Assembly (NCBI GenBank): GCA_964618725.1
Contig: CAZUBK010000004.1
Span: 15,485 to 79,484, forward strand
Direction: 5' to 3'
Length of the DNA: 64,000 nt
DNA from: an uncultured Pseudomonadales bacterium
GTDB taxonomy: Bacteria; Patescibacteriota; Microgenomatia; UBA1400; Chazhemtobacteraceae
Under the pieces are notes generated by a model. That model made no database searches and was not told the origin of the DNA. It worked only from the letters and a program-made list of their open reading frames with translations. This document shows positions 1-64,000 of this stretch, one piece after another. The position numbers and the translations under genes are program-made. Each line of letters opens with the position of its first letter. Positions within the stretch are counted from its first letter, which is position 1.

Positions 1-78
1 AAACCTCCTCTTGAAAAAACACTCCACTAACCGTTAGGATCTTCCAAGCACTCTGAACATTTTATTTAGGAGATTCAC

Positions 79-948
79 ATGTCTGACTTTCCCGCCATTC
101 ACGCCGACGTTTTTCACACCGCCAAGGGCACCCCTTACCTCAAGACGCCCGGGGTCATTACCCTGGCCAAACCTAGCGTCAATATTTCTGGAATGTACAA
201 CTTCCTCAAAGGCTTCGATCCAGCTCTCAATTTTATTAATTACCTCGACGACAAAGACCCGCTTCCCGACGGAGAACAGCTTATTAAAGTCGCTGGCCAG
301 CTTTGCTATATGAGCTTTGGTGATCTTCGAAGCAAAAACAAAGATACCAGTAAGTATCTTGGCAATATGAAGTCTTCTGGACACGGCTCCGTCTTCGAAC
401 ATGCCGTCTTTGTTTTTCTCTTCTATGGTATCTCTCGAAGCGTCACTCACGAACTCGTCCGTCATCGCGCCGGTTTTGGCTTCTCTCAAGTCTCCCAGCG
501 CTATGTCTCCGGAAAAGTTCTTCGGTTTGTAGAGCGTCCCGAATATCAGCTCTACCCCCACCTCGATCAAGAATTTCAAGCTGATATCGATTACGCTGCC
601 TACAAATACGAAAAAAGGGCCAATGACCTCCTCGCTCTTCAACAAGATGGCTCCGAGATCCTGTCCGCCGAAGCCAAGACCGATTTGAGAAAAAAGGTCC
701 AACAAGCCGCTCGTTCCGTCCTTCCCAACGAAACCGAAGCCCCAATTATTGTCAGCGGCAACGGTCGCAGTTGGCGCCACTTCATCGAAATGCGTGCCAA
801 CGAACACGCCGAAATAGAGATCCGTCGTCTCGCCTTCAATACTTTCATCTGTCTTCGCCAAATCGCCCCCATCATCTTCGATGATTACCAAGAAATTAAC
901 CTTCCCGACGGCACCAAGGCCATTAATACTCTCTATCGTAAAGTCTAA
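79..948 (+). CDS. thyX: FAD-dependent thymidylate synthase ThyX
   Basis: 289 aa. Has the ThyX RHRxxxxxxxS signature (HELVRHRAGFGFSQVSQRY). AGGAG ribosome-binding site upstream of ATG 79. Confidence 0.85.
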   Translation: MSDFPAIHADVFHTAKGTPYLKTPGVITLAKPSVNISGMYNFLKGFDPALNFINYLDDKDPLPDGEQLIKVAGQLCYMSFGDLRSKNKDTSKYLGNMKSSGHGSVFEHAVFVFLFYGISRSVTHELVRHRAGFGFSQVSQRYVSGKVLRFVERPEYQLYPHLDQEFQADIDYAAYKYEKRANDLLALQQDGSEILSAEAKTDLRKKVQQAARSVLPNETEAPIIVSGNGRSWRHFIEMRANEHAEIEIRRLAFNTFICLRQIAPIIFDDYQEINLPDGTKAINTLYRKV

Positions 949-1038
949 GATTCCTCTAACCCTCCAATCTTTGGGAGTTTACTTTTAGCCTCAAAATGGC
1001 TAAAATGCAAGGACTATCCTATCTAAATGAGGTGGTAT

Positions 1039-1425
1039 ATGAACTTTGACACCTTCGTTAATCGACTCATGATCAATCTTGGCGCCACTCGAGTCGAGGA
1101 CCCCAGTACCCCCTTCTTCATCCTCAAGGTCCACGGCCTCAATATTAGACTTCAATTCACCCATTCCGAACCACGCAAGATTTTGGTTTTCATACCTCTC
1201 GTCTCTCAAGACAAGAACGTCCCACCAAACCCAAATCTCATACCGCTCAAGATCGCCAAACCATTTGAATCATATCTGGTACGGTTTAAGGATCCCCAAG
1301 ATCCAAACAAATTTCAACTGACTCTAGTGGCATTTATAGCTTTTGAAGAACAAACTGCTTCCAACAACCTCAAGCTTCTTGCAAACGAAGCCCAGGATAT
1401 TCTCAATGCCATCAAGCATGCTTAA
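1039..1425 (+). CDS. hypothetical protein (start moved to ATG 1039 behind a GAGGTGG RBS; possibly YbjN-like)
   Basis: ORF 1027..1425 from the track. A strong RBS, aaatGAGGTGGtatATG, places the start at 1039. No recognisable catalytic motif. Confidence 0.5.
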   Translation: MNFDTFVNRLMINLGATRVEDPSTPFFILKVHGLNIRLQFTHSEPRKILVFIPLVSQDKNVPPNPNLIPLKIAKPFESYLVRFKDPQDPNKFQLTLVAFIAFEEQTASNNLKLLANEAQDILNAIKHA

Positions 1426-1435
1426 ATTTCTCTAC

Positions 1436-1464
1436 ACGGACTCACCCAAGAGTCCGTTTTTTTA
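1436..1464. terminator. bidirectional rho-independent terminator between convergent genes
   Basis: Hairpin ACGGACTC-acccaa-GAGTCCGT followed by T7. It lies between the 3' ends of the 1039..1425 gene and dcd. Confidence 0.6.
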
Positions 1465-2019
1465 TTTCTGAAAATCTTTCCACGCCTGACTCTCCGTCGG
1501 CCCCATCTGTCCCTGGTACTTGTTTCCTGCCGTCCCATACGGCCTCTCGACAACCCCACTCATCATAAAAAAGCATATCTGTGCCACCTTCATAGAAGGA
1601 TATAATACTATCGGCACCATATTCATATTACTCATCTCAAACGTGATCTGCCCCCTAAACCCTGGATCTATATATCCCGCCGTTGCGTGCACCACCAACC
1701 CCATTCTCCCGAGACTACTCTTGCCTTCCAACTTTGCCGCTAGGTCATTGGGAATCTCAAAGTATTCCTTCGTTACCGCCAAGGCAAACTCACCAGGATG
1801 AAGGACAAACCCGTTTTTCCGGTCTACCTTCACCAAATCCGTCAAGCTCACTCTTTCGCGCAGGTCAATAAACCTCAATTTGTGATTGCGAAATACCCTA
1901 AATTCATCCCCCAAATGCAAATCATACGTCGACGGCTGAACACACCCCCGCTCAAACGGACGTATCACCAAACTCTTCTTTCTAATCCTAGTTTTCAGAT
2001 CTTTATCTGACAGAATCAT
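1462..2019 (-). CDS. dcd: dCTP deaminase
   Basis: GKSSLGRMGL and TAGYIDPGFRGQITFE motifs of the dCTP deaminase/dUTPase fold. The start is taken at the internal ATG (MILSDKD...), which forms an ATGA overlap with the stop of the upstream ORF. Confidence 0.85.
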   Translation of the reverse strand: MILSDKDLKTRIRKKSLVIRPFERGCVQPSTYDLHLGDEFRVFRNHKLRFIDLRERVSLTDLVKVDRKNGFVLHPGEFALAVTKEYFEIPNDLAAKLEGKSSLGRMGLVVHATAGYIDPGFRGQITFEMSNMNMVPIVLYPSMKVAQICFFMMSGVVERPYGTAGNKYQGQMGPTESQAWKDFQK

Positions 2020-2390
2020 TCCTTTCCAATAATCTTCATTAAAGGGCCTTCCACCCATTTGTCCCAAAAAACAGGGTCACTGGCTCTTTCTTTTAGTTCA
2101 GTGATAACTACATCTCTTCCCTTGTCTCCTTCATACGCAGGCTCACCTTTATATCGCAATACGACTCCTTTCTTTTCCACCCCAAGTGTTACACCAGAAG
2201 TATTTTGCTCGATCCTATCCATAGCCTTTTGTATCATCAAAAGCCTATCTTCCTTGCTTGTAATTTCCGCTCTATTTAGTTCGTCCCGCGATCCAACTAC
2301 AAACTTCCTATTAGCCATCCTCTCGTTTGTAGCTAATGAGCTTTCGTCTATCATGCCACCTACTCTACTCACCTCCAATTCTAATTTCAA
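2016..2390 (-). CDS. hypothetical protein, 124 aa, translationally coupled to dcd
   Basis: ORF from the track. Its stop overlaps the dcd start (ATGA). No recognisable domain. Confidence 0.45.
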   Translation of the reverse strand: MKLELEVSRVGGMIDESSLATNERMANRKFVVGSRDELNRAEITSKEDRLLMIQKAMDRIEQNTSGVTLGVEKKGVVLRYKGEPAYEGDKGRDVVITELKERASDPVFWDKWVEGPLMKIIGKE

Positions 2391-2425
2391 GCCCTTGAAA
2401 TTTTACCAACCAGTGTTCTCGCACT

Positions 2426-2462
2426 CTATGGGTTGCAAGCCAACTGCACTTAAGGTAAAATT
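2426..2462 (+). promoter_or_regulatory. sigma70-like promoter, family CTATGGGTTGCAAg-N17-TAAAAT
   Basis: TTGCAA at 2433-2438, a 17-nt spacer, and TAAAAT at 2456-2461. About 45 nt is near-identical to the promoter at 2735-2771. Confidence 0.5.
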
Positions 2463-2503
2463 ACCCTCAACGCCCCTTTATAGCTTTATAGGAGAATTTC
2501 ACC

Positions 2504-2665
2504 ATGAAACGCCTTGTTGGTTTTCTCATCGGTTTCTCTATCACCAGCATCTCGCTCGTACTCTCTCTCATGCAAACATCAGTGTCAGATCCCCAGCTTA
2601 TCGCATTTGCCTTTGTTACCCTCTTCGGCAGTCTCTGTGGCGCATACATTGCCGATGGCCTCTAG
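2504..2665 (+). CDS. small membrane peptide, 53 aa (not in the ORF track)
   Basis: ATG 2504 lies 7 nt after a GGAGAA RBS. The product is MKRLVGFLIGFSITSISLVLSLMQTSVSDPQLIAFAFVTLFGSLCGAYIADGL, with two hydrophobic segments. It sits between a promoter and a hairpin terminator. Confidence 0.45.
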   Translation: MKRLVGFLIGFSITSISLVLSLMQTSVSDPQLIAFAFVTLFGSLCGAYIADGL

Positions 2666-2695
2666 CTCTTCTCATCTCCTTTTAGCTTCCATAAT

Positions 2696-2716
2696 GCCCC
2701 GCTTCCGCGGGGCTTA
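2696..2716 (+). terminator. hairpin terminator (GCCCCGC-ttcc-GCGGGGC), weak U-tail
   Basis: 7-bp GC stem immediately after the small peptide gene. Confidence 0.4.
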
Positions 2717-2734
2717 AACTGTTACTTCTCCATT

Positions 2735-2771
2735 CTATAGGTTGCAAGTCAACTGTTGTTGAAGTAAAATT
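2735..2771 (+). promoter_or_regulatory. sigma70-like promoter, family CTATAGGTTGCAAg-N17-TAAAAT
   Basis: TTGCAA at 2742-2747, a 17-nt spacer, and TAAAAT at 2765-2770. It lies upstream of gene 2802. Confidence 0.5.
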
Positions 2772-2801
2772 AACGTATTCTGCACATTAAAAGGAGTCCA
2801 A

Positions 2802-3269
2802 ATGCACGAGATCTTGCTGACATCGCCTGAAAATCTCATTCTCATTGGCGAGGCCCTTCGCGTTGCCCGATTCACCCTACATACACCTCGAACCGTCACT
2901 TTTACCCAAGATGGATCTCAACATTCCGCTCTAAAATTCTCCATCGCCGAAAGTAAATCACCCAACAACAAGCTTGCCGATATCATTGTCCGCATACGAA
3001 CCTCTGGTATGACCAACACAGGTCTTACTGTTATTTTAGTCCCCGATCTCAATGCAATTCCTGAAATGAATTTGGCCTTATTCAAGACCATACTGATCAA
3101 ACGGCGTGGTTGGCTTGAAATGGACGGACAACTCCAACTTGTTACTTATGGCGGGATCGAAAGTGATCTCTTTTTTGCTCTCTTCAACGCTTTAGACGAG
3201 TTTCTCATCATCAAGAGAAACCTTACTACTGGTCTCACCAGATTAGCACAAAATCTCTTACCAGAATAA
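2802..3269 (+). CDS. hypothetical protein, 155 aa
   Basis: ORF from the track, flanked by a family promoter and a terminator. No catalytic motif. Possible distant paralog of the 1039..1425 product. Confidence 0.5.
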   Translation: MHEILLTSPENLILIGEALRVARFTLHTPRTVTFTQDGSQHSALKFSIAESKSPNNKLADIIVRIRTSGMTNTGLTVILVPDLNAIPEMNLALFKTILIKRRGWLEMDGQLQLVTYGGIESDLFFALFNALDEFLIIKRNLTTGLTRLAQNLLPE

Positions 3270-3283
3270 TCCCAATTCCACCT

Positions 3284-3310
3284 ACGGACTCGCACGAGTC
3301 CGTTTTTTTA
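3284..3310 (+). terminator. rho-independent terminator (ACGGACTC-gcac-GAGTCCGT + T7)
   Basis: The stem sequence is the same as in the terminator at 1436. A U-run follows. Confidence 0.6.
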
Positions 3311-3318
3311 AATCAATC

Positions 3319-3347
3319 TTGACAACTCGTACGACTACATGTACGAT
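3319..3347 (+). promoter_or_regulatory. candidate promoter TTGACA-N17-TACGAT, implying a leaderless antitoxin mRNA
   Basis: TTGACA at 3319-3324. A -10-like TACGAT/GATAAT follows 17-20 nt later. An in-frame ATG at 3354 lies about 7 nt downstream of the -10. Confidence 0.35.
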
Positions 3348-3629
3348 AATTCCATGATACAAACAACAACTCTAACTGCCAGTGAAGCTAGAGACGACCT
3401 CTATAGCATCATTAAATTGGCCTCAAAGGGAATAGAATCTTACCAAATCAATCTCCGAGGTGCCGACCCAGTGGTTCTGATGAACAAAGAAGAACTCGAT
3501 TCTTGGCTCGAAACCGCTGATATCATGAATAATCCCAAAGAACTGAAAGCCATTAGAGCAAGTAGAGAGGAGAAAGGCGGGATTTCCCACCAAGAGCTAA
3601 TTAATAGTTTAGGCCTCAATGAAAATTGA
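3339..3629 (+). CDS. Phd/YefM-family type II antitoxin (the true start may be ATG 3354, leaderless)
   Basis: 96 aa. N-terminal MIQTTTLTASEARDDLYSII is typical of Phd/YefM. It overlaps the downstream toxin gene by 11 nt. Confidence 0.7.
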   Translation: MYDNSMIQTTTLTASEARDDLYSIIKLASKGIESYQINLRGADPVVLMNKEELDSWLETADIMNNPKELKAIRASREEKGGISHQELINSLGLNEN

Positions 3630-3861
3630 GTACAGTAAGGGCGCGGAAAAACAAGTCAGAAAACTGCCTAGCACTGAACAGAAAAAAGTCCTAAGAAAAA
3701 TAACCCATCTCTGCGCATACCCAACATTAGGCAAACTTTTAAAAGGTGAACTTGCCGATCTAAGATCATTAAGAGCCTGGCCCTATCGTATTATTTACCG
3801 AATCAATAAAACCAAAATCTTTATAATCAACATCGCTCACCGTCAGGGAGTGTACAAGTAA
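3619..3861 (+). CDS. RelE/ParE-family type II toxin (YoeB/RelE-like)
   Basis: 80 aa. C-terminal IIYRINKTKIFIINIAHRQ is RelE-like. It overlaps the antitoxin gene. Confidence 0.65.
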   Translation: MKIEYSKGAEKQVRKLPSTEQKKVLRKITHLCAYPTLGKLLKGELADLRSLRAWPYRIIYRINKTKIFIINIAHRQGVYK

Positions 3862-3863
3862 CT

Positions 3864-5909
3864 CTATTCATCCAACTCCTTCTCACTTTCAACATTTTCT
3901 TTCTCCATTTCTTGTCCCTCCACCACCGGCTTCTTCCAAGTCGCCCAGTCACATTTGGGATATGTCTCACATCCATAGAACTCTCTCCCAAATCGCGTCT
4001 TCTTGATTACCACTCGACTACCACACTTCTCACACGTGGCTCCCTCCACATACTCAATATACTTGTCCTTGTACTTACAATCAGGAAACCGATCACAGGA
4101 AATAAACTTGCCATACCGCCCTTCCTTGATCACCAACTCCCCCGTCTTACACTCCGGACACTTCACTCCCAACTTCTCTACCGGAATCTCCACTCTCTCG
4201 CCATTTTTACTCACCTCCTCTATCCCTTTCTGAAACGGACCATAGAAGGCACTCAACATCTCGTTCCACTCTACCTTGCCTCTGGCAATATCATCCAGCT
4301 CATCCTCCATCTTCGCCGTGAAGTCATAGTCCATCTCCTTCATAAAATATCGGGTCAAGAAATCCACCACTGCCATCCCTACCTTAGTAGCAAAAAATCT
4401 TCTCTGTTGCCTCTCCACATACCCCCGATCCATGATTGTACTGATAATCGAGGCATAAGTACTCGGCCGCCCGATCCCCCGCTTCTCCAGCTCCTTCACT
4501 AACGAGGCGTCGTTAAATCTCGCCGGTGGCTCGGTGAATTTCTGCTCCTTCTTTACCTGGCTCAAATCCACCACCTCTCCCTCCGCTACTTCAGGTAAAA
4601 ACGTTTCCGCATCCTTCTTGTATAGCTTTCTCCACCCATCAAATTTCATTACCTCGCCATTAGCTTGCAAATCATACTTTTTATTATCTGTTCTCACCAC
4701 CACCCTCGTTGCATCAAAAACCGCCGGTACCATCTGACAGGCAATAGTGCGGCGCCAAATCAATCCATAAAGCTTGATCTGGTCCGCCGCTTCTTTCCCC
4801 TGCCCTTTGTATGTATGTGTCCCCATACTCATGTCTGCTGGCCTAATTGCCTCATGGGCCTCTTGTGCCACTACTTTACCCGAGGTCTTGTAGAAAACCG
4901 GCTCCTTTGGCAAGTACTCACTCCCAAACTCACTCTTCACAAATGTTCTCACTGCCTCGACTGCCGTTGGCGCCAAGTTAAGCGAGTCCGTTCGGTGATA
5001 GGTAATATCTCCCTGTTCGTAAAGCTTCTGTGCCACCCCCATCGTCTTCTTCGAACTCCAACCCAAGACATTAGCTGCTGCTTGTTGGAGGGTACTCGTC
5101 TTGAACGGCGGATGTGGCCAAGCCCGTCTTTCCTTCTTCTCTACCTCAACTATCTTCAACTTGGCACTCTTTAACTCCTTCTCAATTTTGTCTGCCGTCT
5201 CCCCCGTACCCACCACGGCCTTCTTTCCCGATATTCTAGTCAACTCAACCCAAAACTTTTCTTTCTTCCCCCCTATTACCTCGACACTAATCATCCAGTA
5301 CTCCACCGGTCTGAATGCCTCTATTTCTCTCTCTCGTTCCACTATCATCCGCAGTGCCACGCTCTGCACCCGTCCCGCTGACAAGCCGTACCGTACCTTC
5401 TTCCAAAGTAGAGGCGACAACTCATATCCCACCACTCGATCCAAGACTCTTCTTGCTTGTTGCGAGTTGACCATATCCATATCGATCTTTCGTGGATGTC
5501 CCATCGCCTCAAGGATCGCGTCTTTGGTAATCGAATGAAATACAATCCGGTCAAACCCTTTACCGTCTTTCTCCAGGATCTTGGCCACATGGAAGGCAAT
5601 CGCCTCTCCTTCTCGGTCCGGGTCGGTCGCCAGTATCACCTCCTCCGCCTTTTTTGCCGCTGCTTTAAGTTTTTTAACCGTATCTCCCTTGCCCCGCGTC
5701 TCGATGTATTCCGGAACAAACTCATATCCTACTTCTCCACTTTGCTTCTTTCCTTTGCCCTTTTTCTTTACCTCTTTAATCTCCACTCCAAACTTACTCT
5801 TCGGCAAATCCCGAATATGCCCCATACTAGCCAGTACTTGGTAATCCTTACCTAGATACTTTTCTAACGACTTTGTTTTGGTTGGACTCTCTACTATTAC
5901 TAACTTCAC
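3864..5909 (-). CDS. topA: DNA topoisomerase I with C-terminal zinc ribbons
   Basis: 681 aa. MKLVIVESPTKTKSLEKYLG Toprim N-terminus, catalytic Tyr region, and C-terminal C4 zinc ribbons (CPECKTG...CDRFPDC, CEKCGS...CETYPKC). Confidence 0.9.
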   Translation of the reverse strand: MKLVIVESPTKTKSLEKYLGKDYQVLASMGHIRDLPKSKFGVEIKEVKKKGKGKKQSGEVGYEFVPEYIETRGKGDTVKKLKAAAKKAEEVILATDPDREGEAIAFHVAKILEKDGKGFDRIVFHSITKDAILEAMGHPRKIDMDMVNSQQARRVLDRVVGYELSPLLWKKVRYGLSAGRVQSVALRMIVEREREIEAFRPVEYWMISVEVIGGKKEKFWVELTRISGKKAVVGTGETADKIEKELKSAKLKIVEVEKKERRAWPHPPFKTSTLQQAAANVLGWSSKKTMGVAQKLYEQGDITYHRTDSLNLAPTAVEAVRTFVKSEFGSEYLPKEPVFYKTSGKVVAQEAHEAIRPADMSMGTHTYKGQGKEAADQIKLYGLIWRRTIACQMVPAVFDATRVVVRTDNKKYDLQANGEVMKFDGWRKLYKKDAETFLPEVAEGEVVDLSQVKKEQKFTEPPARFNDASLVKELEKRGIGRPSTYASIISTIMDRGYVERQQRRFFATKVGMAVVDFLTRYFMKEMDYDFTAKMEDELDDIARGKVEWNEMLSAFYGPFQKGIEEVSKNGERVEIPVEKLGVKCPECKTGELVIKEGRYGKFISCDRFPDCKYKDKYIEYVEGATCEKCGSRVVIKKTRFGREFYGCETYPKCDWATWKKPVVEGQEMEKENVESEKELDE

Positions 5910-6009
5910 CTTTTCAAACTAACACATACTTACTAATAATTACTACTAGTCAAATCCTCAACCCGTAGAAAAAAGTATTGTACTCCATGAGTCAAGACCG
6001 CCCCTTTTC

Positions 6010-7869
6010 TTATGCCACTAACACGCTTCTTTTCCTCTTCTCTACCCATTCCCACATCAAAAGTCCCCCCATTCCCACCACCGACGCTGCCATCACTCCT
6101 CCCGACATCGTCATCAGAACTTGTCGTTGCGATCTAGTAAACATAGGTGTCTTGTCTTCCGTCGTTGCTCGCTTCGCCCGTGCCCGCTTAAGATACAGAT
6201 CTACCGTTGGATGAAGCGAATACAAGTTCTTTACTTCACCAAAGTCTTCTGCCGCAAAACCAAAATAATTTAGCCAAAAGCTCTCTAATCCCAATCTCCA
6301 TTTCTCATATACCAGATTATCTCCTCGTTGTACTCCCGCCTTCTCCATTAAGACTCTCAAATCCTCCACATCCCGCAAAAAGCCATAATTGCCCCCTAAC
6401 TCCTCGTCCACTAATCCGTAAGTCGCAATCCCCACCACCTTTCCTGATCCATTCACCGCCGGTCCACCACTATTCCCGCGCGTTATCACCGCATCTGTCT
6501 GAATCAGTTTCTTTCTGTCTCCCCTTGCCTCTTTGATCGCGCTCACGATCCCGCTCGTCAGCGTCGGCACCGTCGCTGATGAGACATCTAACAACTCACT
6601 CCCTTTCCCGCTCACTATCCCTGGATACCCCATCACCTGGATCTGACTCCCCATTCCCGCCTCCGCCTCGCTCAATTCTAATGCCGGATATATCCCTTCT
6701 CTTGATATCTTTAAGATTGCTAAATCCGATGACCTAAATCCCAGATCATCCATCTCCTCATAATCAGCTGCCACCAAAGTCGCTGGGACAATATCTTCCC
6801 CCAAGTTCACTTGCCATTCGCTATCTATAACCACCGGTGTCTTACCAAGCTGCACATAAAAGCCGTATTTTCCTTCCCTCAACTGTAACTTACCTTCATC
6901 ATACATATTCCCCACTAAAAAAGCCAAACGTAACACCGTATCTGGTTGCGCATACAGCTCGTCAAGCCTTGAGACCATTTCCGGACCAGCTAGTATACCT
7001 TCAATCTCTCCAATCACCCTCCCAGCCAGTGATCGAAGCGTTCCATTCCTCACCCCCGACATCAAGGCACTCTTAGGTAAAAACTTCACTACGTGACCAT
7101 TGGTGGCGATATGTCCTTGATCGCTGATGAAAAATCCCGTCCCACTCCCTCCAACACAAAAGGGGAACTTCTGCCCCTCCTCTGCTGGTATCAGCGTTAC
7201 TTCATTACACAAAGTCGTTGTCAACATCACCACTGATGGCCTAACCAATGCCGCCACGGCCTCCCCTGCTGCGTCGTCATTGACTCCTCTGATTGTCGTC
7301 TCCACCAAACTAATTTTTTCTAATATCTCCTCTATCTCTGGCTGCTTGTCCAATGAAGGTAATATCACTATCAGGCCTACCTTGTCCTCACCAAAGAGTG
7401 TGACTTCCCATACTTGAACAATTACTTTCCTCTGCAAAAACTCAAATTCCCACGACTCCCCCTCCGCCTTTCCGGTAGTACTCGTCATTCGACCAATAAA
7501 CCGTCCTATTTTGTAGTTCAGACCCAATTCTTTCTCAAGTCTCTTTCTATCTCTCACGATTCCGCTCTTCACCGCCTTTAGCGTTGCCAAGTCTCCCTCA
7601 TTTACTAAGCTTGCCCCCTCGACTATCCATTTGTCCGCCCGATATCTCACCAGTACGTTCTTTTCTCCCCCCAGTAGTCCCTCTACCACCAGATCCTTAT
7701 ATCCCAACACGGCTTCTATCTCTCCCAAGGCCTCTACCCGCCCGCCGACTACCGTCAACGACGCTCGAGACGACAAGTCCTGACTCTCATCAACCAACAA
7801 AAAACCCAGGGTTACACCGGATAACAAAAAAAGCAAGCTAAACAATCCAATCAAGTATCTCCTCCACAT
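6010..7869 (-). CDS. membrane-anchored trypsin-like serine protease (S1 family) with a long N-terminal region
   Basis: 619 aa. N-terminal transmembrane segment. Catalytic His region (TNGHVV) and GNSGGPAVN serine motif. No PDZ domain evident. Confidence 0.65.
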   Translation of the reverse strand: MWRRYLIGLFSLLFLLSGVTLGFLLVDESQDLSSRASLTVVGGRVEALGEIEAVLGYKDLVVEGLLGGEKNVLVRYRADKWIVEGASLVNEGDLATLKAVKSGIVRDRKRLEKELGLNYKIGRFIGRMTSTTGKAEGESWEFEFLQRKVIVQVWEVTLFGEDKVGLIVILPSLDKQPEIEEILEKISLVETTIRGVNDDAAGEAVAALVRPSVVMLTTTLCNEVTLIPAEEGQKFPFCVGGSGTGFFISDQGHIATNGHVVKFLPKSALMSGVRNGTLRSLAGRVIGEIEGILAGPEMVSRLDELYAQPDTVLRLAFLVGNMYDEGKLQLREGKYGFYVQLGKTPVVIDSEWQVNLGEDIVPATLVAADYEEMDDLGFRSSDLAILKISREGIYPALELSEAEAGMGSQIQVMGYPGIVSGKGSELLDVSSATVPTLTSGIVSAIKEARGDRKKLIQTDAVITRGNSGGPAVNGSGKVVGIATYGLVDEELGGNYGFLRDVEDLRVLMEKAGVQRGDNLVYEKWRLGLESFWLNYFGFAAEDFGEVKNLYSLHPTVDLYLKRARAKRATTEDKTPMFTRSQRQVLMTMSGGVMAASVVGMGGLLMWEWVEKRKRSVLVA

Positions 7870-7876
7870 AACTCAA

Positions 7877-8479
7877 CTATACCAACTTAATCGCCCCCTC
7901 TGAAATCAATAGATCCGTCCCCGGCGTCCCTGGTATCGCCAGCACATCCCGCCCCATATCTGCCGCATAATTGGCCGAGGCCATACTTCCCGATCTTACT
8001 TCTGCCTCTATCACCACCAATGCCTCACTCATCCCCACCATTATTCTATTTCTCTCCAAAAAAAATCGCCGCTGCGGTCTTACTCCCATCGGAAACTCGC
8101 TCACCAATGCTCCACCTCGCGCGACTATTTTCTCCGCTAATTTCTCATGTTCCGCTGGATATACCATATCTAAACCGTGCGCTAATACAGCAATCGTTTT
8201 TCCCCCATATTCTAGTGCCGCTTCATGTGCCATCTTATCTATCCCCCTCGCCAACCCAGAAACAATAATCTTCTTCATCCCTACCAACTCCTTCACTACT
8301 TCTTTCACTTTCGTGAGTGCTAACTGACTCATCTTCCGACTCCCAATTACCGCCACCATTGATTGCTGCAAAACGTCCGTTTTCCCCAATACATACAAAC
8401 ACTTAGGGCAACCCTTCACCGGTCTTAGCAACCTCGGATATTCCAAGTCGCCTGGATGAATCTTCATCACCTCGCTCAT
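7877..8479 (-). CDS. dprA: DNA processing protein DprA/Smf, short form
   Basis: DprA Rossmann-like core (VIGSRKMS...GLARGIDKMAHEAAL). The track ORF begins with TTG at 8482; the ATG at 8479 is more likely. Confidence 0.7.
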   Translation of the reverse strand: MSEVMKIHPGDLEYPRLLRPVKGCPKCLYVLGKTDVLQQSMVAVIGSRKMSQLALTKVKEVVKELVGMKKIIVSGLARGIDKMAHEAALEYGGKTIAVLAHGLDMVYPAEHEKLAEKIVARGGALVSEFPMGVRPQRRFFLERNRIMVGMSEALVVIEAEVRSGSMASANYAADMGRDVLAIPGTPGTDLLISEGAIKLV

Positions 8480-8492
8480 CAACCCACTCTAA

Positions 8493-8810
8493 CAAAAAAA
8501 GAAACCCCCTTGAGAGAGGGGGTAATAAAGTAAAGGCTCGCGATGAGCGTGCGAACCGGATGAAAACCGGCTTGCTGCCAGGCGTATTGGAGTAGGGGCT
8601 TCTTCGAAGCGCCATCTCGCAATATGGCTGGTCTTGCCGCCTACACTGGCGAAAGGTGTACCGTCGAAGCAACGCACCATCAAAGGCGCGTGCGGCCGAA
8701 ACTTTTCCGACCTCTCGACGGCTGAAGCAAGTGGCAGAAGTGGGGCGGCAATAAATAGTTGCCCCGTTGCCACATTTGGCCCCCCAAGGGGGCAGTTTTA
8801 GAGAAAATCT
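8493..8810 (-). ncRNA. candidate structured ncRNA, GC-rich; identity unresolved (RNase P RNA considered, not confirmed); strand uncertain
   Basis: Roughly 300-nt GC-rich stretch between mrdA and dprA with no credible ORF. On the minus strand it ends in a terminator, CCCCCUCUCUCAAGGGGG plus a U-run (plus coordinates 8491-8522). Internal long-range complementarity, for example GCCGUCGA with UCGACGG, and a GGCCAAAU motif. Confidence 0.3.
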
Positions 8811-8855
8811 TAACTTTTCAAGATACCAGTAATTTAACATATAAGATGCTCCCTG

Positions 8856-10487
8856 TCAATACCCTCTTTCCGCCACGTACCGGGCAATCTTCACAGCCAC
8901 CGGCCCAGCCTCATAGCTTCCCTCCCCTGCCTCCTCAAGTAGTACCGTTATCAACACGCCCTGCTCGTAATCTGCCAAAGTATACTCCCCACTCTCCGTT
9001 ACCCTTGGCACCACCACCGTGATCCAGGCATGTGGCAGTGTCTTCTCCCCACCGTGCTGAGCCGTCCCCGTCTTACATATCACTGGTGGCGTAAAACCAA
9101 AGAAGGGGAAAGCGGTTCCTCCACTACTACAGGCTGCCTTCATCCCCTGCCAAACAATCTCCCGTGTTTTTTGCCTTATCCCCACCTCCTGACACCTCGT
9201 CTCCTTATCCGGAATGAGCTTCAGAGCACATAGCTTCCCACTCACCACCGCCGAGACCATCCTAGCGATCTGCGCCGGCGAGGTCAACACATCTCCCTGT
9301 CCAATTGCCATGTGATATGTATTACCCAAGAACCATCTCTCTCCTGTCCGCTTCTCTCGCTCCAGTGGCGTCGAAACTAGTCCCGCGGTCTCGGCTGGCC
9401 AAGACAGTCCCGTCTTTTGCCCCAATCCTAGTTTCTTCGACCACTCAACCAATTTATCCACTCCAACCATCTCACCCGTCTTGTAAAAAAAGATATCATT
9501 GCTCCTTCCCAATGCTTTCACTACGTTAATCGCTCCCTCAGTCCGCCCATATTGATCAAAGTACCAACTCCCATACCGGTATATCCCCACCTTTAGTTCA
9601 CCCGTGTCTTCAATTAACATTCCCTCATCTATTTTCCTTTCTTCCAACCCTGCTACCGCTGTCACCAACTTAAATATCGATCCCGGCGGGAAACCTCCTC
9701 CCATGCTTCGATTAAACATCGGTTTATCTTCTAGATCTTCCAATACCTCTACTGGACTTTTGTATCTACCCGCCGACGGCAATCCAGAAAATACATTAGG
9801 GTCAAACGTCGGCCAACTGACCAATCCCACAATCTCCCCCGTTGCCACCTTGTTTACTACGATAGCTCCTCGCACCTTCCCTTTTTCTATTTCATAGTCT
9901 CCCAGAATTCTGCCAATTGTCTTCTGTAACTCCCCATCGATAGTCAAAGTAATAGCTTTCTTGACTGCCCCTTGTTTTTTAGCAACAACTCTTTCTCTCT
10001 CACCCATTGCCGTCACCTCCACCAACTCTTCTCCGTTCTTACCTCTGATCTCCCTATCAAACAATTTCTCAATCCCCATCTTTCCCACTAGATCACCACT
10101 ATCAAAACACAAAAGACACTCTTTAATCTCCTCCTCAGTCACCACTCCCACAAATCCCACCACATGGACGCCCGCCTCTCCCAGCGGATACTCCCTCACA
10201 ACCTTTTCTCCAATCAGACTATTTCTGGCCAAAATACTCCCAAATCTATCAACAATTACTCCCCGCTCCGCGGCAATCCTTCTCACCTCTATCCGATTTC
10301 CTTCAGCCAATACCTGATTTCGTTCTCCCGTAACTACTTGCAGAAAAAAAGCCCGCGATAAAAGCCAAGCAAATATTCCGATCGGCAACACAACCAACCA
10401 ACCCATTCGTCTATTTGTGGTTTTAACCGTCATCTTCTCCCTTATCCAGAGGTTCTCCATCAGTAGACTGAAATCTTTTTTTCTCAT
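8856..10487 (-). CDS. mrdA: penicillin-binding protein 2 (peptidoglycan transpeptidase)
   Basis: 543 aa. N-terminal TM segment, SIFK (SxxK), SND, and KTGTA motifs. Confidence 0.85.
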   Translation of the reverse strand: MRKKDFSLLMENLWIREKMTVKTTNRRMGWLVVLPIGIFAWLLSRAFFLQVVTGERNQVLAEGNRIEVRRIAAERGVIVDRFGSILARNSLIGEKVVREYPLGEAGVHVVGFVGVVTEEEIKECLLCFDSGDLVGKMGIEKLFDREIRGKNGEELVEVTAMGERERVVAKKQGAVKKAITLTIDGELQKTIGRILGDYEIEKGKVRGAIVVNKVATGEIVGLVSWPTFDPNVFSGLPSAGRYKSPVEVLEDLEDKPMFNRSMGGGFPPGSIFKLVTAVAGLEERKIDEGMLIEDTGELKVGIYRYGSWYFDQYGRTEGAINVVKALGRSNDIFFYKTGEMVGVDKLVEWSKKLGLGQKTGLSWPAETAGLVSTPLEREKRTGERWFLGNTYHMAIGQGDVLTSPAQIARMVSAVVSGKLCALKLIPDKETRCQEVGIRQKTREIVWQGMKAACSSGGTAFPFFGFTPPVICKTGTAQHGGEKTLPHAWITVVVPRVTESGEYTLADYEQGVLITVLLEEAGEGSYEAGPVAVKIARYVAERGY

Positions 10488-10493
10488 ACGCCG

Positions 10494-10904
10494 CTATCTT
10501 AGTCTAATATCCCCTCCCAAATTAAGCCGACCTTGGATCCAAAAACTAAATACTGCCACCCCCCATAAAAGCAAGACTCCAATCACATCCCCACCTAGAA
10601 ATGCCTTCTGCCAAACAAGCATGCTTATCAGTAACCACCCCCACTCAAGATATACCAACCCAGTAAACTGACGTCTAATAAACCATAATCCCGCCAAGAA
10701 TACGCTGATTATCACTCCAACACTCCCCACCCACCTCATTGTCAACAAGTCTAACGTCACTCCCATCAAAAATGACCACCACAAAACTGCTACGACTTTT
10801 CTATTTGATACACTCCATACCCAGACCAGCGTCAGCGGTACTGCCATGAAACTGCTTTCCAATAACACTGCTAGTAGTCCTAAAAGCATCCAACTCCACT
10901 TCAT
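10494..10904 (-). CDS. mreD: polytopic membrane protein, probable MreD
   Basis: 136 aa, five hydrophobic segments, immediately upstream of mrdA in the same orientation. Confidence 0.45.
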   Translation of the reverse strand: MKWSWMLLGLLAVLLESSFMAVPLTLVWVWSVSNRKVVAVLWWSFLMGVTLDLLTMRWVGSVGVIISVFLAGLWFIRRQFTGLVYLEWGWLLISMLVWQKAFLGGDVIGVLLLWGVAVFSFWIQGRLNLGGDIRLR

Positions 10905-10923
10905 GCACCTATACTAATCCAAT

Positions 10924-11100
10924 CTCGAAGATCCTGCTTAGGGTCGAAGATCCTGAGCTTTAGCGAATGGGTCGCAGATCCTGCTTAGGGTCGAAGATCC
11001 TGAGCTTTAGCGAATGGGTCGAAGATCCTGAGCTTTAGCGAATGGGTCGCAGATCCTGAGCTTTAGCGAATGGGTCGCAGATCCTGAGCTTTAGCGAAGG
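10924..11100 (+). repeat. tandem array of 19/28-nt units, GTCG(A/C)AGATCCTG + CTTAGG or AGCTTTAGCGAATGG; no spacers
   Basis: Seven consecutive units, each containing GATC, filling the divergent intergenic region between mreD and mreC. The same family occurs inverted at 41062-41171, and a single unit occurs at 62074-62098. Confidence 0.9.
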
Positions 11101-11108
11101 AATAGAAT

Positions 11109-11894
11109 ATGTCCATGCCATCACGCACCGACAGCTTTCCTTTCCTTCACTTTATCACCATATTTCTTCTCAGTCTTATTCTCATCGGACTCTCGTCACA
11201 GTCCAAACTTAACTTTCTAAGTAACCCTGTCAATTACATCGCTGCCCCTCTCCGCCTTCCCCTTTTTCAACTCCGTTACAAAGTAAACTCTAATTTCAGT
11301 AGCATCAAACAGTTCTCCTATCAAGGTCGGCTCATTAAAGATCTCAAGCGCCAAAACGCCAATCTTCTCGTCGTTGGCCAAAAAGTCAAAGCTCTCGAAG
11401 CGGAAAATCTTGCTCTAAGATCAACTATTAAGTCTCCCCCCACAACCTCTGCCCCTCTACTCCCCGTTAAAATCATCAGTCTCTCCCGTTTCGCCTACAT
11501 CAACCAAGGTAGTAAAGCAGGTATCAAACCTGGCCTTCCCCTTGTTGTCGACAACACCCTGGTCGGTATCGTTACCAATGTCACCAACTACATCAGTCAG
11601 ATCCGTCTTATCACCGACAAAGATACCGACCTTCCTGCTATAACCTCCTCAGCAGTGACTGGGCAAATAAATTACCAAAATACAACTCTTCACCTTACCC
11701 AGGTCTTGCAAAAAGACAGTCTAATCCCCGAAGAACCCATCTTCACTAAAGGCAGCGAATTAATCCCCGCTGGCCTCCTCATCGGCACCATTGCCTCAAT
11801 TGAACCAAACAAGACCAACGTCTACCAGTCCGCTACCATTACTCCTACCATCACCATCCTCGATCAACAAACCGTCTTTGTCATTCTTGATTAA
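11109..11894 (+). CDS. mreC: rod shape-determining protein MreC-like
   Basis: 261 aa. N-terminal TM segment, coiled-coil (LKRQNANLLVVGQKVKALEAENLALRS), then a beta-rich domain with GLPLVVDNTLVGIV. Confidence 0.6.
   Translation: MSMPSRTDSFPFLHFITIFLLSLILIGLSSQSKLNFLSNPVNYIAAPLRLPLFQLRYKVNSNFSSIKQFSYQGRLIKDLKRQNANLLVVGQKVKALEAENLALRSTIKSPPTTSAPLLPVKIISLSRFAYINQGSKAGIKPGLPLVVDNTLVGIVTNVTNYISQIRLITDKDTDLPAITSSAVTGQINYQNTTLHLTQVLQKDSLIPEEPIFTKGSELIPAGLLIGTIASIEPNKTNVYQSATITPTITILDQQTVFVILD
11847..11882 (+). repeat. direct repeat copy 1 (mreC 3' end), duplicated at 12442-12477
   Basis: accatcaccatcctcgatcaacaaaccgtctttgtc. 35 of 36 nt are identical to copy 2. Looser similarity extends about 10 nt on each side. 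Confidence 0.8.
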
Positions 11895-11929
11895 AAAGCG
11901 GGGCCATCTGATCGAATGGCCCCGATACA

Positions 11930-12433
11930 TTACTCACTCTCCAACCAAGGCTCCAAAGCTTCCTTCACAATCATTTCAAGGATCTCATCAGAATTGAAAC
12001 CACGCGACATAGCCGCAACAGAGAGTCCTTGCGACTCTTTGGATATCGCCAAACTAAGTATCAGTTGTCTATCCCCCATAAGTACAATCCAATATCGAAT
12101 TGAGTGGTACTGCTCCCAAATCGCCACTAGGAGCGCTTTCCAACTCATGTACTCGGTGTTGCCAATGTCATAGTACCGTTCGGCAAATAGCTGGACCAAT
12201 TCACACGGCGAAGAAATGCCAAAGACGCCAGGACCATATACTCCACTATTCATTCCTGAGTCGATCTGCAAGACGAAGTTGGCGTTATCGGCAAACTTCT
12301 TCCTAAGTACCCGCTCGATCTTGGTTACCATCTCGTATGGAGATAGACTTGCTTTAAGAGTTTGATTGTACAACGTACACCTCCCTAATAATGTCAAAAG
12401 AATCTCATCTATTTTCTCATCTTCGAAACCCAT
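11930..12433 (-). CDS. hypothetical protein, about 167 aa, carried on the insert between the direct repeats
   Basis: ORF from the track. The ATG at 12433 is preferred over the TTG at 12439. Its RBS, GGTGATGGTGG, lies within repeat copy 2. Confidence 0.5.
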   Translation of the reverse strand: MGFEDEKIDEILLTLLGRCTLYNQTLKASLSPYEMVTKIERVLRKKFADNANFVLQIDSGMNSGVYGPGVFGISSPCELVQLFAERYYDIGNTEYMSWKALLVAIWEQYHSIRYWIVLMGDRQLILSLAISKESQGLSVAAMSRGFNSDEILEMIVKEALEPWLESE

Positions 12434-12441
12434 AGTCAACC

Positions 12442-12477
12442 ACCATCACCATTCTCGATCAACAAACCGTCTTTGTC
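12442..12477 (+). repeat. direct repeat copy 2; would encode an alternative mreC C-terminus
   Basis: accatcaccattctcgatcaacaaaccgtctttgtc. Read in the mreC frame it gives ...TITILDQQTVFVVLE followed by a stop. Confidence 0.8.
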
Positions 12478-12489
12478 GTTCTGGAATGA

Positions 12490-14040
12490 TCAAGATTTGT
12501 GTATCCTCGCCGCATCCCAGTCTATCAAGCGTAGCACTGTTGAATAATTCTTATCTACCAAGAATCTCGGATCATACTTGAATTTATCTGCTCTCCAGGG
12601 AATTGTATTCAAATCATAACGAAGCGCCAACATCTCATTAAGGTAATTTGTCTCAATTATCTCAATCACGAAGTTGCCGTCATGGGGATGCACATGATTG
12701 ATATTGTTTCCGTCACTATCCACATTGACTAAAGCTTTAAGTGTCTTTTGTTTCATTTTTTCCAATCGCGATCTCACACGATCAAAAACCAATCGTTCAG
12801 AAAAAGAAAGATCCCGTTCCAGCAAATCAAATTCGCGCAATGAAATACCACAGTAACGCGACACCACCCTCACCTTATCGTCAATTTTTCTCCCCCGTTC
12901 CAAGATCGGCGCAACCGGAATCCCCATCTCAGCCGCCATCCTCCATGCTTTTAAAGCATCTTTTTCTATCGAGTTTATCAAAACAACCGGCTGTTCCTTA
13001 CTCATTTTCATTACATGTAATGTGGAACCGGTTTTCTCAGTCTTTACCGCGAATCTGGACATTTCCAAAACTTTTTGAGTGGAGAAGTTCCAAAAACCGG
13101 AACGGCTAACTATTAGTCCTAAAAACTGCAATTGAGGGTGATCCAGATTCTCTACCACTCCTCTAATCGCATCTCTCGCCCTTTGACTGATCTCTTCAAC
13201 TTTTTCTCCACTGACTCCAACTTGAGTCAACCAATACTCCAGAGTTCTCACCGCCCGTTTTCCCAGATTTTCCCTTGTCTCTTCTGCCATTTTCTTCCAG
13301 CCCAACTCCATCTCTTTCCACCCCCTTGCTCCTAATCTTTTTTCCATCTGTACCACTAATGACCCATTGTCAATCACAAAGTCTCTCGCTCTCTTTGTTT
13401 TTATCTCAACACCGTCAGTTATCTCACCTTCTCGTGAGTCACGAGGCCAGTCCTGCAGTTCCAAATAGTGTTCACAACTCAGCCTCACTGATTCCCACTT
13501 AACAGCTTGCCACCCTTTAATCATTTGAAGAACTTCACCCGCTTGCCCATTTCGAGCACATTCCACCAAAATACGGGGCAGGTCCTTTTCATCAGGTACC
13601 TCTTCACCTTCGTGATTGTCCCGTAACATCCTAACCACATCTGCCGCTCTACCATGTCCAGCACAAAAACGTAAAACAAAGCTCATCCTCAACATATCCG
13701 CCCGATCCATTCCCTTCAGCCTCGACAACACCTTCTCTACGTGACCACCATCAATCAAAACCAGAAAGGTGCTATCAAACCTATTTGTGACCAACTCAGC
13801 ATCACTAACTTCTGACATTTTCTCCGCCATTGCCCCAGTTAATTCCGGAAAATTCTCAAACATCATTTTGTTTGATCCCACCCATTCGGGGAATTTCAAA
13901 CAAGCCCCCTCCGGCTCAATCAACACCTTCTTCAACTCCTCCACAACTTCCTGTCTGACCTTCTTCAGCTCCTCTACCGCCCTTTTATATTCAACTAATT
14001 TCTCTTCTTCACCCGCCCCTATGAAAGATTCCGAATCCAT
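12490..14040 (-). CDS. large hypothetical protein, 516 aa, with a C-terminal protein-kinase-like (PKL/APH-like) domain
   Basis: C-terminal HVHPHDGNFVIE (HxDxxxxN catalytic-loop-like) and LRLIDWDAA (DFG-equivalent IDWD). The N-terminal 350 aa has no recognised domain. Confidence 0.4.
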   Translation of the reverse strand: MDSESFIGAGEEEKLVEYKRAVEELKKVRQEVVEELKKVLIEPEGACLKFPEWVGSNKMMFENFPELTGAMAEKMSEVSDAELVTNRFDSTFLVLIDGGHVEKVLSRLKGMDRADMLRMSFVLRFCAGHGRAADVVRMLRDNHEGEEVPDEKDLPRILVECARNGQAGEVLQMIKGWQAVKWESVRLSCEHYLELQDWPRDSREGEITDGVEIKTKRARDFVIDNGSLVVQMEKRLGARGWKEMELGWKKMAEETRENLGKRAVRTLEYWLTQVGVSGEKVEEISQRARDAIRGVVENLDHPQLQFLGLIVSRSGFWNFSTQKVLEMSRFAVKTEKTGSTLHVMKMSKEQPVVLINSIEKDALKAWRMAAEMGIPVAPILERGRKIDDKVRVVSRYCGISLREFDLLERDLSFSERLVFDRVRSRLEKMKQKTLKALVNVDSDGNNINHVHPHDGNFVIEIIETNYLNEMLALRYDLNTIPWRADKFKYDPRFLVDKNYSTVLRLIDWDAARIHKS

Positions 14041-14053
14041 ACTCTCAAATATA

Positions 14054-14641
14054 CTATACCCATTTCAGCCCCAGACTTACTAAGGACAGTCCCAAAGCCG
14101 CCCCCACCCCCACCTGTAACCAAGTATGCTTTTTGCTTATCACTCGACTCCACAAAACCAGCAATAGCACCAACACCAACCACCAGTATTTATCCCAACC
14201 ATAGAAATAGTTAAAAAACGCTACCAGTACCCCATTCACCCCGGCATGAACCGAGATCTTCCAAAACAAAGTCACAAGTCCAAAAATAACCGCCAATGTC
14301 CAAAAAACAAACAGAATCTTAAACAGCGCCTCTCTCCCCAAAAAATAGGCCAACACCACTCCAAACAGGTGACACAGGATAGTAAAGAAATACAAACCCA
14401 ATCTCTCCTGACGCTTGGTTGTGTCCCAATCAGAGATATATCCTTTTTTCAAGTTGTACAAAAAGTACATTGCCGGAAGGATCGCATCTACCATTAACAA
14501 CAAAACCATAAATCTCCACCTAAATCCATTACTCAATACAAACCAAACAGCCGCCGAAAGAAGAAAGGGGATCTCAATTACCGGATCAAAAACTCGTGAG
14601 ACAACCATCGCCAACTTCTTCTGCATCATTCCAGTATACAA
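14054..14641 (-). CDS. polytopic membrane protein, PAP2-like phosphatase (weak)
   Basis: 195 aa. SVHAG and SRVISKKHTWLQ resemble PAP2 motifs 2 and 3 (PSGH, SRx5Hx3D with D replaced by Q). Confidence 0.35.
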   Translation of the reverse strand: MYTGMMQKKLAMVVSRVFDPVIEIPFLLSAAVWFVLSNGFRWRFMVLLLMVDAILPAMYFLYNLKKGYISDWDTTKRQERLGLYFFTILCHLFGVVLAYFLGREALFKILFVFWTLAVIFGLVTLFWKISVHAGVNGVLVAFFNYFYGWDKYWWLVLVLLLVLWSRVISKKHTWLQVGVGAALGLSLVSLGLKWV

Positions 14642-14642
14642 A

Positions 14643-15707
14643 CTATCTCAACCCTCCCGTTACCTTTACTTTCTTGAGTAGCACTTCATCCTCCAGTACC
14701 TTACTCGCCCCCCTAACCACCGCCTCCATAGGTTTTTCTGTAATCCAAACCGGCATCCCCGTCTCCTCAGAAATCAGCTTGTCTATCCCCCTAAGTAGCG
14801 ACCCTCCCCCCGCCATAATCATTCCCTTCTCCAAGATATCGCTCACCAGCTCCGGCGGCGTCTCCTCAATCACTAAGGCAATCTCGTTTAGAATCTGTCT
14901 TACGACCGGTGCCAATGCCTCCCGTAACTCTACACTGGTGATCTTCTGACTCTTGGGTAAGCCGCTTTCTAAGCTCCTTCCCCTGACCACCGTCGTCAGC
15001 GGCTTCCCCTCTTTCTCACATTTCAACGGATATGCCGACCCAACCGCAATCTTAACCTCTTCCGCCGTCGACTCACCAAGTAGTAAATTGTACTTCAGCC
15101 TAGCAAAGCTAATTACCGCCTCGGTTAGCTCATCCCCCGCTACTCTAAGACTTCTGTTTAATACCAACCCCCCCAAAGAAATGATCCCTATTTCACTTGT
15201 TCCCCCTCCGATATCGACAATCATGTGCCCCGTCGGATCCTCCACCGGCACACCTGCCCCAATTGCCGCCGCCATTGGCTCTTCAATCAAAAAGGCCCTC
15301 CTCGCCCCCGCCGCCAAAGCTGCTTCTTGAACCGCTCTCCTCTCTACCTCCGTCACCCCTGAAGGAATCCCCACCACCACCCGAGGCAAAGATAAGCCCA
15401 GACCAAATCCCCTCTGTAAACGATGTATCTCCTTAATATAATGATGTAACATCGCCTCTGCCGCGTCAAAGTCGGCGATTACTCCATCCCGAAGTGGTCG
15501 TATCACCTCAATATTCTTCGGCGTCTTACCCAACATTTTTTTTGCCTCTGTTCCAATCGCCAAAATCTCCTTACTTTTTACCTGTCTGGCCACCACCGAC
15601 GGCTCTCTCACTACTATGCCTTTTCCTTTGATACTCACTACCGTATTGGCAGTTCCCAAATCAATTCCAATATCATGAGTAAATAGATTCCAAAAACGGC
15701 TAAACAT
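14643..15707 (-). CDS. mreB: rod shape-determining protein MreB (actin homolog)
   Basis: DIGIDLGTANTVV phosphate-1 motif. The start is taken at MFSRFWNLF... The track ORF extends 23 codons further upstream. Confidence 0.85.
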   Translation of the reverse strand: MFSRFWNLFTHDIGIDLGTANTVVSIKGKGIVVREPSVVARQVKSKEILAIGTEAKKMLGKTPKNIEVIRPLRDGVIADFDAAEAMLHHYIKEIHRLQRGFGLGLSLPRVVVGIPSGVTEVERRAVQEAALAAGARRAFLIEEPMAAAIGAGVPVEDPTGHMIVDIGGGTSEIGIISLGGLVLNRSLRVAGDELTEAVISFARLKYNLLLGESTAEEVKIAVGSAYPLKCEKEGKPLTTVVRGRSLESGLPKSQKITSVELREALAPVVRQILNEIALVIEETPPELVSDILEKGMIMAGGGSLLRGIDKLISEETGMPVWITEKPMEAVVRGASKVLEDEVLLKKVKVTGGLR

Positions 15708-15789
15708 CACGGCAAGAATACCATACGCACGGCTCCACGGCACTTGCAGAGTGGTATACAATGATAGATATATCAATTAGAAAGAACCC

Positions 15790-15996
15790 ATGAGTTTTCT
15801 CATCGAAAGAGCCGCAGAAATAGGTCTCGGCATAGCCTACGCTGCTACAGCCCCCAAAAAAAAGGAAACGCCTGTTCGTCCACACAACCCCAACTTCAAT
15901 GAAGAAGCCTTCCGTGCCAAGATCACAAGCCGTACTTATCGCCAACGCCACCTAGACAACACTCGCAAGCGCATAGAAAAACTTCGCTCCCGTTAA
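15790..15996 (+). CDS. hypothetical small basic protein, 68 aa
   Basis: ORF from the track, divergent from mreB. Confidence 0.35.
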   Translation: MSFLIERAAEIGLGIAYAATAPKKKETPVRPHNPNFNEEAFRAKITSRTYRQRHLDNTRKRIEKLRSR

Positions 15997-16090
15997 ACCC
16001 ACCGTACTCATTAACCCATAACCATTGACTTGACTCGGTAGTAATGGTATATTCTCTTTATCGCAAACTAACAACCTGAAAGGACGTATC

Positions 16091-16210
16091 ATGTCCCGTT
16101 TTGTTCTCCTCGCACTCTCTATCCTGTTGGGGGGCATCCTCATTCTTGCCCTTATAGTCGTCCTAGTCCGCGAAAAAGTCTTTTACGGCCGCGGCGTCAA
16201 GGTCCATTGA
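16091..16210 (+). CDS. small membrane peptide, 39 aa (not in the ORF track)
   Basis: MSRFVLLALSILLGGILILALIVVLVREKVFYGRGVKVH. AAAGGA RBS. A GC hairpin follows. Confidence 0.35.
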   Translation: MSRFVLLALSILLGGILILALIVVLVREKVFYGRGVKVH

Positions 16211-16216
16211 ACTACT

Positions 16217-16242
16217 GGGGCTGCGGTTCACCCCGCAGCCCC
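16217..16242 (+). terminator. GC-rich hairpin (GGGGCTGCGG-ttcac-CCCGCAGCCCC), no U-tract
   Basis: 10-bp stem between the small peptide gene and gene 16263. Possible attenuator or terminator. Confidence 0.3.
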
Positions 16243-16262
16243 ACTCTCAAAAGGAGAAGAAA

Positions 16263-16517
16263 ATGCTCGCCATCTTACCTTTTTTGATCGCCATCGTCAT
16301 CCTTTTTCTCATCACAATTAGCTACGACGCCATCAAAAGTAGCTTCAATATCGGCTTCCATATCATCGCCTTCGCTTTTTTTGCCCTCGGCATTGCCATC
16401 ATCCTCGGTGAAGCCCTCACCACCGTTAATCTGCTCCGTCAAATCATTTTTGGTATCTGTTTGGGCAGCATCGGCTACTTTGCTGTCTTGCTTCATCAGT
16501 ATCGAATCAAGATCTAA
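16263..16517 (+). CDS. small membrane protein, 84 aa
   Basis: Three hydrophobic helices, GGAGAAGAAA RBS. Confidence 0.45.
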   Translation: MLAILPFLIAIVILFLITISYDAIKSSFNIGFHIIAFAFFALGIAIILGEALTTVNLLRQIIFGICLGSIGYFAVLLHQYRIKI

Positions 16518-16565
16518 TCCACCGCAAGGTGGATTACTTTTTATACCAAGCTGTAGAATATCCCC

Positions 16566-18797
16566 ATGCATTCTTGGATCCCTCGTATCAACCATCTCCT
16601 CACCAATCTTCTCGCCGCCACCTTTTTTTTCGTTCCTCTTGTTATGTGGCCGGCTACCTCAGAAGTTTTTGAATTCAATAAAATGCTTCTGGTTTATCTA
16701 CTCACCAGTCTCATTGGCACCCTTACCATCACCAAGTGGATTTTTCAAAAACGTCTTGACCTCAAGAGAACCCCTCTCGACCTCCCCATTTTCCTCTTTC
16801 TTCTCGGACAACTTCTCTCCACTATTTTCTCCATCAACCCTCATACCTCTCTCTGGGGCTACTACTCCCGTTTCCATGGTGGCCTTGGTTCCACTGTCGC
16901 CTACGCCATGTTGTATTACGCTCTGGCCAATCATCTTCTGATTGACGATTTAAGGGTACGCCATCAACGATTCTCTACCGTCATCCTCGCCATTCTTGCC
17001 TCTGCCACCTTGGTTTCAGTGTACGGCATCCTCGAACACCTCGGTATCGACAAAAACGTCTGGGTCCAAGATGTCCAAAATCGCGTCTTCTCTACCTTAG
17101 GTCAACCCAACTGGCTCTCTGCGTATCTTACGGCCCTGCTCCCCCTTCCCATCTATCTCGCTCTGAAATCAACCAAAAAAACTAACTTCCTCATATACTC
17201 CCTCCTGGCTATTACCTTCTTCCTCACCACCCTCTTTACTAAAAGCCGTTCCGGCATCGGCACTAGCCTCATCATTCTCCTCTTAATCCTTTTTCATCAA
17301 CTAATAAATCTTACTAAAAGTGCTCAAAAGACCGTCAGTAAGACGACTCTTTTACTTCCCTTTTTGCTTCTTTTTATCATCTTTCTAGTCGGCACGCCTT
17401 GGACCCCCAATCCCAAACAAATTAGCCAAAGATTAAGTTTCGGTGGCCCACTCTGGCCCGAAGTCGAAAGCTATCTCAACCAAGTCCACCTCAGTACAAA
17501 GATAAAACCTCTTGAGGTAAGCCGTCTCTCCATTACTCTCCAGGAATCCCTCAAACTCCAAGAAAGCGGCAAACGCATTGGTGGCTCTGATTCCTTCGAC
17601 ATCCGTCGAGTTGTCTGGCAGGGGGCGATTGATCTGTTTAAGCGCCGCCCCATTCTCGGGACTGGTCTTGAAACCTTTGGCTACTCCTACTACTGGACCC
17701 GTCCTGCTGCTCACAATCTCCTCTCCGAATGGGATTTTCTCTACAACAAGGCCCACAATGAGTATCTTAATTTCTTGGCCACCACCGGCCTACTCGGCTT
17801 CATCAGCTATCTTATCCTCATCATCTTCACCCTAAAAACACTTTTCCTCACCTTCAGAAATACTCAAGCAAATCCCTTCCCTCCTGCCTTCCTCTTCGGT
17901 TTCATCAGTATCCTCATCACTAACTATTTTGGCTTCTCCGTTGTCCCCGTTGCTCTTTTCTTTTTTACCTTGCCCATTCTCTCCCTTGCCAGCACTGAAA
18001 CCATTTTGAAAGAATTTACTTTTAATCTCAAGAGACAACTCACCAAGAAACAACAAAAGAAAAGTAAAATAAAACATCTCCCGCCTCTTTTTGTTACTTT
18101 CCTTATTCTCCTTCTTCTTGGTCAACTCTTCATCTTTAAACGAATCCTTTACCGCTTCCTCGCCGATCTTAACTACAACAAAGGTCGACAGTATTTAAAT
18201 GCCGGATATATTAGCGAAAGCCTCCCTCTCCTCCAAAAAGCCACTCAACTCCATACTCACGAACCAGTCTTTAAATCCTCCCTAGCTGAAGCCTATGCCT
18301 TTGCCGCTCTAGCCACCAACCAACAGCTCAACGCTGCCACTCCTTCGGCTCAAAATGCCGGTCCTAACTCAAAACTTTCACAACAACGCGACCAATATGC
18401 CGCCCTTGCTCTTGAGACCATCGATCAGACTCTCAATCTTAATCCCTGGCATCTCAACTTTCTTAAGTCCAAAGCCAAGATAGAGTTAACTCTCGCTACC
18501 TTTGAACCCCAATTTTATCAACGCTCCATTCACTCTCTTCTAAAAGCCATCTCTCTAGCTCCCACCGATGCCAAGCTCTATTTCAACGTCGCCATTATCT
18601 ACGAAGAAACTGGCCAAAACGACTCCGCACTCGCGGCTTATTACAAATCACTCGAGCTAAAGCCCGACTATCAACAAGCCCGGGTCGAGCTCATCAATCT
18701 CCTCATCAAAGAAAAACGCATTAATGAGGCCAAACAAGAACTCCCCCATCTCCTCAACGACTTCCCTAATCACCCACTCAAGCAAACTCTCAAGTAA
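16566..18797 (+). CDS. O-antigen ligase/polymerase (Wzy_C-like) membrane domain fused to C-terminal TPR repeats
   Basis: 743 aa. 10 or more TM segments. NKAHNEYLNFLATTGLLGF motif, typical of O-antigen ligase. The C-terminus has TPR-like repeats (AIIYEETGQNDSALAAYYKSLELKPDY). Confidence 0.6.
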   Translation: MHSWIPRINHLLTNLLAATFFFVPLVMWPATSEVFEFNKMLLVYLLTSLIGTLTITKWIFQKRLDLKRTPLDLPIFLFLLGQLLSTIFSINPHTSLWGYYSRFHGGLGSTVAYAMLYYALANHLLIDDLRVRHQRFSTVILAILASATLVSVYGILEHLGIDKNVWVQDVQNRVFSTLGQPNWLSAYLTALLPLPIYLALKSTKKTNFLIYSLLAITFFLTTLFTKSRSGIGTSLIILLLILFHQLINLTKSAQKTVSKTTLLLPFLLLFIIFLVGTPWTPNPKQISQRLSFGGPLWPEVESYLNQVHLSTKIKPLEVSRLSITLQESLKLQESGKRIGGSDSFDIRRVVWQGAIDLFKRRPILGTGLETFGYSYYWTRPAAHNLLSEWDFLYNKAHNEYLNFLATTGLLGFISYLILIIFTLKTLFLTFRNTQANPFPPAFLFGFISILITNYFGFSVVPVALFFFTLPILSLASTETILKEFTFNLKRQLTKKQQKKSKIKHLPPLFVTFLILLLLGQLFIFKRILYRFLADLNYNKGRQYLNAGYISESLPLLQKATQLHTHEPVFKSSLAEAYAFAALATNQQLNAATPSAQNAGPNSKLSQQRDQYAALALETIDQTLNLNPWHLNFLKSKAKIELTLATFEPQFYQRSIHSLLKAISLAPTDAKLYFNVAIIYEETGQNDSALAAYYKSLELKPDYQQARVELINLLIKEKRINEAKQELPHLLNDFPNHPLKQTLK

Positions 18798-18837
18798 GAC
18801 TTGCTATAGGTTAAGAATTAAGATAAAATTACAGTCA

Positions 18838-19419
18838 ATGAAGATTCTCACCACTCCCCATCCCGCTCTCAGAAAAAAAGCCAAGAAGGTCATATCCCTG
18901 GATACCAAAACTCTCAAAGAGATTAATGTCATGATTACCCTCCTCAAAGCTGCTTCCGATCCTAAAGGCGTTGGACTTGCCGCCACTCAAATCGGCATCG
19001 ATAAACAGATCTTTATTCTAATTCGCAAAAGAAGCAAAGTCGAAGTCTTCATCAATCCCCTTATCACCCAAAAATCCACCAAGATGTTCTCCGATAAATA
19101 CAAAAAAAACAAAGACCGCTGGCTCGAAGGTTGCCTCTCTATTCCCAAACTTTGGGGCTTTGTCGATCGACCCTTTCAAGTCACCCTCGAGTATCAAACC
19201 TTCAACTACAGCCAAACTCTTTCTTCATCTACAGGGATCATCCCTGTAACACTCAAACTTGAATCTGTCATTAACGATTTTTCTGATATAGAATCGGCTT
19301 ACGTCCAACACGAAGTAGATCACCTAAACGGGATCCTATTTACCGATCACATTCTTAAACAAGGAGGTACGATCTTTAAAGAAGTCGCTGGAGATCTGGA
19401 ACCCATCTCCTTCTCCTAA
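18838..19419 (+). CDS. def: peptide deformylase
   Basis: GVGLAATQIG (motif 1), EGCLSIP (motif 2), HEVDHLNG (motif 3). The start is moved to the internal ATG at 18838. Confidence 0.85.
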   Translation: MKILTTPHPALRKKAKKVISLDTKTLKEINVMITLLKAASDPKGVGLAATQIGIDKQIFILIRKRSKVEVFINPLITQKSTKMFSDKYKKNKDRWLEGCLSIPKLWGFVDRPFQVTLEYQTFNYSQTLSSSTGIIPVTLKLESVINDFSDIESAYVQHEVDHLNGILFTDHILKQGGTIFKEVAGDLEPISFS

Positions 19420-19440
19420 ACGCTTGAAACGGAGGTAGTA

Positions 19441-19785
19441 GTGGTAAGCCAAGTTAGTCTAAACAAAACGACCACACGCTCTTTTACTTTAGGCCGTTGT
19501 TATACATACACTGCCATTCAGCTTGCTCTTGAACTTCTTTTGCTCGACTACACCATTGCCTGGTCCGACGACACCCCTCCCAATGAAGAAACCTTAAATA
19601 TTGCCCTAATCAACTCCACTCGCTTTAATCCTCACGTAACTCTTCAACTCAATATCAAACTCCATCCAGTACCCAGGGGTAGCTACTACCTTCACCTCAC
19701 TATCACTGGCGCAGAAGGCGATCTCGAAAAAGTCCTCAAACAAGTGAAAAAGATTTACCGCCGTCTCGCTCCTCCCAACGCTTGA
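19441..19785 (+). CDS. hypothetical protein, 114 aa
   Basis: ORF from the track. Two HxTx motifs lie only about 20 aa apart, which does not fit a 2H phosphoesterase. Confidence 0.35.
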   Translation: MVSQVSLNKTTTRSFTLGRCYTYTAIQLALELLLLDYTIAWSDDTPPNEETLNIALINSTRFNPHVTLQLNIKLHPVPRGSYYLHLTITGAEGDLEKVLKQVKKIYRRLAPPNA

Positions 19786-19834
19786 ACGCAAAATACCACC
19801 GGCAACAGCCGGTGGTATAAAATCTTACTTCTCT

Positions 19835-20182
19835 TTATTTCTTCTTACCCGCCCACATCTCAATTATCAAACTTACCATAACATAAGCTCCAACAGCTGC
19901 ACCGGCAAGCGGAAATACTACCCAAAGTAAAGCTCCGACCACTCCACCTGAGCTAAGTGGCACCGGCAGTACAAAACCAAAGACAGGAGAAGAGACTGTC
20001 AAGATGAAGTTGCCTAAGGCTATCAGTACTACTTCCACCACTCCCATAAGGAATGAACCCAGAAATACACCCACCACTATACCCAAAACGATCAAAGCAA
20101 TCTGCCTGGTCACTTTTGAAACGACTAAACTCAGACCAAACATCACTACTGAAAATCCAACCAACAAATAGACTAGATCCAT
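19835..20182 (-). CDS. hypothetical membrane protein, 115 aa
   Basis: Four hydrophobic segments, C-terminal KKK. Confidence 0.45.
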   Translation of the reverse strand: MDLVYLLVGFSVVMFGLSLVVSKVTRQIALIVLGIVVGVFLGSFLMGVVEVVLIALGNFILTVSSPVFGFVLPVPLSSGGVVGALLWVVFPLAGAAVGAYVMVSLIIEMWAGKKK

Positions 20183-20237
20183 TTTCCTTTTTCTCCTGAT
20201 TGAATGTGCTACTCAAAGCTCCTATAATTGTACCACC

Positions 20238-21149
20238 ATGACCACAAATGTCAAACCCGTTAATCTCGTCTACTTCGGTTCTCCCGATTTTTCTGGGGAG
20301 ATTCTTAAACAACTCCTCGACCACCCCCTATCCAATATCAAAGTCGTTGCTGTTGTCACCAACCCCGACAAAGAAACAGGTAGACTTAGGATCCTGACCT
20401 CCACTCCCGTTGCCCAAGTAGCTGACAGGTATCACCTCCCCATCTTCAAACCACTCAAGCTCGACGATAGCAATCTCACCCATCTCAAACTCCTAAATCC
20501 CGATATTTTCTTAGTTGTTGCCTACGGCAAGATTATTCCCCTCACTTGGCTCAAAACCCCTTCTCACTCCACCCTAAACGTCCACTTCTCTCTTCTCCCC
20601 AAATACCGCGGCGCCCTCTGTATCCAAGAAGCAATCAAGAATCAAGATTCGGTTACCGGCGTCACTCTGATGGAAATGGACGAGCAACTCGACCATGGGC
20701 CAATCATCTCCCAAGCTATTCAGGAGATATCCCAAAACGATGACGTGACCACCTTAACCCAAAAGCTCACCCAAAAAGCCATCACTCTTCTCTACAATGC
20801 TTTCCCTCAATATCTAACTAAACAAATCGCTCCTCAACCCCAAGACCACACTCAAGCCACTTTTACTCCCTCTTACAAGTCTCTCACTCACACATCTGCT
20901 TTTGTGCCTTGGTCACAGATCACAAATGATACACAATCGATCAAAACTCATGCGTTAATTTGTTCTCTCAACCCACAACCAGGCGCCTGGACCAAGATAC
21001 CGACTCTAAGCGGCGAGGTCGAAGCTAAGATCCTTCACACTCAAATCAACCCCAACACCAAGACTCTTGAAATCCTCACCATTCAACTCCCCGGACGTCC
21101 TCCCATCTCCTGGAAACAATTCCTTGCCGGCCACCCCCTCAAAACTTGA
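20238..21149 (+). CDS. fmt: methionyl-tRNA formyltransferase
   Basis: 303 aa. N-terminal VYFGSPDFS formyltransferase fold. Has the usual def-fmt linkage. Confidence 0.85.
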   Translation: MTTNVKPVNLVYFGSPDFSGEILKQLLDHPLSNIKVVAVVTNPDKETGRLRILTSTPVAQVADRYHLPIFKPLKLDDSNLTHLKLLNPDIFLVVAYGKIIPLTWLKTPSHSTLNVHFSLLPKYRGALCIQEAIKNQDSVTGVTLMEMDEQLDHGPIISQAIQEISQNDDVTTLTQKLTQKAITLLYNAFPQYLTKQIAPQPQDHTQATFTPSYKSLTHTSAFVPWSQITNDTQSIKTHALICSLNPQPGAWTKIPTLSGEVEAKILHTQINPNTKTLEILTIQLPGRPPISWKQFLAGHPLKT

Positions 21150-21221
21150 CTCCCCAACCAAAACCCAGTAAAATATAGGCTACAAGAGCCCTTTAAATCC
21201 TAGTTTAGTTCCGGAGGGAAA

Positions 21222-21650
21222 ATGTTACCTCAACCGCCACCCAAACGTGAAGGCGAAGAAAGCAAAAGGCCTTTCGCCAGACGCATCCCGGAGCCTTCTC
21301 AACCCCTTTCAGGAGAGCATCGTGGAGGATATGGCAGTCGTGATATATATCCCCGCCATCCGGTCCCTCAATCTCCCCCTACGACCCAGGGGGAAGATCA
21401 CACTCCCCGCAACGTTCCGGGATCGGTCATGGACCACCTCCCCAATCATCTTCGCGATCTGGACAAGCAGGAGCCAGATCTGTCTGAGTATCCCGTCCAC
21501 CAGTCTCCTCGCTCTCGCCCCAGTAACTCTGTCACCTCTCATTCCGAAACACAGAACCTCGACAATTACATCAAGGGGGCCCTCATCACCGTTGGCTTTC
21601 TGCTTTTCCTCTTTTTACTTCTCGGATTGATTTACTTTCTCGCTAGGTAA
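21222..21650 (+). CDS. hypothetical Pro/Gln-rich protein with a C-terminal TM anchor
   Basis: 142 aa. GGAGGG RBS. Low-complexity N-terminus. C-terminal ALITVGFLLFLFLLLGLIYFLAR. An alternative overlapping frame at 21247..21630 was not preferred. Confidence 0.4.
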   Translation: MLPQPPPKREGEESKRPFARRIPEPSQPLSGEHRGGYGSRDIYPRHPVPQSPPTTQGEDHTPRNVPGSVMDHLPNHLRDLDKQEPDLSEYPVHQSPRSRPSNSVTSHSETQNLDNYIKGALITVGFLLFLFLLLGLIYFLAR

Positions 21651-21661
21651 TCCACGATATC

Positions 21662-21690
21662 GCTCTCCCCCAAAGGGAGAGCTTTTTTTT
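21662..21690 (+). terminator. rho-independent terminator (CTCTCCC-ccaaa-GGGAGAG + T8)
   Basis: Perfect 7-bp stem and a U8 tail. Could serve both convergent genes. Confidence 0.65.
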
Positions 21691-21699
21691 ATCAAACTC

Positions 21700-21948
21700 T
21701 TATTTCTTTGAAGTCTCTGTCCCACTCTCCATCGCCACTTTATGTGGCCTGACTGCTTTTCTCAAACATTTTGTACAGAGTCTTTGTCTAACAATCTTTC
21801 CCGCCACTAGAACTCTAGTCCAATGCAAATTCGGTTTGCGTATAATGTGGGTGCGGTTCTTTGCGTGTGACACAACATTGGCATGGGCAACGCCTTTTCC
21901 ACAATTGACACAAACCACAGATAGTCTACTTACAACTTTACTCAACAT
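21700..21948 (-). CDS. rpmB: 50S ribosomal protein L28, probably leaderless
   Basis: VCVNCGKGVAHANVVSHAKNRT...LCTKCLRK is the L28 signature. Start at ATG 21948. The minus-strand sequence TGGTAAAAT lies 8 nt upstream. Confidence 0.75.
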   Translation of the reverse strand: MLSKVVSRLSVVCVNCGKGVAHANVVSHAKNRTHIIRKPNLHWTRVLVAGKIVRQRLCTKCLRKAVRPHKVAMESGTETSKK

Positions 21949-21956
21949 AAGAGCCG

Positions 21957-21965
21957 ATTTTACCA
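21957..21965 (-). promoter_or_regulatory. extended -10 TGGTAAAAT for rpmB
   Basis: TGGTAAAATCGGCTCTT-ATG on the minus strand. The same element recurs before rpmG and three tRNA genes. Confidence 0.4.
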
Positions 21966-21994
21966 CAATCCCAGGCTGTTGTATACTTACTTAC

Positions 21995-22624
21995 ATGCTC
22001 GAAAGTATTTTTAGTGATCCAATTTTTTTTGTAGTTTGGATTCTTTCTCTTCTTCTTGCCATTTCTCTCCATGAGGCCGCCCACGCTTTCACTGCCGACC
22101 GTCTCGGCGATCCCACCCCACGTGTTCAGGGCCGCCTTACTCTTAACCCACTCTCCCACCTCGACCCCTTGGGTACCATTATGCTTCTTCTCTTTCGTTT
22201 TGGCTGGGGCCGCCCTGTCCAGTTCGACCCTTCCAACCTAAAAAATCCCCGTCAAGACGCCGCCATTATTTCCCTCGCTGGTCCTGTCAGTAATCTAACT
22301 CTCGCCCTCTCCTCCTCCCTCATCTCTCGTTTCCTCCTGCCCGAATATCTCTCTCCCCTTCTTTATCCCTTTGTCTTCCTCAATATCGGTTTAGCCATCT
22401 TCAATCTCGTCCCCATCCACCCCCTCGACGGCAGCAAAATAATTCTCGGCATCCTCCCCCTCGACCTCGCCCTCGAATGGCAATCTATTATGCAACGCTA
22501 CGGCACCATCATCCTTCTTCTTATGATTCTCCCTTTCTCTGGTACCTCCCCCATCATTACCCTCATTCTCCCCATCGTCCAATTTATCATCCGTCTTTTA
22601 TTGCCATCAGCCCAGTATGTTTAG
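21995..22624 (+). CDS. site-2 protease family (M50) zinc metalloprotease
   Basis: HEAAHA (HExxH) and NLVPIHPLDGSKI (LDG motif) with several TM segments. The start is moved to the internal ATG so it does not overlap rpmB. Confidence 0.7.
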   Translation: MLESIFSDPIFFVVWILSLLLAISLHEAAHAFTADRLGDPTPRVQGRLTLNPLSHLDPLGTIMLLLFRFGWGRPVQFDPSNLKNPRQDAAIISLAGPVSNLTLALSSSLISRFLLPEYLSPLLYPFVFLNIGLAIFNLVPIHPLDGSKIILGILPLDLALEWQSIMQRYGTIILLLMILPFSGTSPIITLILPIVQFIIRLLLPSAQYV

Positions 22625-22650
22625 CAGGTTCTTCTTCTCTTATTTGAGTT

Positions 22651-23268
22651 CTACTGTTCCTTTCTTCTTGTTACTATCGTCAATATCACTCCCGCTACGA
22701 TTACAACCAAGACGCCTAGTCCCACAATCCTCCCCACCAATCCCAGTGCCTTCCCAAAGGTAGATCCGTTATTCTTCACAACCCCTTTATCTTGAATTAG
22801 TGGCGCTGGCGTCGGCGTCACCGCCACTGTCGGCGTTACTTTGATTTCTACTTTTTCCGTTATCGGTCCGCCAAAGGGGATCGCTTCCAGTTTTCCCTCC
22901 ATCACCCTATCCTCCGATGCCTTTCTTGGGAAAGAGCTGCCCTCCAAAGTCACAAACATCTTACTAAATGCCTGGTCGATCGCTGTATCCAGTTTCCCCC
23001 TCACAATTTCTCCCAAACGAAATACCTTCCCTTCATCGTTTTCTGCCCACAAAATATAATAGTTATTCTCTGAACTAAAGGCCACCTTCAAATCTCGACA
23101 GGTAACCAAAAGCCGATACATCCTGTCTTCAAAAACACTCGCCGCGAAACACCTACCCGAAAACTCTCCCAAGGGAGCCAATTTAACAATCCCTTCATTA
23201 GCTAAAGTCTTCCCACTTCCCAGCCCCAATAACACCAACCCAAAAAATATTCCTAATAGTTTCCTCAT
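22651..23268 (-). CDS. hypothetical secreted protein with a C-terminal TM anchor
   Basis: 205 aa. Signal peptide, TPTVAVTPTPAP linker, C-terminal hydrophobic helix plus RRKEQ. Confidence 0.5.
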   Translation of the reverse strand: MRKLLGIFFGLVLLGLGSGKTLANEGIVKLAPLGEFSGRCFAASVFEDRMYRLLVTCRDLKVAFSSENNYYILWAENDEGKVFRLGEIVRGKLDTAIDQAFSKMFVTLEGSSFPRKASEDRVMEGKLEAIPFGGPITEKVEIKVTPTVAVTPTPAPLIQDKGVVKNNGSTFGKALGLVGRIVGLGVLVVIVAGVILTIVTRRKEQ

Positions 23269-23324
23269 GCCCGCATTCTACATCAAGAATGTAATGCCAC
23301 GCAATTACAGGCGTAGATATTTTC

Positions 23325-25849
<2,525 letters not shown>

Positions 25850-25853
<4 letters not shown>

Positions 25854-27352
25854 TCCACTACCTCCCGACTAATAAGACTTGGATTATTTTTAATCGCCTC
25901 CACAAACACCGAAAAACCAGCTGCGTCAGCAATGACCTGGTCGATTTTCTTTTGGTACTCCTCCCTTGTTTGATAGGCCTCCATCACCTTTGCTATTTCC
26001 GCCTTCATTTCCTGAACTGTGATATCCCTCCACAAAGAAGCCCACAAACAACCTACTACCAGGACCGCCACTGACATCGGAATGATCGTGGTCGAAGATT
26101 GATCAAAAAAAGCCGTCAAGCGATCTCCTAAATCTAGATCCCGCTTAATTGCCTCTGATAACTCCGCACCAAAATGCATGAACTGCCTCAGTCTCTCTTG
26201 TTTAACCATAAAGCCGTTAAGTTGCCGACTTAAATCCCTTATCAACGGCGTCTGAGCCTGAAGACCGACTCTGGTTACCGACAAAAAGGGATTCAAAGCC
26301 GGTCGTCTCCCTTGGTTAAAGAAATCACTATCAAAAAATAGATGTCCATCCGTCATAGCCATTAAGTTGGTCTGTATGTAACCCGAAAGATCACTCAGCA
26401 CCGTCTCGGCTATCGGCAACGCTGTAATCGAACCTTTGGCAAATTTACCCGCCCTCTCCAAGAGCCTCGCATGAATGTAAAAAATATCACCCGGATACGA
26501 ACTCCTTCCCGGAAAACGCTGTGCCAACAAGGAGATCTCACGATAGAAACGAGCATGAGTTGTTAGATCGTCAAAGATAATCAACACGTCCTTACCTTGA
26601 TCGCGAAAAAACTCTGCCTGAGTCATTCCCGAATAAGGAGTCAGGTAGATCAGTCCGGCGGCATCATCCGACGTCGAGGTCACCAAAACCATGCTCTTCT
26701 CCAAACCATTGGTCTTAATGAACTCCTCAAACCGCTTAATATCTGACTTTCTCTTGCCTATCCCGACATACACGGAAACTACTCCCTTTTTGGCCTGTGA
26801 CAAAATGACCTGCATTAAGAACTGGGTCTTACCCGTCTTTCTGTCTCCCACCAGTAACTGACGTTGTCCCTTTCCTAGTGGCACCATCAGATCAACCACT
26901 GGTACCCCTACCTCAAAGGCCTCAGTAATCCCCTCTCTGTCTAGTATTCCGGCTGGCTCCTGATCAATCGGTCTCGTCTCTAAGCCTTCACTCCCAATGA
27001 CTCCATCCCCATCGATCACTCTCCCCAACGGATCTATCGTCTTACCGAGTAGCTTTTCACCTACTTTTGTCGAGAGTAGCAGTCCCGTTCTAGCCACCCT
27101 GTCCCCCACTCTAATCAGTCCCTTTGATAATGGTAAGATCTCTACCATCTCATCTGAAACCAAAGCTATTACCTGACCCAACTCACCGGTCTCAAACATG
27201 ACTACTTCCGATGCTCGCACTCCCGGCAATCCTTTTATCCTTATAATCGAATGGACTACCTGGTCCACATAACCCACCTCACCCATTTTTTCTAAACATT
27301 CATCAAACTTGTACATACTTTTCTTCAAATATTTTCTTGAGCGATAAATCAA
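25850..27352 (-). CDS. atpA: F1 ATP synthase alpha subunit
   Basis: GDRKTGKT Walker A. 500 aa. Confidence 0.9.
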
Positions 27353-27743
27353 TGAATTTACCGCCTACCTCTAACACTACCCCGCCCAAAATATTGTGAT
27401 CTACCTCCACTTCAACAACTCGTTTCTCTCCCAACTTCTCTCTAACCGTTTCCACAATCTCTTCCAAGAAAGCCTCACTCGGATCAAAAGATAGTTTAAT
27501 CTTCACCACCTCAAGCTCATCCAATTCCACAATCAACTCATTCAAGCTTTTACCTCTATCCACTAGGTCCTCGTACCACACCAAAAACCGCTCAAACATT
27601 CTTTCTGGTAATTCTTTTTTAATCGTCTCCCTGACTTCCTCCTGATTTTTTGCCTTATAAACCAACTCCAATAATCTCTGCGCCAGACCTCGCATCTGCC
27701 TCACATCATCACTGGTAAGAACTAGCTGTACTATGCTATTCAT
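27303..27743 (-). CDS. atpH: ATP synthase delta (OSCP) subunit
   Basis: 146 aa. C-terminal ILGGVVLEVGGKFIDLSLK is OSCP-like. Confidence 0.7.
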   Translation of the reverse strand: MNSIVQLVLTSDDVRQMRGLAQRLLELVYKAKNQEEVRETIKKELPERMFERFLVWYEDLVDRGKSLNELIVELDELEVVKIKLSFDPSEAFLEEIVETVREKLGEKRVVEVEVDHNILGGVVLEVGGKFIDLSLKKIFEEKYVQV

Positions 27744-28296
27744 GAGTTTCCGGCATCTTTTCTAGTGCTGCCCGTACCAAATCTTCCGCATCCGTTTTTG
27801 ACAATGTTCTCCCGAGTATTTCCCTCGCCACATCATCGATCACCGCCTTGACTCTCTTATCAATCCTATCCGTCTCCACCTTCTTGTATTCTTCAATCGA
27901 CTTCTTGGCACTCGCAAAATCCTCCTCTGCCTCACTTACTAAAGTTTTTGCTGCTTCTCTGACCCTACTCCCCACTTCCGAAGCTATCAAGGTGGCGATC
28001 TGATCCATCATTACCTCTACTTTCTTGGCCACCTTATCTTTCAGCCCCTCATCAAAAAGTATCGTCTCTTGTAAAATCTGCTCTGCCTTACCTTCTGCTT
28101 CCTCTACTATCGCTTCCGACTTCTTCCTCGCCTCCTCAAGCCACTGCCCCGCCACCTTTTGACTCCGATCCTTATACTCTCTCAACGAGTGATATGAATC
28201 CAAAAGCTCTTGATATCTCGTCACCAACCAAATCAACACCAATACCGCAAAGATGTTTATTAAAATCGAAACATACAAAAAAACAAGGGCAGTCAT
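27736..28296 (-). CDS. atpF: ATP synthase Fo b subunit
   Basis: A single N-terminal TM segment followed by a long charged coiled-coil. Confidence 0.7.
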   Translation of the reverse strand: MTALVFLYVSILINIFAVLVLIWLVTRYQELLDSYHSLREYKDRSQKVAGQWLEEARKKSEAIVEEAEGKAEQILQETILFDEGLKDKVAKKVEVMMDQIATLIASEVGSRVREAAKTLVSEAEEDFASAKKSIEEYKKVETDRIDKRVKAVIDDVAREILGRTLSKTDAEDLVRAALEKMPETHE

Positions 28297-28300
28297 AAGA

Positions 28301-29992
28301 TCATTGTACCAAAATGTCAGTTCCTTTCATCGCTTCCGGAATCTTGAGATTAAGCAGTTTTAGTACCGTTGGTGCCACGTCAGCCAGGCTCATCTTAGGG
28401 ATAACTTTCTTTACTCCTTCAAATTGCTTACCGACAAAGATCACCGGAACTGGATTGTTGCTGTGATCCGTGTTCAGATCCCCCCTGGCCGTAGTGTAAA
28501 AAAACGTCCCGGTCGGAAAAGTTAACAGATCCTCAGCATTTCCGTGATCTGCCGTCACTATCAGTGCACCCTGATAGGCTAACACCATCTCAACTATCTG
28601 CCCCAACGCCTTGTCAGTTGCTTCACACGCCTTGATTGTCGCCGGCAAATTCCCTGTATGCGCCACCATATCCGGATTGGCAAAGTTCATCACCACAAAG
28701 CCGTATTCCTGCTTAAGGACAGCCTTCTCAAATTCCCCCACTATCTTAAACACCGACATCTCCGGTCGCTTATCATATGAAGCCACCTTAGGAGACGGCA
28801 CAATCCGATAATCTTCTCCGGAAAACTTTTCTTCCCGCAAACCATTGAAATAAAAAGTCACCATTCTTTCTTTCTCACTCTCCGCTATATGAAGTTGCCT
28901 CATGCCTGCCTTAGCAATTACTTCCGACAAAGAAAAGGGTATCTTTGGCAGTGGAAACGCCACACCACTGACCGGTAGCTTCTGTTGATATTCCGTCATC
29001 GTCACAAAGCACAGATTTTTCAAGATTTTTTCTCTTACAAACGTCGGCCCCTTAACCTTCTCTTGTTTCACTTTTCCTTGATCTGGCTCGTAACCAAACT
29101 CAAAATCTCTTAGATTTTCAAAATCTGGCAAAACAAAAGCCATAGTTAGTTGCTTCGGCCGATCGATCCGAAAGTTAAAAAACACCACCGCATCCCCGTC
29201 AGCGACGCTTCCCACCGGCGACCCGTTCTCCGTAATTACTGTTGGTTCAATAAACTCATCCGTTACCCCCGCTTGATATGACTGTTCAATCGCTTCAACC
29301 GCTGAACTGGCTGGTCGACCCTTTCCTTGCACAATTGCCTCATAGGCCTTTTGTGTCCTCTCCCACCGCCTGTCTCGATCCATGCCAAAGTACCTTCCTC
29401 CAATCGTCGCTATCTTCCCCATCTTAATCGACTTTAAGTATTCTTCTAACTTGCTCACCACATCCACTGCCTCTTTTGGTGGTGAATCTCTTCCATCGGT
29501 GAATAAATGTAGACAAACCTTCTCTACCCGCAACTGCTTGTAGTACTCAAGCAGTTTATACAAATGCGCTACCGAGGAATGGACATTCCCCGTCCCCACC
29601 AAACCCATCAAATGAAGTGTCGAGCCATTTTTCACCACATGTTCATAAGCCAATTTAAACCCCTTATTCTCAAAAAAACTTCCATCCTCAATCGACTGAG
29701 TAATCCGCTTCAGACTCTGCAGTATCACTCTTCCCGAACCAATAGTGAGGTGTCCCACCTCGGTGTTACCCACCTCATTGGCCGGCAACCCCACCGACTC
29801 CCCTGAGGCCAACAACTCCCCATGAGGGTACAAAGACAGTAATTTGTTCATATTCGGCGTCTTCGCCTGCGAGATCGCATTCCCATACGATGCCGGTGCC
29901 ACCCCCCAACCATCCAAGATCAAAAGTACCACCGGGTGGATCTTGATCTCCGAGGCAGTCGGTTTCCTTTTGGACCACAAAAACTCAAACAT
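28301..29992 (-). CDS. gpmI: 2,3-bisphosphoglycerate-independent phosphoglycerate mutase
   Basis: 563 aa. N-terminal VLLILDGWG motif with alkaline-phosphatase-like and transferase domains. Sits 4 nt upstream of atpF on the same strand. Confidence 0.85.
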   Translation of the reverse strand: MFEFLWSKRKPTASEIKIHPVVLLILDGWGVAPASYGNAISQAKTPNMNKLLSLYPHGELLASGESVGLPANEVGNTEVGHLTIGSGRVILQSLKRITQSIEDGSFFENKGFKLAYEHVVKNGSTLHLMGLVGTGNVHSSVAHLYKLLEYYKQLRVEKVCLHLFTDGRDSPPKEAVDVVSKLEEYLKSIKMGKIATIGGRYFGMDRDRRWERTQKAYEAIVQGKGRPASSAVEAIEQSYQAGVTDEFIEPTVITENGSPVGSVADGDAVVFFNFRIDRPKQLTMAFVLPDFENLRDFEFGYEPDQGKVKQEKVKGPTFVREKILKNLCFVTMTEYQQKLPVSGVAFPLPKIPFSLSEVIAKAGMRQLHIAESEKERMVTFYFNGLREEKFSGEDYRIVPSPKVASYDKRPEMSVFKIVGEFEKAVLKQEYGFVVMNFANPDMVAHTGNLPATIKACEATDKALGQIVEMVLAYQGALIVTADHGNAEDLLTFPTGTFFYTTARGDLNTDHSNNPVPVIFVGKQFEGVKKVIPKMSLADVAPTVLKLLNLKIPEAMKGTDILVQ

Positions 29993-30066
29993 AGTCTAAA
30001 TCTATCACACTTCCCCACAGCTCGTGGTATAATATGGGCTACACTGAACTTTGAAAGGATATTTAG

Positions 30067-30330
30067 ATGAAAAAAGACAGGATCCTAAATGTCATCCTCA
30101 GCTTTCTTTTCCTGACTCTTTTTTACGGTCTCCCTTTTCTCTTCGCAACCACTTTTTTCTGGTGGGTAATTGGCATCACCGGCACAGCTCTTTTAGTCAT
30201 AAGTGGCATCATTCTTTTCTTCATTTTACTTGATGGTTCATCACCTCGTCCCTTCTGGAACTATCCCCTTTTGGGAATCCTCATTATCTTAGGCATAATT
30301 CTACTCGTCATCTCACTGCCTCATGTTTAA
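30067..30330 (+). CDS. hypothetical small membrane protein, 87 aa
   Basis: Three TM helices. No conserved acidic residue, so it is not an ATP synthase c subunit. Confidence 0.45.
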   Translation: MKKDRILNVILSFLFLTLFYGLPFLFATTFFWWVIGITGTALLVISGIILFFILLDGSSPRPFWNYPLLGILIILGIILLVISLPHV

Positions 30331-30338
30331 CTCCTCTC

Positions 30339-30366
30339 AACCCCGCACTCGCGGGGTTTATTTTGT
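30339..30366 (+). terminator. rho-independent terminator (AACCCCGC-actc-GCGGGGTT + U-tail)
   Basis: 8-bp stem after gene 30067..30330. It overlaps the 3' end of the convergent lipoprotein gene. Confidence 0.6.
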
Positions 30367-30645
30367 TATCTCCACACTATCTACATACAATGTCGTCCCC
30401 GAATACTGCCCCACTACTTTCACCTTCTTTCCCACAAACCCACCAAGCGACGCATTTCCGTCATGCAAAAGCACTATACCTCCCACATCTTTCTTCAAAC
30501 TATAGTTACTTTCTCCCCCTCCCAGGCTCACCACCCCCACCAAAGTCTCCGTCACATCAGCCGGATTATATTTCGCCTTCTGCGGCACCAAAATACATGC
30601 AGAAAGTAACACCGAGCTGACTAACAAAACAGCGATTCTTTTCAT
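30358..30645 (-). CDS. hypothetical lipoprotein, 95 aa
   Basis: Signal peptide with an LLSAC lipobox. Confidence 0.5.
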   Translation of the reverse strand: MKRIAVLLVSSVLLSACILVPQKAKYNPADVTETLVGVVSLGGGESNYSLKKDVGGIVLLHDGNASLGGFVGKKVKVVGQYSGTTLYVDSVEITK

Positions 30646-30676
30646 GAATCTACTTTATCAAATTTGCTGGAACGTG

Positions 30677-30749
30677 AGCCGACAGAGGGAATCGAACCCC
30701 CGACCTTCATTTTACAAAAATGCTGCTCTACCTACTGAGCTATGTCGGC
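30677..30749 (-). tRNA. tRNA-Thr (anticodon UGU)
   Basis: Manual cloverleaf: GCCGACA acceptor, GCUC/GAGC D-stem, UUUGUAA anticodon loop (UGU), GGGGG-UUCGAUU-CCCUC T-arm. A G27-A43 mismatch is present. CCA is not encoded. Confidence 0.8.
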
Positions 30750-30799
30750 AATCTGGTTCATTTTATCACCCAGCCTCCTACATGGTAAAATACATCAAC

Positions 30800-30882
30800 G
30801 CCGGAGTCGTATAGCAGCAATTACACGGGACTGTAAATCCCGCGGCCATAGGCCTTCACAGGTGCGAGTCCTGTCTCCGGCA
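30800..30882 (+). tRNA. tRNA-Tyr (anticodon GUA), long variable arm
   Basis: GCCGGAG acceptor, CGGGA-CUGUAAA-UCCCG anticodon arm (GUA), GGCC-AUA-GGCC variable arm, T-arm, 3' CUCCGGC-A. TGGTAAAAT lies 8 nt upstream. Confidence 0.8.
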
Positions 30883-30887
30883 CAGAA

Positions 30888-30923
30888 AATGCCCCAGGCA
30901 ATAGCCCGGGGCATTAACTTTTC
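30888..30923 (+). terminator. hairpin terminator after tRNA-Tyr (AATGCCCCAGG-caatag-CCCGGGGCATT)
   Basis: 11-bp stem with an aacTTTTc tail. Confidence 0.5.
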
Positions 30924-31140
30924 AGGAGATGATTGAGATCCCCTTTTCCACCTGAACCCGATTGGGCCGCTGCGACGCTAAACCCTGGAATTCAAGATGA
31001 CCTGGCGGCAGCCTGTGCCAAGAGCCATCGGGGAAAAGAACCTCAGCGTCCCCACGTTGACCAACAGTCTTCCAGGCAGCGATCGGATAAATCGTGCCTG
31101 TGACCAGCATCTCAGGCTGCGATACGCTTTTTTTAGCCAT
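30922..31140 (-). CDS. hypothetical small protein, 72 aa, with a strong RBS and extended -10 promoter
   Basis: Product MAKKSVSQPEMLVTGTIYPIAAWKTVGQRGDAEVLFPDGSWHRLPPG... AGGAGGG lies 5 nt upstream of ATG 31140. TGGTATAAT lies about 30 nt further upstream on the minus strand. Confidence 0.5.
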   Translation of the reverse strand: MAKKSVSQPEMLVTGTIYPIAAWKTVGQRGDAEVLFPDGSWHRLPPGHLEFQGLASQRPNRVQVEKGISIIS

Positions 31141-31227
31141 GAAACCCTCCTGGTTGAGATATCTCATATTATACCACACCCCTGCAACACCTTAAGCTCA
31201 AACATGGTAAAATAGCCAAGCCATTTA

Positions 31228-31300
31228 GCCGAGATAGCTCAGTTGGCAGAGCACAATATTGGTAATATTGAGGTCCTGGGTTCGATTCCCAGTCTCGGCT
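31228..31300 (+). tRNA. tRNA-Thr (anticodon GGU)
   Basis: GCCGAGA acceptor, GCUC-AGUUGGCA-GAGC D-arm, CAAUA-UUGGUAA-UAUUG anticodon arm (GGU), CUGGG-UUCGAUU-CCCAG T-arm. TGGTAAAAT lies 15 nt upstream. Confidence 0.85.
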
Positions 31301-31312
31301 CCGACAGACTAG

Positions 31313-31436
31313 GGAAGCAAACCCTCGGGTTCAATATCCAGACCATAATGTGATTATGGGCGCAGATATAAGAGGAAGCACAGGACAACATCACAATATG
31401 CATTAGTATATTGTGAGTAAGGACGAGCAAGCTCTT
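31313..31436 (+). ncRNA. conserved structured element, copy 1 (family also at 62976-63095); tRNA-linked; function unknown
   Basis: Immediately 3' of tRNA-Thr(GGU). Hairpin CCATAAT-gtg-ATTATGG, then conserved GCGCAGATATAAGAGGAAGCACAGGACA, a second 8-bp hairpin, and a conserved ...GACGAGCAAGCT tail. Copy 2 carries compensatory changes in hairpin 1. Confidence 0.5.
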
Positions 31437-31454
31437 ATTCCCAGTCTCGGCTCC
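31437..31454 (+). repeat. 18-nt direct duplicate of the tRNA-Thr(GGU) 3' end (ATTCCCAGTCTCGGCTCC)
   Basis: Identical to 31285-31302 inside the tRNA. The two copies bracket the 134-bp structured element. Confidence 0.8.
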
Positions 31455-31485
31455 CTTTCCTTGTCATACGTAGTATTATCTATCT

Positions 31486-31845
31486 ATGGCAAACAGAATC
31501 CTTATCGCAGAAGACGAAAAACCCATGGCCAAGGCCTTGGAATTAAAACTTACTTCAGCCGGTTTCACCGTTGAGGTCGCCTTTGACGGCCAGGAAGCCA
31601 TCCAGAAAATCAAAAGCAATAAATACGACCTCATTCTCCTCGACCTAGTCATGCCCAAGGTTGATGGCTTTGAGGTCTTAAGCGAAATACAAAAACTAAA
31701 ATTAACCACTCCGGTTATAGTCTCCTCCAATCTCAGTCAAGAAGAAGACTATCAAAAAGCTAAAGATCTTGGCGCCAAAGACTATTTCATCAAATCCGAC
31801 ACGACTCTTAACGAACTCATTGAAAAGGTCAAACAAATCCTCTAA
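31486..31845 (+). CDS. stand-alone response regulator receiver domain (CheY-like)
   Basis: 119 aa. ILIAEDE...DLILLDLVMPKVDGFEVL carries the phospho-acceptor Asp and a conserved Lys region. No output domain. Confidence 0.8.
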   Translation: MANRILIAEDEKPMAKALELKLTSAGFTVEVAFDGQEAIQKIKSNKYDLILLDLVMPKVDGFEVLSEIQKLKLTTPVIVSSNLSQEEDYQKAKDLGAKDYFIKSDTTLNELIEKVKQIL

Positions 31846-31854
31846 CATCTTCCA

Positions 31855-32550
31855 TTAACGACTTACCAGCAACGATTCAATCTTAACTCTTTGCTCCAAT
31901 TCCTCTCTTACTTTCTTCCAATCTTTTAGGACAATAAAACTATCCTCAGTATAATCAATCAGTCCCTGCCTAATCATCTTATTCAATTCTCTCGAGACAG
32001 TTTCTCTAGATAAATTGACTGAGTTAGCAATATCCTTATGATGCAGTGGTATCCGAATCACTACTGTCTCTTCCCCACTCCTTAGATCAGTAAACCAGTT
32101 AGCCAATGATAGTAATCTCGCCGCCACCCTATCATATGCCCGTTCCATCTCCAAGTTCTCCATTCTGCTACTCAACATAAGGCCGAAGTTTATTAATCTC
32201 TCAACCACCTCTAATAAAATTGTCGGATCAGTGTTTAGAAATGTTTTGAATTTTGTGACCATCCCCCGACTAAGTTCCACTGGCCCAAGTGCTTCAAAGT
32301 TAATATGTCGTTTTGTGGATCTACCCAGACTCGTTAGCAACGGAAAAAAATCCCCTTTACCGTAAATTAAATGTACTTTCTCTTTTCCTTCCAGTGAGGT
32401 TGAGAATACCTTCACGAAACCTTCCCAGATGTAAAAAACATAACGACCACTATTCCTTTCACTCAGAATCAAATCCCCCGACCGATAATCAATTTTTTCT
32501 TGTTTACTAAAGAACTTTTCCATATATGTCTTATCTTCTACTACCCCCAT
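31855..32550 (-). CDS. Crp/Fnr-family transcriptional regulator
   Basis: 231 aa. N-terminal cNMP-binding beta-roll. C-terminal HTH RETVSRELNKMIRQGLI. Confidence 0.75.
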   Translation of the reverse strand: MGVVEDKTYMEKFFSKQEKIDYRSGDLILSERNSGRYVFYIWEGFVKVFSTSLEGKEKVHLIYGKGDFFPLLTSLGRSTKRHINFEALGPVELSRGMVTKFKTFLNTDPTILLEVVERLINFGLMLSSRMENLEMERAYDRVAARLLSLANWFTDLRSGEETVVIRIPLHHKDIANSVNLSRETVSRELNKMIRQGLIDYTEDSFIVLKDWKKVREELEQRVKIESLLVSR

Positions 32551-32577
32551 ATTTAATCTACCTTATTAGCTTCTGTC

Positions 32578-32593
32578 TGTGATCTAAGTCACT
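32578..32593. promoter_or_regulatory. Crp/Fnr-type palindromic operator TGTGATCTAAGTCACT
   Basis: TGTGA-N6-TCACT lies in the divergent region between the Crp-like gene and pilB. Confidence 0.45.
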
Positions 32594-32642
32594 GATACGT
32601 CAACGTTTTTTTGTCACTCTATTACTAGATTAGCAAGAATAT

Positions 32643-34358
32643 ATGACCAACTCCATTTCCACTCCACCCACGATATCTCTACCAGATCACATCACCAGCC
32701 AACCCGACTCACTCGAAGAAATCCTTCTTAAAGGCAGTTATGTCTCAGAGGCCGACCTAAAGAAAGCCGTCGAATATCTCAAGAAAAACAAATCTACCCT
32801 TGAAGACTACCTCCTTAACCAAGGACTTCTCACTCCCGACCTACTCGGACAAGCCATGGCCGAGACTCACTCTCTCCCCTACGCCGACCTCAACTCAAAA
32901 ATTCCCACCAAAGAGCAAGTTCTCAAACTCCCTAAAGAAATAGCCATCAGTAATCGACTAATTCTCTTTGAAGAAAATGACAATGCAATCGTCTTCACCA
33001 CTGACAAACCGGAAGTCGTTAATAATCTCACTCCCCAACTCTCTACCCTCTTTCCCAACAAAAAGATTAGTTTTGCCTACTCCCTTGGGGGAGACATCGA
33101 CCACTGTCTGGAATTCTATAAACAACCTCTTAGTGGCCGATTCGAAACCATCCTTACCTCACCCAACAAGATTGCTCCGCAACTAGTGACAGAGATCATC
33201 AAAGACGCCCTTAGTGAAAAGGCCTCCGATATCCACTTCGATCCCCAAGATAAACAAGTCGTTATTCGCCTTAGAATCGACGGTCAACTGCGAAACATCG
33301 GCCAAATCGATCGCATCCTTTACGAAAATGTTCTTAACCATATCAAGATCCTAAGCCACCTCCGTATTGATGAGCACTTCTCTGCTCAAGACGGCGCCAT
33401 GCGCTTCCCCAAGGACGACAGTTTCATCGACATGCGAATCTCCATTGCCCCTACCATTGATGGTGAGAAAGTCGCCATCCGTCTATTAGCCGAATACATC
33501 AAAGGTTTTGGCTACGCCGATCTAGGCATCTCCACCACTCACCAGGAGATCCTTACCAAAGCTATCAAACAGCCCTTTGGCATGATTCTTGTCACTGGAC
33601 CCACCGGTTCCGGCAAAACCACCACTCTCTATTCCCTACTCAAGACTCTCAATACTTCCGAGACTAATATTACTACTATCGAAGACCCTGTTGAATACAA
33701 AATTCTTGGGGTCAATCAAATCCAGGTCAATCCCCTCACCAATCTCACCTTTGCCAAAGGCCTAAAGAGCATTGTCCGCCAAGACCCCAATGTTATCCTT
33801 GTCGGCGAGATACGAGATCTTGAGACCGCCGAGATTGCCATCAATGCCGCTCTAACTGGTCACCTTCTTCTCTCCACTTTCCATGCCAATGATGCTGCTA
33901 CCAGTATTCCCAGACTCCTTGATATGGGTGCCGAACCCTTTCTTCTCGCCTCCACCCTCAACTTAATCATCGCCCAACGTCTCGTCAGACGCCTCTGCAA
34001 CAACTGTCGTATCAGTTACCAGACTACCAATGCCAAGCTTGAAGCCACTTTCCCCCAAGCCCAACATTACTTCCCAAACAAGGGCACCACCCTTTACCAA
34101 GCCAAAGGCTGTGACAACTGTGGTGGTACCGGCTTCAAAGGCCGCACCGCCATCTTCGAGTTCCTCAAAATCACTCCTAAGCTCGAAGAAATCATCCTGA
34201 CTCGCCCCTCAACCCAAGTGATCCATAAACAAGCCCTCATCGATGGTTCGAAATCACTTTTTGAAGACGGCCTTGAAAAAGTACAAACCGGCATCACCAC
34301 CATCGAAGAATTACTTAGAGTTGCTATTCCGCCCAGCAATGGAAAACCAAAATCCTAA
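32643..34358 (+). CDS. pilB: type IV pilus assembly ATPase PilB (GspE family)
   Basis: 571 aa. N-terminal GSPII_E N-domain, Walker A VTGPTGSGKTTTL, and a C-terminal tetracysteine motif. Confidence 0.85.
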   Translation: MTNSISTPPTISLPDHITSQPDSLEEILLKGSYVSEADLKKAVEYLKKNKSTLEDYLLNQGLLTPDLLGQAMAETHSLPYADLNSKIPTKEQVLKLPKEIAISNRLILFEENDNAIVFTTDKPEVVNNLTPQLSTLFPNKKISFAYSLGGDIDHCLEFYKQPLSGRFETILTSPNKIAPQLVTEIIKDALSEKASDIHFDPQDKQVVIRLRIDGQLRNIGQIDRILYENVLNHIKILSHLRIDEHFSAQDGAMRFPKDDSFIDMRISIAPTIDGEKVAIRLLAEYIKGFGYADLGISTTHQEILTKAIKQPFGMILVTGPTGSGKTTTLYSLLKTLNTSETNITTIEDPVEYKILGVNQIQVNPLTNLTFAKGLKSIVRQDPNVILVGEIRDLETAEIAINAALTGHLLLSTFHANDAATSIPRLLDMGAEPFLLASTLNLIIAQRLVRRLCNNCRISYQTTNAKLEATFPQAQHYFPNKGTTLYQAKGCDNCGGTGFKGRTAIFEFLKITPKLEEIILTRPSTQVIHKQALIDGSKSLFEDGLEKVQTGITTIEELLRVAIPPSNGKPKS

Positions 34359-35739
34359 TCCACCCCAGAAGACTAATAAAAAAAAACTCGGCCCCTTCTC
34401 CACCCTTGGCATTGGTGGTGATAAGGAGTTCTTTATCGAAAATCTCAGTCTCCTTGTCTCATCTGGAACTGACACCATTAGTGCTCTCAAATCACTCCAG
34501 CAAGAGGTCAAGACCAAAGGCATGAAAAAAGTCATAGGATTAATACTGGAAGACGTCCAATCAGGCGAGTCTCTCTCAAATGCCATCCAAAATACCCACA
34601 TCTTCTCCGTCAATGTAACCTCATTGATTTCAGTCGGCGAACAATCCGGCCGACTATCAGAAAATCTTAAAGTCATCGCTAACCAAGAACGAAAGGAAAA
34701 ATCCTTCCGCTCCAAAATCTCTTCTGCCATGCTCTATCCCGCCTTCGTCATCTGCCTCACCTTCATTGTCGGCATTGCCATCACTTGGTTCATTCTTCCT
34801 CGTCTTGCTACTGTCTTCAGTCAACTCAAGATAGAACTCCCCCTCATTACCAGGATTCTCATTCAATCAGGCAACTTCTTAAATCAATACGGCCTGATTT
34901 TTCTTCCTCTCTTCTTCTTCATTGCCGCTCTCCTCATCTACTTTCTCTTTATCTTTAATAAGACCAAGTTTATCGGCCAGTCTCTCATCTTCCACCTCAC
35001 AGGTATTAATAGCTTGGTAAAAAACATCGAGATTGCTCGTTTCGGTACCATCGTAAGCGGTCTCCTTAATGCCGGCGTCCCCATGACTACTTCACTTAAC
35101 AGCGCTGCTCAAACCGCCTCCTTCTATCAGTACCAGCGCCTCTTTCATTTCCTTGAAACCAAGATCCAAGAAGGCGACTCTTTTCAACAAAGCTTTAGCG
35201 CCTATAAAAGATCTGAAAAACTTATCCCCCTCCCCATCCAACAAATGATCTTCGCCGCGGAGCAGTCAGGCAATCTTGCCACCACATTCAGCAAAATTGG
35301 CGAGGTCTATGAGGAACGCTCAGACACCTCCGCCAAGAATCTCGCCGTTATTCTCGAACCGATTCTCCTCGTCATTGTCTGGCTTGGCGTTGTTGCCGTC
35401 GCCATCGCCGTCATCCTCCCCATTTACAGCCTACTGGGTGGAATAAACAATAATCCCGCTACTCCCCCCACTTCTAACACTCAAGAAGTCGTCCCTCTCA
35501 ACACTCCCACCCCAACACCCGTATCTCTCCAACAACTCGAGGTCCAAGATACTGGAATCGGCTATTTGAATGTCAGACAGCTTCCCTCTACCGACTCATC
35601 CATTATCACCCGTGCCTTGCCAGGAGAAAGCTACACATATCTTCGTCAAGACGGCGAGTGGTACAAAATTATTCTCACTGATCCATCGCTTAGTACTCAA
35701 TCAGGCTGGGTCAATGGCGCCTATGTTCTACCTAAATAA
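34339..35739 (+). CDS. pilC: type IV pilus platform protein PilC (GspF family) with a C-terminal SH3b-like domain
   Basis: Two GspF repeats with TM helices, then a Pro/Thr-rich linker, then GYLNVRQLPSTDSSIITRALPGESYTYLRQDGEWYKIIL...GWVNGAYV (bacterial SH3-like). The start is moved to ATG 34339. Confidence 0.8.
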   Translation: MENQNPNPPQKTNKKKLGPFSTLGIGGDKEFFIENLSLLVSSGTDTISALKSLQQEVKTKGMKKVIGLILEDVQSGESLSNAIQNTHIFSVNVTSLISVGEQSGRLSENLKVIANQERKEKSFRSKISSAMLYPAFVICLTFIVGIAITWFILPRLATVFSQLKIELPLITRILIQSGNFLNQYGLIFLPLFFFIAALLIYFLFIFNKTKFIGQSLIFHLTGINSLVKNIEIARFGTIVSGLLNAGVPMTTSLNSAAQTASFYQYQRLFHFLETKIQEGDSFQQSFSAYKRSEKLIPLPIQQMIFAAEQSGNLATTFSKIGEVYEERSDTSAKNLAVILEPILLVIVWLGVVAVAIAVILPIYSLLGGINNNPATPPTSNTQEVVPLNTPTPTPVSLQQLEVQDTGIGYLNVRQLPSTDSSIITRALPGESYTYLRQDGEWYKIILTDPSLSTQSGWVNGAYVLPK

Positions 35740-36202
35740 ATTACACTTCTCTTTCTTGATACCTGTAAACAAAAACATTCAAGGATTTACCTTGATCGAA
35801 ATTCTTCTCTCCATTTCCTTAATCGCCGCTCTCGCCGGCGTTAGCACCCCCATCTATCGCCTTCTTCAAGTTCGAAACGATCTTGATATCACCATAAATA
35901 GCCTGGCTCAAACCCTTCGACGCGCCCAGATTCTCTCGTCAGCCGTCGACGGCGACACTACCTGGGGAGTCAACATACAAAACGGTAGTCTTACCCTCTT
36001 TAAAGGCAGCAGTTTTACTTCTCGCGATTCCACCTATGACGAAACATTCAATATCTCCTCCAGTATCTCCGTCTCCGGTCTACAAGAAGTAGTCTACGCC
36101 AAGTTCGCCGGTCTACCCCAGAGTATCGGTACAACTACACTGACTACCAGCAGCGACTCTCGCTCAATCACCATTAATACCAAGGGTACACTCAGCTTCT
36201 AG
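35714..36202 (+). CDS. prepilin-type minor pilin/pseudopilin
   Basis: Class III signal ...NIQG|FTLIEILLSISLIAALA. The leader is long. A TTG at 35756 is an alternative start. Overlaps the pilC 3' end. Confidence 0.6.
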   Translation: MAPMFYLNKLHFSFLIPVNKNIQGFTLIEILLSISLIAALAGVSTPIYRLLQVRNDLDITINSLAQTLRRAQILSSAVDGDTTWGVNIQNGSLTLFKGSSFTSRDSTYDETFNISSSISVSGLQEVVYAKFAGLPQSIGTTTLTTSSDSRSITINTKGTLSF

Positions 36203-36217
36203 AAGTTAAATTCTTTT

Positions 36218-36808
36218 ATGCCTACTAAACAAAAAATCTACGGTTTCTCCATCGTCGAAGTCTTACTCGCTGTCTCTATTCTTGCTCTCATCATCACTAC
36301 TCTTTTTGGCGGCATCATCTACGGCCAACAGACAACTCAGGTCGCCGGCAGCACCGCTAGAGCCTCTATTATTGCCAACGAAGGACTCGAAGCCGTCAGA
36401 AATATTCGTGACCACGCCTTCAGTAACCTCGTTGACGGTACATACGGCCTTGCCATTACCTCCAATACTTGGGGGTTCTCCGGTAGCTCCGACACCACCG
36501 ATACTTTCACCCGCTCAATCACCATCTCCACCATCGACGCCGACAGCAAACAAATCGTCAGCAATGTTACCTGGACCCAAAATCAGCAACGAACCGGCCT
36601 CGTCTCTCTCACCACTTACCTTACTGCCTGGAAAGCTAGCGCTGGCTCACCCACTAGTTGCGTCACTATTTGTCAAAACCTTCTATTTTCTTCTGGAATC
36701 TGTCGCACCGATCTCAGCCAATGTACCCTCCACAGCGAAATCAATGAACCAACGGGCGATGCTTTTTGCACTGCCGGTACCAACGATACTTGCTGTTGCA
36801 AACCCTAA
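36218..36808 (+). CDS. prepilin-type pilin with a Cys-rich C-terminus
   Basis: KIYG|FSIVEVLLAVSILALI prepilin signal. The C-terminal 60 aa contain 9 Cys (CVTICQN...CRTDLSQCTLH...CTAGTNDTCCCKP). Confidence 0.65.
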   Translation: MPTKQKIYGFSIVEVLLAVSILALIITTLFGGIIYGQQTTQVAGSTARASIIANEGLEAVRNIRDHAFSNLVDGTYGLAITSNTWGFSGSSDTTDTFTRSITISTIDADSKQIVSNVTWTQNQQRTGLVSLTTYLTAWKASAGSPTSCVTICQNLLFSSGICRTDLSQCTLHSEINEPTGDAFCTAGTNDTCCCKP

Positions 36809-36812
36809 GCAA

Positions 36813-37334
36813 ATGAAAGACCATCTTCACAAATCTAACCAGAACTCCGCCTTCACTTTAATCGAACTCCTCCTCTATACCTCTCTCATGACAGCAACCC
36901 TCCTTGCCCTCATTCCCGTTCTCCAAACTTTCCTCGCTGCCCGCATCAAGAATCAAACCGTTGCAGAAATCGAACAACAGGGACTCCAAGCCATCCAACT
37001 CATCACTCAAACCATTCGTAATGCTGACGCCATCAACTCACCCGCCACTGGCGTTTCCGCCGCTTCACTCTCGTTAGATATGGTCGGCATCTCGCTTGAT
37101 CCCACTGTTTTCGATCTCTCCTCATCTACTCTCCGCATCCAAGAAGCCGCCAGCTCCCCCGTCTCTCTCACCTCCTCATCAATCACCACCTCTTCACTCT
37201 CTTTTTACAATCTCACCAGAGCCAGTACTCCCGGTACCATTAGAATTCAGTTCACTCTTACTTATGTTAATCCCACTGGACGTAATGAATACAATTACTC
37301 AAAAACATTCTATGCCACCGCTACCCTTAGATAA
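36813..37334 (+). CDS. prepilin-type minor pilin
   Basis: NSA|[13 protein letters not shown] prepilin signal. Start at the internal ATG of track ORF 36282..37334. Confidence 0.6.
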
Positions 37335-37722
37335 CAAAAACACCGGCTACGTCACTCTCATTAGTGCCATTATCATCAGTCTCATTAGCAGTGCCATTGC
37401 CGTTTCTCTCCTCCTCTTGGGTCTATCAAGCTCTCGTACCAGCTTCACCCTCGTCCAAAGCAACCAAGCTAAAGCCCTTGCCGACGCCTGCGCCGAGGAG
37501 GCCCTCCAACAAATTCGTGCTTCTCTTATCTTCACTGGTTCCGCTTCTGTTTCTCTTGGAGCAGGCTCTTGTACCTATACCGTCACCTCTCAAGGCGCTC
37601 AGAATCGGACTGCCACTGTCTCAGGCACAGTTGGTACCGTTGTCCGTAAAGTCCAAATCACCCTTGATTCAATTAATCCTGATATCAACATCACTTCTTG
37701 GCAAGAAGTTGCCGACTTCTAA
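37312..37722 (+). CDS. prepilin-like minor pilin (atypical GYVTL signal)
   Basis: NTG|[19 protein letters not shown]. Start at the internal ATG of track ORF 37096..37722. Confidence 0.5.
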
Positions 37723-37759
37723 AAGTGTTAGTATTTACTTAAGAACAATTACACCATCT

Positions 37760-38209
37760 ATGCTCAAAATCAAACAAAAAAACGGTTTCACTCTTCTCGA
37801 GATCCTTCTCGTCGTTGCCGCCATCGGCATCTTAGCTGGCATAGTCATTCTCGCCATCAATCCAAGCAAACAACTTGCCGATACCCGTAACGCTCAAAGA
37901 CGCGTCGACGTCAATACTATCCTTAATGCTGTCTATCAATACTCCATTGACAACAACGGTAGTCTACCCAGCTCAATCACCACCTCGGCCACAGCTATCT
38001 GTCAAACCGGCTCTGGCTCGTGTACTGGACTAATCGACCTTACCGTCCTCACCACCAGTGAAAAGTATCTCGTCTCTATCCCCAAAGATCCCCTCATTAC
38101 CGCCACTAGTGGCACGACCGATTATACTATCGTCAAATCCAGTAACGGCCGTGTCACCGTCGCTGCTCCAAGTGCTGAACAGTCTGCCACTATTAGTGTC
38201 ACCCGTTAA
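37760..38209 (+). CDS. type IV major pilin candidate
   Basis: MLKIKQKNG|[19 protein letters not shown] is the canonical prepilin leader and N-terminal helix. 149 aa. Has a C-terminal Cys pair. Confidence 0.7.
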
Positions 38210-38220
38210 ATTGTTTCACG

Positions 38221-39609
38221 ATGTTCAAACCACCAAAGGACAAATTTACCTCTATTCTGATCCCCATCAATCAGAACAAAACTGGCAGCCTTATCCTCCA
38301 ACTCCTTATCTTCCTCCTGATTCTTTTTCCTACCGGTCTTCTCTCCAGTATCCTAAGCACCAAAATCTACCAAACTTTAGGCTCTATAGGGCCCACTATC
38401 GAGCTGATCACTCTAATCGGACTCATCTTCCTCGCTAATGCAATCTCCACTTTTTTCATTGTCCGTTTAGTCAGAACCTCGTTAAGCCGTCATCTACTCG
38501 AAGAAGAACGCACCAAAGACGAAATTATTCTTGCGTCTCTCGGTAGAGGTCTAGTAGTCTTTGACCGTTCCGGTCGTATCACCAAAGTCAACCAAGCCTT
38601 CGAGAAACTCACCGGTTTCAGCGAAAGAGAGACCGTTGGTAAACACCTGGCTGACATAATCTTAATCAAAGATGAGAATGACAATCTAGTCTCTTTCCAC
38701 GACAAGATCTTCGCTAGAATTCTCCGAAATGAACGAGTCGGTAGTAAAACCACCACCCCATATTACTATACCCGCAAAGACAAAACCCGCTTTCCTGTCA
38801 AATTTATGATTTCTCCCATTAAAGTCGGCTCCACCATCACTGGAGCTGTCCAAACTTTTAGGGATGCCACTAAAGATCAAGAGATTGACCGGGCCAAATC
38901 TGAGTTTGTCTCCCTTGCCTCGCATCAGCTTCGTACCCCACTCACCACCATCAATTGGTACATCGAGATGCTTACCTCCAAAAAAACCGGCCCCGTCAAC
39001 AAGATCCAGTCGACATACATTCAAGAAATTACCCGCGCCAGTAAGCGTATGGTTGAACTAGTCAACTCTCTTCTTAATGTCAGTCGTATCGAAATGGGAA
39101 CATTTAGTATTGAACCTCTCCCCGTTGACGTCGTTCAATTGGCCGAAGCTACGATAAAGGAATTATTTCCCCAGATTACCACCAAGCATCTCAAATTAAC
39201 CAAAATCTATGATCCCAAAGATATCATCATCAAGAATGATCCCAAACTCGTCAGTATCATCATCCAGAATCTACTTAGTAATGCTGTTAAGTACACTCCC
39301 AAAGACGGCAAGATTGGCCTTAGCATCAAAGGTGTCAATGCTCATATTCTCATCAAAGTCACAGATACCGGTCTCGGTATTCCTGCTCCACAACAAGACA
39401 AGATCTTTGGCAAGTTCTTCCGTGCCGACAATGTTCAAATAATGGATGTCGACGGCACCGGTCTTGGCCTCTATCTCACCAAAACCATTGTCAACATTTG
39501 CAAAGGCCGAATCTGGTTTGAGTCAACCGAAGGCAAAGGCACTACTTTTTTCGTCAATCTACCCCTAAAAAGCTCACATCTCAAAAAATCTGCCAGGACT
39601 ATCAAATGA
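38221..39609 (+). CDS. sensor histidine kinase with PAS domain
   Basis: N-terminal TM segments, PAS (SLGRGLVVFDRSGRITKVNQAFEKLTGF), HisKA H-box SHQLRTPLTTI, and HATPase_c GTGLGLYL. Confidence 0.8.
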   Translation: MFKPPKDKFTSILIPINQNKTGSLILQLLIFLLILFPTGLLSSILSTKIYQTLGSIGPTIELITLIGLIFLANAISTFFIVRLVRTSLSRHLLEEERTKDEIILASLGRGLVVFDRSGRITKVNQAFEKLTGFSERETVGKHLADIILIKDENDNLVSFHDKIFARILRNERVGSKTTTPYYYTRKDKTRFPVKFMISPIKVGSTITGAVQTFRDATKDQEIDRAKSEFVSLASHQLRTPLTTINWYIEMLTSKKTGPVNKIQSTYIQEITRASKRMVELVNSLLNVSRIEMGTFSIEPLPVDVVQLAEATIKELFPQITTKHLKLTKIYDPKDIIIKNDPKLVSIIIQNLLSNAVKYTPKDGKIGLSIKGVNAHILIKVTDTGLGIPAPQQDKIFGKFFRADNVQIMDVDGTGLGLYLTKTIVNICKGRIWFESTEGKGTTFFVNLPLKSSHLKKSARTIK

Positions 39610-39614
39610 ACTTT

Positions 39615-40502
39615 TTAAAGCCAACTCCACATCTTCATCGCTTCCCATACATTCTTCACTTCAACCACTCCAGCTGGCAATTCTCCATGCGCTCCAAAAA
39701 CAATTTCGCTTTGTATCTTCACCAAATTAGTCTCAGGTACACCAGCGTGTAGGGGAGCGAGAATATCCCCTTGCAAACTATCACCCCAGACCCCCACCTC
39801 ACTTGGCAAAACCCCTTCTTCCTCAATCAGCTGCTGCCACTGCTCTATCCCTTTTGGACCATTTACCGTTATTGTCTTAACACCGTTAAGACAATCAATC
39901 AAACCGTTGCTGGCCAATTTGAAATTAGTCCAACGATCATCTGCATGTGTCGCTGCAATCACTCTTACTTCTTTAAGTGAAGACCAGACCAAGGCCGCTT
40001 TCTCTACCTCCTCACAGACAACTGGCAAATCATTCCAATATATCTGCATCGCCTCATCTTGTGCCCTTTCTAAAACCTCCCGCTCTTCTCTCCCCAAACC
40101 AAGCCGAAAGAATACCACCGACATTGCCAGAGGCATCACTTCTGGGTCCACCCATAGCTTTGATTTCAGACTACCCATTGCCTCAAAGATCATACCTCTA
40201 ACCTCTAGTACATCCATCCCTGCCCCAACAGCCAGTATATCGGCCGCAGACTCAATTCTTCTTATAAAAACATCGTGAGTCTTCACCAAAGTATCATCAA
40301 CATCCAGAAATAAAACTTTAATACCCCTACGTCGAAGTCCCGACTCAAATCTCTCTGCTTGAATTTCAAAACTCAAATCATCAAACCTTGATTCACTTTC
40401 TTTCATGTTTTTCATCATACCCGAATTCCTGGGGGAGTAAAGACCACCACCCTCTAGTAATACTCTCTCCCCGCCTATAATTAACTTTTCACAGCAGACC
40501 AT
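39615..40502 (-). CDS. HAD-superfamily hydrolase
   Basis: VLFLDVDDTLV (DxDxT motif I) and VGVWGDSLQGD (motif IV). Confidence 0.6.
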   Translation of the reverse strand: MVCCEKLIIGGERVLLEGGGLYSPRNSGMMKNMKESESRFDDLSFEIQAERFESGLRRRGIKVLFLDVDDTLVKTHDVFIRRIESAADILAVGAGMDVLEVRGMIFEAMGSLKSKLWVDPEVMPLAMSVVFFRLGLGREEREVLERAQDEAMQIYWNDLPVVCEEVEKAALVWSSLKEVRVIAATHADDRWTNFKLASNGLIDCLNGVKTITVNGPKGIEQWQQLIEEEGVLPSEVGVWGDSLQGDILAPLHAGVPETNLVKIQSEIVFGAHGELPAGVVEVKNVWEAMKMWSWL

Positions 40503-41061
40503 ATCCCATACTTTTACTTATATTTTGATATTTGACCAATTCACACTCCATCACCTGCTTTAATCCTTTTTTCAATCTACCACTCAACGCACCATAGGGG
40601 AGTCTAAAAAAACTAATTCCCAGGAGTCTTTTCGGACAGCGACTCACCTACTAAGCTAAAATACAGTTACGTCGCACATTGTTACATAATATCAACCGCC
40701 TACAATACCTCTAAAAGGCTTTCTGACCCCTGCAATATACTGACACAAACCAACAGAAAGGGCAGACTTCATCCTCCCAGGGACAAACTAATATAATTTT
40801 CTATCAACTTGATATTATCTCGAGTGCAGCCTCTTCAAATCTAATGACACAGTCTGATATGTCATTATTTCCCTCTATTTCTTTCAACATTAATTCCCGC
40901 ATTTCTCCTTTTTCCACACTTTATCCACTCACCACTCAAAATAGACCTTATAACAGATCAAGCACTTTTTTTACTCAAGTTACCCTCTCAAAAACTCTTT
41001 GAGTAATTTATTTACACAACTACCCCACCCTCTAACCCAACTATTGGCTAAACCCTCTCCC

Positions 41062-41171
41062 CCTTACAGGATCTTCGACCCATTCGCTGAAGCTCAGGAT
41101 CTTCGACCCTTACGGGATCTTCGACCCATTCGCTGAAGCTCAGGATCTTCGACCCTTACGGGATCTTCGAC
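41062..41171 (-). repeat. tandem array of the GTCGAAGATCC repeat family, inverted relative to the array at 10924-11100
   Basis: Reverse-complement units GGGTCGAAGATCC(C/T)GTAAGG and GGGTCGAAGATCCTGAGCTTCAGCGAATGG, four units in all. It sits at the end of a 560-nt non-coding stretch, immediately upstream of the rpmG -10. Confidence 0.9.
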
Positions 41172-41190
41172 TTTCTGGTAAAATACCCTC

Positions 41191-41364
41191 ATGGCAAAAA
41201 AAGGCCCCCGACAACTAGCTGGACTCAAATGTACCGTTTGTAGTAACTTCAACTATCTCTCCGAGAGAAACCGTACTAACACGGTTGAAAAATTGATGAT
41301 CAAGAAGCACTGCCCGAAGTGCCGCAAACATACGGAGCACAAAGAAGTATCTAAGCTCAAATAA
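41191..41364 (+). CDS. rpmG: 50S ribosomal protein L33 (not in the ORF track), probably leaderless
   Basis: MAKKGPRQLAGLKCTVCSNFNYLSERNRTNTVEKLMIKKHCPKCRKHTEHKEVSKLK, with L33 CxxC...CxxC motifs. TGGTAAAAT lies 7 nt upstream of the ATG. Confidence 0.8.
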   Translation: MAKKGPRQLAGLKCTVCSNFNYLSERNRTNTVEKLMIKKHCPKCRKHTEHKEVSKLK

Positions 41365-41376
41365 AGTGAAGTCCTT

Positions 41377-42015
41377 TTAATCTTCCTCCCTATTCGCAAT
41401 CCATAGATTTGCATCCTGCATCCCCATTTCCATGGGCCATTCGTCTTCTTTCCTAGTCAACAAAAAAAACATCCGGTAATCCTCTACCACAAAGTGTTTA
41501 CCTTCCTCCCCCTCCAGCATATTCTCATCCCACCATCTATTGGAGAAGTCAGAAAAACCTAACTTCATGTCCTTACCTGCATACAAGTGATATGGATTTG
41601 CCAACCAAAGTTGTCTCTTCTCCATATCTATCCCCGTTACTAGACTGTAATGTCCATCTTCATCACTCTCACCGTTTTCGACGTCTTCGAATATCCCCTG
41701 CCACTCAACTCCTAAAGGATAGCCTCGTCCATTCACTATTTTGTCGATATCGCGATATTTTGCCTCTTCTTTGTACCACAGCTTAAAGTCCGGAGCCAAA
41801 GCTCTCACTGCCAATACCATATCGGCCAAAGTAACTCCATGTTCTTTTAGCCTCGATTTAACATTAGCTGCCTTCACAATCTCCCGTTGCAAAACTCTCA
41901 CCCCCAAATGGTCAAACATCATTCGTAGCGTTGCTGGTCCACAATGAGAATCCGAGATCTGCATTACCCGTTTGATATGAGAAAACCTACCTTCGTGTCT
42001 AGAGTTGCTTGCCAT
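41377..42015 (-). CDS. papain-like cysteine peptidase, C39-like (weak)
   Basis: 212 aa. ISDSHCGPATLRMM (Cys motif) and DGHYSLVTGID (His motif) occur in the order typical of C39/papain-like peptidases. Confidence 0.4.
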   Translation of the reverse strand: MASNSRHEGRFSHIKRVMQISDSHCGPATLRMMFDHLGVRVLQREIVKAANVKSRLKEHGVTLADMVLAVRALAPDFKLWYKEEAKYRDIDKIVNGRGYPLGVEWQGIFEDVENGESDEDGHYSLVTGIDMEKRQLWLANPYHLYAGKDMKLGFSDFSNRWWDENMLEGEEGKHFVVEDYRMFFLLTRKEDEWPMEMGMQDANLWIANREED

Positions 42016-43177
42016 ACTTACTTATCAAACTACCAATTAACTCACTGAATTCTACACCATACATCGCCGCGGCTTCAGTGAATGGTAGCCCTAAATCTGG
42101 ACCAAAAGCAGTATTGGGATTACTATCTGTAAAGTACGGGATCCCCGTCTCTTCTTCGACCCGGACATCAAACTTGGCATAGTCCTTGTGGTGTAGTGCG
42201 TTAAATGCTCTGATCGCTAACTTAGTTACCCGACTTCTCAGCGGCTCATGGACTGGATTCACCTTCCACGCCTTTTCATCTTCATATGTCTCAATACTAG
42301 TAAAGTAATGCTTTCCATCCGCCTTAACCCGATACTTCTTTTCCACCAAGAATACATGTTTACGAGCTCCATCATCAAAGACACAGGCCGTCAACTCCGG
42401 CCCATCGATGAACTGCTCAACAATCACTGGTATCTTGTAGGTACTAATCATCTCATTCACCTTCTCCTGCGCCTCAGGAAAGCTCTCCTTCACGGCTTTG
42501 TTATCAATCCCCACCGACCCACCACTCTCATTCAACTTCACAATCAAGGGCACTCCGAGCGACTGATCAATCTTTGTTCCCACCCGCCTAATAAATTGAT
42601 AGGCTGGTGTTGGGATGTCATAGGCCATTAAGACTCTCTTAGTTAGGTTGCGATTATTCCCAATTACCATCCCCGTCATCCCCGCTCCTGTATACGGTAC
42701 ATTGGCTAACTCCAAGGCCGCTGGTACCGACGTCTGAAGCATGTCTTTACCTTTGAGCGTATCCACTAGATTAACCACTAAATTGGGCTTGTCAATTAAC
42801 AAATTAGTCAAAAAATACTGGTCACCTGGATACAACTTTGCCCTTATTCCCAGTTTCTCTATTTCTTCCGCCACCTCCTCAGCCCGATCCTCCACCTCCA
42901 CCTCAGCATCATAGGCCTCTTCCGTGGCAAACATCTCCCGCTCAACATGAGAATATGCCACCGCCACCAATTTAAGTCGTTTCAACCCTTCTTTATCTAC
43001 ATTCACCTTCGGCTTCTTCATCAACTGTTTTACTGACATGCCATTGCGTTTGATCACCTTCTCTTTCTTCTTGAGCTTTACCACCTTCTCCTCAAGCTTC
43101 GCCTTTGGCTTCACTTCCTCAACCACTTTAAGAGTTGATCCCTGTTCTTTCTCTATTTCCCCTTCTTTTCCTGGCAT
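41999..43177 (-). CDS. ddl: D-alanine--D-alanine ligase-like ATP-grasp enzyme with a Lys/Glu-rich N-terminal extension
   Basis: LKLVAVAYSHVEREMF (Ddl N-domain) and PLIVKLNESGGSVGI (ATP-grasp). About 90 aa of charged N-terminal extension. The 3' end overlaps the C39-like gene start by 17 nt. Confidence 0.65.
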   Translation of the reverse strand: MPGKEGEIEKEQGSTLKVVEEVKPKAKLEEKVVKLKKKEKVIKRNGMSVKQLMKKPKVNVDKEGLKRLKLVAVAYSHVEREMFATEEAYDAEVEVEDRAEEVAEEIEKLGIRAKLYPGDQYFLTNLLIDKPNLVVNLVDTLKGKDMLQTSVPAALELANVPYTGAGMTGMVIGNNRNLTKRVLMAYDIPTPAYQFIRRVGTKIDQSLGVPLIVKLNESGGSVGIDNKAVKESFPEAQEKVNEMISTYKIPVIVEQFIDGPELTACVFDDGARKHVFLVEKKYRVKADGKHYFTSIETYEDEKAWKVNPVHEPLRSRVTKLAIRAFNALHHKDYAKFDVRVEEETGIPYFTDSNPNTAFGPDLGLPFTEAAAMYGVEFSELIGSLISKYGKQL

Positions 43178-43228
43178 ATCTTCACTTTACTCAATATTGC
43201 CTCCCACTTGCAAGCCCAGCAGTTCCGC

Positions 43229-43465
43229 CTACCTCCGAAGCAAAAGACTCCAAGTCAACGCTCTCTCTGCCGCCTTCTCCTTCTCCGGCCGCTGAATCTC
43301 CTTAAACCACCAACTCCACTCCCGTCCTGCTACCTTCTCTCCATGGGGATACAAACTTGTTCCTCTATTTATAAACATGTCAGCCATGCTTAAATCCCCA
43401 TTTTGTAACCACCAAGAAATCCTCAACAAGTCAGTTGACCAATTCAATCTATCCTGTCTTGACAT
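43229..43465 (-). CDS. hypothetical protein, 78 aa
   Basis: ORF from the track only. Overlaps the next ORF by 17 nt. Confidence 0.3.
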   Translation of the reverse strand: MSRQDRLNWSTDLLRISWWLQNGDLSMADMFINRGTSLYPHGEKVAGREWSWWFKEIQRPEKEKAAERALTWSLLLRR

Positions 43466-43796
43466 ATTTACCCATAAATCTACTAATTACTTCCAGCATC
43501 TTTCTTCTAATACTCTCATCGCTCACTATCTGACTGTTGTTTAAGTTCGGCCTCGTATTGATTAGCGATACATAATCCACTCCCCCTGTTGTTAAGTCTA
43601 TTCCCCCTCCCCATAGATCCTTTTGTTTACTTCCTTCTCTCAACAATACCTGCTCGGCATCCGCATGCCACTCCCCACCAATAGCCAAGATGCCTTGCTC
43701 CACATCAACCACCACTTTGATGTAATCACCCAAGTCTTCCCTCGCCAAAGATAGATCTTGATCAGCAACGATATCACGAACAACTATAACAGCCAT
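43449..43796 (-). CDS. hypothetical protein, 115 aa
   Basis: ORF from the track, no recognised motif. Confidence 0.4.
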   Translation of the reverse strand: MAVIVVRDIVADQDLSLAREDLGDYIKVVVDVEQGILAIGGEWHADAEQVLLREGSKQKDLWGGGIDLTTGGVDYVSLINTRPNLNNSQIVSDESIRRKMLEVISRFMGKYVKTG

Positions 43797-43840
43797 AAGC
43801 CAATTCTACCGTATCAATGGTAAAATACCCTTGTAAACTT

Positions 43841-43913
43841 AGGCGCGTAGCTCAGTTGGTAGAGCATTGGTCTCCAAAACCAAGGGTCCCAGGTTCAAGC
43901 CCTGGCGCGCCTG
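43841..43913 (+). tRNA. tRNA-Trp (anticodon CCA)
   Basis: AGGCGCG acceptor, GCUC-AGUUGGUA-GAGC D-arm, UUGGU-CUCCAAA-ACCAA anticodon arm (CCA), CCAGG-UUCAAGC-CCUGG T-arm. TGGTAAAAT lies 15 nt upstream. Confidence 0.85.
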
Positions 43914-43916
43914 CAG

Positions 43917-44378
43917 CTATAGAACCAAACGGTAGTTGAATTTATCTCCTTCCTTCCCCGTCTGTCTGAATCCATTTTTCTCATAAAACCGGTGAGCCCT
44001 GGTCATTAACTCGTGAGTGTTTAAAATCACCTCCTTAAATTCCTGGGCTTTTGCGTAATCCAAAGCAACTTCAATCAATTTTTGGCCAATTCCCAATCCG
44101 TGAAAATCACTGTTCACAAACATTCTATTTAACTTCGCTTGATCACCTCCCATGTCCCTTATTCCCACCGTCCCAACAACTTCTCCATTTTTAACTGCTA
44201 CCCAAAAATTTCCCCTACCACTATAAACCTCGTGGATCCGAAACAAATCCTCATCATCTATAACTTCCTCAGACTCAGGAATGACCTTAAGCCATTTTAA
44301 GGACTGATCAATAAGCTTAATAACCTGATCCCGATATTCAGGCTTAAACTGTACAATTTTATAGTCTTCCATAATCAA
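43917..44378 (-). CDS. GNAT-family N-acetyltransferase
   Basis: 153 aa. Motif A region HGLGIGQKLIEVALDYAK. Confidence 0.7.
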   Translation of the reverse strand: MIMEDYKIVQFKPEYRDQVIKLIDQSLKWLKVIPESEEVIDDEDLFRIHEVYSGRGNFWVAVKNGEVVGTVGIRDMGGDQAKLNRMFVNSDFHGLGIGQKLIEVALDYAKAQEFKEVILNTHELMTRAHRFYEKNGFRQTGKEGDKFNYRLVL

Positions 44379-44502
44379 AATTATACGTCAGACAATAAGT
44401 TCCCACAAAGTGGTTCGACCACGCTCAACATCTACGATCCATTAGTCCCTGCAATCTCATGCTAAAATTTCTCTCAACACTTGCACCTTAAAGGAGAAGA
44501 AC

Positions 44503-44739
44503 TTGAAATTCACCCGAGTCACCCATTACGCACAAAACGACCCTGAATACATGTCCGATTATCTTAATATCGAACTCCTCAACGAAGCTGGTACAGCTAT
44601 TCTCTCATTTAGTGATGCCTATCACGAACACGGGCAAGATATCATCAAAGGCTTCATTATGGGAATCGAATACCTCACTAACCAAAAGATTGAGGTGATC
44701 GAGTTAGATATTGCAGACGGACCAGAACAGATTTGGTAG
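44503..44739 (+). CDS. hypothetical protein, 78 aa
   Basis: ORF from the track with a GGAGAAGAA RBS. Confidence 0.4.
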   Translation: MKFTRVTHYAQNDPEYMSDYLNIELLNEAGTAILSFSDAYHEHGQDIIKGFIMGIEYLTNQKIEVIELDIADGPEQIW

Positions 44740-44795
44740 TTCTGTGCTATACTTATAAGGTACAATCACATCACCGTTCCACTAAGGAGAAATCA

Positions 44796-45236
44796 ATGCG
44801 TTGTCCCAATTGTAATTCAGATAATCCATCTAACGCCAAGTTCTGCAATCAGTGTGGCTCCAATCTCCAACCAACCAAGAATGACAATCCTGATACCTTC
44901 GTTCCTGAAGGACCACCACTCATATATTTCGGTATCTTTACCCGTGGCGGATATGGCGATGGCTACTCAACCTCGTTCGGTTTTGAAACTAGCCCTGAAC
45001 AAGCGCTCAAGTGGCTCAATAGTCCAGCGTCTCTCTCGTTGTTCAATCCAAACGAGGAATATTTCCTCGGCAAGGTCAGCCCAATGAGCCTATTCCCCAC
45101 CGATCCTCAAAAAATGATCTCTGAGCGTTTCAACGTTCATGAATGGTACAAACTCATTTGGAATGACCAGAACTGGGAAATCGGAGAGAAATTGTCCGTT
45201 CAGCCCTCTACCATCGGCCTCTCGCCTTTAGAATAG
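44796..45236 (+). CDS. hypothetical protein with an N-terminal zinc ribbon
   Basis: Starts MRCPNCNSDNPSNAKFCNQCGS (C4 ribbon). AAGGAGA RBS. Start at the internal ATG of track ORF 44733..45236. Confidence 0.45.
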   Translation: MRCPNCNSDNPSNAKFCNQCGSNLQPTKNDNPDTFVPEGPPLIYFGIFTRGGYGDGYSTSFGFETSPEQALKWLNSPASLSLFNPNEEYFLGKVSPMSLFPTDPQKMISERFNVHEWYKLIWNDQNWEIGEKLSVQPSTIGLSPLE

Positions 45237-45250
45237 TCCTACTCTACTAC

Positions 45251-45278
45251 AACCCACACTCTTCAGTGTGGGTTTTCT
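45251..45278 (+). terminator. rho-independent terminator (AACCCACACT-cttc-AGTGTGGGTT + U)
   Basis: Member of the CCCACAC...GTGTGGG terminator family. Confidence 0.6.
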
Positions 45279-45421
45279 ATATCCAAGTTCCACATAGTGG
45301 TTCTACCACGCTCACCATCTGCGATCCACCAGAGCCTACAAACTAGCCCCATAATTTGACTTCCCTTCTCTAACCTGAGATAATCTGGCTATCGATTTCC
45401 AAAATCAAAAAGGAGTCTAAC

Positions 45422-45901
45422 TTGAAAAACTTAGCTGGTGATCGTGACTGCGACCGCACAATTGAATCAGAACTGACCCAAGCCGGTATAGAAATACTAA
45501 AACTTCCCGGCTCACTGAATCTGGAAGTCCCAGCCTCTATCATTGGGATTCTTGGTCCTTTCAAATTCTCCCGAGCTTGGTACTATTGGGAGGCAGAAGG
45601 CAAGGTTCCGCTTGCTGTTGCCAACGAAATGTACGAAACCGAAATTGGTAGAAAGTTTATTCGAGTTGCCGGTCACGCAGGTTGCCCACCCCCTCACGAG
45701 TGGGCATTCCCAGAGCTTGACGACAGTCTAGCATCACAGCTGACTGCTTTAGGACTTGACTGTCCTACCTACGATGAAATTGCTGAACTTCTTGATAGCG
45801 GCCAGATTACCGGTGATCGATTTGTTAATCCGTATCACATCGATTCTCAAGAAGGACTCAATCTCTTTGCTGCCACTCTTCGAAAACACGATCTAGTCTA
45901 G
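45422..45901 (+). CDS. hypothetical protein, 159 aa
   Basis: ORF from the track. Monocistronic, with its own terminator. Confidence 0.45.
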   Translation: MKNLAGDRDCDRTIESELTQAGIEILKLPGSLNLEVPASIIGILGPFKFSRAWYYWEAEGKVPLAVANEMYETEIGRKFIRVAGHAGCPPPHEWAFPELDDSLASQLTALGLDCPTYDEIAELLDSGQITGDRFVNPYHIDSQEGLNLFAATLRKHDLV

Positions 45902-45909
45902 GAATCTAT

Positions 45910-45935
45910 ACCCACACGCAAGTGTGGGTTTTCTG
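45910..45935 (+). terminator. rho-independent terminator (CCCACAC-gcaa-GTGTGGG + TTTTCT)
   Basis: Same stem family as the terminator at 45251. Confidence 0.6.
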
Positions 45936-45998
45936 TGTAGGTAAACACCAACAAAATCAATTTATCCCTCTCTACATAAGGCTAACAGTAGCCTCATC

Positions 45999-46394
45999 AT
46001 GTTATACTCGCCTGCATCGCACTTTTATTCAGGAGAAACCAACGTGAGCAATTTAGCTCCAGCTCTATCGACCAAACAAGCCATTGATCTCATCCAGGAT
46101 CAGAAACCCCGGGGGAAATACAAAGCACATTTTTTCACTAGCTATGAACTAGTCAAAGCAAACATCGAATACGGATTTGAGATTGACAACCCCGCTTGGC
46201 GGCATGAAGCCTGCTTAGCCAATGTCACTGTCTACGATCCTGTTACCGACGAACACCGATTAACCCAGATCTTTTTAGCAAAGCTACATCAAAGCTGGGG
46301 CAATAACACTACCTGGTGCCTAGGCTTCTTCATTCCGCACGCCGAAACAATGATTCTCCTCGAATATCGCATTCTTAATCAACATCTCAAATAG
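45999..46394 (+). CDS. hypothetical protein, 131 aa
   Basis: ORF from the track. Confidence 0.45.
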   Translation: MLYSPASHFYSGETNVSNLAPALSTKQAIDLIQDQKPRGKYKAHFFTSYELVKANIEYGFEIDNPAWRHEACLANVTVYDPVTDEHRLTQIFLAKLHQSWGNNTTWCLGFFIPHAETMILLEYRILNQHLK

Positions 46395-46402
46395 TACGCA
46401 AC

Positions 46403-46432
46403 CCCCCGCCCTCTACCAAGGGCGGGTTTTTT
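46403..46432 (+). terminator. rho-independent terminator (CCCGCCC-tctaccaa-GGGCGGG + T6)
   Basis: 7-bp GC stem plus a U-run. Confidence 0.6.
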
Positions 46433-46528
46433 AACTCCACCAACGCATTGGCCTCTCGGTAAATTTATTCCAATAGTGCATCAATCAAGATATAATCACC
46501 CCCAAGCACATTGAAAAAGGAGAAACAA

Positions 46529-46951
46529 ATGACCGACGACTCAGTGGACATCCTCAAGGCCCCATTCACCGAAGATCAGGTTAAAGCCATCACCGAATAC
46601 CAACAAGAAAGCCCTTGGCATCAGTACACCTGCTACACCGATTCTCAACATCCAACACTCGTCGCCTCCACCGATGGTTTAATCTGCAACGAATGTGGCC
46701 ATGTCCAAAACTGGGTATTTGCCTCAACCGCAGACGGATCCTGGAAGACGAATTACAATGACTTAACCAAACATTACGAAGATAGACTTTGTCAACTCGC
46801 CCAGAAATGGCGTGAGACCCACGATGGGGAACTCATTTCCCAATATTGTGGAATCATCTATCTCCTACTTGCCATCGATTGGGACAAAGATCTCGATTTC
46901 GTCTGTGAACTCCCAAGTGAGTTAATGCCAAAAGAATACTTCAACCATTAA
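46529..46951 (+). CDS. hypothetical protein with a CxxC...C ribbon-like motif
   Basis: The track ORF starts at TTG 46511. The internal ATG (MTDDSVD...) follows an AAAGGAG RBS. Contains CNECGHV. Confidence 0.45.
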   Translation: MTDDSVDILKAPFTEDQVKAITEYQQESPWHQYTCYTDSQHPTLVASTDGLICNECGHVQNWVFASTADGSWKTNYNDLTKHYEDRLCQLAQKWRETHDGELISQYCGIIYLLLAIDWDKDLDFVCELPSELMPKEYFNH

Positions 46952-47024
46952 CCCTCTCAAGCCCATTTTCCAAATCCACACTGCGGTGTGGATTTCTTTT
47001 ATCTCTCTTTTTTGCTTCCAAAAA

Positions 47025-47060
47025 CTATGGGTTGCAAGAAATCGCTCTTTCGAATATAAT
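47025..47060 (+). promoter_or_regulatory. sigma70-like promoter, family CTATGGGTTGCAAg-N17-TATAAT
   Basis: TTGCAA at 47032-47037, a 17-nt spacer, TATAAT at 47055-47060. Confidence 0.5.
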
Positions 47061-47099
47061 CATTTTATTCGTACTCTGTTATCGATAAGGAGATCTCAG

Positions 47100-47549
47100 T
47101 TGATCTACGTCGAAGCACCAAATACCTATATTGGCACCGAACTCTCACTCTTTCTGGCCGGTGGTATTACCGACTGCCCCAATTGGCAACATGAGCTTGT
47201 CAGATCCTTATCTAATACCAAACTCGCCCTTTATAACCCCCGTCGAGCCAACTTTCCCATACATGATCCATCGGCCGCCAATGGACAAATTGAATGGGAA
47301 ATTCAGTATCTACAAAAAGCCAGTGCAATCTCCTTTTGGTTTTGTCGTGAGACCCTCTGCCCCATCGTCCTCTACGAACTGGGCCTATGGTCACAACCCG
47401 GAGGTAAACCAATCTTTGTTGGTGTCGATCCTGAATATCAACGAAAACTCGATGTCATTATTCAAACCGCAAACCATCGACCAGAGGTCATGGTAGTGCA
47501 TTCACTGGAAGATTTAGCTTCGCAAATAATAGACTGGTACCTAACTTAA
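47100..47549 (+). CDS. nucleoside 2-deoxyribosyltransferase-like (NDT/SLOG-fold) protein
   Basis: TTG start 8 nt after an AAGGAG RBS. SLFLAGGIT (YLAGP-like) and CPIVLYELGLW (catalytic-Glu-like motif). The track ORF carries 38 extra N-terminal codons. Confidence 0.45.
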   Translation: MIYVEAPNTYIGTELSLFLAGGITDCPNWQHELVRSLSNTKLALYNPRRANFPIHDPSAANGQIEWEIQYLQKASAISFWFCRETLCPIVLYELGLWSQPGGKPIFVGVDPEYQRKLDVIIQTANHRPEVMVVHSLEDLASQIIDWYLT

Positions 47550-47563
47550 GTAGTGTAAAACTA

Positions 47564-47588
47564 CCCCCGCATGTTGCGGGGTTTTTGT
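47564..47588 (+). terminator. rho-independent terminator (CCCCCGC-atgtt-GCGGGGG + T5)
   Basis: GC stem plus a U-run after the NDT-like gene. Confidence 0.6.
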
Positions 47589-47632
47589 GTAAAATAGCCT
47601 CACCGTACTTTGACTCAACAAAGGAGTAGTCT

Positions 47633-47845
47633 ATGTCCTCCCATCAGCTCACCATTGAAGAGGTCAAAACCAGGAAAGCTAAAATAGACCAACGCCGCTA
47701 TCTCCTGGAAAGAGAACAAAGAGAACTCAACAAGGATCTCAAACGGCTACAGGAACAATGTCCTCACACCAACGCTTTCCCTACTCATCCAGGCAGAGAA
47801 TGCCCTGATTGCGGTCAAGTCCTTCGCCATTATCCCGTAATCTGA
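47633..47845 (+). CDS. small coiled-coil plus C-terminal zinc-ribbon protein; paralog of 62143..62445
   Basis: 70 aa ending ...LKRLQEQCPHTNAFPTHPGRECPDCGQ. The 62143..62445 product ends ...LSKLQEDCTHP...CPECGK. Confidence 0.45.
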   Translation: MSSHQLTIEEVKTRKAKIDQRRYLLEREQRELNKDLKRLQEQCPHTNAFPTHPGRECPDCGQVLRHYPVI

Positions 47846-47863
47846 TCAAGTCACTTCAAAAAT

Positions 47864-47888
47864 GCCCTCCGCTAAGGAGGGCTATTTA
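47864..47888. terminator. bidirectional terminator (GCCCTCC-gctaa-GGAGGGC + TATTT)
   Basis: Lies between convergent genes. Confidence 0.55.
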
Positions 47889-47890
47889 AC

Positions 47891-48649
47891 CTACTGACAT
47901 TCCGCCTCTAACAACATCGTCTTGAACTCTTCCAAATCGCCTATGCCATCATGGTTGCTATCAGGATCAAGAAAATTGTATCCCAAGATACCGCTTAAGA
48001 CTACCTCCGCGATATCCGGTACCCCATCCCCATCACTATCGGGATCAAAATAGGTCAAATTAACGGGAATCCGACACGCCCGCATCTCCATCTCGAATCC
48101 ATCAGCCATTCCATCCCCATCGGTATCGGGATCAAGCGGATTACTGTAATGTGACTCATAGGCATCCTTTACCCCGTCACCATCTGTATCCGGGTTACCC
48201 GAATCAGTTCCAATTTGCCTCTCGTAGTCATCCGGCAGCGAGTCGTCATCCGAATCAGCATTGGGAACCAATGGATCAAGGCCGTGTAGGTCTCCAAATG
48301 TTATCTCCACCCAATCCTCGAATCCATCCTTATCTGTATCGGGATCAAGCGGATCCGTTCTCAAGCGCTTCTCTTCACCATCCCAGACATTATCTTCGTC
48401 GGTATCAAAAAGCTTCGGATTAGTTCCATCCTCTATCTCTTCCGAATAGGTCAGACCATCACCATCATCATCACTCTCCGAGTCTGGTACTTGCGTCGGA
48501 GTTGGAGCTAGTGTCTCGGCCGGCCCGAAGGAAAATGGAGTACCCACCATTTCCGTGGCTTCTACCGTGGCTTCTTCAGTTAAAATCGTCTCAACCTGTT
48601 TACACCCACCCAGTAGCAACAGAAAAAAGATCGCCAATACTCTTTTCAT
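47891..48649 (-). CDS. lipoprotein with thrombospondin type-3-like Ca-binding repeats
   Basis: LLLGGC lipobox. Repeated DxDxDG motifs (DPDTDKDGFED, DPDTDGDGMADGFE, DPDSDGDGVPDIAE). Confidence 0.6.
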   Translation of the reverse strand: MKRVLAIFFLLLLGGCKQVETILTEEATVEATEMVGTPFSFGPAETLAPTPTQVPDSESDDDGDGLTYSEEIEDGTNPKLFDTDEDNVWDGEEKRLRTDPLDPDTDKDGFEDWVEITFGDLHGLDPLVPNADSDDDSLPDDYERQIGTDSGNPDTDGDGVKDAYESHYSNPLDPDTDGDGMADGFEMEMRACRIPVNLTYFDPDSDGDGVPDIAEVVLSGILGYNFLDPDSNHDGIGDLEEFKTMLLEAECQ

Positions 48650-48714
48650 CTCAACCTCAACATCTTCTTAAAGTACGTTCGCCAGAGTATACACCTTAGT
48701 AAAATATAATCCCC

Positions 48715-49362
48715 TCACTCTCCCTCCCCTACATACTCGAGCTCATAACCAATCTTCCTCCTTCTCAACCCTTTCTCTAATAATAGATTCCTCTGTCGGC
48801 TCGAAACTAGCATTAACCCCTTTTTTCTCCCCTCCATTCTCATCTCCTTAAAGCGTATTTTCAACTTCTTAAGAACCTCCTCTACCCTGACTACTTCAGT
48901 TGCCTTAATCAATATCAGGTAACTATCTCCCTTCAAGCCGATCTTGTATTGTAGTGTCGCCAAAGGGTTTAGCATTAGCACCAAGACCGTCGTTAATAAC
49001 GCCGGTGAATAGAATCCTGCCCCCAAGGCCACCCCGATTGCCGCACTCACCCAGATCGTTGCCGCCGTCGTTACCCCAACCACCTTATTACCCCCATTCT
49101 TGAGTATCACTCCCGCCCCCAAAAAACCGATCCCCGAGACAATCTGTGCCATCAATCTCGCCGGATCTGCCGCCGGATGATCATAGATCTTGCCCAAATA
49201 TACCGACATTCCTGACAACAAAGCCGAACCGACACAAACAAGCATTTGCGTCCTAATCCCTGCCGCTTTTCCACTTCGTTCTCGATCATATCCCACCACC
49301 ACACCAGCAACAAAGGCCAAAAACACCCTAAACAAAATCACTACCTGTATCGAGTCAATCAT
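48715..49362 (-). CDS. MgtC/SapB-family membrane protein
   Basis: 215 aa. N-terminal polytopic domain (GYDRERSGKAAGIRTQMLVCVGSAL) and a C-terminal soluble domain. Confidence 0.75.
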   Translation of the reverse strand: MIDSIQVVILFRVFLAFVAGVVVGYDRERSGKAAGIRTQMLVCVGSALLSGMSVYLGKIYDHPAADPARLMAQIVSGIGFLGAGVILKNGGNKVVGVTTAATIWVSAAIGVALGAGFYSPALLTTVLVLMLNPLATLQYKIGLKGDSYLILIKATEVVRVEEVLKKLKIRFKEMRMEGRKKGLMLVSSRQRNLLLEKGLRRRKIGYELEYVGEGE

Positions 49363-49406
49363 TGGCGGTATTCTACACCCCCACCTATTTCCTCAACCCC
49401 TTTTTG

Positions 49407-49442
49407 CTATAGGTTGCATTATCTCTCCAATTCAGTTAAAAT
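49407..49442 (+). promoter_or_regulatory. sigma70-like promoter, family CTATAGGTTGCAT-N17-TAAAAT
   Basis: TTGCAT at 49414-49419, a 17-nt spacer, TAAAAT at 49437-49442. Confidence 0.45.
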
Positions 49443-49487
49443 GACCCTCTGTTCAACTGTAAGCACCTTAAAAAAGGAGTCAGCTAT

Positions 49488-50303
49488 ATGGATCTGGGCA
49501 ACCTCTATCACAGTGGGCCTCGTTATGATCAACAGTACACCGGGTACGAATCAGACATCCCCTTCCTCGTTCAACTGGCTGAGGAGTTTGCCGGCATCGA
49601 GCCAGTTCTCGAGTTCGCTTGCGGCACCGGTCGTATCACCATCCCGATTGCACAGGCGGGACACCGCATTATTGGCGTCGACATCTCACCCGCCATGTTG
49701 CAAACCGCCACCGACAAGATCAAACTACTCGATCCAAAACCTGCCAAAAACGTCACCTTAATCGAAGCTGATATGCGTACCTACATCTCACCCCATGCCG
49801 GCTTTCATCACTTGGCCCTCGTCCCTTTTACCGCCTTTCTCCATCTGACTTCTCAGACAGATCAACTGGCCGCTCTCAGTAACTTCGCCCTAAATCTCCA
49901 CCCCTCTTTAGGCTTTCTCCTCGTCGACATTTTTAACCCCAAGTTGAAACGCCTGACCGATTCCGATACCACTTCAATCCCCTTTCTTGAAAAACAGGTT
50001 CCCATTAACAACGGCCAGCACATCCTGATCCGCCAGACTGCCACCGAATACTTCCCCGCCAGTCAAAACTGTCGTTGGACATTTTTAGTCAACATTTACG
50101 ACGCCGTCACCGGCAACCTGGTTGAGTCATATCGTGAGGCTAGTACTGTTCGCATTATCTTCCCTAATGAATGGCGCCTCCTGCTCCAACTTGCCGGCTT
50201 TACCATTATCAAAAAATGGGGTAACTACCAGTATCAACCCTTCGTTGATACCTCTCCCCGCATGCTCTTTCTCGCCAAAAGGACTCATAACCCGCTAGTT
50301 TAG
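49488..50303 (+). CDS. class I SAM-dependent methyltransferase
   Basis: LEFACGTGRITIPIAQAGHRIIGVDIS (motif I and post-I). Confidence 0.7.
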   Translation: MDLGNLYHSGPRYDQQYTGYESDIPFLVQLAEEFAGIEPVLEFACGTGRITIPIAQAGHRIIGVDISPAMLQTATDKIKLLDPKPAKNVTLIEADMRTYISPHAGFHHLALVPFTAFLHLTSQTDQLAALSNFALNLHPSLGFLLVDIFNPKLKRLTDSDTTSIPFLEKQVPINNGQHILIRQTATEYFPASQNCRWTFLVNIYDAVTGNLVESYREASTVRIIFPNEWRLLLQLAGFTIIKKWGNYQYQPFVDTSPRMLFLAKRTHNPLV

Positions 50304-50377
50304 TGCCATATTGACACACCGAACAACTTAAGGTAATATTACAGGGTACAAATACAACTCAACAAGGAGAAGCTCAA

Positions 50378-50767
50378 GTGAGTTACATCAGTCTTTTCGT
50401 CGCTCTGCTTCAGACCATGGGCTCAACCCTCACCGGGGCACCCTGGTGGGACCTATATCTTGATAACCTCGTTGGTGTCGAAACCTGGTTCTACCACGCT
50501 TCGTGGTGGATTTGGGGAATCGCCCTCGTCATCGCTATCGTCTTCGTCGTTCTCGCCTATCTTGGTGGAGAAAACAAAGACGCCGGTATCGGCGCCGGTC
50601 TTGGCTGTGGTTGCTTGATGATCGTTCTTCTTACCCTCCCTCTCTGGGAATGGATAACTTTAAAACTGGCCCAGGGGATGGCTTCGGCTATTGACCCCAC
50701 CGGTGTCGTCAATCAGGGGCAGCTCATCATGAACGCCTTGCTTTACGCTCTGCTCGGCACTGGATAA
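50378..50767 (+). CDS. hypothetical membrane protein, 129 aa
   Basis: Four hydrophobic segments. Confidence 0.45.
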   Translation: MSYISLFVALLQTMGSTLTGAPWWDLYLDNLVGVETWFYHASWWIWGIALVIAIVFVVLAYLGGENKDAGIGAGLGCGCLMIVLLTLPLWEWITLKLAQGMASAIDPTGVVNQGQLIMNALLYALLGTG

Positions 50768-50776
50768 TCCCATCTC

Positions 50777-50806
50777 GGCCCACACTTCCCATGTGGGCCT
50801 TTTCCT
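50777..50806 (+). terminator. rho-independent terminator (GGCCCACA-cttcccat-TGTGGGCC + TTTT)
   Basis: CCCACA/TGTGGG terminator family. Confidence 0.6.
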
Positions 50807-50887
50807 TTATCGCCCTCTTGACTATGAGCCTGTTTAAGGCTATACTTTCCTTACTTTGTTCCTTCTCACATATAAAGGAGTCGTAAA

Positions 50888-51253
50888 ATGGCTGATCTTC
50901 TTAAAGATGATCCGACTTTCACAGGCACAGTACTTCAGAGTCGTGATGAGTTTGGTTATTACCTTCAGAGAGGAGACCAGATCTTCATCCAGCCGGGATA
51001 CGCCTATGATCCCGAGCACGAAACTGACACCACGCTCACAACCGACGAAAATGGTCTCAACGTGCAACCTGTCATCGATTATGTTTATGCCGTCAAAGGC
51101 AACAGCGTCCTGACCTGCATGGGTTGGACACTAGGCGGTTGCCACGCCGCCGGCCACGTCGGCATGACCGGGCACTCGGTGCCCGAGCCTTCCAACAAGG
51201 CTAGGCGTCTCGAAGCGCTGGCGAATCGCCAGCAAAACTCCGATCTCAATTAA
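50888..51253 (+). CDS. hypothetical protein with a Cys/His cluster
   Basis: 121 aa containing CMGWTLGGCHAAGHVGMTGH. Confidence 0.45.
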   Translation: MADLLKDDPTFTGTVLQSRDEFGYYLQRGDQIFIQPGYAYDPEHETDTTLTTDENGLNVQPVIDYVYAVKGNSVLTCMGWTLGGCHAAGHVGMTGHSVPEPSNKARRLEALANRQQNSDLN

Positions 51254-51268
51254 TGATTCTTTCCCTCA

Positions 51269-51297
51269 CACCACCCCCTCATCGGGGTGGTTTTTTC
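51269..51297. terminator. bidirectional terminator (CCACCCC-ctcat-CGGGGTGG + T6)
   Basis: Lies between convergent genes. Confidence 0.6.
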
Positions 51298-52143
51298 TTA
51301 CCCCATTTTTCTCGCTTTCCTCAACTGCTTCATCACCTGCCACATTACCTGCATGTTCGGATCATCAAAATCCCAGCTATTTATCTTCTCCACTACTCCG
51401 GCATAGTGCCCCCTGAATCTTCTTGGTATCTCCATTGCCATCATCGTCATTAGACCATCAACCACCAACTGTCTCGCCTCACGCCGGGAAAAGTGACCAC
51501 ACAAGTTTTCGTACACTAAGGCCACATCCACCATGGGTAATGCCTTTACTTCAGGTCGTGGTGACCAGATCTTGTATTCGGTCACAATCGGCAACACCAT
51601 TCCCGCCTTTTCCCCCACAAAAACAGCTCCGCGTTGAGCCGCCACCATAGGCAGCTGGATCGGTATCACCAGTTTTCCAATCTTCCTTTTCTCCGTTGTC
51701 CTCGTCCCTTCAGGGTAGATCAAGACCACTCCTCCCGGCTTACTTAATATCTCCTCACTCCTAACGATAGCCGTCCTCGCCGCCTCCATTCTCCGTGCCT
51801 GACTTACTCGATTGTTGTCATGCTGATATACCCTGATCGGCTCCATCCCCCATTCTTGCAATGCCCCCATCACCAGTCTTCCATATTTACCCATCTCTCC
51901 ATCAAAAAACTTACTTGTCATCACAATACCTGTTTCTCCCCTATTTCCCAAATATTGCAAAATCGTCTCAATCCCATATACCGCCCCAATTGAATTAGGG
52001 TGATTACTCACTACCACCAGACTATGCTCTCTTAAATACTCATTAGCCAAGAATAGATTCCGCTCTCCTTCAACCCGCATTAAACCACCCTCAATATTTG
52101 CTATCAAACCGGCTATTCTTCCCACCCACCTCTCCTTGTCCAT
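51298..52143 (-). CDS. lysophospholipid acyltransferase (PlsC/LPLAT-like)
   Basis: VVSNHPNS (NHxxxx motif I-like) and IYPEGTRT (motif III). Confidence 0.55.
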   Translation of the reverse strand: MDKERWVGRIAGLIANIEGGLMRVEGERNLFLANEYLREHSLVVVSNHPNSIGAVYGIETILQYLGNRGETGIVMTSKFFDGEMGKYGRLVMGALQEWGMEPIRVYQHDNNRVSQARRMEAARTAIVRSEEILSKPGGVVLIYPEGTRTTEKRKIGKLVIPIQLPMVAAQRGAVFVGEKAGMVLPIVTEYKIWSPRPEVKALPMVDVALVYENLCGHFSRREARQLVVDGLMTMMAMEIPRRFRGHYAGVVEKINSWDFDDPNMQVMWQVMKQLRKARKMG

Positions 52144-52242
52144 ATCTTAGTATTGTAATGACAACTACTGATGAAATCATACCATTCATCACTAAACGCA
52201 ATCAGGGGCGGCAATAGCCGCCCCTTCTCATGGTTACACTCT

Positions 52243-53370
52243 CTACTTCGGGGGCTTCTGCGTTGGCACTGCCCCCGGTACGACATAGATCTGTTGGTTA
52301 ATATCAGCATAGTTGTTGTAGAAGATATTATCTGAAGACAGTACTACCTCTGCCCATTGCCGGACATCAACACCATACTGGTTCTGACCAAATTGACTGC
52401 CCTTGATCTCAACCACCGAGTGGCCAAAAGCCAAAACACCAGCCATCTTATTGTCAACAAACACGCTGCTCACAATCTTTCCCTTCGAATCATCAAAAAA
52501 GGCTATTGCCGCATGATTCAACTTCCCCCTCACCGAGATAACCGTCAATTGCCCTTGATCTTCAACCAGGATACCAACCGAGTGAGCATAAATCTGAGAA
52601 GTCGTAATGGTCACCTTCGATGTATCAAACACCACCACACCATATCGATTCCCCGTGGTGCCTCCATAAAAAAGACTGCCTGAAATCTCTACTTCCGCCC
52701 CGTTCTCGGCTAAGACACCAGCCCCCCAGTAATTGTCACCAAAGACCGATCCCGCTATTTCCCCGACCGCATTGGATATCCTCAATCCGGCGTGGAGATC
52801 GGCTTTATAATTACCCAGCGTTCGGGATCCAAAGAAATCAACATCCTTCACCGCAAAACTCATTCCTTCAATCAATACTGTATCTGAACCAATACCAAAT
52901 TGAGAGTAATGAAAACCTATCCCCTCAAGTTGTAGCTGATCCTCTGCCTCACCAATAAAATTAAACACACAGCCGCCCTGCGAGGCAAGAATAGTCGTCC
53001 TTTCCGATCCTGCTCCCCTTATCGTCAACGGTTTCTCAACCAACAAACACTCGCTTACCTTGTAAACTCCTGCTTCCAGAGTAATTACCTCGTCAGCCGC
53101 GGCCTCCAGGATCAAGTCGTCAATCAACACTCCCGGTAACTCAGTCTCAACTTCTTGTGTCGAGTCAGCGTTCTCTGGGAGTTCTAGTGGCGGCTCGGTC
53201 ACCTCAGGTCGTACCTCAGGCGTCGCCGTCGGTACTGGAAACAAATTACTGAAATCAGCCGTCGACTCAGGCGTTGCGGTCACCGGCACTACCACCGTCC
53301 GAGTTACTATTTCCGTTTGACCACAACCTACCAAAGACAATAAAACCAACAACCAACTCAATCTGCGCAT
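52243..53370 (-). CDS. secreted right-handed parallel beta-helix repeat protein
   Basis: Signal peptide or lipobox (LVGC), then repeated G-x-hydrophobic beta-helix rungs. Confidence 0.55.
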   Translation of the reverse strand: MRRLSWLLVLLSLVGCGQTEIVTRTVVVPVTATPESTADFSNLFPVPTATPEVRPEVTEPPLELPENADSTQEVETELPGVLIDDLILEAAADEVITLEAGVYKVSECLLVEKPLTIRGAGSERTTILASQGGCVFNFIGEAEDQLQLEGIGFHYSQFGIGSDTVLIEGMSFAVKDVDFFGSRTLGNYKADLHAGLRISNAVGEIAGSVFGDNYWGAGVLAENGAEVEISGSLFYGGTTGNRYGVVVFDTSKVTITTSQIYAHSVGILVEDQGQLTVISVRGKLNHAAIAFFDDSKGKIVSSVFVDNKMAGVLAFGHSVVEIKGSQFGQNQYGVDVRQWAEVVLSSDNIFYNNYADINQQIYVVPGAVPTQKPPK

Positions 53371-53480
53371 TACATAACCTCCAACGATCTATAAGTTAAT
53401 GAACTTTTCCGTATCATATCACTTTAGAGTCTTGAAACTGATACTACAAAAAAAGAGGCCCTCAACAGGCCTCGTCCTCA

Positions 53481-54548
53481 CTAACTCTCATCCCTAACCC
53501 GACACTCGTTGTTAATCAACGTTGCTCTCGCCTCATCCCGAATCCAGATATCCTCTAGCTCGTTTTCCTCACAAATATTTTTCGTCAACTCCGGTCTTGA
53601 ACTAAGAAAGACTCCAACCGCGATTTTGTTGCCTACCAACCTATTTCCTTCTGCCTCTCCGCCGGCCATTGACCAATACGCCACCCCAATCTGATTCGAA
53701 ACGCACTCATTCCTGAACAGGCGGGGTTTCCCAAAATTAAGAACCACAATTCCAAACACTCCATTATTGCTACAGATATTTCTTCTTGCTTCACCACTTC
53801 CGGCAATGTCATACAAAATACCGGCTAACAAATTATCCGTCACTGTATTCCCCACCAATATCGGCTTTGCCACCCCCGCCACAACTATCCCTGATTCCCC
53901 GTTATACCGACAAGTATTTCTCTTGGCCTTCCCTTTAGAACTGCCAAAAAAGCCTATTCCCATCACCAGATTGTCTGAACACAAGTTATCTACTAAAGTA
54001 ACTTTTACTCCTTCCCGCAGCAAAAAACCCGCTTGATTGTTATGGTGAGAATTGCATCCCCGCACCGTCCCAGTCGTCTTACCAATGATCGAGAGACCCG
54101 CCCGTCGGATATCTTTGTATCCCGTCTCTGCCCCCCTAAACTGACAATTGTAAAAGGAGATCTTTCCTCCCGTCACAAAAACTACATCCGCCGGCCTACT
54201 CCCTACATGGATCACACCAACTCCCCACAAGCGATAGAAACCACTCGGGCCAAACTGCACCACACATCCCGAGTCTTTCGAGGCAATCAACGTCTTATTT
54301 GAATCAAAGCCAATCAAATTTATCGACTTCTTGAATCTCACACATTTCTCTGTCTCATATATCCCAGGGGTAAGTAGCACTATTGCCCCATCTGGCACTC
54401 CATCGGCCATCATTAGCAAAGTATCATAGTCTCTACTTCCATCTGCCGACATAACTACTAATCGACCCGACCATCTTAAGATGACTATAGATATAGCAAG
54501 AACTATAGCCACCAAAAAGACAGAAAGAGCAATCTTCTTACCCATCAT
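53481..54548 (-). CDS. secreted or membrane-anchored parallel beta-helix repeat protein
   Basis: N-terminal TM or signal segment. Repeated NxGxxGI-like rungs, NosD/pectate-lyase-like. Confidence 0.55.
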   Translation of the reverse strand: MMGKKIALSVFLVAIVLAISIVILRWSGRLVVMSADGSRDYDTLLMMADGVPDGAIVLLTPGIYETEKCVRFKKSINLIGFDSNKTLIASKDSGCVVQFGPSGFYRLWGVGVIHVGSRPADVVFVTGGKISFYNCQFRGAETGYKDIRRAGLSIIGKTTGTVRGCNSHHNNQAGFLLREGVKVTLVDNLCSDNLVMGIGFFGSSKGKAKRNTCRYNGESGIVVAGVAKPILVGNTVTDNLLAGILYDIAGSGEARRNICSNNGVFGIVVLNFGKPRLFRNECVSNQIGVAYWSMAGGEAEGNRLVGNKIAVGVFLSSRPELTKNICEENELEDIWIRDEARATLINNECRVRDES

Positions 54549-54634
54549 CCACCTATCTCACAACTTGTTAAAGTCCGTTGTCTTAATTGTACACTTCTAA
54601 AAAAAGGCCCGGCTTAAAGCCGGGACCAATGAAA

Positions 54635-55348
54635 CTACTGACTTGGATCCAAAGGATTAGTCGCCGTTTCACCAAAGAGTTCCTCTCCATCCGTCCTACC
54701 GTCCCCATCAGTATCTGGATCAAGTGGATCGGTTTTTGTTCCCTTGGTTTCCAAAATATTTGCTAAACCATCGCCGTCAAAGTCCTGATTATACACAAAC
54801 GGATTCATCCCATACTGCTGAAGCTGAACCTCAAACCAGTCATCCCAAGGATCCTCGTCTGTACTCGACTCCACCGGATTAGTACCGTAAAGATAGACTT
54901 CCACACCATCAGTCAATTTGTCTCCGTCGGTATCCGGATTTGCCGGATCGGTTCCCCAAATTGCTTCATCTGTATCAAACAGATCGTCACCATCGGTATC
55001 AATATTCCCGACTAACGGATCAGACATAAAGACCAATACTTCCAAACCATCAGACGCCCCGTCTCCGTCAGTATCCGGGTTCAACGGATCGGTTCTGACT
55101 ATTTCTTCCGTCTCATCCCACAGAAGGTCCTTGTCTGTATCTTGCTTGACCACCAACCCACCAGTTTGAGGACTGACCGTCACCCCTACTGTTGGCGCTC
55201 TTTCCTCCGTCGGTAGATCAAGAATCCCACCGCCCCCTTCAGACGTCGGCTCAACCGTCTCTTCCTCTATCTCTTCGACTGCTTCCGATTTACAGGAAAC
55301 CAGCAACAACAAAAACAAAACACCACCAACAAACACCCACCGTTTCAT
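54635..55348 (-). CDS. lipoprotein with thrombospondin type-3-like Ca-binding repeats
   Basis: LVSC lipobox. DPDTDGDGASDGLE, NIDTDGDDLFDTDE, DPDTDGDGRTDGEE. Confidence 0.6.
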   Translation of the reverse strand: MKRWVFVGGVLFLLLLVSCKSEAVEEIEEETVEPTSEGGGGILDLPTEERAPTVGVTVSPQTGGLVVKQDTDKDLLWDETEEIVRTDPLNPDTDGDGASDGLEVLVFMSDPLVGNIDTDGDDLFDTDEAIWGTDPANPDTDGDKLTDGVEVYLYGTNPVESSTDEDPWDDWFEVQLQQYGMNPFVYNQDFDGDGLANILETKGTKTDPLDPDTDGDGRTDGEELFGETATNPLDPSQ

Positions 55349-55528
55349 CAGAAACTCTCCCTTTATTTCTCAAAGTACTTCTAGCGATCAAAAAAGCATA
55401 TCACATACAAGTTTCTCATTTACAATTTCCTTCTAACGCTCCCTTGACAAAGATGATAGTATCTTTGCATTCAAGCTCTTTGACAATTAAACGGATCAAG
55501 GAGACACTTTTCTATAAGGAGGTGGAGA

Positions 55529-55621
55529 ATGAAATCCAAAAACTCCTCCCTCGGGTTGTGCTTTTATCTTGCTTTTCCTTCGGTTAATCGCCGCGTCTTT
55601 TATTGGTTAAAGGAATCATAA
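55529..55621 (+). CDS. candidate 30-aa upstream ORF (leader peptide) of the FtsH-like gene
   Basis: AAGGAGGTGGAG RBS 8 nt upstream. Product MKSKNSSLGLCFYLAFPSVNRRVFYWLKES. Its stop TAA ends 1 nt before the FtsH-like ATG. Confidence 0.35.
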   Translation: MKSKNSSLGLCFYLAFPSVNRRVFYWLKES

Positions 55622-55622
55622 A

Positions 55623-58298
55623 ATGAAAAAGTATCTGCCACACTTCATCGTCGCTTCCATCTTCTATTTTATTTTCTCCATCATCTGGCTCACAAGTCAC
55701 AGTACCGCCTTACTTCCCTCCGGCTTAATCGCCCTTGGCGTTTATGTTTTTATGACACTCATCGTCTTTTTTGTCGTCCCTTCCTTGCATTCAGCCGAAA
55801 AGGGATCAAATCCAAACCGGCTAAGCAAACTCTTCTTTGGTAATTCTTCCCCTAGGAAGGAAGTAACTCCCGAAATAAGTATCGAAGTCGACGCCCAAGA
55901 AAGTTACCGTAAACAAGCCCGCATTGACGGTCTCAAACGAGACGCTGCCAAAATTCAAGACCGCCTCCTTCGACTCGGAGCCGTAATTGGTATTGCTCTG
56001 GTCGTCTACGTCGTCTTTATGAATCTTGTTTTTGGTCTCACCCCTATCGAAGTCTATTTTATCGCTTGGCCTCTTGTCGCCGTCTTGTGGTTGATACAGA
56101 TTGTCTTCTTCCCCAAATGGCTCACCTATACTTCTTTCCTCGTTTTTTGCGGACTCAGGTTTGGCATCGAGACAATTGGACCTCAAGTCCTCATGTATCT
56201 GCCCAACTTCATTATGCTCCCCTTCTTTTATTTAATGATGATGTTCTTCATGTTTGGCTCAATCATGATTCCTAATCTGCAACAGATTAAGTACTTCCGA
56301 CCCGGAGAAGGCAACTGGGAAGTGCCGAAAGGTTCTACCAGGGGCCAGTTCTTGGCTCGCGCCATGATCGAGACCCAAATCGATCGTTTCGTTCGTTATG
56401 CTAAAGGTCTTTCCGACCGTAAGCCGACGCGCGGCATGATCTTTGAAGGTCCTCCAGGGACCGGTAAAACGCTTTACGCCAAAGAGATCGCCACGGAGCT
56501 TGAGCTCCCGGTTGTGATCGCTGATGCTTCAGCATTTAACGCTCCCTTTATGGGCTTCGGCCAGCTTATTCCCCTCATCGTTCGTCACATTACCGAGGGC
56601 ATGGCCCGCGAGTTCGGTGGCGCCATCGTCTTTATTGACGAAGGCGAAATCCTCTTCGGTGCCCGTTCCGGTATGCAGCAGCAACAAAACCAGAGTCAGC
56701 GCGATGTCGACCTTTGGGACGTCCTCGACTGGCAAAATGGCGATCAGGTCTTTGACCTTCCCCATATTCGCACCCGTCTTTGGAACGAACAACAAATGTT
56801 TGCGGCTGCAGAAGTGCCGCCGCCAACGAGTGGGAAACACAACCTCTTTATGATGCCGGGTGGTGGTGGCGCTAGCGTCGCTATTTACCCCTTCTTAACC
56901 TGGATGAGCGGTACTAACTCGCCCCCCTTTATACAGCGCTTCATTCGTAGTCGGGTGAACACTCTGTTGTCCGCCCTCTTCATTCCCGTCACTGCCTTCG
57001 GTAAAACACTACGTCTACCCCCAGGCAAGCCTGTGGAAAGTAACGTTATGTTCATCACCGCCACCAACCGTTTCTTTATGTTCGACCCGGCCATGATTCG
57101 ACCTGGCCGATTCGGCATCGTCGCTAACTTCGTCAATCCAGACGAAGACGAGCGCGCCGACATCGCCAAGTTCTATCTCACCCGTTGGCACAAAAAGGGA
57201 TATTTCCAAGACGACCTAATCAGCTCGGAACGCATCCGTGAGTTCGCGCAAGCGACCCCCAATGCCTCCCCGGCCGAAATCGAGCAGATGATCGAAGAAG
57301 CAGTTGACGTCCGCGTCCAGCATGTTGCCGAGCTTCGCCGTCTCAAGCGCTACGCCGATGAAGGCAAACTTGATGAACTGCTTAAACGAGAAAAAAAGTT
57401 CTGGTTACGTTTCAAGAGCACCGTCTATGACACACGGGGACAAGAAATCACCGGCTGGGACGACGAACGAGTCGACTGGCAAGCGCTGATGGAGACCCGA
57501 AGTGCCATTAGTTTTGGCCGTGCCAATCCCGAAGCGACCAACGAGTCTACCCGACGAAATGTCGGCTTCCACGAATTCGGTCACTTCATTGCTCTAAAGA
57601 AATTTAACGGCAAACACATCAAGCCTACTCTGCTTACAGTTATCCCTCGTCGGGGAAGTTTAGGTATGGTGGCTCACATCCCTCACGATACTCGTGAGAT
57701 GCACATCCAAGAATATTATGAAGGTCTCATTCGTACTTCGGTGGCCTCTTGGGTAACCGAACACTACTTCTTTGGTCAAAACATGCCCGGTGTCACCGGA
57801 GATCTTAGAAACGCTACCAACGTTGCTGCCCTCATGGTCAGCAAATTCGGTATGCCCGTCTATAATCATACGGAAGCCGAGGGCGAGTATTTCGCCAAGA
57901 TTGGTGATATCCTCATCTCCGAACCCGAATCGAACATGTTCAATCCAACCGCTACCGCCATGGTAGAAAGTGCCCTTAGGACTAAACGTAAATCCGTCGA
58001 AATCGTCCTTGGTATGGCTGCAGTTGATTGCTATCGTCTCATCAGAAAAAACCAGAATCTCTTCCTTGAAGTCATTCCCGAATTTCTTGAGCTCGACGAG
58101 TTCTCCGGGAACAAGCTTGCCGATCTTTGGCAGCGACTTGAAACCGAGCTTGTCTCTCTCGAAGATATGAGTGAAACTGACCAACAGGTCCTCCCTCCTC
58201 ACTCCTTCGCGGTCAGCAATCCCTTCTATGGTCGTAGTCGCGCCGAAGGCGCCGATGTCTACGAACAGGTTAAAGCCATCACTGGAGTCGGCAAATGA
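55623..58298 (+). CDS. FtsH-like membrane AAA+ ATPase with M41-type zinc peptidase motif; atypical multi-TM N-terminus
   Basis: 891 aa. About 250 aa of polytopic N-terminus, Walker A GPPGTGKT, SRH-like FDPAMIRPGRFG, and HEFGHF (HExxH). Confidence 0.7.
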   Translation: MKKYLPHFIVASIFYFIFSIIWLTSHSTALLPSGLIALGVYVFMTLIVFFVVPSLHSAEKGSNPNRLSKLFFGNSSPRKEVTPEISIEVDAQESYRKQARIDGLKRDAAKIQDRLLRLGAVIGIALVVYVVFMNLVFGLTPIEVYFIAWPLVAVLWLIQIVFFPKWLTYTSFLVFCGLRFGIETIGPQVLMYLPNFIMLPFFYLMMMFFMFGSIMIPNLQQIKYFRPGEGNWEVPKGSTRGQFLARAMIETQIDRFVRYAKGLSDRKPTRGMIFEGPPGTGKTLYAKEIATELELPVVIADASAFNAPFMGFGQLIPLIVRHITEGMAREFGGAIVFIDEGEILFGARSGMQQQQNQSQRDVDLWDVLDWQNGDQVFDLPHIRTRLWNEQQMFAAAEVPPPTSGKHNLFMMPGGGGASVAIYPFLTWMSGTNSPPFIQRFIRSRVNTLLSALFIPVTAFGKTLRLPPGKPVESNVMFITATNRFFMFDPAMIRPGRFGIVANFVNPDEDERADIAKFYLTRWHKKGYFQDDLISSERIREFAQATPNASPAEIEQMIEEAVDVRVQHVAELRRLKRYADEGKLDELLKREKKFWLRFKSTVYDTRGQEITGWDDERVDWQALMETRSAISFGRANPEATNESTRRNVGFHEFGHFIALKKFNGKHIKPTLLTVIPRRGSLGMVAHIPHDTREMHIQEYYEGLIRTSVASWVTEHYFFGQNMPGVTGDLRNATNVAALMVSKFGMPVYNHTEAEGEYFAKIGDILISEPESNMFNPTATAMVESALRTKRKSVEIVLGMAAVDCYRLIRKNQNLFLEVIPEFLELDEFSGNKLADLWQRLETELVSLEDMSETDQQVLPPHSFAVSNPFYGRSRAEGADVYEQVKAITGVGK

Positions 58299-58903
58299 AG
58301 AAATTCAAAATCCCAATGAGGTTTATTCTAAACATCGCCGCCACTCTTCTTCTTGTCGCCATTCTTTTCTTGGCCTTTAAGTTCTATAACCCGAGTGGGA
58401 TCGCCACGATTGGCGATTCCCCTCCTCTCACCACTTTGGAACTTCTTGATGTTCAAGTTAAAGATAGTCCGGCGACAATCGTCACTATATCCGCCAATCT
58501 CCCGGCAAAAGGCCCAACCAGTCAAGCCGTCGCCGCTGACATCCTCAGCAGTTACAACTGGTCCAGGCAGTACTTTAGGCCATACAAGTGTGGCCCAGAA
58601 TACCCTGCCAGCCTTTGCCGTATTGGAGTAACCCAAATCATCATTTTTTCCACACAAGAAGGTGCCTGCTGGAACCCACCCAACGTCAAACCCTGCCAGG
58701 TCCAGATAGCCTCGGTCATCTTCTGGTTGGATCAAACTTACGTCGAAAGGCTGCCCTTTGGGGAGCCTCTCACCATCGAAGAACTAATTTACTTCCACCA
58801 ACAGGTGGCCCAAGAGACCATTGATCCCCGTAGTGGCAAACCGACAGGTGGCAACTTTGCCCAGCTTGAATCTGATCCCCGTTTATTTGTCTTATCTAAA
58901 TGA
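58295..58903 (+). CDS. hypothetical membrane-anchored extracytoplasmic protein, co-transcribed with the FtsH-like gene
   Basis: ATGA overlap with the FtsH-like stop. N-terminal TM segment. Four Cys in the soluble domain. Confidence 0.5.
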   Translation: MKKFKIPMRFILNIAATLLLVAILFLAFKFYNPSGIATIGDSPPLTTLELLDVQVKDSPATIVTISANLPAKGPTSQAVAADILSSYNWSRQYFRPYKCGPEYPASLCRIGVTQIIIFSTQEGACWNPPNVKPCQVQIASVIFWLDQTYVERLPFGEPLTIEELIYFHQQVAQETIDPRSGKPTGGNFAQLESDPRLFVLSK

Positions 58904-58908
58904 CTTCT

Positions 58909-58933
58909 GACCCCGCCTTGCGGGGTCTTTTTC
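58909..58933. terminator. bidirectional terminator (GACCCCGC-cttg-CGGGGTC + T5)
   Basis: Lies between convergent genes. Confidence 0.6.
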
Positions 58934-58934
58934 A

Positions 58935-59570
58935 TTATCTCCCCATCCTTGCCCCTACAACCCTCCACAATTGCCTTAAAAAGCTCTCTTGTATCAAGAT
59001 CTGGTCTAACTGCCCATTTAGCACTATCCGTCTCTCATTTGCCATCACCTTGTCGATTGCCTCCTCACTCCACTCACTTCTCCCTGCTGCCCGTCTAAAT
59101 CTCTCTACCCCGTGATCACTCGACTTCACCTCGATAAATACACTCTTAATTCCTAGATAGCCCAAGATCTGGAGTTCAAGCAAAAGAGCCGCCGCCAACA
59201 ACTCGCCTTCCTGATTCCATACCCACTCCAATATCTGCTCCTGTTCTGCTTTCCCGTCTTCAGTAAAAACCGTCTTTACCCCACTCCTAAAACTAATCTC
59301 CAAGTCTTTTCCCTGCCTGTCTTCTGCCCCCCATCTCACACATTCTCTAATTTTCTCGATCCCCATAAGCAAAGAGACTGCCTCAATTACATTCGATAGC
59401 GACGTCTCTCCCCTTTTCTCCGCTCTTAGTCCGGGTGCCGCAATCTTAAGTAATCGTTCATCTGCTTCCTCCGCCGTTACCCCCGGATCTTCTGAGATCA
59501 TCTCCAACCTCCTCATTAGATTCTTGGCATTTTTTCTTGGCTGGTTACCTTCTCTCTCTGCTTTATTCAC
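58935..59570 (-). CDS. hypothetical protein, 211 aa
   Basis: ORF from the track. Confidence 0.45.
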   Translation of the reverse strand: MNKAEREGNQPRKNAKNLMRRLEMISEDPGVTAEEADERLLKIAAPGLRAEKRGETSLSNVIEAVSLLMGIEKIRECVRWGAEDRQGKDLEISFRSGVKTVFTEDGKAEQEQILEWVWNQEGELLAAALLLELQILGYLGIKSVFIEVKSSDHGVERFRRAAGRSEWSEEAIDKVMANERRIVLNGQLDQILIQESFLRQLWRVVGARMGR

Positions 59571-59811
59571 CCCAACATTTTATCAAATCCCAAACACCCT
59601 ACAAAAAGCGGACTTTAAGAGCAGTTTCCCCTGGATTCCAGGTGGGGTGAGCTGTCCCACATTCCAAAGAACGTGAGAACGAAAGCTCCCCTTAAAACTT
59701 AGCTTGTGGAGGAAAAAGTCTCCTAAAGCTTGTCGCGTCTGTAGGGCTATACCTAGTATATCAAGCGATGCAACACTTGACTCAACATTACAAAAACATT
59801 ATCATCCCATT

Positions 59812-60093
59812 ATGAGTAAAACTATCTTTCAAGTTCCAATCGATAAGGATCTCCGTGACCAAGCAGTCGAAATGGCCCTAGCTTCCGGCTTCTCTTCCCT
59901 TCAGGAACCGGTTCGACTCTTCATCCGCCAATTTACCACCGGTGATCTCAAGATCAAGTTTGAATCAAAGATACAACTCTCCCCCAAGGCAATTAGACGC
60001 TACGACAGGATAACAGAAGATTTCAAAACCAATAAAAACATTTTTACTGTCCACGGCGTTGAGGAATTAATGAAGCACCTCAATCATTTGTGA
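59812..60093 (+). CDS. DinJ/RelB-family antitoxin-like protein
   Basis: MSKTIFQVPIDKDLRDQAVEMALASGFSSLQEPVRLFIRQF is a ribbon-helix-helix DinJ-like N-terminus. Start at the internal ATG of track ORF 59704..60093. Confidence 0.55.
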   Translation: MSKTIFQVPIDKDLRDQAVEMALASGFSSLQEPVRLFIRQFTTGDLKIKFESKIQLSPKAIRRYDRITEDFKTNKNIFTVHGVEELMKHLNHL

Positions 60094-60100
60094 TCAACCA

Positions 60101-60364
60101 ATGGAACTTGTATATCACAAGAATTTTATCGCAAATCTAAACAAAAGAGTCCGTCCAAACTCAAAATTACTCAAACGCTTCCAGAACCGTCTGCAAGAAT
60201 TTATTGCCAATCCCAATAATGCCGTACTCAAAAATCATGCACTGACTGGAAGCAAAAAAGGGTTACATTCTTTTTCTGTCAATGGTGATGTTCGTGTTAT
60301 TTATCGATGTTACAAAAACAAAATCGAGCTATACGATATCGGCTCTCACAATCAGGTCTATTAA
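60101..60364 (+). CDS. YafQ/RelE-family mRNA interferase toxin
   Basis: 87 aa. ...LKNHALTGSKKGLHSFSVNGDVRVIYRCYKNKIELYDIGSHNQVY has the RelE/YafQ fold signature. Confidence 0.65.
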   Translation: MELVYHKNFIANLNKRVRPNSKLLKRFQNRLQEFIANPNNAVLKNHALTGSKKGLHSFSVNGDVRVIYRCYKNKIELYDIGSHNQVY

Positions 60365-60557
60365 CTACCACTCCATCCAACCTTCAGTTGCACTGTTCTC
60401 CACAAATCCATCAATCTATTTACTTGTATATCGATCTAGCAAGTAGTATAGCTCCGCACTGACCTTGAAAATGGCGAAACTGGTAACCTCTTCATTTTTC
60501 TCCCCTCAGGATGTAAAATAGTCCCATAACGCACTTTTCAAAATACGGAGGACTCAT

Positions 60558-61088
60558 ATGCCCCTATCACAATTGTCCGATTTGAAAACGGACATTCACC
60601 GAGACTTTCAGCAGATACTTTGCCTTCACCTGCGACACTATCGCACACTCACCCAAGTCATCGACCTGAGTACCGATCTCTCTCGATACGGCAACAATCA
60701 AGAAAACCGCCAGGACCTACTTAGCTCTATTAGTCGCTTCCAGGGACAACTCGCCTCTGAGGTAACCACAACCTACGCCCTCACTAAGGCTCTAACCGAC
60801 TACATTACTACTCTGCAAAACGCCCCACATTTTCGACCGGAAATCATTGGTGTCTTGGCCGTCCTACGCCGCTCCCTAGACGAACGAGCTGGCCACCTAG
60901 CCAGACTGGTCTTCGCTCTCAATCCAGTCTACTTCACGCTTGGTTTCTCCTCGACCGAGTTCGATCATGCTAAAGAATATTTCTCTCAACTTGCGGCCTC
61001 AAACAGCGAGGACACAGAAAGGCTCTACGACAGCTTACTCATCCTCAATGATCTTTTCGATCTGTCGTCTCCTCTTGGTTTGAATTAG
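60558..61088 (+). CDS. hypothetical protein, 176 aa
   Basis: ORF from the track, with a GGAGGA RBS. Confidence 0.45.
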   Translation: MPLSQLSDLKTDIHRDFQQILCLHLRHYRTLTQVIDLSTDLSRYGNNQENRQDLLSSISRFQGQLASEVTTTYALTKALTDYITTLQNAPHFRPEIIGVLAVLRRSLDERAGHLARLVFALNPVYFTLGFSSTEFDHAKEYFSQLAASNSEDTERLYDSLLILNDLFDLSSPLGLN

Positions 61089-61094
61089 CTTTCC

Positions 61095-61126
61095 CTGACC
61101 GCTCTCCCAAGCGGTCAGTTTCATTT
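61095..61126 (+). terminator. terminator hairpin (CTGACCGC-tctcccaa-GCGGTCAG + TTT)
   Basis: 8-bp stem. A second hairpin, CCCGC-ttaaa-GCGGG, lies at 61135-61150. Confidence 0.5.
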
Positions 61127-61178
61127 CCACCAATCCCGCTTAAAGCGGGGTGCTTTCTTACATGATAAAATCAGCTCT

Positions 61179-61400
61179 ATGACTTCTGATAAGCAAACTC
61201 CAAAAAAGCGGGCAGGCTCATATATTCTTGCTTTTTTCCATGCAGTTAAGGTAGAATTAGCTTTGACAAATTGGCCAACCCGTCAAGAGACGACTAGGCT
61301 GACTCTTGTCATCATCATCGCCACCGCTCTGATTGGTATGTACATCGGCGGCCTTGACCTTATATTTACTAATCTATTAACCAAGCTACTCACCAAATAA
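61179..61400 (+). CDS. secE: preprotein translocase subunit SecE
   Basis: 73 aa. KVELALTNWPTRQETTRLTLVIIIATALIGMYIGGLDLIF is the SecE TM-helix signature. nusG follows. Confidence 0.65.
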   Translation: MTSDKQTPKKRAGSYILAFFHAVKVELALTNWPTRQETTRLTLVIIIATALIGMYIGGLDLIFTNLLTKLLTK

Positions 61401-61421
61401 CCCGTCTCTAGCTAAAGTCAC

Positions 61422-62063
61422 ATGGCTAAAAAAACTCAAACCGATCCCGTTGTAGAAGAAACCCAAATCGTCAATAGTGATGATATTCAAAACGTAACTG
61501 ATTCCGATAATCATATCATCATCTCCGATACACCCAATCCCCGCTCCCATTGGTATGTCGTCCACACTTATGCTGCTCAAGAAAGCCGCACCGCGCATAC
61601 CCTAAAACAAAAAGTCGAAACACTCGGTCTGACTGAGTTTGTTAAAGAGATCCTCATCCCCACCCAAGAAAAAATCAAAATTGCCAAAGGCCGCAAATCT
61701 ACAATCAAAGAGAAGATCTTCCCCGGCTATCTACTTCTTCGCATGGAAGTCACTGATACCTCTTGGCTGGCTGTTCGTACTACTCAAGGAGTAACTGGTT
61801 TCGTTGGTATTGGCAACAAACCTACTCGTCTGCCCGATTCCGAAGTCGAAGCCATTAAACAGTTCATCGTCCAAAAAGCTCCCAAGTTCCAATCCACTTT
61901 TACTGTAGGAGAAGCCGTCAAGATCGTCGAAGGCCCCTTTGCGGATATGTTAGGTAGCGTCAACAAACTCGACGAAGACAAGGGTAAAATCACCGTTCTC
62001 GTCTCCATGTTCGGTCGGGAGATCCCCGTCGAGCTCGACTTCCTCCAGGTCGCAAAAATTTAG
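61422..62063 (+). CDS. nusG: transcription termination/antitermination factor NusG
   Basis: NGN domain (HWYVVHTYAAQE) and C-terminal KOW (GEAVKIVEGPFADMLGSVNKLD). Confidence 0.8.
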   Translation: MAKKTQTDPVVEETQIVNSDDIQNVTDSDNHIIISDTPNPRSHWYVVHTYAAQESRTAHTLKQKVETLGLTEFVKEILIPTQEKIKIAKGRKSTIKEKIFPGYLLLRMEVTDTSWLAVRTTQGVTGFVGIGNKPTRLPDSEVEAIKQFIVQKAPKFQSTFTVGEAVKIVEGPFADMLGSVNKLDEDKGKITVLVSMFGREIPVELDFLQVAKI

Positions 62064-62073
62064 CCAATTTTTA

Positions 62074-62098
62074 AGATCCTGAGCTTCAGCGAATGGGT
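62074..62098 (+). repeat. solo unit of the GATC repeat family (AGATCCTGAGCTTCAGCGAATGGGT)
   Basis: Matches the units of the arrays at 10924-11100 and 41062-41171. It lies immediately after the nusG stop. Confidence 0.8.
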
Positions 62099-62142
62099 GG
62101 CGAAAGTCGTGGTACAATGCGTCCACCTACAGGAGGTGAACC

Positions 62143-62445
62143 TTGTCAGACCAAGAAAACGAAAACAAAAAGGGTAATCAACTACCCGAGGTCGAAATCC
62201 TTACAGGATCGATCGACTACATCCAAAACGAAAGCGATCGCCGTCTTTGTCCCAACTCCCCAATTCGCCTACGCCGTCTTCAACTCAAGCAAGAATATGA
62301 ACAACAACTGAGCAAGCTCCAAGAAGACTGCACCCACCCCCTGGCCTACCAAGTCTGGTCCTCCTGGTCCTTTATGGACCCCGACTACGACTCCGGTGAC
62401 CGCTATTGCCCCGAATGCGGCAAAAGCTACCACATCAATCCCTGA
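62143..62445 (+). CDS. small coiled-coil plus C-terminal zinc-ribbon protein; paralog of 47633..47845
   Basis: TTG start 5 nt after an AGGAGGTG RBS. TGGTACAAT extended -10 at 62109-62117. C-terminal ...CTHP...CPECGKSYH. Confidence 0.45.
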   Translation: MSDQENENKKGNQLPEVEILTGSIDYIQNESDRRLCPNSPIRLRRLQLKQEYEQQLSKLQEDCTHPLAYQVWSSWSFMDPDYDSGDRYCPECGKSYHINP

Positions 62446-62475
62446 AACCCCTTCACAACCAGCCATCCTCCCCGG

Positions 62476-62913
62476 ATGGCTTTTCCTTTCTTCCAATTTG
62501 CTACTATTAGTTCAATGTCCGACACTAAAACTACTCTTCTGGCCTCTCTTCCTCTCCTTTTCATCGTCACCACCCTTATCGCCGCCCTTATCATCCTTCC
62601 CAAAACTGATCTTGATATCCGCGACAAAGCTGCCGAACCAAGAATCAGCTCGCCTTCATCACTACTCCCTACTCCTACTCCCAATTTAGCTCCGGATTAT
62701 CAACTCGAACCAGAAACTGCTTGCACTGCCCTTTACGACCCTGTTTGTGGCATCGACAATCAAACGTACCCAAATGGATGCGAGGCCTTAAAGAAAGGTG
62801 TCAGAATCGCATACAACACAGCCTGCACTTCTCCTTCCAGTTCACGCCCCACCTTTTTCAATCGATCCGCCACTCCTACTCCTACTCTCTCCAATCTCCC
62901 CAGTGCCTATTAA
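62476..62913 (+). CDS. membrane-anchored Kazal-like domain protein (atypical four-Cys Kazal)
   Basis: N-terminal TM segment, then C-TALYDPV-C-GIDNQTY-PNG-C-x14-C. This matches Kazal C2-x7-C3-x6-Y-x3-C4...C6. C1 and C5, one disulfide pair, are absent. Confidence 0.55.
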   Translation: MAFPFFQFATISSMSDTKTTLLASLPLLFIVTTLIAALIILPKTDLDIRDKAAEPRISSPSSLLPTPTPNLAPDYQLEPETACTALYDPVCGIDNQTYPNGCEALKKGVRIAYNTACTSPSSSRPTFFNRSATPTPTLSNLPSAY

Positions 62914-62975
62914 ACGGTTCCCTTTTTACCCCTTGTGTGATACAATTTCCCTACCACGATGGCTTAGGCCTTTGT

Positions 62976-63095
62976 GGAAGCGCGAACCCAAGTGCGATAT
63001 CAAGACGATAACATAGTTATCGGCGTAGATATAACAGGAAGCACAGGCCATTCATTTCAATAATAAATATTATTGAAAGTCTGCCGAGCAAGCTG
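62976..63095 (+). ncRNA. conserved structured element, copy 2, in the rplK 5' leader (family also at 31313-31436)
   Basis: GGAAGC..AACCC..GATATCAAGAC, hairpin CGATAAC-ata-GTTATCG, GCGTAGATATAACAGGAAGCACAGGCCA, a second hairpin TTCAATAATA..TATTATTGAA, then ..GCCGAGCAAGCT. About 78 nt upstream of the rplK ATG. A TGTGATACAAT extended -10 lies near 62935. Confidence 0.5.
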
Positions 63096-63172
63096 TTAAA
63101 TCATTTTTCTTTTCCTAAATTCTTGGTACGCGCCAACTAAAGATCCATCGGATCTTTCATTTACGTAGACAC

Positions 63173-63598
63173 ATGGCTGCAAAAAAAATCAAAGTCATTC
63201 TCAAACTTAATCTTCAAGCTGGTGCCGCTACTCCAGCCCCTCCCACCGGACCAGCGTTAGGTCAACACGGTGTTCCCATCATGGACTTCGTCAACAAATA
63301 TAACGAAGCCACCAAGGATCTTCGCGGTCAAGTCGTCCCCGCTGTCGTCACTATCTACGAAGACAGATCGTTTACTTTTGTTACCAAACTCGCCCCTGTA
63401 TCAGAGCTAATCAAACAAAAGTTAGGTCTCAAAAAAGGTGCTTCTAACGTCAAAAAAGACGTTGCCGGCACCCTTACTATGGACGCCGTTAAAGAGATTG
63501 CCCAAAGCAAACTCGACGATACCAATGCCTCATCCCTCGACTCAGCCATTAAAATGGTCTTGGGTACCGCTCGCTCAATGGGAATTAGAATTCAATAA
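63173..63598 (+). CDS. rplK: 50S ribosomal protein L11
   Basis: MAAKKIKVILKLNLQAGAATPAPPTGPALGQHGVPIMDFVNKYNEAT is the L11 signature. Confidence 0.85.
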   Translation: MAAKKIKVILKLNLQAGAATPAPPTGPALGQHGVPIMDFVNKYNEATKDLRGQVVPAVVTIYEDRSFTFVTKLAPVSELIKQKLGLKKGASNVKKDVAGTLTMDAVKEIAQSKLDDTNASSLDSAIKMVLGTARSMGIRIQ

Positions 63599-63623
63599 TC
63601 AACAAATATAAACAACTCACGTG

Positions 63624-64000
63624 GGTAAAAAACGCACCGCCACCATTCAAGGAGAAGGAGACAAAAAGAAAAAGGAGATGTTCCGCTGGGAAGAAGCCTA
63701 CAATGACCTCCCCATTCATATCGCCACTTCTCTTCGTGAGGCCCGTGTCAAACCCGACCAACTAAGAAATATGCCCGATGGTGAAGTCCTGGCTATTGAA
63801 GGCGTCCATAGTGGTGACCTTAATGATATCCGAGCCAAGTACTCTCCAGAACTAGCTACTAAGGTCGGTGCCGCTGTTTCAGATCAAACTCAAGAAGTAG
63901 CCTCCACCAAACCAGCTACAACGAATCCAAGATCTAAATATCCACGCCAAATGAGTGGCCGATCTTCCCGCTATAAGGACAAGAAACTTAAAGTAGAGAA
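63624..64000 (+). CDS. partial CDS running off the window end (GTG start); product not recognised as L1
   Basis: Open frame VGKKRTATIQGEGDKKKK... with no stop before position 64000. In the position where rplA would be expected, but the sequence does not resemble L1. Confidence 0.3.

Follow-up and report, generated by a model that had tools for sequence, protein, structure and literature searches.

The 3′ end of mreC is present twice in the window (the whole stretch of 64,000 nucleotides that was analysed), and the 2 copies enclose a short segment that carries 1 orphan gene and an intrinsic terminator. The repeat at the mreC end is real, sharp-edged, and far beyond chance. We tentatively favor a lineage-specific insertion by recombination, in which the mreC end would have provided the homology and the resident end would have been pushed downstream; we rate this explanation somewhat short of an even chance. 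The features of the locus are as follows.

10494–10904, minus strand: mreD-like gene, divergent from mreC; its product is 33% identical (E 4e-10) to the protein encoded upstream of mreC in a relative, L003

11109–11894, plus strand: mreC, complete, 261 aa (Pfam MreC PF04085, E 6.8e-25)

11847–11894, plus strand: repeat copy 1, TITILDQQTVFVILD, ending in TAA; the final 15 codons and the stop codon of the working mreC

11899–11924, minus strand: intrinsic terminator of the minus-strand unit, with a 10-bp stem that includes 7 G-C pairs; its T-run (11889–11898) overlaps the mreC stop codon

11930–12433, minus strand: orphan gene, 167 aa (P0001), with an atypical but coding codon signal

12434–12441, no strand: spacer of 8 nt that separates the ATG of the 167-aa gene from copy 2, which begins sharply where the spacer ends

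12442–12489, plus strand: repeat copy 2, TITILDQQTVFVVLE, ending in TGA; the putatively displaced mreC end, which forms a hairpin on either strand

12490–14040, minus strand: orphan protein, 516 aa (P0002), with host-typical codon usage (codon score 0.37)

14054–14641, minus strand: PAP2/LpxE-like membrane phosphatase, 195 aa, a weak match (Pfam PAP2 E 3.5e-4, under the cutoff)

14643–15776, minus strand: mreB (Pfam MreB_Mbl E 7e-130), head of the probable minus-strand unit

A repeat search returned a direct repeat between 11847–11890 and 12442–12485, with 41 of 44 nt identical and a start-to-start spacing of 595 nt. Read in frame, the similarity of both copies extends through the stop codon, which gives 43 identical nt of 48 and a perfect core of 24 nt. 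The initial annotation had described this duplication with a length of 36 to 50 nt, an end of copy 2 at 12477, and an insert of 560 bp; the duplication itself was borne out, its length is 48 nt, copy 2 ends at 12489, and the DNA between the copies measures 547 nt in a repeat unit of 595 nt. The local alignment score of the repeat is 73, compared with 18.6 ± 2.4 (maximum 31) for shuffled sequences, and when every ORF of 90 aa or more was screened by matching its last 63 nt against the surrounding 3 kb in both directions, only mreC gave a match. The flanks of the copies are dissimilar (left flank, 7 of 40 nt matching; right flank, 13 of 40), and the right edge of the repeat is exactly the mreC stop. 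Copy 2, which does encode in frame the alternative mreC terminus proposed at the outset (VFVVLE followed by a stop codon), takes up 48 of the 56 nt in the gap separating the 516-aa and 167-aa genes, and its TGA (12487–12489) adjoins TCA (12490–12492), the opposite-strand stop of the 516-aa gene. Elsewhere in the same window, the 3′ 18 nt of tRNA-Thr(GGT) are repeated exactly 134 nt downstream.

The contig is metagenome-derived, and the corresponding contig of an independent assembly (Logan contig L001, SRR12113420) breaks within mreC at approximately window position 11438; both facts would suit an assembly artefact that joined 2 strain variants of the mreC end. Against this, L001 is 100% identical across both copies, and the 2 assemblies agree base for base over both copies and all 4 junctions. 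The variants flank the 24-nt core within the reach of a single 31-mer, and the 31-mers of L001 span this core, thus the phase of the 2 copies is fixed. The junction of the 167-aa gene start with copy 2 must also exist in real reads. We regard an artefact as extremely improbable.

Between the copies lies, as initially annotated, a single minus-strand gene of 167 aa. In frame, its codon usage gives a log-likelihood of +0.18 bits per codon, compared with −0.3 to −0.6 in the other frames; the scores of host genes are 0.49 ± 0.11 and never lower than 0.31 (z about −2.9 for the 167-aa gene). The gene is coding, yet it is compositionally atypical for the genome. Its GC skew is −0.22 compared with −0.40 to −0.54 in the neighbors, a value only at the 80th percentile of windows. 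The 167-aa protein has self-matches only in 5.8 billion clusters, no homologue among 1.84 billion representative proteins, no family in Pfam, PADLOC, PHROGs, or NCBIfam, and nothing in the PDB by phmmer; the gene is also absent from IMG/VR, phages, and plasmids. Two candidate homologues from an exhaustive HMMER scan (P0015 and P0016) are long repeat proteins that score by summed repeats and were discarded as artefacts. The single-sequence AlphaFold model has a pLDDT of 49.8, and a Foldseek search against the PDB and BFVD returned nothing with E < 0.05. GNAT-fold proteins recur among the weak matches of the 167-aa protein, which is a hint rather than a result.

The terminator beyond the 3′ end of this gene is the only terminator-like site that the terminator scan called in 10400–14700, with a fold of −19.6 kcal/mol (z −3.8). 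Neither the remainder of the window nor the 516-aa protein shows paralogy with the insert. A tandem duplication of the 595-nt unit was considered and rejected; the insert is unlike 12490–13036, and the 167-aa protein is unlike the C-terminus of the 516-aa protein. The evidence supports the view that the DNA enclosed by the copies has the character of an insert, with a self-contained gene and its terminator. The earlier proposal of a small cassette inserted at the mreC end is upheld as far as the insert-like character is concerned (the gene is an orphan, atypical, and absent downstream of mreC in L003), and no recombinase that would point to a mobile cassette or to site-specific insertion was found among ORFs of at least 200 aa in 1–53 kb.

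The insert is embedded in an mre locus in which mreC is inverted relative to mreB, mreD, and PBP2. The MreC match reaches position 146 of the 147 positions of PF04085, thus the last MreC residues belong to the domain. The mreD-like gene has no Pfam match, and the PAP2-like protein matches NCBIfam LpxE at E 1.4e-5, far below the cutoff of that family. From mreB to the 167-aa gene, the minus-strand intergenic gaps are 1, 13, and 56 nt, and this spacing suggests a probable minus-strand unit composed of mreB, the PAP2-like gene, the 516-aa gene, the 167-aa gene, and the terminator. No promoter of its own was supported for the 167-aa gene by the promoter scan, in which sigma-70-like sites were fewer than in shuffles. 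The 25 nt before its ATG lie in copy 2 and include a GGTGATGGTGG tract. A ribosome-binding site had been assigned to this place; the position inside copy 2 holds, and the identity as a ribosome-binding site does not, few genes of the window having a clear Shine-Dalgarno sequence.

The 516-aa protein returned only itself in the protein search, has no significant family in Pfam, PADLOC, PHROG, or NCBIfam, and has nothing among PDB sequences by phmmer. The kinase-like C-terminus attributed to it in the initial annotation could not be substantiated: no kinase family of Pfam matched the protein, even when its C-terminal 216 aa were searched separately with E allowed up to 10, and the AlphaFold model (pLDDT 43.5) is unusable. 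Only a motif-level resemblance to kinases, seen by eye, is left (HxHxDGN ... IDWD).

The closest MreC in the protein search is 48% identical and is encoded on a 2.4-kb contig, and none of the next matches is above 30%. L003, the only relative found, has the same layout of mreD (minus strand) and mreC (plus strand) as the window. Its mreC stop lies directly against the stop of a convergent neighbor, which is how copy 2 meets the 516-aa gene in the window, and there is no 167-aa gene behind its mreC. As far as this 1 available relative goes, the comparison of mreC loci that the initial annotation had called for agrees with an insertion in the window. A degenerate mreC-end repeat in L003 was tried and set aside as unconvincing (score 25 compared with 18.9 ± 2.5 for shuffles, P about 0.03). 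A search of genome contigs returned only an unrelated Chryseobacterium locus, and neither the 24-nt core nor an MreC profile had a match in metagenome scans. The protein collection, with just 1 member in the MreC cluster, gave no empty-site variant, and there was no second copy of the 595-nt unit or of the 24-nt core in IMG/VR or JGI contigs.

In the explanation that we tentatively favor, mreC (plus strand) and the 516-aa gene (minus strand) would ancestrally have met stop codon to stop codon. A foreign or otherwise unrelated piece of 547 nt with an orphan gene and a strong terminator would have entered between them, in an event that duplicated the final 16 codons of mreC; copy 1 would complete the working mreC, and copy 2 would be the displaced end that still touches the stop of the 516-aa gene. 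In the most likely route, donor DNA, which we infer to have been taken up from a related cell, would have brought an mreC end with the terminator and the 167-aa gene behind it. The donor would have paired with the resident mreC through that homology, and its other end would have been joined illegitimately 48 nt upstream of the resident stop, so that the resident end would be displaced downstream and not replaced. This process would amount to homology-facilitated illegitimate recombination or “3′-end displacement.” After the insertion, mreC would have stayed intact, and the minus-strand unit (mreB, PAP2-like, and 516-aa genes) would have acquired both a fourth gene and a terminator that blocks antisense reading into mreC. 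Copy 2 would have become the leader of the new gene, with a hairpin and a purine-rich tract before the ATG. A counterpoint to this route is that a donor closely related to the host should give a host-like gene, yet the composition of the 167-aa gene is atypical. In addition, homology-facilitated illegitimate recombination, as studied by de Vries and Wackernagel in 2002 and Prudhomme et al. in 2002, reportedly deletes recipient DNA in most cases and does not duplicate it.

There is a precedent in models of T6SS and Rhs loci (PMC5361080; PMC2935791), which invoke one-sided homologous anchoring and displacement of the former 3′ part. Comparison with homology-facilitated illegitimate recombination and 3′-end (C-terminal) displacement, in the form suggested for effector loci of the Rhs, CDI, and T6SS types (PMC2935791; PMC5361080), revealed that (i) in both cases new DNA would have entered behind a conserved gene segment that acts as the putative homologous anchor; (ii) the old 3′ part is kept downstream as an orphan fragment in the same orientation, here copy 2, which is in frame with its stop codon and beside its original neighbor; and (iii) a recombinase is unnecessary, and the present host has genes of a DNA-uptake apparatus in the window (DprA and type IV pilus). 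By contrast, the putative anchor here is the housekeeping morphogenesis gene mreC and not a polymorphic toxin gene, and the displaced piece is only 16 codons long, with no new coding content. The incoming gene, moreover, has the opposite orientation and becomes part of another operon, and there is 1 event instead of an array.

The main rival to this reading is a decayed integrase-borne element of the microCIME type, in which the att site would mimic the mreC 3′ end, copy 1 would be attL and copy 2 attR, and deletions would have left 1 cargo gene and the terminator. Direct repeats with a 24-nt perfect core that overlap a gene 3′ end and restore its frame are the standard footprint of tyrosine or serine integrases, the tRNA-Thr(GGT) repeat would be a second such footprint in the window, and the cargo gene is compositionally atypical. 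Decayed att-flanked CIMEs and microCIMEs have been described, with imperfect direct repeats of tens of bp around a perfect core, a repeat that overlaps a gene end and leaves the ORF intact, and small integrase-less remnants flanked by att sites (PMC7563491). The present unit differs from these elements in that it is only 595 bp long with a single orphan gene, no integrase was detected in the scanned ORFs, and no other copy of the core or of the gene occurs in IMG/VR, JGI contigs, phages, or plasmids. Within and beside the unit, the 167-aa, 516-aa, and PAP2-like proteins include no tyrosine or serine recombinase, and none was found among 37 ORFs across 1–53 kb (36 ORFs of at least 200 aa and the 195-aa PAP2-like ORF). 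Moreover, mreC is poorly conserved and is not known as an att site or integration target. We consider a decayed element unlikely, and still the rival to be taken most seriously.

Other mobile-element classes share single traits with the locus. Direct repeats flank the inserted DNA as in a target-site duplication of an IS or transposon, which the initial annotation had already dismissed, correctly: the repeat here is 48 nt long and 10% diverged compared with 2–15 identical bp, the unit has no terminal inverted repeats (score 12 compared with a shuffle mean of 10.8), and no transposase occurs in the scanned ORFs. A single promoter-less ORF of approximately 0.5 kb inserted as a unit resembles an integron gene cassette, a class rejected on the finding of no attC-type site (neither GTTRRRY nor RYYYAAC cores in 11847–12489 on either strand), no IntI in the scanned ORFs, and no attI. 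In contrast to such cassettes, the hairpin behind the ORF is a G+C-rich terminator with a T-run, and a duplicated gene end does not occur on the flanks of integron cassettes. A TR/VR pair of a diversity-generating retroelement (DGR) was likewise rejected; the differences between the copies are not adenine-specific, and no RVT family occurs in the scanned ORFs.

The 5 differences between copy 1 and copy 2 (C/T, A/G, T/G, T/A, and A/G) comprise 2 synonymous changes, 2 conservative ones (I/V and D/E), and a stop-to-stop change (TAA/TGA). When 5 substitutions are drawn at random, every one is coding-compatible in only approximately 0.5% of trials (P about 0.005), thus the divergence arose under coding constraint. 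Such constraint is expected if the copies represent 2 alleles of mreC, or if only the working copy changed, and the latter explains it equally well. At the 3 synonymous or stop differences, copy 1 has the plus-strand host-preferred codons (ATC, CTT, and TAA), and copy 2 has 3 extra G relative to copy 1; these features fit an in-situ history and a foreign copy 2 equally well.

Copy 2 folds into a hairpin of −9.9 kcal/mol on the plus strand and −13.3 kcal/mol (z −2.1) as minus-strand RNA, and copy 1 forms no stable hairpin (plus strand, −2.4 kcal/mol; minus strand, −6.1 kcal/mol). Each of the 5 differences closes a base pair in the copy 2 hairpin (P about 0.01). Five random substitutions starting from copy 1 equal the stability of copy 2 in 0.7–1.0% of trials, and the hairpin is lost starting from copy 2 in 6–13% of trials. 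In L003, the antisense of the final 16 mreC codons also folds (−10.1 kcal/mol, z −2.5), which is suggestive only.

These observations bear on an origin in situ, namely a local junction duplication by slippage or staggered-break repair when or before the 547 nt arrived, which we consider rather improbable. Copy 2 would then be ancestral, an mreC end doubling as a hairpin at the spacerless junction, and copy 1, placed beside a proper terminator, would have lost this constraint and drifted to the host-preferred codons that it now has. This history would account for the base pairs closed by all 5 differences, and changes limited to the coding copy are automatically coding-compatible. Read from copy 2 to copy 1, the changes are G→A, G→T, G→A, T→C, and A→T, of which 4 (the 3 G losses and T→C) follow the G-poor, C-rich plus strand of the genome; the fold of the L003 mreC end also points this way. 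Nevertheless, an in-situ origin requires 2 events or an unknown process that gives a 48-nt target duplication, it leaves the source of the orphan gene and terminator unexplained, and the statistical case for the hairpin is modest (z about −2) and post hoc.

Copy 2 might alternatively be kept mainly for a function of its own, as an RNA hairpin or as 48 nt of antisense sequence within the mRNA of the mreB operon. By pairing with the mreC mRNA at its 3′ end, this antisense segment would link the inverted mreC with the other mre genes. Copy 2 lies inside a probable transcript, in the 56 nt between 2 same-strand genes, and besides its hairpin a duplex of −66.8 kcal/mol is possible between the reverse complement of copy 2 and copy 1 RNA. 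The intramolecular hairpin would compete with pairing in trans, and a function does not explain the origin of the copy. The hairpin is without a U-run and was not called by the terminator scan, so it is neither a terminator nor an attenuator. The possibility raised initially, that the repeat is a conserved terminator or attenuator, is contradicted by this and by the lack of such a repeat in L003. A functional role as the main reason for copy 2 seems very unlikely to us. We give similarly little credence to a bolder combination, in which the 595-bp unit would be a miniature recombinase-less cassette of a DNA-scavenging bacterial lineage that uses a mimic of the last 16 codons of mreC, an essential cell-shape gene, as its recombination site and is moved by host recombination or by a recombinase in trans, the site copy doubling as a selected hairpin or antisense leader that links the mreB operon to the inverted mreC.

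The locus alone does not reveal a new type of system, and it appears to be a genuine, if rather ordinary, scar left when a gene was acquired by a bacterium from a very poorly sampled group. Under the insertion by recombination that we tentatively favor, it would be a clean single-event example of a new gene entering a spacerless convergent junction, with an important gene left undamaged through duplication of its end, and the same insertion would have brought a terminator that insulates mreC from antisense read-through. Together with close relatives or reads, the locus could show whether this uncultivated lineage gains genes through one-sided homologous recombination of DNA that was taken up or through small elements flanked by att sites.

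The 3′ end of mreC is present in 2 direct-repeat copies that flank an insert of 547 nt, which contains a minus-strand gene for a 167-aa protein and its terminator. The features of the region are listed below in minus-strand order.

14643–15776, minus strand: mreB, first in this order
14054–14641, minus strand: PAP2/LpxE-like membrane protein (weak match)
12490–14040, minus strand: 516-aa protein
Between the 516-aa and 167-aa genes: spacer of 56 nt, composed of copy 2 and 8 nt
12442–12489, plus strand: copy 2 of the repeat, encodes TITILDQQTVFVVLE then TGA
11930–12433, minus strand: 167-aa protein
Stem 11899–11924 and T-run 11889–11898, minus strand: intrinsic terminator after the 167-aa gene
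11847–11894, plus strand: copy 1 of the repeat, encodes TITILDQQTVFVILD then TAA
11109–11894, plus strand: mreC, which converges on the minus-strand unit
Beyond a tandem array of 28-nt repeats, minus strand: mreD and PBP2

A repeat search of the window aligned positions 11847–11890 with 12442–12485 (41/44 identical, 595 nt apart), and reading in the mreC frame revealed that the similarity extends through the stop codon, with 43 of 48 nt identical between the copies, including a 24-nt perfect core. Similarity is lost sharply in the flanks (7/40 nt on the left and 13/40 on the right). The repeat is not a chance resemblance; the local alignment score of the copies is 73, compared with 18.6 ± 2.4 for shuffled sequence, and when each ORF of 90 aa or more had its last 63 nt searched against the 3 kb to either side, mreC alone gave a match. 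The Logan contig L001 (4920 bp, run SRR12113420) is identical to the window over both copies and all junctions. Phase-switch misassembly is unlikely, because the variant positions flank the 24-nt core on both sides and a single 31-mer reaches them. The duplicated mreC end around an insert, as described in the initial annotation, is thus borne out by the 43/48 match, its sharp edges, and a second assembly. The public gene call on L001 includes a 44-aa ORF (4428–4562, about 11796–11930 of the window, minus strand), which crosses the terminator hairpin, is antisense to copy 1, overlaps the stop of the 167-aa gene (TAATG), and is probably spurious.

The TGA of copy 2 (12487–12489) directly adjoins TCA (12490–12492), the opposite-strand stop of the 516-aa gene; with the 595-nt unit removed, the stop codons of mreC and the 516-aa gene would adjoin each other directly. 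The same arrangement exists in L003, a 2.4-kb contig with the only relative found (MreC P0004, 48% identical, too distant for an empty-site control in a lineage that is almost unsampled), in which the mreC TAA directly adjoins the stop codon of an unrelated, cysteine-rich gene that converges on mreC. No convincing repeat of the mreC end was seen in L003. In the window, mreC is the lone inverted gene relative to mreB, mreD, and PBP2 (10494–15776), and 3 unrelated genes separate it from mreB. The divergent mreD(−)/mreC(+) layout is common to the window and L003, and the inversion of mreC is therefore much older than the repeat. The 516-aa protein is an orphan with host-like codon usage (score 0.37). 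Its supposed kinase-like C-terminus found no support in Pfam, including a search with the C-terminal 216 aa alone, or among PDB sequences; the structure model was poor (pLDDT 43.5), and a motif-level kinase resemblance, read by eye, is all that is left.

The 167-aa protein is likewise an orphan. Among 5.8 billion clusters it matched only itself, and in an exhaustive HMMER scan against 1.84 billion representatives the only sequences recovered besides the protein itself were 2 long repeat proteins, rejected as homologues since their scores come from summed repeats. No matches were found in IMG/VR, phage, and plasmid searches, in the Pfam, PADLOC, PHROG, and NCBIfam families, or among PDB sequences. 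The single-sequence structure model is poor (pLDDT 49.8), and no significant match came from fold searches in 2 libraries; the weak matches in both repeatedly include GNAT-fold proteins, which is a hint only. In a codon log-likelihood model trained on 22 minus-strand genes of the window, the ORF scored +0.18 bits per codon in frame and −0.3 to −0.6 in the other 5 frames. It is plausibly a gene, of atypical composition: its score is below those of all host genes tested (0.49 ± 0.11, minimum 0.31), and its GC skew is −0.22 versus −0.40 to −0.54 in its neighbours, although this is only the 80th percentile of windows. The insert resembles neither other parts of the window nor the 516-aa protein, which rules out tandem duplication as the source of the 595-nt unit, and contains no terminal inverted repeats or integron core sites.

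Across the whole window, plus-strand GC skew is −0.2 to −0.45 independent of gene direction, plus-strand genes favour C-ending codons (third positions 2542 C versus 769 G), and spurious long plus-strand ORFs are abundant opposite minus-strand genes. The interval 8483–8855, which separates a DprA-like gene from PBP2, contains no credible ORF and no Rfam family at gathering score, and its GC skew is unusually weak.

Copy 1 and copy 2 differ at 5 positions: (i) ATC/ATT, synonymous; (ii) ATT/GTT, I/V; (iii) CTT/CTG, synonymous; (iv) GAT/GAA, D/E; and (v) TAA/TGA, stop/stop. In simulations of 5 random substitutions, about 0.5% of trials yielded nothing but synonymous, stop-preserving, or conservative changes. 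All 5 differences convert mismatches to base pairs in copy 2, whose folding energies are −9.9 kcal/mol (plus strand) and −13.3 kcal/mol (minus-strand RNA), compared with −2.4 and −6.1 kcal/mol for copy 1. Five random substitutions in copy 1 gave the stability of copy 2 in 0.7–1.0% of trials; in the reverse direction, random substitutions in copy 2 abolished the hairpin in 6–13%. Copy 1 holds the plus-strand-preferred codon at the synonymous and stop positions (ATC 56% versus ATT 35%; CTT 28% versus CTG 7%; TAA 8 and TGA 4 of 17 genes), and its lack of 3 G present in copy 2 follows the direction of the strong plus-strand G depletion of the genome. This substitution pattern fits 2 histories. In one, the copies would be 2 alleles of mreC that had diverged in separate genomes, one beside a real terminator and the other abutting a convergent gene, with the hairpin within its last codons. 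In the other, the duplication would have been local, copy 2 would retain the ancestral sequence, and the working copy would since have taken on all the changes. In L003, the antisense of the final 16 codons of mreC folds at −10.1 kcal/mol (z −2.5), which points weakly to a gene end that contains a hairpin.

In our preferred reading, with route, direction, and donor inferred, DNA was inserted by way of homology to the mreC end, and the resident end was displaced. Incoming DNA carrying an mreC end, the terminator, and the 167-aa gene would have paired with mreC of the recipient, followed by illegitimate joining of the far end of the incoming DNA at a point 48 nt upstream of the resident stop codon. 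This logic is that of homology-facilitated illegitimate recombination, and matches the "3′-end displacement" put forward for the loci of T6SS effectors and Rhs (PMC5361080; PMC2935791). DNA uptake is plausible, as DprA and type IV pilus components are encoded in the window. The main rival explanation is a microCIME-like, att-flanked remnant (PMC7563491) left by the decay of an integrase-borne element. The repeat has the right form for this, and a second footprint of the type lies in the window at the 3′ end of tRNA-Thr(GGT); however, no recombinase was found within or beside the unit or in ORFs of 200 aa or longer across 1–53 kb, nor was a second copy of the unit or core in IMG/VR or JGI contigs. 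From the initial annotation, an insertion that duplicated a gene end and is not an IS duplication stands, but mobility and site-specific recombination are putative.

The 3′ 18 nt of tRNA-Thr(GGT) (31228–31302) are repeated exactly at 31437–31454, 134 nt downstream, within a 47-nt match at 70% from 31408. This second duplicated gene 3′ end around a small insert (134 nt) resembles an att remnant. A structured element (about 110 nt) occurs in 2 copies that are about 78% identical, one at 31329–31435, inside that insert and upstream of a response-regulator gene, and the other at 62992–63098, just upstream of rplK. Compensatory changes affect 3 of its base pairs, and covariation is seen in a second hairpin too. 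It had no match in Rfam and is possibly a leader RNA that has not been described before. The genes nusG and rplK are usually adjacent. Here, 2 small ORFs lie between them (62143–62913), of which, read by eye, one has CxxC pairs and the other has an N-terminus that looks signal-like and cysteines in a Kazal-like pattern (CGIDNQTYPNGCEALKKG). A 28-nt unit (GGGTCGAAGATCCTGAGCTTTAGCGAAT) is present in about 6 tandem copies in the mreD/mreC divergent spacer (10941–11098), recurs inverted 30 kb away (41061–41171; 2.4 copies, period 46 nt), and has one copy after nusG (62073–62098). It is a dispersed intergenic repeat family, which lacks spacers and is therefore not CRISPR-like.

The mreC-end locus is read here as an acquisition scar of a familiar kind. 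The mreC gene is complete, and its Pfam MreC match reaches profile position 146 of 147, so the last residues lie within the MreC domain; an insertion in this stretch would survive only if the gene end were regenerated. Copy 2 would now serve as the leader of the 167-aa gene, with a GGTGATGGTGG tract 6–16 nt ahead of the ATG, in a window where few genes have a clear Shine-Dalgarno sequence. The computed duplex between the reverse complement of copy 2 and the mreC mRNA end has an energy of −66.8 kcal/mol, and pairing of a copy 2 transcript with that end is a speculation. The terminator (−19.6 kcal/mol, z −3.8) is the only terminator-like site in 10400–14700. As read from the sequence, the minus-strand unit would acquire both a distal gene and a terminator that may shield mreC from antisense transcription.

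Follow-up and report, generated by a model that had tools for sequence, protein, structure and literature searches.

Two non-coding sites in the window (the whole stretch of 64,000 nucleotides analysed here) carry the same structured motif, one downstream of a tRNA-Thr(GGU) gene and the other in the leader of rplK. The question raised by this arrangement is what the motif is: a functional RNA, a DNA structure bound by protein, or a piece of DNA that has inserted at both places. The earlier note, in which RNA and protein-bound DNA were left side by side, was right that the two loci have a motif in common. A 21-nt core, AGATATAANAGGAAGCACAGG, begins at 31364 and 63027 and occurs nowhere else in the 64-kb window, where 0.01 chance matches are expected, and a window scan with a covariance model of the second domain of the motif returned only these two copies, with the next match at 15 bits. 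The intervals originally proposed, 31313-31436 and 62976-63095, do enclose the repeat, but homology starts at about 31334 in copy 1 and about 62997 in copy 2, and ends at 31437 and 63098. Over the first ~21 nt of both intervals (a shared GGAAGC followed by a hairpin) the similarity between copies is not significant; in copy 2 this stretch is native rplK leader, and it was rejected as a part of the element.

In alignments, the unit is about 100-112 nt long, non-coding and bounded by TA, running from TA-TWWTC... to ...GAGCAAGCTCT-TA. Its single strand folds as two adjoining imperfect hairpins with conserved internal loops, termed here domain 1 (stem P1 and hairpin 1) and domain 2 (stem P2 and hairpin 2). 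The features of the two window loci, all on the + strand, are as follows.

31228..31302, +: intact tRNA-Thr(GGU)
31285-31302, +: left direct repeat, the last 18 nt of tRNA-Thr(GGU), ATTCCCAGTCTCGGCTCC
31303..31334, +: 32-nt spacer from the tRNA to copy 1, within a 152-nt segment missing from relative L206
31335..31437, +: repeat copy 1, TA...TA, 103 nt, TATCCAGACC...GAGCAAGCTCTTA; 65.7 bits
31334..31369, +: copy 1 domain 1, stem P1 ATATC/GATAT around an internal loop and hairpin 1 in the computed fold
31343-31359, +: copy 1 hairpin 1, CCATAAT-GTG-ATTATGG
31370..31436, +: copy 1 domain 2, stem P2 AAGAG/CTCTT, conserved loops and hairpin 2
31375-31384 and 31424-31431, +: copy 1 domain 2 loops, GAAGCACAGG and CGAGCAAG
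31392-31415, +: copy 1 hairpin 2
31437..31454, +: right direct repeat, a second tRNA-Thr 3' end from T-loop A58 to CC, abutting copy 1
62938..62946, +: likely -10 of the rplK promoter, TGATACAAT, extended -10 type
62976..62997, +: native rplK leader segment GGAAGCGCGAACCCAAGTGCGA, outside the repeat and homologous to leaders of relatives without the element
62998..63098, +: repeat copy 2, TA...TA, 101 nt, in the rplK 5' leader between GCGA and AATC; 73.7 bits
62997..63032, +: copy 2 domain 1, P1 ATATC/GATAT and hairpin 1
63006-63022, +: copy 2 hairpin 1, CGATAAC-ATA-GTTATCG
63033..63097, +: copy 2 domain 2, P2 AACAG/CTGTT, compensated relative to copy 1
63038-63047 and 63085-63092, +: copy 2 domain 2 loops, GAAGCACAGG and CGAGCAAG
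63055-63078, +: copy 2 hairpin 2

The compensatory changes first noticed in hairpin 1 are real: CCATAAT/ATTATGG in copy 1 and CGATAAC/GTTATCG in copy 2 differ at two positions, each altered on both arms. The stem enclosing hairpin 2 covaries between the copies as well (AAGAG/CTCTT versus AACAG/CTGTT), and both copies fold better than dinucleotide shuffles on the + strand (z -4.4 for copy 1 and -2.9 for copy 2). The placement of copy 2 within the rplK leader was also correct. Copy 1 had been described as fused to the 3' end of tRNA-Thr; it actually lies 32 nt downstream of the intact gene. Directly after it, 18 nt of the tRNA 3' end occur a second time and run on into the native spacer ahead of the response-regulator gene. 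Neither the tRNA nor the rplK leader is significantly similar to the 32-nt spacer, so its derivation from a tRNA T-arm or by transduction of rplK leader was rejected. On the rplK side, TGATAYAAT or TGTTATAAT is found in relatives at the place equivalent to the likely -10; the consensus promoter scan, which demands a -35 box, did not call TGATACAAT. If this motif does serve as the rplK -10, copy 2 would be co-transcribed in the rplK 5' UTR.

To extend the comparison beyond two copies, the two conserved loops at a variable gap were used as a search pattern, applied to one genome per species and then in a metagenome scan. Matches in the genome contigs were mostly GC-rich chance matches, with 15 true matches carrying the full motif, and addition of the metagenome scan raised the collection to 83 distinct contexts. 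The covariance model of the second domain gave 105 matches in 683 kb of family loci, often two on a contig of at most 14 kb. Further copies and covariation in a larger sample had been set by the earlier note as the test of its motif, and the outcome is a large family that covaries.

Domain 1 consists of stem P1 (5-7 bp), an internal loop and hairpin 1, the latter often capped by a C-GAA-G triloop. The internal loop falls into two classes, (C)AAGC/GCG and CAGAC/GGCGCA, and both window copies belong to the second. P1 was found as ATATC/GATAT, ATAAC/GTTAT, ATAGC/GCTAT, ATACC/GGTAT, ATATTC/GAATAT, ATTTCC/GGAAAT and other variants, and all four Watson-Crick pairs are seen at one position of this first stem. 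Domain 2 is closed by stem P2 (UAAGAG/CUCUUA) and continues through the loops GAAGCRCAGG and CGAGCAAG, which contain a GC/GC mini-helix, to a G-C pair, tandem G.A/A.G pairs, a covarying 2-bp helix (AU/AU, GU/AC, AC/GU, AA/UU) and hairpin 2. Hairpin loop lengths range from 3 to 14 nt across the family. With P1 and P2 directly adjacent, the unit ends come to lie next to each other together with their flanking TA dinucleotides, either of which can pair with the TA at the centre. The unit ends themselves, TATTCAAGC... and ...GAGCAAGCTCT, do not form an inverted pair and share only TA and a direct CAAGC.

Among 67 distinct second domains, double-sided changes occur in 12 of the 23 pairs (120 cells), a result equalled by 0 of 500 shuffles, and in slid controls the paired fraction falls to about 40%. 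The conserved loops were imposed by the search pattern, and their conservation in pattern-found copies is thus preset; diverged copies recovered by other means nevertheless retain GGAARCGCAG and CGAGCAAGC. The covariation on which the earlier note had built its conserved structure is therefore upheld in the wider family.

A structured RNA is one way to read these features, either as a multi-copy small RNA gene or as an element acting in cis, as a leader or in processing, and co-transcribed with tRNAs and mRNAs. Such an RNA would be consistent with the strong covariation, the conserved internal loops, the covarying 2-bp helix beside tandem G.A pairs and the + strand folds that beat their shuffles, as well as with copy 2 lying in the rplK 5' UTR and copy 1 downstream of a tRNA. 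In position, covariation and conserved loops, copy 2 is reminiscent of ribosomal-protein leaders, such as the L1-binding leader of rplK-rplA, and of riboswitches. However, functional RNAs normally show several percent G-U in covarying stems, whereas the hairpin stems of this family hold 1195 Watson-Crick pairs against one G.T and one A.C, and G-U reaches at most 1% in the aligned second domain. Strict complementarity in freely varying stems is the pattern of palindromic DNA repeats. Folding of the two strands is nearly equal, the + strand being better by only 1.4 kcal/mol on average. In stems so purely Watson-Crick, the asymmetry between G-U and A-C carries no transcribed-strand signal.

The genomic context also speaks against a transcribed function. 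The copies are predominantly intergenic (76 of 82), and their orientation to neighbouring genes is random: the downstream gene and the element share a strand in 38 cases and lie on opposite strands in 32, and within co-directional gene pairs 18 copies are sense and 19 antisense; it is strand composition that the orientation follows, as set out below. No protein family recurs beside the copies in a neighbour survey, promoter and terminator scans called nothing at either window copy, and the flanks are unrelated, so that no upstream promoter is common to the copies. Unlike a cis-regulatory leader, the element occurs in any context and in either orientation, and the orthologous rplK leaders and tRNA-Thr spacer of relatives lack it; degraded copies exist as well. 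The earlier failure to name a family was justified: in the window, only tRNAs pass the gathering thresholds of Rfam 15, neither copy has a relevant match at E values up to 10, and no Rfam family was found in six related loci either. Hairpin, hammerhead, twister, pistol and hatchet ribozymes, together with SRP RNA, group II domain V, retron RNA and bridge and seek RNAs, were considered and set aside, given motif mismatch, the silence of Rfam and loops that are conserved here and not programmable. Literature searches returned no account of the repeat. Taken together, a functional or cis-regulatory RNA is very unlikely, and this part of the earlier proposal is not supported. The family is undescribed and belongs among the bacterial interspersed structured repeats. 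It offers a worked example that compensatory changes alone do not prove RNA function, and covariation-based screens could mistake it for a riboswitch or a small RNA.

Comparison of filled and empty sites demonstrates that the element is mobile. Among Collierbacteria contigs with a larger repeated region in common, L177, L102 and L181 are filled, whereas L138, L108 and L072 are empty and read CATCT[T/A]TATGTTC uninterrupted, the difference being exactly the element; L018 and L103 form a further filled and empty pair. At the rplK site, the element is missing from the leaders of the nearest relatives, whose L11 is 78-81% identical, and once 62998-63098 is cut out, the window leader aligns with that of relative L199 straight across CAAGYGCGA-AATC. 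At the tRNA site, the native spacer of relative L206 (response regulator 87% identical) begins immediately after tRNA-Thr(GGU). The window carries 152 nt more, comprising the 32-nt spacer, the element and the 18-nt repeat of the tRNA 3' end. Since L206 is free of any tRNA fragment, the duplication and the element came together or in quick succession.

The state of the copies points in the same direction. One MAG holds identical ~200-nt copies at several contig ends, which indicates recent copying that broke the assembly, and contigs ending in the repeat help to explain assembly breaks more generally. Some copies are identical to each other and others are decaying, with the 5' strand of P1 lost through small deletions, showing that loss of the element is harmless. 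By whatever mechanism it moves, we conclude that the family is probably a selfish mobile DNA repeat. The rplK 5' UTR carries copy 2 as a passenger, and copy 1 has inserted into a duplicated tRNA-Thr 3' end; both being insertion sites, their similarity is not evidence of shared regulation. Of the two possibilities raised at the outset, protein-bound DNA thus comes near the best explanation, with the bound structures being the ends of a mobile repeat.

How such a repeat moves is less directly visible, and the junctions give the first indications. Nearly every copy has TA at each of its two junctions, and in four comparisons, intact tRNA sequences included, the empty state has one TA. This is what would be left by a classical MITE, moved as double-stranded DNA by a TA-duplicating DDE transposase of the IS630/Tc1-mariner type, and the small size, multiple copies, intergenic positions and insertion polymorphism of the repeat would suit this as well. 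Correia elements of Neisseria and ERIC/IRU of enterobacteria are likewise non-coding, intergenic, multi-copy and insertion-polymorphic units of ~100-150 nt, with TA at both junctions and often co-transcribed in mRNA leaders; they form one long hairpin from terminal inverted repeats. The present repeat instead has two separate hairpins with conserved internal loops, and the inverted termini expected of a MITE are absent. Moreover, the inferred empty sites of both window copies have no TA, no DDE transposase was found in the window or near copies, and the strong strand-composition polarity described below is not expected of such elements. Movement as a DDE-driven MITE is accordingly unlikely.

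A second indication comes from tRNA genes, which lie within 130 nt of the repeat in 17 of the 83 contexts, the repeat being antisense to the tRNA in 13 of these 17; for a genome of ~1 Mb with ~45 tRNA genes, a rough estimate of chance proximity is a few percent. About ten of the tRNA-adjacent copies, window copy 1 among them, lie within or next to a piece of the tRNA that has been duplicated. The element occupies a TA within a second, partial or complete, copy of the tRNA, with the intact copy adjacent. Such insertions were found at position 7/8 of tRNA-Pro (L022, L150, L058), in the D-loop of tRNA-Pro (L123), in the D-loop of tRNA-Arg (L186 and L187, twice in L187), in tRNA-Ala (L164) and, for window copy 1, in the T-loop region of a tRNA-Thr 3' fragment; in L052 the 3' end of tmRNA is duplicated. 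The duplicated tRNA segments measure 17-86 nt, and the non-tRNA locus L124 shows the same pattern. Template-switch fork restart, unequal sister exchange or selection for an intact essential gene are possible causes of the duplication.

At some of these loci the insert is flanked by direct repeats of the tRNA 3' end, 18 nt long in window copy 1 and L072, where they start in the T-loop, and 45 nt in L186 and L187, where they start in the anticodon loop. The tRNA-flanked inserts span 130-230 bp and contain no ORF. This layout, with the tRNA left intact, recalls the tRNA and tmRNA attachment sites used by the integrases of islands and prophages, and one could envisage a tyrosine recombinase acting on a miniature site-specific integrating unit or on a folded site of the attC kind. 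The starts of the repeats in the T-loop or anticodon loop and the duplicated tmRNA 3' end in L052 would agree with it, and polarity relative to the replication strand has likewise been described for integron attC arrays (PMC5371416). Unlike tRNA islands, however, the inserts are tiny and an integrase is absent from them and from their surroundings; unlike an attL/attR pair, several copies lie inside a complete or partial second tRNA, that is, in a tandem duplication. Most copies are away from tRNA genes, filled and empty sites in non-tRNA DNA are clean and TA-bounded, repeat lengths and tRNA junctions vary (position 7/8, D-loop, T-loop, 3' end), and the hairpin loops of 3 to 14 nt do not resemble recombinase core sites. 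Xer/dif and integron attC sites in particular, suggested by the CATAA...TTATG arms, were rejected on loop length and the missing R-box consensus. We see only a slim chance that a recombinase unit of this kind is the answer.

The third indication is strand polarity. At 47 of 60 loci the + strand of the element lies on the C-rich strand (negative GC skew over the flanking 10 kb), and after related flanks were collapsed this held for 40 of 48 independent sites (p=3e-6), with most exceptions at loci of almost no skew. The polarity persists whichever strand the nearby genes occupy. At the same loci, tRNA genes are split 21:17 between the strands and coding sequence 54:46, so neither orientation is strong enough to show the leading strand. 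Throughout the 64 kb of the window, GC skew on the + strand, which bears both copies, ranges from -0.21 to -0.38. Orientation that is free of genes yet follows strand asymmetry points to a strand-specific, replication-coupled process. In most bacteria, the G-rich strand is the lagging-strand template. If that applies here, the folded strand as drawn would lie on the other template, and the active strand would be its complement.

Polarity of this strength might also mark a DNA signal useful to the host, such as a single-strand initiation or primosome-assembly hairpin or an element of fork-directed chromosome architecture, that has spread through the genome. The conserved loops would fit such a signal, and two hairpins with GAA triloops resemble phage single-strand origins. 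Presence that differs between close relatives, decay, tandem copies and positions in tRNA fragments fit a selfish element better, and a host signal is the most improbable of the readings considered.

Known systems that move as single-stranded DNA provide the closest parallel. Elements of the IS200/IS605 family have subterminal hairpins in direct orientation and no terminal inverted repeats, and their cleavage sites are read through base pairing with internal guide sequences and non-canonical pairs (PMC3201880); they insert with an orientation bias to the lagging-strand template and at highly transcribed rrn genes and stalled forks (PMC5027513), and REP repeats are handled by related TnpA proteins (PMC6006769). 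The present repeat is similar to IS200/IS605 ends, to PATEs (non-autonomous derivatives of that family) and to the REP/REPIN repeats that RAYT (TnpA-REP) HUH enzymes mobilise in having direct-orientation hairpins at both ends without inverted termini. It also shares with IS200/IS605 and REP the conservation of structure above stem sequence, internal bases that pair with junction nucleotides, insertion beside a short A/T-rich motif, replication-strand polarity and attraction to highly transcribed RNA genes. The differences are as definite: no matching Y1/HUH gene was found, one TA is kept in empty sites, tRNA sequences are duplicated over long stretches, its hairpins are much larger and more irregular than those of REP and the GTAG-type head is absent, and the polarity would run counter to the IS608 rule should the lagging-strand template be the G-rich strand. 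The repeat works most like IS200/IS605-derived or REP-type repeats and is superficially like TA-duplicating MITEs and att-flanked mini inserts, the defining feature of each class being missing: a matching TnpA for IS200 and REP, terminal inverted repeats for MITEs and an integrase for att inserts.

Considering these patterns, we favor, with somewhat better than even confidence, a non-autonomous element whose single strand, in folded form, is mobilised at replication forks by a logic like that of IS200/IS605 or REP. The element would be excised and inserted as a folded single strand at the fork, its hairpins and conserved loops serving as recognition sites for an enzyme acting in trans. Highly transcribed tRNA genes may be favored as targets because forks stall there, and disruption of an essential tRNA would be tolerated only if an undamaged copy persisted next to the interrupted fragment. 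Several observations sit awkwardly with a single-strand intermediate. The TA in four empty sites resembles a 2-bp target duplication, which IS200/IS605 elements, to our knowledge, do not make; we also know of no single-strand transposition that yields flanking tRNA repeats of 17-86 nt, and the conserved loops and tandem G.A pairs would suit RNA too. A more novel reading would be an undescribed kind of hairpin-guided single-strand element that specifically invades tRNA genes at forks and has a built-in local duplication leaving an intact tRNA, or else a replication-polar DNA signal used by the host. As a tRNA-invading element it could involve a novel enzyme class, or partial self-guidance by the loops, in which the central TA would pair with the TA of each junction. 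We give this reading a small chance of being right.

For the favored folded single-strand element, the mobilising enzyme was sought in the sequences at hand. A scan of 46 window ORFs gave no transposase, integrase or HUH protein, and a search for an autonomous version of the layout domain 1 ... ORF ... domain 2 found none. IS200-like Y1 transposase genes do occur near the element in L102/L103 and L187; they have their own, different end hairpins (CCCCGYAC...GTACGGGG), and this TnpA is probably not the partner. If an enzyme is found by co-occurrence, it may represent a new single-strand DNA processing system.

The distribution of the family is narrow. All copies found lie in AT-rich contigs of Collierbacteria or Microgenomates-like type, and phage and plasmid collections gave no match to the repeat; a single pattern match on a viral contig was discarded as a GC-rich chance match. 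As far as sampled, the family is restricted to Microgenomates (Collierbacteria-like) bacteria of the candidate phyla radiation (CPR). The window itself belongs to a genome of Microgenomates or Collierbacteria-like type, the best named homologues of its L11 being 78% identical. CPR bacteria have tiny, dense genomes and are thought to be poor in mobile elements, so a structured, recently active repeat without a visible transposase is unexpected among them, and its strand polarity and its seat in duplicated tRNA fragments are unexpected likewise. The family therefore offers a handle on DNA movement in these uncultured organisms. The 15 true matches of the genome-contig scan sit in Collierbacteria MAGs and other MAGs of 38-48% GC; some repeat-bearing MAGs are labelled Pseudomonadales or Spirochaetia, names that appear doubtful.

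Three features recur in the rplK leaders of this lineage: a -10 box of the extended type (TGATAYAAT), a hairpin, and the motif GG(G/A)AGCG...CAAGYGCGAAATC. The leaders lie in the window and in L199, a relative lacking the two-hairpin repeat at this site, as follows:

Window 62947-62997 and 63099-63172: rplK leader elements
L199 2850-3003: rplK leader elements

The segment carrying the GG(G/A)AGCG...CAAGYGCGAAATC motif may represent the native L1/L11 autoregulatory site, and the repeat in the window leader is inserted within this candidate site, between GCGA and AATC. In the surrounding region (window 61179-63598), secE-nusG and rplK are set apart by two additional genes:

Window 62143-62445: small cysteine-rich ORF
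Window 62476-62913: protein with a Kazal-type protease-inhibitor domain

The Kazal gene likewise adjoins nusG or rplK in relatives.

Around the response-regulator gene, L207 provides a second close relative for comparison. Its response regulator is 86% identical, and the sequence upstream of the gene (L207 1-268) is entirely different and contains no tRNA; the response-regulator intergenic region is therefore often rearranged.

The repeat is also associated with duplicated tRNA genes. For tRNA-Pro, tRNA-Arg and tRNA-Ala, an intact copy is bordered by pseudo-copies of the same tRNA, one or two in number and either partial or complete, each broken by the two-hairpin repeat at a TA. These arrangements were located in the following contigs:

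L022 1264-1538: tRNA with pseudo-copies
L058 6500-6900: tRNA with pseudo-copies
L187, whole: tRNA with pseudo-copies
L123, L164 and L186: tRNA with pseudo-copies

In L187, the order is a 5' fragment with the repeat, the intact tRNA-Arg, and the repeat with a 3' fragment. Separately, the window contains genes of the natural-competence type at 7880-8479 and 32643-35739, among them DprA (Pfam match DNA_processg_A); ORFs read from their translations alone encode a putative type IV pilus ATPase and platform protein. These genes would matter if the tRNA-locus rearrangements draw on incoming DNA.

Two contigs encode IS200-like transposases close to copies of the repeat, at distances of no more than a few hundred bases:

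L103 1900-2331, minus strand: IS200-like Y1 transposase gene
L187 615-1016: IS200-like Y1 transposase gene

Both match Pfam Y1_Tnp (E=5e-26) and share 54% identity, and each is flanked by direct hairpins of its own, CCCCGYAC...GTACGGGG.

A separate non-coding region, roughly 400 nt long, is repeated in many Collierbacteria-like contigs, including:

L103 1340-1860, minus strand
L138 8700-9060
L108 9730-10070
L072 1100-1400

Its sequence (...GCTGTCGCATCT|TATGTTCGCCACAA...TCTCAATATATGGCTCAAATT...) contains GC-rich palindromes such as CCTGCCTGCCGGCAGGCAGG, some copies host the two-hairpin repeat, and no Rfam match was obtained for the region.

The plus-strand GC skew is extremely strong and uniform across the window (-0.21 to -0.38 over 1-64000), well beyond values usual for bacteria; the median absolute skew in related contigs is 0.2, and the orientation of their genes and tRNAs shows no corresponding bias. 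Finally, this Microgenomates repeat is present in public MAG contigs labelled Pseudomonadales or Spirochaetia (genome contigs L015, L022, L031, L032, L052, L055, L074 and L075). These labels are probably wrong; the contigs, at 38-45% GC, have tRNA and tmRNA contexts similar to those of Collierbacteria.
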